DNA from: Pocillopora damicornis | Lineage: Eukaryota | Direction of reading: 5' to 3' | Assembly: GCF_003704095.1 (NCBI RefSeq) | Contig: NW_020846166.1 | Location: 186,001 to 250,000 of the forward strand | DNA: 64,000 nucleotides | Shown: positions 1 to 64,000 of the stretch, in pieces | How positions within the stretch are numbered: position 1 is the first letter of the stretch | Layout: every line of letters begins with the position of its first letter | The notes under the pieces: generated by a model | What the model was told of the DNA's origin: nothing | Database searches by the model: none | What the model saw: only the letters and a program-made list of their open reading frames with translations | Position numbers and translations under genes: made by a program

Positions 1-221
1 TGGAAAAAATACCACACGATGTAGTAAGAATTACGCATTCAAAATCAATGATTTCAAATGCAAACGAGGGATCACCGTGATTTTGTTTTCATAGCTGTTC
101 AGAGGGGGATCTACGAGTCTCTTGTGATCCGCCATTGTTACGTCACACCACCTCGTCAATTCGAGGAAATTTATCCGAAAGAAAGGAGAGGAACTTAACT
201 AAAAATTCATCAGCTTGATAC

Positions 222-3200
222 CTTTGCTGTTCTTTGTGTCTCTTAGTTTCGTGTCTATGCCAGCCAACTCAAACTGAGCCATCTCTTGGGAAACAATTTC
301 GATCCCTTTTCCTTTGTTTGCGACAGTTTTTCTCCATTTATAATCCACGTCATCAGTAGTATGAGCATCTGAAATGATAAGTAAATCAGTCAAACGATGA
401 GGCATACTCATTAATTTCTCCAGCATTGCAAATTGTACTATTTCTAGAGTGTGATTGGTTAAGCAAAGAGAAACTGGAGAAAGATAATTACAATTTTAAA
501 AAACGCAAGAGGGAGTCCTCGGTAAATATTTGGACTTCAAACCTCAAATCTCTCGATAGGATTCACCCTAAAAACATTGCGGTGAAGAGGGCTTGTTAGA
601 AGCCTGGCTGTAAAATTATGCTGAGTTCTCAAACGATGTTACTTCTCCGAAATCGAAGTGAATATTCTCTAAAGAAGTAAATTTCAGAAAGAATAGGGCA
701 TTCTTCTGCTTTTTATTCATTTCTCAGTTTGACTGAAAAAAAATTGAAGTAATCTGTAAATAATCTTTGTAATGTTTGCAAAACAAGATCAGACCACTCC
801 AACTTTGATATCGAGTTACAGACGTACTCACAGCTTTCAATGATCAGAGGACAGTGTTGGGTATCCATTGGGTAAAGTCGGAAGTCCATGTCACATTGCG
901 CCGTCAAGGTTATTCTGCAAAGAAAATGGAAACAGATATCACCAAAAGGTATTGAGAATATTTTGTTTGTCATTTTAGTTGCTTTGGCTAATAGAACATT
1001 GCATCTGAGGGCTCAAAATAATTTCTAAGAACATATCACTTTTGGCCTCCGTGAGGTACGTACTGGAGCGGAAGAAATATCCCCTTACATAATTATTCCG
1101 TATGTCGTATTGTAGCTATTATCACAATTTACCCCACTTTACTCTTCAAAAATTCAATAATTATTCAAAATATTTCCTGAAATTAGAAGTACTAGACTAA
1201 ATTACTCCTTCGCTTCCACCAGTTGGAATTTATTCGCCAAAATTTAAGCCTGCCCATCATTATTCTCGTGAATATCATATAGCTTCTAAGGTTCAAGTTT
1301 ACGGACGAAAAACATTTGCATCACCTTGCGCTGAAGTATATTTTCCCTGTGGAGTAAATCATGACTCGCATGTTCTCGCGAGTGACATAATGGTACTTTA
1401 TTCTTTTTACATTAAAGAAATATGTGTCCGGAGTCCAGAAGAGCTTGGAAGGATCTCCTGCCATGTTAAATGGTGTGCTAGAATTATGCCTGAACCTTGG
1501 ATCGTACCACCACTGGCGGAAGAAAATGTCCATCGAATAATCCTGGTTTTTAAAGAAATGAAAGCTAATCAGAAGTCCAAGTAAAATTGGTTTACTACTA
1601 TGGCAATGATGTAGCTATGAGTTGTCGCTAGTAATTGCGTGAACATTGGGTTTGTCAAGGAAAGGTGACTATGATTATTAATAGAAACATCTTTGCATGG
1701 GCTCAGTTGTCACTGCTATACTGGAGTAGAGCACCCTGGGGAATATTCTCTACGCCTAGTTGTATGTCTTCTCCCGATTAACAATGATCTTCAATCTTCA
1801 TTGTAGAATCTCCATAAGGTGTGAGTTGATAGATTTTTAATTTAGATGACTCAGCGTCGGTTGATTGAGTTACTATTCACTTATCTTCACTCTTCGTTGT
1901 CACTCAAAAACTATCTCAGTAAAACAACTGAGGTAGGCTACTGCATGCTATAAAGTGCAATCCCTTGGGACTTGCCATGGAAGACAGCACTCAACAGATA
2001 GTTGAGAGCCTCACACCAAACAAATAAATATAACATCTTTAGTACCATGTTTGCCTCGTTTAGCTCTCCAAAGGAAACAACTTTGATCTCCACGGTGATT
2101 TCAACAGGTTCACCTATTGAAAAGTAAACCAAAGAAAGAATTTGTTATATGAAGTGCACCCTCAAGGAACAATGGATAAATTAAGTGAAGGTGGTTTAGA
2201 ATGTGTCGGGATAGGGATGCTTTGAACAGAAAAGCCTTCCTGTTTTCTACCCGAGAGTATTAGTTAAACAATAGCTCAGAGTTGGTGTCCAAACATTGAC
2301 AGACGGTAGAAATGCATTTGTGAATTCTATGGTTTGGTAAAGGAATGGAAAATCAAGGAACTCTGGTATTATAAATATAAATGCTAACGTTAGCAATTCG
2401 TGCCGTAGCTGATTTGATTGCAGTTAGATGCATTTATGATTTCTTAAGCAGCTTACCTCCGGCATTAGGGCGGAGTTTAGGGTCATAATTGGCTAGTATT
2501 TCATTAATGGTGGAAGATAAATTGGCAGCCTCTTCCTTGCCACGTACCCAGTCTTCATCCTCCTCTAAAGACCTGTTTTATGAGACATCTAATAATTTAA
2601 GATGTAACAAGTATATATCAAAGCACGCGTTATATAAAACATTCTGAACGTAAGTAGATATACTTAGTACCTAATTCTCTAACAGCTGAAGCCAGTGTCT
2701 AGAAAACACGTTGGTTCTTATCGTCAGTGTATTTTATAGTTCTGTGAACATTTTTTGGACAAGTTGCAGGCGTCAGTTGGTAATCTTTAGTGTAAGTAGG
2801 ATTATTATGACATCACTTTAACGCTGTGCTTATGAGGGTTACATAACACCTCTAGCGATAACGGACAGGTGAAATTTCTGTTACAGGAATTACTGATACT
2901 TAAGTTCTAATTATCAGCCAAACATGCTTTCAAAAATGCATCCTCGTAAGACTTTTTAACCATTCATTCCATCCTTAATTAGACCCTCAAACTAGTATGA
3001 TGAAATCTCATCCGGCTTCGAAGAATACCAAATGAAACGGTGTGAACTTCCTGTCATACATTATGCATCGTTAATTGCGGGTAGCTGTTTGTAACTGCTG
3101 TCTTAATCGATTCCTCTAGAATTAATGGCTACTTGTCTCAGTCCAAGGCACTATTTTTTGGTTTGCTGCTTTTAGCTTTTTTCTCATTCTACCAAGTTAC

Positions 3201-4078
3201 ATACTGATGTAAAGTAGAAATCATTCTTTCCCCCCTTACTTGAATGTCAGTGATAAATTGATATTTCCAAAGGAGTAAGTCATATCTTTCAATAGACAGG
3301 GTCGTAACAAAACAGGATGCAGTGCTGTGTTTGATGATAGACACGAGAAAGGAAAACATCGATGAAAAGATACTTTTCAAATAAAACATGAACGTTAATG
3401 AGTAAAAACTGGCAGTCATCTCAGTCGAATCAAGGTCGCTTTTAAGTGTTATTTTCTGGCGATCTTTTTTTTAGTTTAATAGGTATTTTGACATTTCCTA
3501 TAAGTCCAATACTTCAGAGGTTTGGCCGGCGATATAATGCATAACTAACTACGAAGCTCTCTTCTTTGTTTTGTTAAGTTTCCCACCAGGCTATGTTTTG
3601 TGACAGTCACTTTTGGTAACTTTTGCCATAGATGTGAAGCGAATCAGAATTTTGCATTTGGAAACTTAAGAAAGAAACCAGAAGTTACCAACTTAAGTCT
3701 TGGGAATGTGTGAGCGTTTTAGTTCATTCACGAAGCTTTTTGCTTCAAATGATACCCGCATTCTCGTACAAACATGTGGGATAAGTATGAAGTGACTAAT
3801 GAATAAAGGGTCGATTTAAGGAAAGAATAATTTATTACTAGTATCGTTCAGCCATAAACTTAAAAGAAGAAAAAGCCTTAAAAAATTATTTGTTTTCTTT
3901 GTATAACAAAGCTACAGTTCTCATCAAATTTTGGAACCCGTGAACGCGAAATTCATAGGTTCGCGTGTTTTTATGAATAGACAAATTACCTTTCGTGTCG
4001 GTGGCCTGTAATCGAAAACCCATGGCAGGAAGAAGCTGCTAACATTAACAAAGTCACCAGTGCATGTGGCAAACTCAT
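222..4078 (-). CDS. Cys-loop ligand-gated ion channel subunit, GABA-A/glycine receptor-like; N-terminal extracellular domain only (gene continues off the left edge)
   Basis: Phase-compatible GT-AG exons 4078-3990 (signal peptide MSLPHALVTLLMLAASSCHG), 2572-2457 (ILANYDPKLRP), 2113-2046 (GEPVEITVEIKVVSFGELNEANM), 1542-1325 (DYSMDIFFRQWWYDPR...FWTPDTYFFN), 914-832 (Cys-loop CDMDFRLYPMDTQHC, C-x13-C) and 368-222 (ESYAHTTDDVDYKW...QFEL). TM exons lie outside the window. Confidence 0.93.
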
Positions 4079-7000
4079 TCTGAAATCCAACGTATTGAAG
4101 AGTGATAAACGTAACCTCAAAATTTTACGATAGATCGAATCCGAGAGATTTCTAAGGATTTATAATATAGAAGTATTTAAGGTAAACATATCTTACTTGT
4201 TAGCTTCGATCCAATGACGAAAAAACTTGCGGTTAAGATTAAGAAGTCAGTTAAAATATTCACTTAAGTTCGGGAAAAACAATTTTTGACAGTACTAGTT
4301 CAGTCATAATATTTCTTTCTATAGGAGGTTTGGCAATAACTATTCGTAACCAAGAAATTTGCAAAACAATCAATTAGCCGCATTGTACCTAGCCAAATTG
4401 TCAAACTATCAATAATACATAGTCTCATAATATTTGCGCGCTCGATTTTTAAATACAAGTTCAGGCACACTTACAGACTGTAATATAATGCAACACGTGA
4501 GTTTTGATGTAGATTCTTAAGACATTTTGGTTATTCGTTCTATATGAATAAATTACTAAGCTCTCGATATTTTTTGGTTCGATAAAAATTATTATTTCAT
4601 AGGGAGCCAAAATAAATGAATTCAGTCTACAGTTTTACCCGGCTGAAGCGCTGCCATGCAGCGAGCTCAGCAGGTCGATAATAAGAAATGACAGGTGGGT
4701 ATCCTCGTAAACCTAACTCATACCTGTACTTTTTGTTCGAATGTTACTGAGAATTATCTAACACATAATGCAGAGCTAAACAACTAATATGAAGAAGGCA
4801 GAGGTGAAAAGTTTAAAATGAAAACGAGTGATTCCCTCTTTAGTGTTTGTTGTTTTAAAAGTAGTGAACTTGACGAAAAAGCAGGGCCTGCTGTTGCAAA
4901 GTTGAAATAGATGGATGATGTTTCATGTTGCGACTTCGACTTTTTCCTAATTCTTGATACGTTCAAAATCCTCCTCACTGTACAATTTATAGACATAAAA
5001 ATTAAAACCTCTTGCACAGTGTGGACAAAAAACTATCCGTTTCCTTCGCCAACTGGTAAAGATGTTAGCTTCTTTGCAAAATTTTACCTCCCGTGACATG
5101 TTGTTTTGAGCAGTTGGAGGTCAGATTCGAACCAATTCGAAATTGAAAAGTTTCAAATAAGTTACTTTTATGTTACTTTATCTCAAAACTCGTCATTGCG
5201 CTTTTTTGAAGTCGATGGAAATGCGAAAGAGCATGATCATTTAATGTACCGATGAAAATTAAATTTTCCTAGAATTATTTTTAGAAAGCCCCATACAACA
5301 TTAATTAGGTAAACAATATGCGTAGGTTTGCGACTACGGTTAGATTCCGCGGCGATGGGATAGGATCTCTTTTCCTCACAGCGTAATCATAATATCCAAC
5401 TCTAGATAGCGTTTATATATCTAATACTTAATCAGCAGCCACTGCATGATATAACTGGAAGGATTTTTAGTCTGAAATATCGCAAACCAGCATTGAAAAA
5501 TAATTCGAATTCATTGTTAGTAAACCAAAGAAATTAATGTTAATCCACAACGAAATGTTTTCCCAGCCGTTTACTAACTTTAAAACCGAAAACTTACTAA
5601 GATAATCAAATCATTTTGTGGCTAAAGTAGAGAACTAGTGAAAGCGAAAGACAAGCCTTTTCTAATCGGGAAGTTTCTCACGCATTTGCAAAAAGCGGGA
5701 GGGCCCCCTTCTGTAATTTCTGCTTGAACTTTTGCATCGCAAATGAGTCTTCAACCGTGCATTATTGTTGTTTTGACACTGGGGAGGCGTTAACATTGCA
5801 ATTTCTGTCATTTGAATGAAGAAATGTTTGATATTTGCTAGTTCTCAGGATTTGCTAAAAGTAATTGATTTTCCGAATTTATGGAAATGAAAAGCTTGTA
5901 TGGATGTACTCCAATTTACGATACAACCTTCGACTGTGCATTAGTGCTCATTTTGATGAAAGAGAGGTACCAATATTGTAATCTGTGTCAGTAAAACGAA
6001 GAACTGTTTCAGATAATGTCTTTGAGAAAACAAGACGTCAAGTTATTACAAGTTTGTGACAATAAAAGAATTCCCAGGGGTATCTGAGGTCCCCCTAGTA
6101 GAACCCACACTTCCCATCTTTTCTGGCATAAAAAAATCAGCTTACTTTGCTTTGCTCCAGTGACGAACAGAAAAGTCATTAGGAACTTCAATTAAACTGG
6201 TTATGTTCTATATTTATTAAACTTCACGTAACGAACCGTCAAAACTTTTCTTGGTTTCTTCCCTTACCTATCATTTAAAATAAAGACATTTTTTTGTGGT
6301 TTCGCAAAATTCCATGCAAAAACAATTCCTAACATCTCCAATGAACAAGCAAGTCTGGGCTCAGTTCCTACATGGGTAGTGGAAGCCATAACTTTTAAAA
6401 GAATTTTAAACAATGGTTAATTTTTGGGCACCTGATGTTCTTTATTCGTGTTTAAGTGAAAAGGATATCTAACCTACCGCTACAGGTTAGGTCCACAGTT
6501 TACTATGTTCCTGTCACAAGATGAGAATTGGCAAATGCAGACTTCATCCTGCGAGAGTCCTGTATGAAATGTGTACAATAAATTGAAAATCTTAAAAGGC
6601 AATGCATCGTTCGTATCTCCGTTTTTTTAACCACGTCCGTTGTAAATTTGTTTCACATTTGCTTCATGAAAGGTTATAGTAATAGCTGAAGTGCAGCCTC
6701 GGATCCACCCAGCTACAGAAACAGTTTAAAACGTTTAGCATGATCTAACTACGGTTTAAAAAGTAATTCACAGTAAAAGGAATACTCTTTCCTTCCAGAC
6801 AGATGATGCTGAACTGAGGCAAAAGCTTTGATTGGGTACATTATGATGTCGGGGTATTGTTCTGTTCGTTTTCATAGATGAACCCCTAACGGGAGGAAAT
6901 TGATCTCTATGATTTAACTCAAAAGTGTCACATCACTTATGTCACGGAGGTTTCAGATAAATTGGTTGCTTGTGTTGCTTCGTACTGTAACTAACGTAAC

Positions 7001-8436
7001 TCTTTCCCCAAAAGTTTTACAAGAAGGGTGTTTTGAGTCTTCAAGAGTCAGGTCTTGTCAGGGGTTGATTTAGTTGTCATTTAATGTTCTTTTGCAGCGA
7101 GATAAGGGGAAGAGGTGACTTAGGAGAAAAGAGATGAAATGAGGGCGCAAATGATATTGGGCCTGCAAAGAAATGTTCGGTATACCTTGATCACAATTAA
7201 TCGCCTGCATCTTAGTTGACCAGTTTATGTGCAGTTGTTTTACATGTCTCATTTTGTCTTAAATCATTATTTATTATCATAGTTAAACAAGCTTGACAAC
7301 TGTTTATAAACGGGGCAATAACGACTTTCTCTGTGGTGATAATTCTAGACACACTGACGATATGTGCTTTAACTTGTCAAAATTGTTATACATTTTCCCT
7401 TGAGATTTGTTCAAGCTTTTACCAAACTTAATGTTAATCCTTATTTAGCAGCAAATCAGAATATATGAATGGGCCAGATAAAAAATGAATTATCCAACTC
7501 CCACACCCAGCCTAGTATGGTGTGTGTAATTGATTAGATATGAATGTGGCTAAGCACTGTTATTCAATGTGGCCACCTAGAGCTACTTAAAAGTTGAAAT
7601 ATCAGTGAGTAATGAATATTTTTAATACAATAAGAGTAACACGTTCTATAGTCTCCAACTAAGAGCACTCTTGTAAACACTATGAGCCTCTGAAATCTCT
7701 ATGGTTACTCTCAATTGGCTTGATTTTTCCAGTATTTACCGAACTTCACTATAAACATGCCTTTGGGCGCATAGGGAATTCTCGAAACATTATATCAGTT
7801 GTTCTATAAGTTTCTGTGCTCGCATACCCAGTGAAGAATGGTACAATCCAAGATTAGAAGTGCGCCTAGGCTCCTGTTTTAAATCTGAGATCAAGATTAT
7901 TCATTGAATTAACTTTTGAACTAATTATCACTTTTGCTTTACTGTGAGGATTGCCCTGCACAGTACTACGTTTCGTTTTGGGACTGTGTCCGATGTAAAT
8001 AGAACTGTTTCAATATCTTCTAGTACCTTCTAGAAAGGTATTAATCGCCAACCCTGGTTTATCCCGCGATGGAAAAATGATTTTGATCACAGTCTCCTCT
8101 TTAACTGCAGATTTCATTTACTACATAAAGAGTACGTTTCACAAAATACTTGAAGTAATGGCTAAGAATTAGAAAATCTAGTAACTGATCAAGACGTATA
8201 TCATATATATTACTTTAATACATTAATTACATGTATTAGGCTTGAACTACCTAGCATTCTGTCGGTTAGCAGGCAGTTGCATCTAAACCTATCCCTAAAA
8301 AAAAAAGCACAGATGACAAATTGCCAAAATGTGATGTCTAAAAGGACGATCATCTTTGGGGAAGCCTGATGAGTTAATAATTAAAACCTGACAAACAGCA
8401 AGTACACAGGGTATTTTTTCCGTATGCATTTCCTGA

Positions 8437-11400
8437 TTATACAGCTGTTTCCCACACTGTCTCTTCCACTACCTCATCAGAGTTGATCTGAGGATCTGCT
8501 GTTGTTCCTTTAGCTGCTGAGTGGTCATTGTCAACATCTGTTTTGTTTTGCTCTGTGGAATATTAAAAAAATCCTGAACATATACGTGTTCATTGTCAAC
8601 AAGCTTTCTGGGGATTTTTTTGCGTTGCCTTAAATTGGACATGATGCCGCGAGTAAGCCTAACATATTTCAAGAAAACATACTCATAATTACTTTCCCAT
8701 TGCGTAATTAAAATAAAGGGAATGCATGAACATTTTTGGAACCTCAATAATCGAGTGAATGATGGAGATTCTAAAAATTATTTAAACCACACCTTTTCCA
8801 GTAGATTTGTCCTCATCCCCTACAAAATCTGTGTGTGGCTCCTCATATTCGGAATTTGCTGCAATATTTTTCTGTGACTTTTTATGACCTTCAGTCTTTG
8901 TTTCCGTTGGCAGTGCTTCTATTGTTTCAGAAAAATTATTAGGCTCAGTTTCGGGCTTTTCTGGCTTAGCAGTCTCCGCGTATTTTGTGATCAGCTGCTG
9001 TTGGAATTGGAGTTCAGTATGTTCTTCCCCTGGGTGCTCATGTTTGTGAACCTCCTCTTGCTCTTTTTCAGGTTCCTCTTCGGCTTCTTTGGCTGATTCT
9101 GTGTGGAACATGCAAATTTGAGAGATTTGTAAATGTTGTTAGGGAATGTGTGTACTGTTTCTTTCGATGGTAAGTAAACGAGTAAATTAAACAACATTAT
9201 CAAAAGCATAAACTGTCAAAGTTGTACTGGTTCTTCCATGAAATGTATCCCCTCGGTAAGCCAGTAAAGCCAAACATCAGCGGATGTCTATACCTTTTCC
9301 AGCTTGGGTTCGACCACACTTTGTTATAAAGTAGTTGCACAGCTGTTGCCATTTTGCCTTGAGAACGTCTCGAACCTATATTTGAGAGAAAAAGGTTTCC
9401 TTACCTTGAATTAAGAAGTTTCAGTAAATGATAAAACCTAAAATCATGTCAGATCATGTTGGATGGCACTGTCTCATTCTATTGTAATGTGACAGAGCTT
9501 CGCTCCTTTCAACTGATTTCAATTTAAATAAGAGAATGTTTAACTTTTGCTTCACACATTTCACATAATTTGTAGAACTTTCTATTACTTGAAACTTTCA
9601 TACTTTTTTTAAACGATTACACGAGCATATTGTTACGGCATCTAGGGTGATCATTGATGATTTTCTCATAAAATATCAAAACAATGGACATAATGTGCGA
9701 TCCATGATATGTAACACGTATTCTTGGATACATACTTTGTTTAGAACTGTGGAAGATCTTGAGAAATGAATCTTCAATCCTTTTTAATTTCCCCCTTGTT
9801 GGTTTCGTCACTTTTTCATAGAGTTGGTCATTACATGCTGCCCTCTTTTGATTTATATTTAGTTGATGTCTTTTAGTGAAACATAACTTTCGCTAAGCGA
9901 GATGAAATAGAAAAACTTGCTTAAAAGTTAAAAGTTTCATTTACAATTTACGGTTATTTACAAATTTTAAAGTGATAATTACCTGTGTGGTGGACAAGGT
10001 GTATAGGATCGGATTTATGGCAGAGTTGAAGGGAAGAAAAAACACTGCAATCCACACTGCGAGATCTCCTCGTGTCCTGAACGACTTTTCCACGATGGAC
10101 CTGAGTGCAATCACAATGATGGGCATCCAACAGATACAGTCGGTCAGGATGATGAAAAACACACGCTTGGCAAGAGCTGTCTCTCGCTGGGTTTTAGCTG
10201 ACATCGACTGAACCTGACATCTGTTTATAACTATTGTAAGATAGGCCACAATGACAAAGGCAAGAAATGCCAAGTTCAACCCAACAAAGACAGCCACAGA
10301 ATATTCCCAAGCAGGTGCCTTATCATTGGAGAGTTGAAGTGGGAGACAAACAACAGATCTGCCATAGAAGTGACGACCTTTAAAATACTGAATGCTAAAA
10401 GTAGGAAGGAAAGCAATTATGAAACCGATTATCCAGATAGCAAAGCACAATGTATGAGTGGCTTTGTTGGTTAGTCCATTAACACTGAAAGGGAACACAA
10501 TATTTTTAAGCCTGTCAGCAGAGATTAGAGAAAGAAGCATCATTGACACCTCGCTTGACAACACAGCGATTGCACCAGATATCTGGCATGACAAACTCGT
10601 TCGCCAGTTGAAGTCATGTAAGTAGTATTTCCCTGCCCACATCGCATCCTTCCAACCTATAATGATTAGGTAAACACCCATTAAGCCATCAGATACCGCC
10701 AAGTGTATCAACATGATTGACTGTGCAATATTTTCCTCCCTGTAGACCATTCGCCACGTGATGACAAACACAGCTCCAACCAGAGACGTGACACTAATAA
10801 CCCAAACACACTTCCTAGGAGCTCGATTTCTGAACATAGTCTCGCAACTGGCAAAGCGGTCGACGTAGGCAAAGTCGCAATCCGCGTCCACTTTCGTCAA
10901 ATGGCAACACATCAGGCTTGTGTCTACAGTCCTACGGTTCATAGAAAGAGTTCAAATGAATCCCAGAGGAGAAAATGCGCTTAAGAAATGACAGGTACTC
11001 AAAGTGATAAAATATCGAGGGTAAATTCCGATGTGAAAATGAATTCCCATTACTTAACAGTTTCACCGGCAGGGAAATTGGAAAAGTGGGAACAATCAGA
11101 AAGTCTCCATATACGTCAATGGTAGGGGCAGCGAAGTTGTAAGCACTGCATAAGTAGGTGGAGAAGAATGAAAGTTCTAATAAACCGCTTCATCTAGGCA
11201 CTAAGAGTATATTTGAATTGACTAACGTTGTTATTAATTCCTTCATGTTGGAGAAAAAACCTTTTGGTAATTCCCGCATCTCGTTGTAATGAAGGTACCT
11301 GCGCGTTAAAAGAAAGTGATACAGTTTAGCCAGCAATACCCGCTCATGTTCTAATGAAATGATCTCTTCAACCTAATGCATCAGTTACTGGGAGGTCGAC

Positions 11401-14400
11401 TTTAGTTCGCTCGTTCTTTTTCGTCCAAACTCTCAATGATTACGAGAAACCAAAACGTTATAACCTTAGCAGAAGGAGACTGATGAGAGCTAAGTGAAAG
11501 GGAAAAGTGAGTATCAAACGCCTAGTATACACCCTAAATAAACTCAGTGCATACTCACAAGAATCGAATGTTTGATGCGACATCTTTGAATTGTTCCTTA
11601 GTTACTGCAGAGATTTTGTTTAGATGAAAGTCCCTGCAAAACGAGAAACCACTTAAAAGCGTAAATGTCATGCAAGAATTGTAAATTCCTTCGTAAACTG
11701 AGGTCATTTTAAGGTCATTTTGTTTCGTTTTGTTTCAAAGTTAAAGTTCAGTAATCGGAAGTCAACATAACATGCGCTTTTTGTGTCGTATATGATGATA
11801 AGACTTCGTCAGAACCAATACTGCGCAGGTTGTAAAGAAGTCCCTTAGATGGCTTAGCTCTTCTTTAAAGNNNNNNNNNNNNNNNNNNNNNNNNNNNNNN
11901 NNNNNNNNNNNNNNNNNNNNNNNNNNNNNNNNNNNNNNNNNNNNNNNNNNNNNNNNNNNNNNNNNNNNNNCAGTCTCCATTATAAACATGAACTGCGTAC
12001 AATATTTCTATCTTGGAGAGATTGTTGAACCTTGGCAAACGCTGAAGTCCGTTACTGGACAGAACGCTGCAGGGAAAGACAAAAGAAGAAACATAGAACA
12101 TTAAAATGATCTTCATTGGTTCTTAAAATTATTTTTCTAGAATTTGGATACTGACCACAATTTTTTTTTTAAAACAAGATCAGGTCTCGCAAAGTAAAAT
12201 ATTACACCTGATCCGTGATAAATTGGACTAAAGGCGTTCTTTCACATCTGCTGTAAACAGGCGTCTTCCGAATTTTTCTCCTTAGCATCAGTCGGTACCA
12301 AAACTGTGAAAGGTCGATCAGTCTTTCGACAAATCAATGTTGTACAAGTTAAACTCTCTTATTTATGCAATGTCTCCTAACAAGGTATCATGCAGCAATA
12401 TGATGTCTAGTTACGTGAAAGAAAATGCTGTTAAAGACAGTCAAATTTAATTCGAAACTTTAAATACAATTGATGCGTTAACAAAACCATGAACAGGTGA
12501 GGAAATGTAGCAAAATGAGCATTATAGTAATATAGTGCATTTTATCCCCTCTTTCATAGAGCCTAAGAAGTTTGTGTGTTGCTGTAACTGTTGGAAAAAT
12601 TGTGAGGCGAAACTTTAAAATAATTTGATGTTAGAAGTAGCGTTATTGTTCAGTCTCAACAGGATACCACTTACAGCCTTTTCAACTCAGTGAGGTTTCC
12701 GAAAACTTTCGATGGCAGACGCTTAATCGCGTTGTTCGACAAATCCCTTAAAATAATAGTTCAGTTTAGAATAAAGACTAAGCTAACTTTGAAAGAAAAA
12801 AATCAGAAAATTCAGTCTTCTTGAGGGAGAGGACTAGATTCCCGCTCCCCCCCCCCTCCCTTCCTCACTCTTCCGGCAGGTGCTGAATTAGAGCCAGGTT
12901 AGGAATTAAATTATGCGATAAAAGTTGTCTACGAAATGTTGCTCAGAAAAAGTAAGGAAATAATTCCAGAGTTTCATGAATGTTATAAATAGCAAAATAA
13001 TTGCGGAGTGTTCTGAATGGATGTCAGTCGGAGGCAAAATTAGACAAGATGATTGAAAGCCTTTCAAGGGGCTTAGGTAAAAATCGATTACTATAAAATA
13101 GTATTTAGAATGGAATTGTAACTGGATGTTAGTAAAACAAGCTCTACTTACAATTTTTTCAGCTTAGTATTTGTGCTCAGAATGCCTCGAGACAAGTTGT
13201 GCAACTGGTTGTATGACAAGTCTCTGACAAAAAAAGATTGTACAATGAGTGGATTATATGTCGATTGAAATACAAGGAGACATTTATATATTTCTATCAA
13301 GCAAAATATTCTACAAATAATCTTTTAAAAATTTTTTTTTTTGCTTTTTCGTTGAAGGTTTTGTGAATTACTTCGATCAATTGAGGGTGTCAGATATAGG
13401 AAAGTAATGCTGATTACAAGATTCTCTTACCAGGTGGAGAGAATGAATCAGACAACAGTAAGAGAAACAAGAGAAACAAGAGAAAGAAGAGGCCAAATTA
13501 CGCACCATTGGTGGTTATTTTAACAAGGGTCTGGGCATGTTCATCAAAGAAACGATTAAATTTATCGGCTTAGAAATTTACAAATGGGAAGGTTTTTATT
13601 TCCTTGCCTCATCTAGTCTTTTACCCAAGGCTTCTCTCTCCTGACAACGGACAAACCCTACTTTCGTGTCATGGACAGTGACATGCAAACTGGAAAACTT
13701 ACCAAGCTGATAAAAAATTTGGCTGAAGTCAACTCTTTCTCATTGGAATTTGATGAACATTTCAGCCAATGTTGTTACAACAACCATTTTTAGGCTAAGA
13801 AGACTTCTTTGGTGACAGATTACAGTCATATGAACGATCACGCATCACGACCGACTCTATAACTACTGGTTCAACTTAAGCACTTACACAGGGCATTACA
13901 ATCTTGAACAAACAAATTTTAGAAGAAGGATTTAGGAAAAAATAGTTACAGTTCCTCCAAGTTAGTCAATCCATGAAATATGTCGCGTGGTAGCTTCTTT
14001 AGTTGGTTGCCGCCCAAATGCCTGCACGAATTACGAAAACGATAAGAGGGATTTTTACACGTTATTAAAGAAACATTTAAAAAGCATTTTTAGCCTAACA
14101 GAGAAGAAACTGGCCGAATAAGTTTCAGGTAGGAAAGTCTGGAAAGTTGCGAGCATAAGCAACCGAACCAAAATAAGTGTGGTCAAATCGATCGGATAGT
14201 AGACTAATACTTGACTCGGCAAATCACAGTTATATTTTCCTACAAAAAGGTTATTGCTTATCAAGGTTTGCTTATTGTAAGCCAGACTTTTGATGAAATG
14301 CCGGTATTGTGTAACCATGATCAAATTTGTTTTAAAGTTCTTCTGCTGCCTTTATGTGCTCTCGTCAAGCAGGCGAAGGGAGTGGTAGCTATCTTCCAAA

Positions 14401-17400
14401 TGAAGATTTTTACAAATTATGATTATTACTCACAAGCGTCTTAACTTTGTTTGCCCGGCAAACAGTCTTTCAGGTAACGTCTTGATGTAGTTGTTTCCCA
14501 GCCAGCTGTGAAATTATTAGCATTAGTATGACTTCCATTATTTTTACCAAATGAAGGAAACTTAAAAACAAAGCGGGATTCGCAACTATTTGGTGGCGTA
14601 GTCTTCACTAATTCAGGATAGTAAAACGAGGTCCTGAAATGAGTGATATTCTTATTGACGACATGAAAGTTTCCTAATATTTAAAAAATTTCCATGTGAT
14701 TAACGCATGAAAGCTTTTATGTATTGCTTATTATGAGTCTGAAAAGCCCAAGATATCTAGTCTCTCAGTGTATACTAATTCACATTGTAATTCCTTACAA
14801 TATCGAAAAAAGTTTGAGTTGTTAAGGAAAAAAGTGTAAATAAAGTGACCCAGATACAGAAACCCGTTAGGAAAATCGAAACCAAACCTGGGTGGGGGAG
14901 GAGAGGGGAGGGAATTGATGTTGTAGCAAGTCTCACAGCACTTTACTCACAGATCATTAAATTTATGGTCCTTGAATAGATCAAATGGCAGCTTCTCCAG
15001 TTTGTTGAAATCCAGGGTTCTGTGTTGGAAAATACTTTCATTTCATAGACTGTTACATAAATGTTTCTTATTGTAATTAGATGAATGACTGTGTATGAAT
15101 ATATGAAAAATATTTTGTAAACTGATTAGGAAATAAATATGAATGTAATGAACGTAATAGTGAAATTCAGGCTTGTACGGGATTTTTAGCCTGTGACCAT
15201 TGTGATACTGGTTCAGTGCCCTACCAGCTGAGCCACTGTTATGATGGCGGTTCGTAATACACCCGTGAAGTGATGAATCAAAATCTACGAGTATGTGAAA
15301 TCATATATGCGAACTGCGGATTCACCCTTATTAAACTGATGACCGAAATTTGATATCAGCAATTCGCAAAAAACGTCACGGGATGCTAGTAGAGATTATA
15401 CCCAAGACAACTCAAATTAGTAAGGAAAAGACCCAAAGAAACCGATCATTTTATAGATTTTGGTATCAAAGGTCTGCACCTTGTTTTTAATCAAGGTTTC
15501 TTTATTTATGAATATTCATTCATGACGCCCACTTACAAAGTTACCTTTCTAAGATCACCATTATATTTTGAAAAGTTTGGAGCTGATGTGGATTAAATAT
15601 ACAGGTTTAATAAAATTAAGCTTTCCGAGATTATGGATTATAGGAATTGCGTTTTCAGCTCATTTGCAATTTTGCGGAACGGTACAGCTCCAGGTGTGCT
15701 TTGAAATATCAGTTAGTATGATCACTTATCCCAAGGATAAATAAACCTCTTACTTACAGGTTTTGAAATGTGGACCACGTTGACCTCCGAGGTAGTTGAT
15801 CAGAGGACAAATTCCTTAAGTTGTTGTTGTCCAGGAATCTGTAGAGTTAGCAAGAAAACCACAAGAGTCAAATTGGTCGACGTCATATCCACTAATGTAC
15901 AGTTATTATTAGGAGATAAAGGGACTTGCCATAAAATCAGGCACTTCACTGACTTTAACAAAGGAAGTTCCTGGTCACTCAAAGTAATAGTTTTGTGTTA
16001 GTTGGTATGAGCAGAGAAACAGATCCTACATTTTGTGAGTAGGCTCCTGAATTGATAGGTGACATAGATTGGGAGAATTACCTGAAATATACCAAATGGA
16101 ATAAGTTGAGGAGGAGAGTGCAGTAGTAATCCAAAGAGTACCTTTGTGAACGAAAGTTACTCTCTGGCAGAAAAGATACCGTCTTCGGGTCGATTATGAC
16201 AAGTTGACCTCTGTTCTAAGATTCTCGCTTTTCTTCTTTTGTTTTTTCAGTTTAATTGCCCCGTCATAAATTTTTAGACTCACAAAGGCACATGATATCA
16301 AAAAGCATTAGGCGCGATAATTAGTAATCATAGTTTAAGGCTTTTAAGATGAAGAATTGATTTCCTTCCATTCGAAAAACCGATTTTATGATTCTTAAAG
16401 AAAGCCTTGAATGTGATCTCAATTAGATCGCGCGAAAAAGGGTTTTGTGAATACTAGTCCCCTCATCCGTACTTTGAGGAAGATAAAAATGCGTAGATCA
16501 TCGTTTCAGCATTAGCACACTTCACGCAGCCCTTGGTTCGGAAATGAAATGAATGACGAGAAGTAGAGGAGTGCGGAAACAGAATGGATCGACCAAATAA
16601 ACTATTCAGAGCGTAAGAGCAATTTTCGAAAATTTGGGAAATAAGCTTTAGATTTCCCTTTAACACGAAACTGGGTAAAGCTGCTATCATATGAAAGTCA
16701 GAAGTTACGGATTCCACATTTAAGGCATTCATTATGACATAGAAGTCTATAGGATTTCCTAATAGATGGAACAAACATTCTGCTTACAGCTCTGAAAGCA
16801 TTATGGATTGATTGAAAACTCCTGAAGGTAATTGCTCCAGTTGGTTAGAGGACAAGTCACTGCAGAAGCAGAAACAAGAGGAAGACAAAGTTATCAATAT
16901 CACAAATTCACTGTTAATCATTTTGAAGCAAAATTATTTTTTTTAATTAATGTATTGTGAATTCAATGGAATGATAGGGTGAGGTATTCAATTAGAAATG
17001 ATTTTATATTATTTTGACGACTCAAAGGCCCAAATGGATCGAAAACGAGGAATATGAACATGTTGTTTAGAAAAAATCGACCATGGTACATATAATTATA
17101 TGCAAGCACACTTAAAAAAAAACCCACGATCAATCCAAATTTACAGACAATTCAAGGAACGTCAATTGAAAGACCAATAATTGAATGATATTAGATACTT
17201 ACAGTTTCGTTAAGTTGTAAAGTGGATCGAATAATCCTGAGGGCAAATCCTCCAACTCATTGTTAGACAGGTCCCTGTTTCCAATTAACATTCATCAAAA
17301 ATAAACGTGAGCTTATAAGTGCCACCCAAATAATATGTTTGACCCAATTGAATCATTTTCGAAGCTGCCTCATCAATAATTCTCGTTAAATCAAGACATG

Positions 17401-20400
17401 AGCAACGCATGTTGTGGACAAGATCAAAAGGAAAGAACAATGTTACGCACTCTGGTTATTGTAGGCATAACTTGTAGCTTGAGAGGAAACAAACATACAA
17501 TGTAACATACTCGACGGAACAAGTTTCAAAACGACATGCATGGGGCAATTTTATTGTAATGTAGGGTTGACACTGCGGCACTCTTATCCCTCTCAATGGC
17601 TACCACTTTCCTGTAACATGCTTTCCATAGTTCAAGGTGCTCCAAGGTGAATTATTTGCTCCTCAAGAAAGGGGAGTCAAATCTCATTCCAAAAGCTACT
17701 GTTGCAAAAATGTTCCTCTTTTTGTATGTGTACAGCCCCAAACTAGTTACCAATAGGATTTCTGCCTCCGTAAAAATATATGATTAACAAATATTCACCG
17801 AAAAGGAGGTGATTCGTGGTGAATATTTACCTCGCCGCTTTGCGGTCAGGAAATATAAACCACTTTTACAAGCACTGATCAAAAATGAAATTGCTGACGC
17901 GCGATTTTGTCTCTTCGGCTCCTCTGAGGTGAATATTTCTTGCTAATCACTTTCGAAGCAGCCAATCAGGGCGGACACAACTCAAAGCACTTCGACTTCA
18001 GTTTGACATGTTTTTGAAGTCAAGAACTTTCCGTAGTGCACGTTAAAAATCCATTTCCCGGGGCGGTTACAAAAAGTTCATGGGAAGGTACCGTATTTTA
18101 GTGCAAAAAAACGAACTTACTAGACCTTACAACCGCTTGGCCGTGGAAGTCTGGGTACGTGACTAGTGAAGGCAATAATGGGGTACGATTAGCCCACAAT
18201 ATCTCTTAATCAAGCGCGGTGATCTATCATTTTAACTGTAGTTTTTGAAGTAGAAACTGGTAAGGAACATTTATCGAAACTATAACTTTGTTTCTGAGGA
18301 ATCACCTGAAATGGAACGAAAATGACAAGATAAAGAAATTGCTTGAACACTGTTGAGGGAAAAAGTAAACATGTTGGAATGTTTTTGATAAATTCATTTA
18401 AACTGGCCGGTACCGCAGTTTTTCTGTTCGTTTGTTGAAAACAACCTCCACTCATATCTAATCAGTGGATTAAAAACAAACCAAAAAGCCGGGAACTATT
18501 TTGTGTTCTTAAATTCGAGCACATCTGGGAAATTCTTTGATCGTTATATCTAAGAAACTTAACTTAATTCATTAGTTTCCTCCAGATCAGGTTGTTTGTA
18601 AACTACGTACTTACAGTTTTACTGTAGCTCTCGGAATGTTCTGTGGAACTGATGTTAGCCGTTTTCTTTCACAATCAACATGTATGCCCTTCATGTTACC
18701 TTTCAGAACTGTGCATCGACATGGTTCAGGACAGCCTAGAAAAAAATGATAGGATATTGACTAATTTTGATGTTTGGACACGTCACCTAAATGAGCTCCA
18801 GAATGCTTTTTTTTAATTAAGAGTTCGCTCTGGTTATGAAAATTTTGCAGTCGAGTTATTAATGAATATGAAAGGCTTTTTGTTCGGCTGCCTTTTTGAC
18901 TTGTAGTCAAGTTATTTATGAACTTCCGCGCTGATTTCATCTTGCAGTAAAATAATTGTTGGGGTTTATTTCGGGTTGCGACTTGTTGTCTCGATCAGAT
19001 GAATTTTTTATATCTTCTATGGTTTGAGCTCTTAGATTGATAAAATAATTTGCGAGTCTATTCGGTAGAGCTTTGAATTGCTTTTGTAAACAAAGTTAAT
19101 TGGTTTCATGAACTAGAGAAATTTTTAGTTGGGCATCATCTACAATTCTAGTAAATGGTAAGGTAATGAAGCTATTATCCAAATTTACGTGTACCTTAGC
19201 CTCCCTTGGAGTAAAATGGTAACTTGACAGACTTACTCTCGAAAACGAGACTGATATATTTCCTCTTCAACTGACCATGGCTTTCCACCTCGCAGCTGTA
19301 GTTTGTATTCCTTTCTTCATTAGTAACGTTGATTAGAAGTCGAACACTCGTGCTATTTTGCACAACAGCGCCATTCTTTCTCCACACAATGCGAGGAGCC
19401 GGTCCACCTTCCGCCGGGCACCACAAAGATGACGAATGGTTGAGCAGGACAAACTGAGTCTGTGCGTCTTGACTCAGACCTGCAGGAACTAGAACAAATT
19501 CAAAAGGATTTGTGATTTCCGCTAAATCATGAAAGCAGGACACATATAAAAACAGAACGCTCAATGACCTACCTTTTTTATTTGCTGCTCTTCCCTCATA
19601 GTAATTATGGTAAAATAACCAGTATCTGCCCGATGATGAAAATCTTAACCACATGTAATGTCCGCTGGATCGGCGGATTAAAGACTTAATGTATCTTCCA
19701 CAAAATACACCTAATAGATTGGCAGACTGATTATAACCATCGCGAATCTCAAGATATTCGTTATCAGCACAAGGTACTCCCGAAAAATAGGAAGGCAGCA
19801 TAAATGACAATGTTATTTCAACATATTCGCCTCTTGCCACTGGAGGTTGGGTTTTTTCAAGGTATAGGATATACTGTTTAGAGCGTACTTTTGTTATTAT
19901 TGCAACTGAAATATATAACATACCTATGTTAAGGAATACTTGTGTACACATAGACACGTGATTAACTGGAATTTGTTATATCTTCCAAACTCAAATACGC
20001 TTTCCGATTGGAGGAGAACTTGTCACTTGCCATGGGTCAAAACTCACTAGTTCCTTAAAGAAACTTCGACTCGCGTGGGATCAGATAGTGTATCTTGAGA
20101 CCTTGTCAAGTTTTCATGGCAACACGCAAGAAGAAAAGAGTTTTTGGCAGTCATTGCTCCAATATTGAGAGTATAACCAAACTGACAAAACGCTCGACCA
20201 CACGCTCCATATAGGGTTTTGGGGAAACAAAACTTACTGAAAAAGGCTACCAAAAAAGGCTAATTCATACGACGCATTTTGATCTTTTGCAAAAGCTTGC
20301 GTAGAAGATGAGGACTGCAATTAACCACACTTTTTTGCAAAAAAGTAGTCGTCCAAATCCTCCTCGAGTGATCTTAATATATTATATATGTTATTGTGTT

Positions 20401-21143
20401 TTCTATTTTCACATATTTGGAAAAAATTACCCACTCGCGTTAGCAATACTGCTGACTCGCACTATTACGAATTAGTCCAGTGGTCAGTACACTGGGCTCT
20501 TAGTCGGACGACCCGGGTTCTAGTCCTGGCCGGGGCAAGGCGGTGTGCCATTGAGACGTGTGGGAAATGCTTTTAAGCTTGGCTAAATCTATATATTACG
20601 AATTTAAAACAGTTTTTTAACGCTAACGACTAATTTGTCATGTGGTCGTGGGAGGACAAATTACTAAAGGACGTAAGAGATGTCCCAATTGTAACAAAGA
20701 AAAACTCTAGCTTCGAAATTAATATCAAAACCATATGGCATTATGATATTTCGGTGAGATTGCACTTAAAACACCCTAGGTCTGGTTAGTGTTTTAGTTC
20801 TGATTACTTAGCATTATTTTAAAATAGGGATTATGGGAAAGTAGTATCCTAATTTTTTTTTTGCACTGAAAATTCATCCGCAAAGTTAAACAGATGTTTT
20901 CCTCATGAAAGTGGCAAAAAATTTACATACAACTAATACGCCATTATGAACCGGTATAACTACCCCTCGGTAAACGAAAGGAAATGGGTATAGGATAATC
21001 TTTTGCGGAAAAGCTGGCATCGATACGAGAATAACAACAGTTCTTTGTCCCATCTGATGAAATTTGAACTCAGCGTCTTAATTCAATACAAACGTTGACT
21101 TACCTAAAAGAACGATGAAAATCCACATACTCTTGATAGACAT
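8437..21143 (-). CDS. Orphan leucine-rich-repeat class A GPCR (GRL101/relaxin-receptor-like 7TM) with signal-CUB-Ig-LRRNT-11xLRR ectodomain, about 1005 aa, about 20 coding exons
   Basis: Exons: 21143-21104 (signal), 21053-20964 and 19839-19573 (CUB: YLEIRDG, FCG, MWLRFSS), 19488-19237 (Ig: CPAEGGPAPRIVW...YSC), 18735-18615 (LRRNT CPEPCRC). Eleven phase-2 LRR exons: 17274-17203, 16859-16788, 15838-15758, 15019-14951, 14505-14434, 14021-13950, 13223-13152, 12746-12675, 12066-12001, 11633-11559, 11298-11227. Then 10931-9983 (hinge CCH...C plus 7TM: LAVSDGLMGVYL, SADR, FFIILTDCICWMP, NPILY) and tail exons 9375-9294, 9098-8793, 8552-8437. The 5'-most exons are less certain, and an exon could be hidden in the gap. 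Confidence 0.88.
11871..11970. other. Assembly gap (100 N) inside a GPCR intron
   Basis: Run of N. Confidence 1.
20472..20575 (+). mobile_element. tRNA-derived SINE-like 5' fragment
   Basis: A-box-like TAGTCCAGTGG and B-box-like GGTTCTAGTCC with tRNA spacing; no full cloverleaf. Confidence 0.5.
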
Positions 21144-22444
21144 CTTCCCTAATGAAAGCCGTATATTAGACATTGCCCTAGACGTGCTCATAAAGTTAGG
21201 GAAATAAAACCATATAATTTCAGAAAAAAAAAATGCAACTTGTAATGTTGTGTCTTCATCTGCTTTCTCGAAACAATTTAAATTATGATAATGTATTTCA
21301 TTCCAGAAAGAAGTTACATGTCTTCATGTTTAGAGACTGATCGACTTTGTGGTATTCTATAAGAAACATTTCCGTTCTTAGACAAGAAGCAATTACAACA
21401 GGAAAAATGAAATTCTTCGTTTGTTGCTTTTGTAATATATATATCTCTCGTTTCTCCATTTTGTTTTTTGTTTTTTTTTCTTATTCCATCTGCATATTTT
21501 ATCACATATTTATTTATAAAACCCTCACAGATGTTACAAGCCGGTAAGTTCTATTCGTAAATTATAAACGTCACAACAGTCTCGTAAATTTATCCCTCAG
21601 AAACTTTGAATAATTTGAAATTTCGGAACTACCGTTACTTAGAATCAAACTGTCGATTCCTTCCATTTCATTTTCACATTTTTTTATCAAATGCTCCGTT
21701 GTTTTTAGCTTTTTCTACTCAAATGTATGAAAAACATTTTGGGAAACGCTAAAATTATGGGAAGAACCCTTGCAAAATATATTTTGTACTAATTATTTCT
21801 CTCTGTTAATTTTTCCCCAATTTTTTTTGCTGTTTGGTTCGTTGTTTCAGTTTTTTAATAGTCCCTTTTAGGTTGTTCCATGCTCCTGTCGCTAAATTTG
21901 CGCGAGCTGATCAAAACCTAAACTGTTCACATAAGATGCTTATAGAGATAAATTCATTTCTGGTTCATATTTTGTGAATCACCTTACTAACTTGCCTCGT
22001 TTAAACCAGATAAATAAATTAAAAAAAACCAACAAAGCACATGTAACAAACAACATGAGTCACTTACCTGAGGGGCAAATATCTTACGAGTTATCCCTCA
22101 GCAAGTGTCTTTCCAGGTCGCAATTACCATCGCACGACAATTTCTGTTTAGATCACTCGGAGAGAATAATAACTCTTACAGATGTTTCAAGCTGTTGCTG
22201 TCATCTTATGAAGCGTGAAGTTACTAGTATCTAATTTATTCATGTGAAGTTGGACTCAATTTTATCATGTATTTATTTCAAAATAAAAATATCATGTTCT
22301 TGTGCAAAAATTAACATTGAGTGACATTGAAAAAGATCACAACAGACTTTGTTTGTATCATACTCGCTTGACTCCACTTATGTATCACCCACAACAATGG
22401 ACATCTGTTCACGCGCTCGTGAGGTATTTCGAATGAAGTCTTAT

Positions 22445-22531
22445 TGGTATGGATACAAATCGACCGGCGTTTCAGGTACGAGCCGACTAAAACTGGCTAC
22501 GAATCTACTGAATGTGGCTACGAAACGACCG
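22445..22531 (+). repeat. Degenerate short tandem repeat (unit like G(G/C)TACGAA-N-CGAC) abutting an assembly gap
   Basis: ggtacgagccgact / ggctacgaatctact / ggctacgaaacgacc immediately before the N-run. Confidence 0.5.
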
Positions 22532-22631
22532 NNNNNNNNNNNNNNNNNNNNNNNNNNNNNNNNNNNNNNNNNNNNNNNNNNNNNNNNNNNNNNNNNNNNN
22601 NNNNNNNNNNNNNNNNNNNNNNNNNNNNNNN
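22532..22631. other. Assembly gap (100 N)
   Basis: Run of N. Confidence 1.
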
Positions 22632-22814
22632 AGAAAGTTCACGCAACAATAGTTTATTGTTAAAATGCCGTTGAATCTTTTGCCACCACGAAGCAATCCG
22701 AGGAACTTTGTGAATGGGTGGACGTCGTGATCTGGGGTAAACTGAGTTGAGAGTGCATTTCTGCGAAAGGAATTTTTAAAATATAAGCATTTCTTATCAT
22801 CCTATTAAATGCTC

Positions 22815-25800
22815 TTATGCCGCTCTCTCGCCCACTTTGACGATGCCGAAATCACCGACATACCTCCTTCGATAGGTGGGTGTTAATCTTCCTATCATAC
22901 GCGAATCTTTATCAAGGAAAACCTTAGTCCGCTTATCATAAAAGCTTGCCTCAGTAAGTGATTTAAGTCGTCTATTTTGGCAGTATTTGTTGTGACTTTT
23001 TCGCACTTAAAACAAATCGCACAGCTATTCTTTGGGAAACGATAATTTTTAAAAAAATATCGTGACAGAAGTTGAACAACATATTAGTTCAAGTCTTAAA
23101 ACGATAAAGAAGTGGAAAGCTGTAGTAATTTATTCTATTCTTATCCAAGAGTTGCATGAGTTTAGCTGTTAGGTAAAGAGGAATTTAATGACTTTAGAAT
23201 CATCCCGAATTCCTTTCGTATTGTCACTTGATCAAATCCAAGTAACTGGCAATCAATAACAGTAAGCTAAGAAAAGCTTAAATCCACCAAGGAACTTCAT
23301 GTATTTAGATTCCTCGTAAAATTATTTCTCACGTTTCCTTTGCAAGCTTTGAATTTCTTCTTTGATGAGTTTATGAAAATCCATGAATGTTTCATGTTAA
23401 TAACTTGTAATTGAGTTTTTTATGCAAAGAAATTGTTTTTTTTATTTTCACTGCTGCAAAATTTTGGGTTGCATAATAAACATCAGATCCCACTCAAATA
23501 AGTTGGCTTTTTGTATCGACAAGACTTGTAAATCATCCGATTTTTGCCGGTTTCCGTTGCTTAATTGCGTTTAATAATTCTCCATGCGGTCTCAGCTCCT
23601 GTCTTCCTCGCCAATAAAAACACTTTCTTCATGGCCTACATGAATGAATATTTTTAACTTAATTTACGACCGGTACATTTTTGTAGACCACTTCCTCTAA
23701 AACAAGCCAATTAGACTGAGGTTAATGAGGGTAAAAATTTGCGATTAAATCTGAATACACCTATTATTGTTCCCGAAACCCCGATTGATCTACAGTTAAT
23801 CTGGTGCCTTTGCTATTGCGGATAAAATATGTTTCAAGTGAAGATATAAAAATAAGCAATTGAAGAGGAATTAATCATATTAAGAAATATGTAGAGATCT
23901 GTTGTTTCGATTAATGGACGAGAATTTATTTTGCTATCAGTATTGAGTACTTTATAATTGGCTGTCACCTAAAAGCTTATTTATACATGAAAGACATTTA
24001 TATGTCATTAAACATTTGAACCAACTAAACTGAGAAGACTAAAACTTACATACTGACTTTGAATGGGTTTATTGGTACAAAATTATTCTAACTAGGTAAA
24101 CAACTAAAAGTTAAAACATGCTTTAAAAACTCCGCCATGCAAAAATGAATATAGCAATCTCCTAGTCCATCAAAGATCATGACCTTGAGTTTTTTCTATG
24201 GAAAAAATATATAATTAAGAATAAATGAGGGGCATTCAAAATAAGATATTCATTTAAGGTCGAACACAGCATGAAATTGTCTCCGGCAAACTCGATAAAA
24301 AGAAATGCCTTCTAATGCCATCGACAGGCATTATCTGTGTTGATCTAATAAAAACGAAGCATCTATGGAGTTGGAAGAAGGTACGAGAACTTCATCTTGG
24401 TTAATCCAGGTGTAATTGGGTCGGGCCTGTGATTGGATATATATGCCATCGTATATCACTTAGAGATCAGTTCTATTTCTCCAACGACACTGAACAGATC
24501 ATAGAGAGAACCTTTCCACCTAACTTTAGACTTCATCGCCCAATTGTTATTCAAGATTGTCAGAATGAGGAAAGTATTCAGTCTACTCTGTCTCACTGCT
24601 GTGTTACATCTATCAGGTAAGGAATACGACAGCTTCTTTTAAAACGCTATGCGTACATAACGCGTCGAATTTTGCAGGATTCAAAGCACAAGATTCTTGC
24701 GTCGAGAAATTAATAATGAAATAGTGCTTTTGAAAATTTTCTTGTGGTATTTAGCTGCACAAATACCTTTTCGCTTCACAATTTCGGAAATGTGCTATCC
24801 GTTCTGGAAGTCTGCGTAACGGCATTAGACCGAGTAAAAAAAAATATTCACCTCTTACTTGAATTCTATAGCTGCTCAGGAAGTCATTATTATATTTGAA
24901 CCATCAGTTTTGGAAACGCAAACTTTTCTTGGGCCTAAAGCCAACAGAAACATGTGGTCGACCTTAAATCTCTTGTTTTAGGTACTTGATGCTGATGTTT
25001 TGTTTACCTTTGATGCTTATGTAGTGCTTGCCTGTAAAAATGCAGATGATTTTGCGACCTTTAATCCGGTATTTGCTAATTTTATTGTTTAGTTCCTGAT
25101 ACGCAAAAGTATGTTTCCGCAACAAAAGATAAAAATCTTACCGACTAAAAACCTCAACAATTACAGTAAAAGCCCTCACCTCCGAACCTTTATCCTCCAC
25201 GAGGCTTAAATTTACTCTGTGTAACTCAGAAAAGTTTGTTGACAATGAATTTCTCCACTTTTTATGGTTCTGCTTCACTAACAGAAAAATCGCGAGTGGG
25301 AGATCCCCGGAGAAATCTCAGTCCTCCGAAATGGAAAAAAAATTATTCCCTTGAAACACAAAAACTCTATTTCACAGAACGAAAGCCCTACCCAGTGTTC
25401 ATGCTATACGATAGGGAATTTGTAAAAAAAAATGTGATTTCTGATTTGTCGAGGGTCACGTGCTGTAGTTATAGAATTTTGGTTGTCTAGCAGTCGAAAA
25501 TAATCCGAGATCTCTGTATTTTTTTGCGTTACCTCACTCTGTGATAGGTTCAGAAAACTCGCGCCACTTTCTCCACCAATCACATTCAAGACAAAAATCA
25601 ATCGCGACATGTAACGTTTTTCCGCGCGTTTTTTCATTGATTTACGATCGCCTCTTTGCAATCCATCTTTTCTATGTTGATTTTTGCGATTACTTTGGTC
25701 TTTGTTTTACGACATTCAGTCGAAATGCACTCGAAATATATCCTTTTCCAATGTCTTCCTAGGTTCCTACCCATTTTGCGCGCTATTTTCACGTCATTAT

Positions 25801-26541
25801 TCGTCTCGGCTTTCGTTCCGCCGACTTAAAGGAGGAGGAAAATAAAAATAATAAAAATAATGATAAAAACAAACGAACAAAAACAACAACAACCGTGTAT
25901 GAAAAAGGGAAAATCTTACTGGTGTGATTTGATAATACACGCAGATGCATATCATCTTTTATTTCCCTATTACTTGCAGTTTCCGGAGAGAAGCTGGAAC
26001 CCGTTAAATACAGAAAATTGTCGTGCGGTCTGCGTTACTTTCTTTGGCCAAGCTGCTCAGACCCTAGCTCCTTGCAACAGAAGGTCTGTGGAAGCGACAA
26101 TAAAACCTATGCATCGTTTTGTGCCTTCAAAGTCGCCCGGTGCTATGCCAAAAAAGACTACAATACCAAATTAACTCTTCAATACAAGGGGGAGTGTGGA
26201 AAACCAGAATCACCCAGAATGACCTTAACGAAGGATAGTCGGAGAAATGGACCGTTTGGTTGCCCGATTTTAAGAAAGTGCGACGAGTTTAAAGGTGATC
26301 TCTCATGTGGCAGCGATGGACGGATTTATATGAATGATTGTCACTTGAATTATACGAAGTGCCGGGGGAAGAAATTCCTGAAGCCCATGCCTTTAGGTAA
26401 GCAAACTACTATCCATTCTATCCATACTAAAATCCATTCGTTAGAGGACCAATATCATAGGACAAAATACTTCTAGTTTTCCATTTCACCGAGTTCTGAA
26501 CGTGAATACATGACCCATCTTGGCCGCATGCGTTTATAATG

Positions 26542-26572
<31 letters not shown>

Positions 26573-28497
26573 ACTCAACCTTATTCGATGGCTCAACATA
26601 AAACAAGTGCGGACATTTTGCGCCGGAGTTGTGCAGTATTTTTGTAATAGAAATAAAGAAACGGCACAAACGAATGAAAAAAAAGAATGGAAGAAAGGGA
26701 GGAAGAGAGAAAAACAAAGAAGAGACCGTCATATACATGCATTTTGCCATGTTTCTTGCTCAAACCTTACGCGCCATTCGGTCTAACCTATAGATTTGGA
26801 TTAGGCGCCTGGGTGTTTTTGAGCCTTAACGGTATTCTTCAAATGGAGAGATAATTCATCAGTTTTTGAAACACTTATTGACTTACAGCCTGAAGAAATC
26901 CGGCTTCTTCTTTAATTTTCCAAACTCTTTGTTAGATGGAGATAGGTATGTAACCGTCGAAACACATGTGCCAGTCTTCCTTTCGTTTACTTTCATCAAT
27001 TTATCCTACTTGAAATTAGGCAGCGAAAGTGCCTAACTCTGTTTCCTTGGGTATGATTATAAAAATCAGAAAGATCATAAGGTACTGAAGAATTTCATAA
27101 ATTTTTCCATTCATAATGTCGTTGGCACGAATTCAACGCAAGCTTCTAAATAATTCGGGTGGAGTTTGACATGATGACCCATAAAAAGTAAGTGATGTAA
27201 TCTCCAATTGAAGGTACATACTAAACATGAAAAAAATTTTTTGGACCATATTGTTTAACTTGCCGATTTTACTGCGGTTTGCGTCGTGCCAATGGTTAAA
27301 TTTACGATTTTTTCTTCCGGGAACATTCTTGCATTTCAATTTCGTTTACTTTATTTGATTGAGTGGTGTTTGTAGAGCTTTCTTGACCAATAAAGAAGAC
27401 CTAAACTGGATACCCTCTAATCAGAAAGTTATTTTTAGAAGAGAATTCAGCTAACTATGGCTCGACGTTGCTCTGAGGCTCCGGCAATTTCAATGTTTTT
27501 TTGACCAGGCTGAATGTCGTTTCATAACAGCGCGGTCAACTCGAAAATCCAAGGATCATGTTTTATTAAATTGGATGGGCGAAATTTGCGGACGATCCCT
27601 TTCAGAGCTTACAACGATCTGTTTACAGCATGAGATTACCTCTAATACCTCTTGCTCTTCACTCGTTCTGAATTTTTGGCGTAGTTCTTCTACAGTTTGA
27701 CCCCGTACCGGTTTGAGTGTCATCCATCTTTACAATGATGTTGTATGTGGAATTTAGCTGGGTGGCGTATAATGTTGAAATGTAAGGTGGCTCTTCGAGA
27801 ATGAAGCATTAAGCGTGCACGGAAAAAATTTCCCAAAATTTCCTTGCGTTGTTTTTCCGGCACAAACTAAACCCTTTCCAGTGTTAAGTGTAATCAGCGT
27901 GTCCGTAATTGATTAATGAAAATTCGCAGATAAGGGTTTTTTCAAATGGTACTACAACATGGTATTTCGACGCACGCTATTCCTACAGCATCTTGTAAGC
28001 CAATAATGATTATTCCGTACGACTGCTTTTTTTTTTTTAACTGAGTCCTTAGAGTCATATAAAACTTTTAATTTTACCTCGGCTTACAGATTGTTTATTG
28101 TTTAATTTTAATCCAGGTTGGAACTATTTTGGGAAGGATATTTTGAAATGATATTCGAAGACAGTTTCTTAGAACCAAATTCATCAAAATGAGTTTTCGG
28201 AAGAGGAAACATTTAAAGGGCGCTTAACAAAAAAATACAGCATAAGAGGGGTTTTTATTCGGTGCAAATATCTCGAAAATATTTGCTGTTTTGTCTCTGG
28301 TTTCTGTCGAAGAGGTGAACATCGCGTGACACTTGAAGCGATCCCTGAATGTAACTAATTGGAATCTTTAATCAGATTACGTAATGCTTGCTAACGACAC
28401 TTAATCTCTTGGACTTGATTTCCGTTTCTTCACCTTTGCAACGAGAAACGCAGTGGTGGCTGCGAGAACAGCGAATGGACCGCTTTATGAAGAGAAG
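22815..28497 (-). pseudogene. Putative cryptic antisense multi-exon gene or decaying pseudogene interleaved with the Kazal gene; product unknown
   Basis: Chain of phase-compatible AG/GT-bounded segments (28497-28434, 27727-27640, 27005-26887, 26518-26490, 25277-25142, 25031-25008, 24934-24904). A further segment 23634-23333 has in-frame stops but joins in phase to ORF 23006-22815. No recognisable homology. Confidence 0.35.
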
Positions 28498-30579
28498 CTT
28501 ACGATGACAATGATAGTAAAACATTTATGAAGCGCATTCCCCATATAAATATGTTCTGATGCGCTTTACAACTCTTCGGTTGGGGACTTTGGCTAGACGG
28601 CATTCTGCAGTTTACAATTTTTGAAAGGGAATTTTGCAAATATACCGTCTAACCGTTTGCAGATGTCTTTGCAAAGGCAGCTCATTTTCAGATATTTCAA
28701 GACCCTGAGTGTTGTTCCGTTCTGAGCTCGAGCCATCGATTTTTTGCACGGCAGTACGGCGCTCTACAATCAGAGCTCACCAGGTACCGCTTTCCCAAAT
28801 TCGAACAGAAGAAGCAACAAAACAAAAATAACACTTCAACCTCATCTTGGACAATTCACACCAACAAGAGTAAATTTAGATCCCTTGTAAGACCCATACA
28901 TTAAAACTGATGAGAAAACCTGATGTTGGCAATTTTTACGACGATACATGCATGTATTAGGAAGCAAGTTCTTAATCTCGCAAATACCCATACGCTTCTT
29001 TCTTCTTCTTCTTTAAGATGAAACGGCCACAGCATTAAACTTTATTATGACGGATTACCACATAGGACATGAGTCATAAGGAGTTAAAAATCTCTTGAAA
29101 AAACTGACTTTGATTGCTGACATGATTTCCTAGAAAGTAGGCAGAAGCGTTTCGATTTTGCACTGTACATTCGCTATAGCCACATTTCGCTTTGTTGAGT
29201 TGTTAACTAACAAGCAAGATTTTAAAACCATTCAATTTTCCTGTGTCCTTTCAGCGGTCAAACGCCTGGCACGTGCGAACATTTAAACAGCTGTTTGTCC
29301 TTAGAGGCGGCCTGGCTTTCGAGCGAAACAACTTTTGGCACAAACCAGTCTGCCACAGTCTTATAACAGTCTACAACTTTTTTGATGAAGCTAAAAAAAA
29401 GTAAATCAAAAGAATACCTGTTGAGAAATAAACGTTCCACGTTTTCCTTAAGTTGGTTGCCTTTCGTATGTTTCTATGAACACTTTAATTCATTATCGAA
29501 TATTTTGCTTGACAGCGGGTTATATTTTTCTTGAAAATTTTGAGCGGGAAATTGCGCGCGGCCGGGCAAAATTGACCCATGTGCGCATGCCCCAAGTTTG
29601 ACCGCAGTGTTTGGATGCGACAGTTAAGTTAAAAGGTTTTTTCTGTTTTGACAGTGGTAAATATGTTTTCAATTCATTCCAGCTTTCTCACGGAAACTGC
29701 TGCAATTTTAGAAATTCACATAATTGTTTTTTATCATTGTTATTTAATTATTTAAAACAATATTTACAAATTTCAGTTATAACATTACTAACATAACTTG
29801 CAAGACTAACACAATTTTCAAAGCTCAAATATGGGTTTTTATAACAAGATATGATATTTTTGCTACTAGCTGCTGTAGTCAGAATGTGTGATTGACGCAA
29901 GTGTTATTGTAAATTTGTTTCAGGTTTTTGTCAAAACTCCAGAAAATTCCTACCTGTTACATCGTGCCCCAGATATTGTCCGACCAGTTCTCGACCCGTG
30001 TGTGGTGCGAATCGTAAAACGTATGAAAGTATCTGTCATTTAGACAGAGTCATTTGTGCATTGCGGAAGGAAAACAATGCTTCTCTCGCTCTGTATTTCT
30101 TTGGAGCATGCAATTCACCGGCCACACAAGAGCCTTGCCCGAAATTGGAAGAGTGCAAATCTGCGCCGAAGAAACCCGTGTGTGGGTCCAATGGAAAAAC
30201 GTACTCAAGTTTATGTCACTTACGTGCCGCAATGTGTCTCGGGAAGAGGCCAAAAGATCAGAGAGCGTGCCATGCCGCTTGCACATTGCTAAATAATCCC
30301 AAGAAATCTCCTGGAAAGAGCCCACAAGAATTAAAGGCGTGCATTGACACTTGTGCATTGCAAAATGCCGATGAGAACCTTAATTTGCATTATTTTGGAG
30401 AATGCAACGCCCCTATTAACCTAAAGCCTTGCCCAAGTAGGCAGGAATGCCGCATACATGGGCCGAGAAAACCCGTATGTGGTTCGAATAGAAGAACATA
30501 TCGGAACTTGTGTATTTTTCGTGCATCATCGTGTCGCAAGACGAAGCCACTTAAGATTTTATATGAAGAGATTTGTTAA
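24565..30579 (+). CDS. Secreted multi-Kazal-domain protein (5 Kazal-type domains, serine protease inhibitor-like), 374 aa
   Basis: Exons 24565-24616 (signal MRKVFSLLCLTAVLHLS), 25980-26396 and 29924-30579, joined by phase-1 GT-AG introns. Five CG(S/A)(D/N)xxxY...C motifs: CGSDNKTY, CGSDGRIY, CGANRKTY, CGSNGKTY, CGSNRRTY. AATAAA follows the stop. Confidence 0.92.
25487..25735 (+). repeat. Interspersed repeat family (core GATTGGTxCxGAAAAxTCGCGCCACTTTCTC...AAAACCAATCGCGAC); other copies at about 46385-46678 and 58130-58385
   Basis: Three clearly similar copies in the window. Confidence 0.75.
29252..29611 (+). mobile_element. MITE-like element, copy 1 (TIR CAGCGGTCAAAC...GTTTGACCGCAG)
   Basis: Terminal inverted repeats; similar to 32011-32423 in the opposite orientation. 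Confidence 0.7.
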
Positions 30580-32010
30580 AAAAAATAATAATAAAATTAA
30601 GAACAGCGGCCAACTTATCTTTTTAAAAAATAACAGTTTACACATATCAATAAACCATTTCTGCGTGTCATAAATTTATCTCAGTAAGGCCAGGCTCAAA
30701 TCCTTTCTTGTGGAAATGCATCAATTTTGCTGTACCCCAGGATTTACGTAATGAGAGACATTCTAATAATTTTAAATCAGTGTTGAAGAGCAATCTCTTT
30801 AGACTTGCTTTTAATTAGATCTTACTTTGTGTAATGTTTATATAAAATTAGTTTTTCATTTGCTTTTAATATGTTAGATATCTGAATTTGCAATATACTC
30901 TTTGATATTTTTTGATAAATTGAAATGTTTTAGTATTTTATGTAATTCGAATTTGATCATATTAATATGTTAGAATTGTGCACTATAAGTATTAAACTAT
31001 TATTATTACTACTATTGTTATTGTTATTATTATATTTAAAGGCTTCACCCATAGCCTTTTTGCAAAAGTAGAGATTTAGGAATCTCGGAAAAGGCTTATT
31101 GCTAATCGTTGTATTCCTAACGATCTAGACCCTCTCAATAACCGTCATTTACGCAAGCAACCTTCTGAGGGCCTTGCCATGAAGGGGGGATTCGAGATGT
31201 CACGATAGCGGTGCTTCAGAAACTTCGATATAAAAATGAACTTCCATTTCGCTCTCGCATGTCGCGATGTTAAGTGCGAAGAGCTTACCTTCTCTATCAA
31301 TGAAAAACTTTCCTTCTGTGGTATAAGGCGAATGTGGCGTCCTTTTAAAAACTAGGAAACATATGGTGATTTTACGTTGCTGTTTGAATAACTGAATTTT
31401 AATTTGAAGTTTATTCTCCATTTTACAGAGTTTAAAATAAGATATAAATATATCAGTCTTGATCGCACTACGTAACATCACCTAAAATCCCGGAAGTAAG
31501 CCCCTGAATTCTTGCTTGTTCCTAATGTTCAGAACGAAAAAATGTAACAGGAAAGTCCGTGAAGGGTAAAACGTTCTAAATTTTTGCAAAACCATAAAAT
31601 TCAATGACGTTTCATGACTTTTTTCAGGACACCTTAAACGTTTTTACCACCTTAGATGAAGAAGTCGGTTTCAAAACGCCACAACGTTCTTTCTTCTTTT
31701 ATTTGCTATTCTAAAAAAGTACCATTTTCAATCATTTTTCACGACTCTATACGACCTACACAAACTTCATAGAAAAAACACGGGGGAGGGGGAGCTTTTT
31801 AGTCAATATCACCCCTTTTACTTACACCCCCCACGCACCCCCTGAACAGCCGTGACATCCAGAATTATAAAGTTCTTTCCTTTCAAGAATTTCTTTCTCT
31901 AGGACAAATATTTAATTCCATTGATAAATTTTGCTCCTATAATGTGAGCCCTTAAAAGTCAGAAGGCCATGGGCTTACTTTCCGAAATTTAGACTATATA
32001 CTTGAGGATG

Positions 32011-32423
32011 AACACAGCGGTGAAACGTCCGGCATGCGCAGTGGGATCAAATCGGCCCGGCCACACGCTAATTTCCCGCGCTAAACATCAAAGGAAGACA
32101 TAAGAAACACTTACCGTCTCGCAAAAGAGACAAAAGAAAATTGAAAGGTTCACAGAAATTTTTCAAAAGAAACAAAAGAAGGGAAAAGCAGTACTTGAGA
32201 CTGTACGGACTTAAGCTTTCTCAAGTACGGGTATCCTGCTGATTAACTATTTTGTTTTGAGTTTTACCGAAAAAGTTATACGTTTTTTAAACACCATGAC
32301 GTGGTAGTTCTTATAATTTTTAAATATGTAACTCGAGTGAGACAACTTGGTTCTGACAGCCTGAAAGCACGCCGAGTAGTCATTACAACGCTTGCACATA
32401 TGCAGACGTTTGACCGCTGTGTT
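32011..32423 (-). mobile_element. MITE-like element, copy 2 (TIR AACACAGCGGTGAAACGTC...GACGTTTGACCGCTGTGTT)
   Basis: Near-perfect 19-bp TIRs; internal segment matches 29544-29592 as reverse complement. Confidence 0.75.
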
Positions 32424-32547
32424 TTGAGGTTGTCTTTGTAAAGCATTCGCTTTGCTGTTTACCTCTCCCAGTTAGACTAGAAAGGCAGTACCATTCCTCT
32501 CCCCTTCCCAAATATTGTTTTGACGACTAAATAGAGCCGACAATATG

Positions 32548-32915
32548 GAGTTTAAGAAACAACGACGGCGACGGCGACGCCGTGGACAACGTCGGTTAAA
32601 AAAATGAACTTATATTTGACATACGAATCTCGCGATACTCGAAAGTCATTAAGTTTGTTTCTCGCGGTCAAAACTATCTCGAAACTGAACATGGAACACA
32701 GCGTTAAATTAGACATGGGAATCTAAAAAATTAGGCGTCGCCGTTCACGTTCTCCAGAAAACGCAAAGTTTAGTCATTTCACGATTTTGTTTTGCAGAGA
32801 ACGCAAAGAAATTTACAAAGCTTTACAACACACGTGTACAGCCTTTGTCCTGCTCATGAAACCTTTTGTTTAGTGACGTTCCCGTTACCATTGTCGTTGT
32901 GGTTTTTTTTAAACT
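32548..32915. mobile_element. MITE-like element just downstream of the HisC stop codon
   Basis: TIRs GAGTTTAAGAAACAACGACGGC... / ...GTCGTTGTGGTTTTTTTAAACTC. Confidence 0.65.
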
Positions 32916-32994
32916 CAACTTATCTTTTCTGAGTAGAACTGGCACTAGAATGAACTAAAATGAAAGAGAAAATGCACACAAATTTTATGATGAT

Positions 32995-35900
32995 TCAGAC
33001 CGAACCATTTGGAGCCTCATCCAGCTCTGCTATGGTTTTCTTCAAGGTTTTAAGCAATTCGTCATTTTCCTCTGAGGTCCCAACGGTAATTCTGACACAA
33101 TCTTTGCAGTGGACTTTAGATCCTTGATAGCGAATCACAACACCTTTCTCTGAGGCCATTTTCTTGTAGATTTCATAGGCGTGGTCTATCCTCAGAAAAA
33201 CGAAGTTGCTATCTGATGGAAAAATCTACAAAAAAAGACATGAAAGGAAAAATTAAATCACTTTATGCATCAGTCAGTTCATGGTCGAATATCTGGTTCG
33301 TTAAGCTTTTCACATATTTCAATCCTATCTGTCATTTGTGACCGTAAACTTGGAACTGCACCATGTGAAACCAGAAAACCCATGGGACCTTGCCTGTTCC
33401 AAGCGCTCAGTCAGTAGTAAACAGCGTAATGCAACTCTTGATTGTTAAGCAAATTCTCCTTGCCAGCACCTTGTATAGAGAGTAGTATGGAGAATATGCA
33501 TGATGATGTTAGGGTGTAAGGAGTTAAGAATCTAAATGAAATACAGACATACAGCTGTAGATGTGTTCACTTAATGTTGATGGTATGTATTTGGTTTAGA
33601 TAATTCAATAGTCCATTTCACAGTTGTGTGCTTGATTGCCAAGCCTTTGAATAGGAGTGAGGCTAAGGTTGACCTTGTTAATGATACAAACCTTCCTGCT
33701 TTTCAAATGAAAATTACTTTGTTATCATGCTAACTAGATACAGGTCTCTATCACAGCAAGGTCACCTTCAGCCTCACTCCAAATCAAAGGCTTGGCAACT
33801 AAGTACACAACTGTAAAATGACCAATTAGGTTACATGCACTTGTAACAACCACACCAATTACCTTTCTCACTGTTGGAATTTTTTCCAGCTCTTCAATAA
33901 TCCTTTCTTTCTGTTCAGCAATGCTCTTCACATTAGCCTCCATAAGGTGTACGTTATCTAGTGCTTTGTGAGCTACAGAAGCAGTGAGTTTGCTGATGTT
34001 ATAAGGAAATTTCACTTTGTTGAATATTGCGATGATGTCTTCATGAGCAATGGCCATCCCAAACCTTAAAAGAGAAAAGGAGTAGTGAATTTTTTTGTCT
34101 AATCAAACTCTCCAACCTTAAAAAAAAACTGTGTCAGAATCAGGTAATCTGAATCCTTCAAAACTTTGCAACATTTGACAAACAGGTTCTGCTAAAATGC
34201 ACCATTTAGTTTCTCCTTCGTCTGTTAGTGGCTTGAGTGGAGAAAAAGCCCTCACATGGTATTTCAAAATCTAAGGTGGGATATTAACATCAAAATAAAT
34301 TCTGTAGATTTTTTGTGATAAAAATCTCACCTTATTCCTGCCAAACCAAATGCCTTGGAAAAAGTCTGCAGAATTACTAAGCGAGGATATTTGTCGAGAA
34401 GATAACACAGACTACCACAAGTGCTGAAATCAACATATGCTTCATCAATCACCACTATTCCTTCAAATCTCTCAAGAAGTGCAATAATTCTGTCAGTTGC
34501 CAGAGTGTTGCCTGTTGGGTTGTTTGGGGAACATAAAAAAATCACATGGGTTTGTGGAGTTACTGCATCTACAACCTAAAAAAAATAACGGCCAGAGGTT
34601 AAGTTTATCATCTGTGGCTCAATGTGAAGCTCAGTTAGAACTAGGGCCCAACTGGCATTTGGGAAACATGTCATCAAAGCCTTACCCAGCATCCCCTTTA
34701 CTCCAAAGATCTTATCAGTAATTCTCCTTACTATCTACCATGCAACCCTCATCGTGTTATTTCAGAGAATTTGGTATTGGATCAACTGATCATGATAATC
34801 CCCTAATATATATTTTAATTTATTCAAATCACTTGTCTGCTTGATATTGTATTGAGACTTTAAGGAAGGAAATTGTGTTTTGGTCACTCATGAGAATAAA
34901 AGGGTTAATTTTATTTCTCTGAAATTTCTCCACCGATAGCACTCAACCTGTTATGGTATCATTCATTCATTTGTACGGGAACAATCAAAGGTAATAATAA
35001 AAATGAAACCAGAACTTGGAAAATGAAAAATGAACTGAGAACAATAACAACAACAAAATATTTCAAATAAGTAACTTCCCACTTTTTCAGCCTGAGAGTG
35101 AAAAAGTGAGAGTTTCTGATTACCATCATGTAAACTGAAGTTAAGACTAAATTGCATATATAAATATATACCTCATCAACTGGCAAATGGAACTCTTCTG
35201 TCAGAGGAACTGAAATGACTTGCACATTGTTTATGTCAGCCACAACCTGCGAAAAGGTCTGCTCGTCAACAATCAAGCAACATATGTTTTCATGTCTCAT
35301 GATGAAACAAAATTTAATTAAATTTATTACAAAGTTCTCAGTTTACATAATCCTCAACAGTAGGGCAACAGTAAACGTTTGCAGAAGGAGACAGTAGGAG
35401 AACTGGGCTCTAATTAAGGGTGCTATAATCATTGTGTTTCATCCTTGGACAAGACACTTTACACTCACAGCGTCTCTCTCTCCCTATCCCCCTCTCCATC
35501 CAGGAGGAAAAAAGAGTACTAGTTATTAATATCAGCTACAGTTGGGGGGAAGGGAGGAAGGAGTTAAGGGGGAGGGGGGGAAAGTAGAGGGGAGAGATAG
35601 GAGCCTAACCTGTAATGAACTACCTACCAGTAGCATCCTTCTTGCTAGAGATACTAGGATAAGTTCTGGTAGTATGGGCAGGGCTGTCAACAAGCTTGAA
35701 AGTTGAGGAAGCATAAGAAATACTAGACCAACATGTTATCTTGGTTGCCATGTTGTTTTGACAGAAACACACAAGGCAAGGAACTGAGAACTATCAACTT
35801 CTAATGTTCCTGGTGATCATCAAAAACTTTGTACAAAACCTTTGCACAAATTCTGAATTTATAATTGACTCATACACTTTAACCTAGCTGTTACTGGTAA

Positions 35901-37308
35901 ACTAAAATGAGATGATTTTTAACTAGCACTTATAATAGAATAAAGAGAAAGAAGCTGCGCTAAAAATGACAGATTAGCCAGCAGTTTTGGCTGGCTACCC
36001 GGCAGCTCTTGAGTATGTACCACTTAGCCTGAGTGCTTACTCTTACTACTTTACTGGAAAGGGGAAACTTTTCAAGAGGTTCCTGCAAAAGTTTTTTCAA
36101 TCTTACCTTATACATTCCATATGTAGGTGGGGTGATCAATAGACTTCCCTCACCAGGGGTACAGAATACCCTTACCACCATATCAATTGCTTCATCACTA
36201 CCCACTCCAAGATATATCTGCTCTTTCCTCACCCCCCTGTACTTTGCTATTTTCTCCTTCAAATCAAAGTTGTAGGGGGAGGGGTAACGATTCATGTCAC
36301 CTTCCATTGGAATGCATGATCCATATGAACATTCATTGGCATCCAGGAGAATGCCTGGTATCAGAAAAACAAGGAATGATTTTTGATTAATTCATGTGAT
36401 AGTTAAAGAACATTTTATGTTTTTCTGCCATTTTTATCTTATGAATCATAAGTAAACTGTACTCCTAGCTCACTCTTTTCAGACAAATTTTCATTAGAAA
36501 TAAAATATTGAAAAATGAAAAAAAAAGAAGAGGAAAATGGCTCTAACTCTATAACTCCAACGAGTGATCAAGAGATAATTTATCGTTAAACTGTAAATGC
36601 AAATCATTGGTGCTACAGTTTCATGTAATCTCTATTTAGCTTAACATTCATTTTCTTTCTTCGGATAAGATTTTAATGTAAAATGAGGTTTTAATTTTAA
36701 TTTCTAACTACAACTACATAAAAATAAGGAAACTCTGAATAACTGACTGATCATTTACTGTTCGGAAGAGGATATAAGTCATATAGCTCGTGCAAATGGA
36801 GTGTATTGCGTTACAAGGCGTTACTATTGTAAGGACATCTTCTGTACTCAGTCGTATTGTAAATATACTTTCCTAGGTGAAAGTAAAATGACTAATCACG
36901 AGGATGGCATGGTGAATAAATTACCTTGATTGAGTTGAAACGAAAAGGAGTCACTTGATCTATGAATACTTTACAGGGGGCAGCCATTGATCAATGACGA
37001 TGAAATTGTTTCAAATCTTATCTCCCTCGACAACCGGCAAAAAAAATAAAAACGAGAAGTTTAAAAACCGACGAGTTTAAATGTGCATTTTTCGATCGAA
37101 GCTCAGAGTTCCTGTCTCGCATAACGGTCTCGTAGGTGCATTGTTCTTCATTAGCACAACGTGGTTTGCTCATCTAACAATACTATTTTTAAAATCAGAT
37201 TAAAAGAGAGTTACCGTTATCGTAATCATCCCTTGCACATCTGTAAGGAATCAACTTCAGTATATTTGGTCTCACCAGATTTTGCAAATCAAGCTGTAAA
37301 TGACTCAT
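32995..37308 (-). CDS. hisC: Histidinol-phosphate aminotransferase (PLP-dependent class I/II aminotransferase; fungal His5-like), 364 aa, 6 exons
   Basis: Exons 37308-37215 (LVRPNILKLIPYRCARDDY), 36354-36107 (GILLDANE, NRYP, GVGSDEAID, PPTYGMY), 35246-35172, 34575-34331 (FLCSPNNPTGN, DEAYVDF, TFSKAFGLAGIR with the PLP lysine), 34064-33863 (KVKFPYNIS) and 33225-32995 (SNFVF, VRITVGT). Total 1095 nt, open to TGA, all GT-AG. Confidence 0.95.
33609..33826. mobile_element. Foldback/MITE with long (about 80 bp) imperfect inverted arms in HisC intron 5
   Basis: CATTTCACAGTTGTGTGCTTGATTGCCAAGCCTTTGA... pairs with ...TCAAAGGCTTGGCAACTAAGTACACAACTGTAAAATG. Confidence 0.8.
34692..34908. mobile_element. 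TTAA-CCCTTT...AAAGGG-TTAA (piggyBac-like ends) non-autonomous element family; related copies at about 33440-33527, 40638-40830, 44201-44285, 53810-53987 and 63917-64000
   Basis: Shared termini and internal motifs (CTAATTTCTCC, CCTGAATCAAA, GGTCACGAGAA) recur across the window. Confidence 0.6.
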
Positions 37309-37390
37309 GGTTGGTTTGTTGCTCTTAAGCTCAGTAGGCTACCATCCGCTGAGTCCACAATCTTTTACAGCGGTGTTCACATTAAACAAA
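37309..37390. promoter_or_regulatory. Very short bidirectional promoter/5'UTR interval between hisC and EXOC4
   Basis: Divergent ATGs at 37308 (-) and 37391 (+). A YY1-like CAAAATGGCG overlaps the EXOC4 start. Confidence 0.7.

Positions 37391-64000: not shown

What the first reader, a model, noticed from the sequence alone, without database searches (positions are those of the whole stretch)
32995..37308. Intact, intron-containing histidine-biosynthesis gene (HisC/His5) in an animal genome
Seen: a complete 364-aa ORF in 6 GT-AG exons with the full HisC motif set (DANE, NRYP, GSDE, SPNNPTG, DEAY, TFSKxxGLAGxR, RITVG). Its introns hold the same repeat families as the neighbouring animal genes, and it abuts EXOC4, so it is not contamination. 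The N-terminus LVRPNILKLIPYRCARDDY closely resembles yeast His5 (IVRPKIYNLEPYRCARDDF). Established: histidine is essential for nearly all animals, but a fungal-like de novo His pathway has been reported in robust-clade corals. Inference: this is one step of that retained pathway, which matters for host autonomy from symbionts. It is unusual for Metazoa but probably not new.
Basis: partly seen in the sequence, partly recalled or inferred. Interest (0 to 1): 0.75.

Follow-up and report, generated by a model that had tools for sequence, protein, structure and literature searches.

The report
Coral host histidine-synthesis gene HisC
This is a real, spliced and expressed coral gene for one enzyme of histidine synthesis, a pathway most animals lack, but the pathway was already described for this group of corals in 2018.

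Summary
A six-exon, GT-AG, minus-strand gene at 32995-37308 encodes 364 aa. All five introns are confirmed by spliced polyA-RNA contigs from four studies.

Each exon long enough to score hits the hisC equivalog TIGR01141 best and in order. A natural 364-aa database protein, P0162, is 97-100% identical to every exon. It scores 359.9 bits against a cut-off of 276.55. The active-site residues of E. coli HisC are kept.

The gene lies among animal genes and carries a host MITE in intron 5, so it is not contamination. All six other pathway genes are in the same genome. The assembly matches Pocillopora damicornis in size, a robust coral.

Ying et al. 2018 (PMC6214176) already described this pathway in robust corals, so the finding is confirmed rather than new. 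The scan had already confirmed HIS4 and HIS7 on other DNA of this genome.

One nuance: this enzyme was not shown to be fungal-like. Its nearest relatives are HisC of sponges, unicellular holozoans, ochrophyte algae and Balneolales bacteria. The spliced model was searched exon by exon only.

The parts
37215..37308 (-). Exon 1 (CDS start ATG at 37308-37306; 31 codons + 1 nt). Encodes the N-terminal arm, including the PY...ARDDY stretch.
   Evidence: frame, GT donor; junction 36354|37215 in 2 of 4 runs; 100% identical to P0162 residues 1-31.
36107..36354 (-). Exon 2 (248 nt), with the DANE, NRYP and GSDE motifs.
   Evidence: TIGR01141 positions 23-110, 72.5 bits. E. coli-type HisC 7szp/1fg3, E about 1e-15; both junctions; 99% identical to P0162.
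35172..35246 (-). Exon 3 (75 nt, 25 codons).
   Evidence: AG/GT; junctions in 4 of 4 runs; 100% identical to P0162. Too short for a family hit.
34331..34575 (-). Exon 4 (245 nt), with SPNNPTG, DEAY and the PLP-lysine motif TFSKAFGLAGI.
   Evidence: TIGR01141 positions 139-217, 103.3 bits; aligned to E. coli HisC 148-221, K214 included; junctions in 4 of 4 runs.
33863..34064 (-). Exon 5 (202 nt). Its first base completes the Arg codon that follows the PLP motif.
   Evidence: TIGR01141 positions 220-284, 51.3 bits; junctions in 4 of 4 runs; 97% identical to P0162.
32995..33225 (-). Exon 6 coding part (76 codons + TGA at 32997-32995), with the RITVG motif.
   Evidence: TIGR01141 positions 285-348, 55.6 bits.; 100% identical to P0162.
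37309..37349 (-). 5' UTR, at least this far.
   Evidence: X1 contig record 1 ends at 37349 with 0 differences.
32900..32994 (-). 3' UTR. It runs on below 32900, the end of the stretch that was laid.
   Evidence: the X1 contig has 45 more letters beyond 32900, and the X15 contig has 327 more.
33607..33827 (.). Palindromic MITE-like dispersed repeat inside intron 5. It marks the locus as host genomic DNA.
   Evidence: 71-nt arms, 83% complementary; 39 other places at 92-95% identity among 40 scored of 527 candidates; very high summed RNA-contig depth with many loose ends.
37350..37390 (.). Short divergent interval between the known 5' end of HisC and the start codon of the plus-strand neighbour. 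It is presumably a shared bidirectional promoter or overlapping 5' ends.
   Evidence: That it acts as a promoter is inference; no transcription start was mapped, because contigs cannot show starts.
37391..37438 (+). First coding exon of the head-to-head neighbour (probably EXOC4), spliced 37438|37512.
   Evidence: ATG, GT at 37439, AG at 37510-37511; the X1 loose end at 37438 continues with the letters that stand at 37512 onward; an EXOC4 exon lies further down the same strand.

Best explanation
The locus is a nuclear gene of the coral host, most likely Pocillopora damicornis or a very close relative. It encodes histidinol-phosphate aminotransferase (HisC, yeast His5, EC 2.6.1.9).

The enzyme is a PLP-dependent, fold-type I aminotransferase. 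It transfers the amino group of glutamate to imidazole-acetol phosphate, giving L-histidinol phosphate. This is step 7 of de novo histidine synthesis.

It works with six other host genes scattered over other scaffolds:
- ATP-PRT (His1)
- the PRA-CH/PRA-PH/HisD fusion (His4)
- eukaryote-type HisA (His6)
- the HisH-HisF fusion (His7)
- IGPD (His3)
- the PHP-type histidinol phosphatase (His2)

The gene was inherited vertically from the unicellular ancestors of animals. It was kept in robust corals and lost in most other animals.

Shown here: gene structure, splicing, expression, family membership, conserved active-site residues, host location, presence of the other six genes, and phylogenetic position. 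Inferred: enzymatic activity, flux through the pathway, and the physiological benefit of independence from symbionts or diet for histidine.
For: Gene model: six GT-AG exons, 364 codons.

Splicing and expression: all five introns removed in polyA-RNA contigs of four studies, and one contig spans all exons with 0 differences.

Family:
- PF00155 in 4 of 6 exon pieces.
- TIGR01141 hisC is the best family in the same 4 of 6, collinear at 23-110, 139-217, 220-284 and 285-348. The other two exons are 31 and 25 aa and score nothing.
- The natural protein P0162 is 100/99/100/100/97/100% identical to exons 1-6. It scores 359.9 bits on TIGR01141 (cut-off 276.55) over positions 1-348 of 349.
- P0162 matches E. 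coli HisC 1fg3 at E=1.9e-67.

Active site: Y20, Y55, Y110, N157, D184, Y187, S213, K214, R222, Y243, R322 and R335 (E. coli numbering) are invariant in alignment A2.

Constraint: 9 synonymous against 5 non-synonymous among 14 exonic differences in RNA contigs. The protein is 86% identical to that of Oculina.

Host location:
- The neighbours are a 7TM receptor, a Cys-loop channel, a CUB/Ig gene, a Kazal gene and an EXOC4 exon.
- A host MITE sits in intron 5.
- Intron repeats are shared with 5 other loci of the genome.
- Exon GC is 0.41 against 0.37 for the window.

Pathway in the same genome:
- IGPD: 216 bits in one ORF.
- PRA-CH, PRA-PH and HisD: nine collinear pieces on one strand of C2740.
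- HisH-HisF: a 388-aa first ORF plus two more pieces on C130.
- hisA_euk: four pieces on C538.
- hisJ-family phosphatase on C2969.
- HisG: 6 of 10 small ORF pieces hit collinearly on C1472.

Phylogeny:
- The corals fall in a starred clade (96/83) of 20 rows that holds every eukaryote-labelled row and no named bacterium.
- Corals plus sponges as one clade gives a tree 1.82 log-likelihood units better than the free search (p-AU 0.579).
- The nine holozoan rows as one clade are not rejected (p-AU 0.364).

Literature: the same pathway, with introns in all genes but IGPD and genes scattered over scaffolds, is reported for robust corals (PMC6214176). HisP aminotransferases occur in choanoflagellates (preprint 10.1101/2024.03.19.585368, passage).
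Against: No enzyme activity or complementation was tested, and none is in the 2018 paper, which says function could not be directly demonstrated.

The other six genes were detected as collinear domain pieces only. Their reading frames were not checked exon by exon, and I did not test their expression. HisG was missed entirely by Pfam PF01634 (0 matches). It rests on weak exon hits (E from 3.7e-5 to 0.09), with 3 of 10 pieces unmatched and 1 matching only an unrelated family. hisA_euk positions 175-232 were not found.

The first intron junction is seen in only 2 of 4 runs.

HisC enzymes also show aromatic aminotransferase activity, so another role cannot be excluded.

Balneolales bacteria are as similar (53-55%) as sponge and holozoan proteins (53-58%). 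The animal grouping within the eukaryote clade has weak support (82/61). The groups tested were named after the tree had been seen. No fungal, choanoflagellate or complex-coral sequence was in the tree.

The species name rests on assembly size and on the nearest named protein, not on a marker gene.
Confidence: 0.85

Rival explanations
1. The gene is a genuine host aminotransferase, but its main role is not histidine synthesis. It might be an aromatic or other amino-acid transaminase kept for a different pathway, with the histidine pathway incomplete or silent in this species.
For: HisP aminotransferases of Arabidopsis and E. coli show aromatic aminotransferase activity in vitro (preprint passage). 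I did not verify the intactness or expression of the six partner genes. HisG evidence is weak per exon. In PMC6214176, single pathway genes (K04486, K01663) persist in lineages without the pathway and are suggested to serve other metabolism.
Against: All seven genes are detectable in one genome. The positions that I recall as binding the substrate phosphate in E. coli HisC (Y20, R322, R335) are invariant. The best family model by far is the hisC equivalog, at 359.9 bits against 224.8 for the next. Earlier agents of this scan reported HIS4 and HIS7 of this genome as spliced and expressed (not checked by me).
Confidence: 0.08
2. Coral HisC was acquired by horizontal transfer from a Balneolales/Bacteroidota-like bacterium into the robust-coral lineage and later gained introns. 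It was not inherited from the animal ancestor.
For: The best SwissProt matches of coral HisC in PMC6214176 Table 3 are Flavobacterium and Cytophaga. Named Balneolales, Balneola, Rhodohalobacter and Gracilimonas proteins are 53-55% identical. The eukaryote clade sits among Balneolales-type bacteria in the tree. The main text of the 2018 paper reports synteny-based loss evidence for five pathway genes (K00765, K01663, K01814, K14152, K04486), with K00817 not among them.
Against: The corals group with sponges, Capsaspora, Sphaeroforma, Syssomonas (Colp-12) and algae in a 96/83 clade that holds no named bacterium. Animal and holozoan monophyly are not rejected. The gene has five spliceosomal introns and host-like composition. 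If a bacterium-eukaryote transfer occurred, it looks far older than corals.
Confidence: 0.05
3. The stretch is contamination, or a mis-assembly of symbiont, fungal or bacterial DNA into the coral scaffold.
For: Histidine-pathway genes in the Nematostella assembly were judged bacterial contamination by the 2018 paper.
Against: The five GT-AG introns are removed in polyA RNA. A host MITE with at least 39 other copies lies inside intron 5. Animal genes flank the gene on both sides of the same scaffold. Orthologues at 86-91% identity exist in Stylophora and Oculina, the latter on a 46.5-Mb chromosome. The nearest bacterial proteins are only about 55% identical.
Confidence: 0.01

Closest known systems
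Histidinol-phosphate aminotransferase (K00817) of the robust-coral histidine pathway (Ying et al. 2018, Genome Biol 19:175, PMC6214176)
   Same: It is the same enzyme and the same pathway of seven gene products. The genes are scattered over scaffolds, and all have introns except IGPD, as seen here. The pathway was already noted in Stylophora, of the same family, whose protein is 91% identical in exon 4.
   Different: Pocillopora is not mentioned in that paper (0 occurrences). 'Histidine' does not occur in the P. damicornis genome paper (0 occurrences). This is therefore at most a further species. The main text of the 2018 paper shows no tree and no synteny for K00817; its supplements were not opened.
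E. coli HisC (PDB 1fg3 and related entries)
   Same: 36% identity over the whole length, E=1.9e-67. The PLP lysine and the other active-site residues are conserved.
   Different: The E. coli gene is intronless and sits in an operon. It is the outgroup on a very long branch in the tree.
HisC-like genes of sponges (Sycon ciliatum, Corticium candelabrum) and unicellular holozoans (Capsaspora, Sphaeroforma, Syssomonas Colp-12)
   Same: 53-58% identity over 93-98% of the length. The four of these five that were scanned (Sphaeroforma was not) pass the hisC cut-off: 334, 346.7 and 355.6 bits, against 359.9 for the coral protein. They share one clade with the corals and have an N-terminal motif of the same type.
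   Different: They are other lineages. It was not tested whether they carry the rest of the pathway. Amphimedon, a demosponge, is stated not to encode histidine biosynthetic enzymes (preprint passage).
Fungal His5 (S. cerevisiae HIS5)
   Same: The same reaction in a pathway of the same gene architecture: the His4 fusion, the His7 fusion and the PHP-type His2.
   Different: No fungal protein is among the 120 best full-length hits or the 49 N-terminal hits. The relationship to fungal His5 could not be measured here.

Membership tests
HisC / histidinol-phosphate transaminase (NCBIfam TIGR01141 equivalog) | Whole-protein score above the curated cut-off (276.55 bits), with the model covered end to end | tested here: met
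   Exon pieces score 72.5 + 103.3 + 51.3 + 55.6 bits, collinear. This is a rough sum of 282.8 and leaves out exons 1 and 3. The natural protein P0162, 97-100% identical to each exon, scores 359.9 bits over positions 1-348 of 349. The joined model itself was not scored.
HisC / histidinol-phosphate transaminase (NCBIfam TIGR01141 equivalog) | Class I/II aminotransferase domain (PF00155) | tested here: met
   PF00155 is found in 4 of 6 exon pieces, covering profile positions 31-105, 146-225, 229-293 and 299-361. The best solved relatives are all HisC entries. No 3D model was made.
HisC / histidinol-phosphate transaminase (NCBIfam TIGR01141 equivalog) | PLP-binding lysine and the active-site residues of E. 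coli HisC | tested here: met
   K214, S213, D184, Y187, N157, Y55, R222, Y20, Y110, Y243, R322 and R335 are invariant in A2. K214 is aligned in exon 4. The roles of these residues are recalled from the E. coli structure papers, which were not read here.
HisC / histidinol-phosphate transaminase (NCBIfam TIGR01141 equivalog) | Catalyses imidazole-acetol phosphate + glutamate to histidinol phosphate + 2-oxoglutarate | not testable with these tools
   Needs an enzyme assay or complementation.
Robust-coral de novo histidine pathway (PMC6214176) | All seven gene products are encoded in the host genome | tested here: met
   HisC is in the window. IGPD is on C3883. The His4-type fusion is on C2740. 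HisH-HisF is on C130. hisA_euk is on C538. The hisJ-family phosphatase is on C2969. HisG is on C1472, with weak collinear exon hits. Detection is at domain level only; full reading frames were not verified.
Robust-coral de novo histidine pathway (PMC6214176) | The host is a robust-clade scleractinian | tested here: inconclusive
   The nearest named protein is from Stylophora pistillata, at 91% in exon 4. Oculina and Desmophyllum follow. The assembly has 234.35 Mb, against 234 Mb for the P. damicornis assembly. No marker gene or record name was seen. That these genera belong to the robust clade is recalled, except for Stylophora.
Robust-coral de novo histidine pathway (PMC6214176) | The genes have introns (except IGPD) and are scattered over scaffolds | tested here: met
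   HisC has 5 introns. The IGPD domain lies in a single 210-aa open frame. The other genes match in several pieces. The seven genes are on seven different contigs.
Fungal-type His5 | Closest relatives are fungal His5 proteins | tested here: inconclusive
   Fungal names: 0 of 120 in the full-length search and 0 of 49 in the search of residues 1-60. Only 120 of 7995 hits are listed, and no fungal sequence could be put in the tree, so the distance to fungi was not measured.

The most novel reading that the evidence does not exclude
Coral HisC is not a fungal-like oddity confined to robust corals. It belongs to a holozoan line of HisC genes that also survives in a calcareous sponge (Sycon ciliatum), a homoscleromorph sponge (Corticium candelabrum) and unicellular relatives of animals. 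On this reading the last common ancestor of animals still had the gene. Histidine auxotrophy then arose by many independent losses inside animals, not once on the animal stem. Robust corals would not be 'unique amongst animals'. If those sponges also hold the other six genes, de novo histidine synthesis is more widespread among early-branching animals than is in print. Three searches of the held library found no paper linking these sponges with the pathway (listings only).
Probability: 0.4. Interest if true: 0.55.

Novelty: already known. Interest (0 to 1): 0.3.

Why it matters
Histidine is essential for nearly all animals. A host-encoded pathway would make robust corals independent of their algae, bacteria or prey for this amino acid, which bears on coral nutrition under bleaching and on symbiont choice. 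That argument was made in 2018.

This check adds four things:
- The gene is present, intact, spliced and expressed in a pocilloporid genome.
- All seven pathway genes are there.
- The HisC step is of holozoan type, shared with sponges, rather than demonstrably fungal.
- The animal-stem 'loss of histidine synthesis' stated in comparative papers (PMC6040629, passage) is too simple for this gene.

Tried and rejected
- Pfam HisG (PF01634) on the own genome found nothing. The gene was then found through HisG_C and TIGR00070 and by reading the frames. Six-frame family scans can miss genes cut into very small exons.
- The second-best TIGR01141 match in the genome (C3290, 82 bits) is an intronless 443-aa aspartate-aminotransferase-like ORF, not a second HisC. 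The third match (C517, 38.8 bits) was not examined.
- The genome-contig scan with P0162 gave only 2 irrelevant loci, 39% identity over 38 residues. Its patterns were too specific, so no named bacterial loci entered the tree.
- A search restricted to residues 1-60 of P0162 was meant to fish out fungal His5. It collected only 52 candidates, none with a fungal name.
- EXOC4: four other putative exon pieces gave nothing in Pfam at E<=0.01. Three of them (39017, 41348, 55405) were also tried in PDB, without a relevant hit. Only the piece at 53484 is confirmed.
- Intron repeats against the rest of the window gave 0 hits at E<=1e-5 and 1 weak hit at word size 7.
- I considered a 3D model and fold search and dropped them as unnecessary, given E=1.9e-67 to E. 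coli HisC.
- I considered the ESM Atlas for the sponge question and did not use it, because its description excludes known families and taxonomy.
- I did not ask for the supplements of PMC6214176 (Tables S18-S24, Figs S10-S12). They may hold K00817 synteny, residue checks and transcript evidence that bear on the HGT rival.

Full report
**What is there**

On the minus strand between 32995 and 37308 lie six open stretches joined by canonical GT..AG sites:
- E1 37308-37215
- E2 36354-36107
- E3 35246-35172
- E4 34575-34331
- E5 34064-33863
- E6 33225-32995

The lengths are 94 + 248 + 75 + 245 + 202 + 231 = 1095 nt, that is 364 codons plus TGA.

**Splicing and expression**

Twenty-two public runs hold part of the stretch. 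Twelve are on record as RNA and come from several of the nine studies. They hold 0.22-0.32 of the sampled words, which is about the exonic share of the 4.6-kb stretch.

I laid contigs of four polyA RNA runs from four studies. Four intron junctions appear in 4 of 4 runs and the first junction in 2 of 4, all with CT..AC on the plus strand. One 1276-nt contig covers all six exons from 32900 to 37349 without a single difference. This gives a 5' UTR of at least 41 nt.

In run X15 the contig departs from the window just upstream of exon 2. I did not resolve this; it may be a diverged first exon in a related lineage.

Among 14 exonic differences seen in the contigs, 9 are synonymous and 5 are not. 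This fits purifying selection.

**Family**

- PF00155 matches 4 of 6 exon pieces.
- The hisC equivalog TIGR01141 is the best NCBIfam model for the same four, in collinear order. Exons 1 and 3, at 31 and 25 aa, are too short to score.
- Exons 2 and 4 find E. coli-type HisC structures best. The PLP lysine in exon 4 is aligned with K214.
- The exhaustive search with exon 4 found one close relative only, a 213-aa Stylophora pistillata RefSeq protein at 91% identity.
- Searching with that protein returned P0162, a 364-aa protein from public assemblies. It is 100/99/100/100/97/100% identical to the six exons and has the predicted residues at both split codons. I used it as a natural stand-in for the full-length protein.
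- P0162 scores 359.9 bits on TIGR01141 (cut-off 276.55) and matches E. coli HisC at E=1.9e-67.
- The residues I recall as the PLP and substrate contacts of E. coli HisC are invariant in the alignment with E. coli, Sycon, Capsaspora, a Balneolales bacterium and Heterosigma.

**Host, not contaminant**

The same scaffold carries a rhodopsin-type receptor, a Cys-loop channel, a CUB/Ig gene and Kazal genes, and an exon matching human-type EXOC4.

Intron 5 holds a palindromic element of about 220 bp. It has 39 further copies at 92-95% identity among only 40 scored of 527 candidates in this genome. Other intron repeats recur in five other loci of the genome.

The gene is head to head with a plus-strand gene whose start codon is at 37391. 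That gene is probably EXOC4, but this was shown only for an exon 16 kb downstream.

**The rest of the pathway**

All six partner genes are in the same 234-Mb assembly, each on a different contig:
- IGPD lies in a single open frame.
- PRA-CH, PRA-PH and histidinol dehydrogenase lie in nine collinear pieces on one strand, the His4-type fusion.
- The HisH-HisF fusion is present.
- Eukaryote-type HisA is present.
- A hisJ-family PHP phosphatase is present.
- ATP-PRT is present in many tiny exons. The Pfam model missed it. TIGR00070 and HisG_C hit 6 of 10 hand-picked pieces in order.

This is detection at domain level. I did not verify each reading frame. Earlier agents of this scan had confirmed the HIS4 and HIS7 genes of this genome as expressed and already published.

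**Which organism**

The assembly size is 234.35 Mb in 4393 contigs. The published Pocillopora damicornis assembly has 234 Mb (PMC6208414, passages). The nearest named protein is from Stylophora, of the same family. I saw no record name, so the species is a strong inference, not a reading.

**What is known**

Ying et al. 2018 (PMC6214176; abstract, section 9 part 1 and passages read) reported a complete histidine pathway in robust corals (Fungia, Goniastrea, Stylophora). It includes histidinol-phosphate aminotransferase, has introns in all genes but IGPD, and has genes scattered over scaffolds. This matches what I see.

They call the pathway fungal-like. Yet their Table 3 lists Flavobacterium and Cytophaga as the best SwissProt matches for HisC. 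The main text shows trees only for ATP-PRT and IGPD, and does not list K00817 among the genes with synteny evidence. I did not open their supplements.

**Where this HisC comes from**

The 120 best full-length relatives of P0162 are 52-58% identical once the three coral proteins at the top are set aside. They mix two groups:
- Ten proteins with a eukaryote name or source. These are Oculina (a coral, 86%), Sycon ciliatum, Corticium candelabrum, Capsaspora, Sphaeroforma, the EukProt entry Colp12 (which is Syssomonas multiformis), one further EukProt entry, Heterosigma, Pseudopedinella and one further MMETSP entry.
- Nine proteins with a bacterial name, mostly Balneolales and their kin.

No hit has a fungal name.

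I built a 51-row maximum-likelihood tree rooted on E. coli HisC. All rows labelled as eukaryote fall in one starred clade (96/83), together with seven unnamed rows that sit among the algae. No named bacterium is in that clade. It lies among Balneolales-type bacteria and apart from Bacteroidia/Cytophagia.

Corals plus the two sponges plus Syssomonas group weakly (82/61). Holding corals and sponges together gives a slightly better tree than the free search (p-AU 0.579). Holding the nine holozoan rows together is not rejected (p-AU 0.364).

The groups were named after the tree was seen. Fungi, choanoflagellates and complex corals are absent from the tree. The result therefore favours vertical descent within holozoans and disfavours a coral-specific bacterial transfer, but it does not prove either.

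**Verdict**

The finding is ordinary in the sense of being already published for this coral clade.

The side result is worth a follow-up. Calcareous and homoscleromorph sponges carry an apparently intact orthologue. A demosponge is said to have no histidine biosynthetic enzymes, and comparative papers state that the pathway was lost from animals altogether (PMC6040629, passage).

Noticed in passing
Proteins P0329 (Sycon ciliatum, 396 aa, on a 98-Mb contig) and P0342 (Corticium candelabrum, 376 aa, on an 8.6-Mb contig): Two sponges carry RefSeq-annotated HisC-like genes that are 54-58% identical to the coral protein. Both pass the hisC cut-off and group with the corals. This is at odds with the claims that histidine-pathway genes are unique to robust corals among animals, or lost from all animals. 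Three paper searches listed no report of it.
   Followed up: partly
window 37309-37390: HisC and the plus-strand neighbour (ATG at 37391, probably EXOC4) are head to head. Only about 41 bp separate the known HisC 5' end (37349) from the neighbour's start codon, so they likely share a bidirectional promoter or have overlapping 5' ends.
   Followed up: partly
window 33607-33827 (intron 5): A palindromic MITE-like element with 71-nt arms, 83% complementary. It has hundreds of candidate copies in the genome (527 at first look; 39 of the 40 scored are other copies at 92-95% identity). It is hugely represented in polyA-RNA contigs.
   Followed up: partly
P0001 = XP_022804768.1 (Stylophora pistillata, 213 aa): The Stylophora RefSeq model looks truncated. 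It starts near exon 3. After the exon-5 end it continues with residues that resemble a read-through of the intron, as in the window's open frame at 33737-34102, instead of exon 6.
   Followed up: partly
window about 36356 (upstream edge of exon 2), run X15: In one polyA RNA run the spliced contig continues upstream of exon 2 with 27 letters unlike this window. The same contig differs from the window at several exonic sites, so it may come from a related Pocillopora lineage with a diverged or alternative first exon.
   Followed up: no
G000:C1472 about 144.6-149.5 kb (L025:3614-8473): The ATP-phosphoribosyltransferase (HisG) gene is cut into about ten very small exons. It gave no match at all to Pfam PF01634 in the six-frame genome search. 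This is a warning that 'absent' from such scans can be false for intron-rich genes.
   Followed up: yes
G000:C3290:93475-94806 (L002:1366-2697): An intronless 443-aa class I/II aminotransferase ORF. Its best model is archaeal-type aspartate aminotransferase at 181.6 bits, far below that model's cut-off. Its origin (host intronless gene or foreign) was not examined.
   Followed up: partly
Proteins P0006, P0007, P0011 (554-596 aa) and P0037 (793 aa): Among the nearest exon-4 relatives are unnamed metagenomic proteins much longer than HisC. The HisC part is at the N-terminus, or in P0037 at the C-terminus, so these are presumably fusions with another domain.
   Followed up: no
window 716-1614 (-), 9944-10951 (-), 19199-19975 (-), 25928-26473 (+), 29896-30576 (+): The neighbouring animal genes are a Cys-loop ligand-gated channel, a rhodopsin-type 7TM receptor in one 336-aa frame, a CUB+Ig gene, and a Kazal-repeat ORF at 29896-30576. 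The ORF at 25928-26473 looks Kazal-like by eye and was not scanned.
   Followed up: partly
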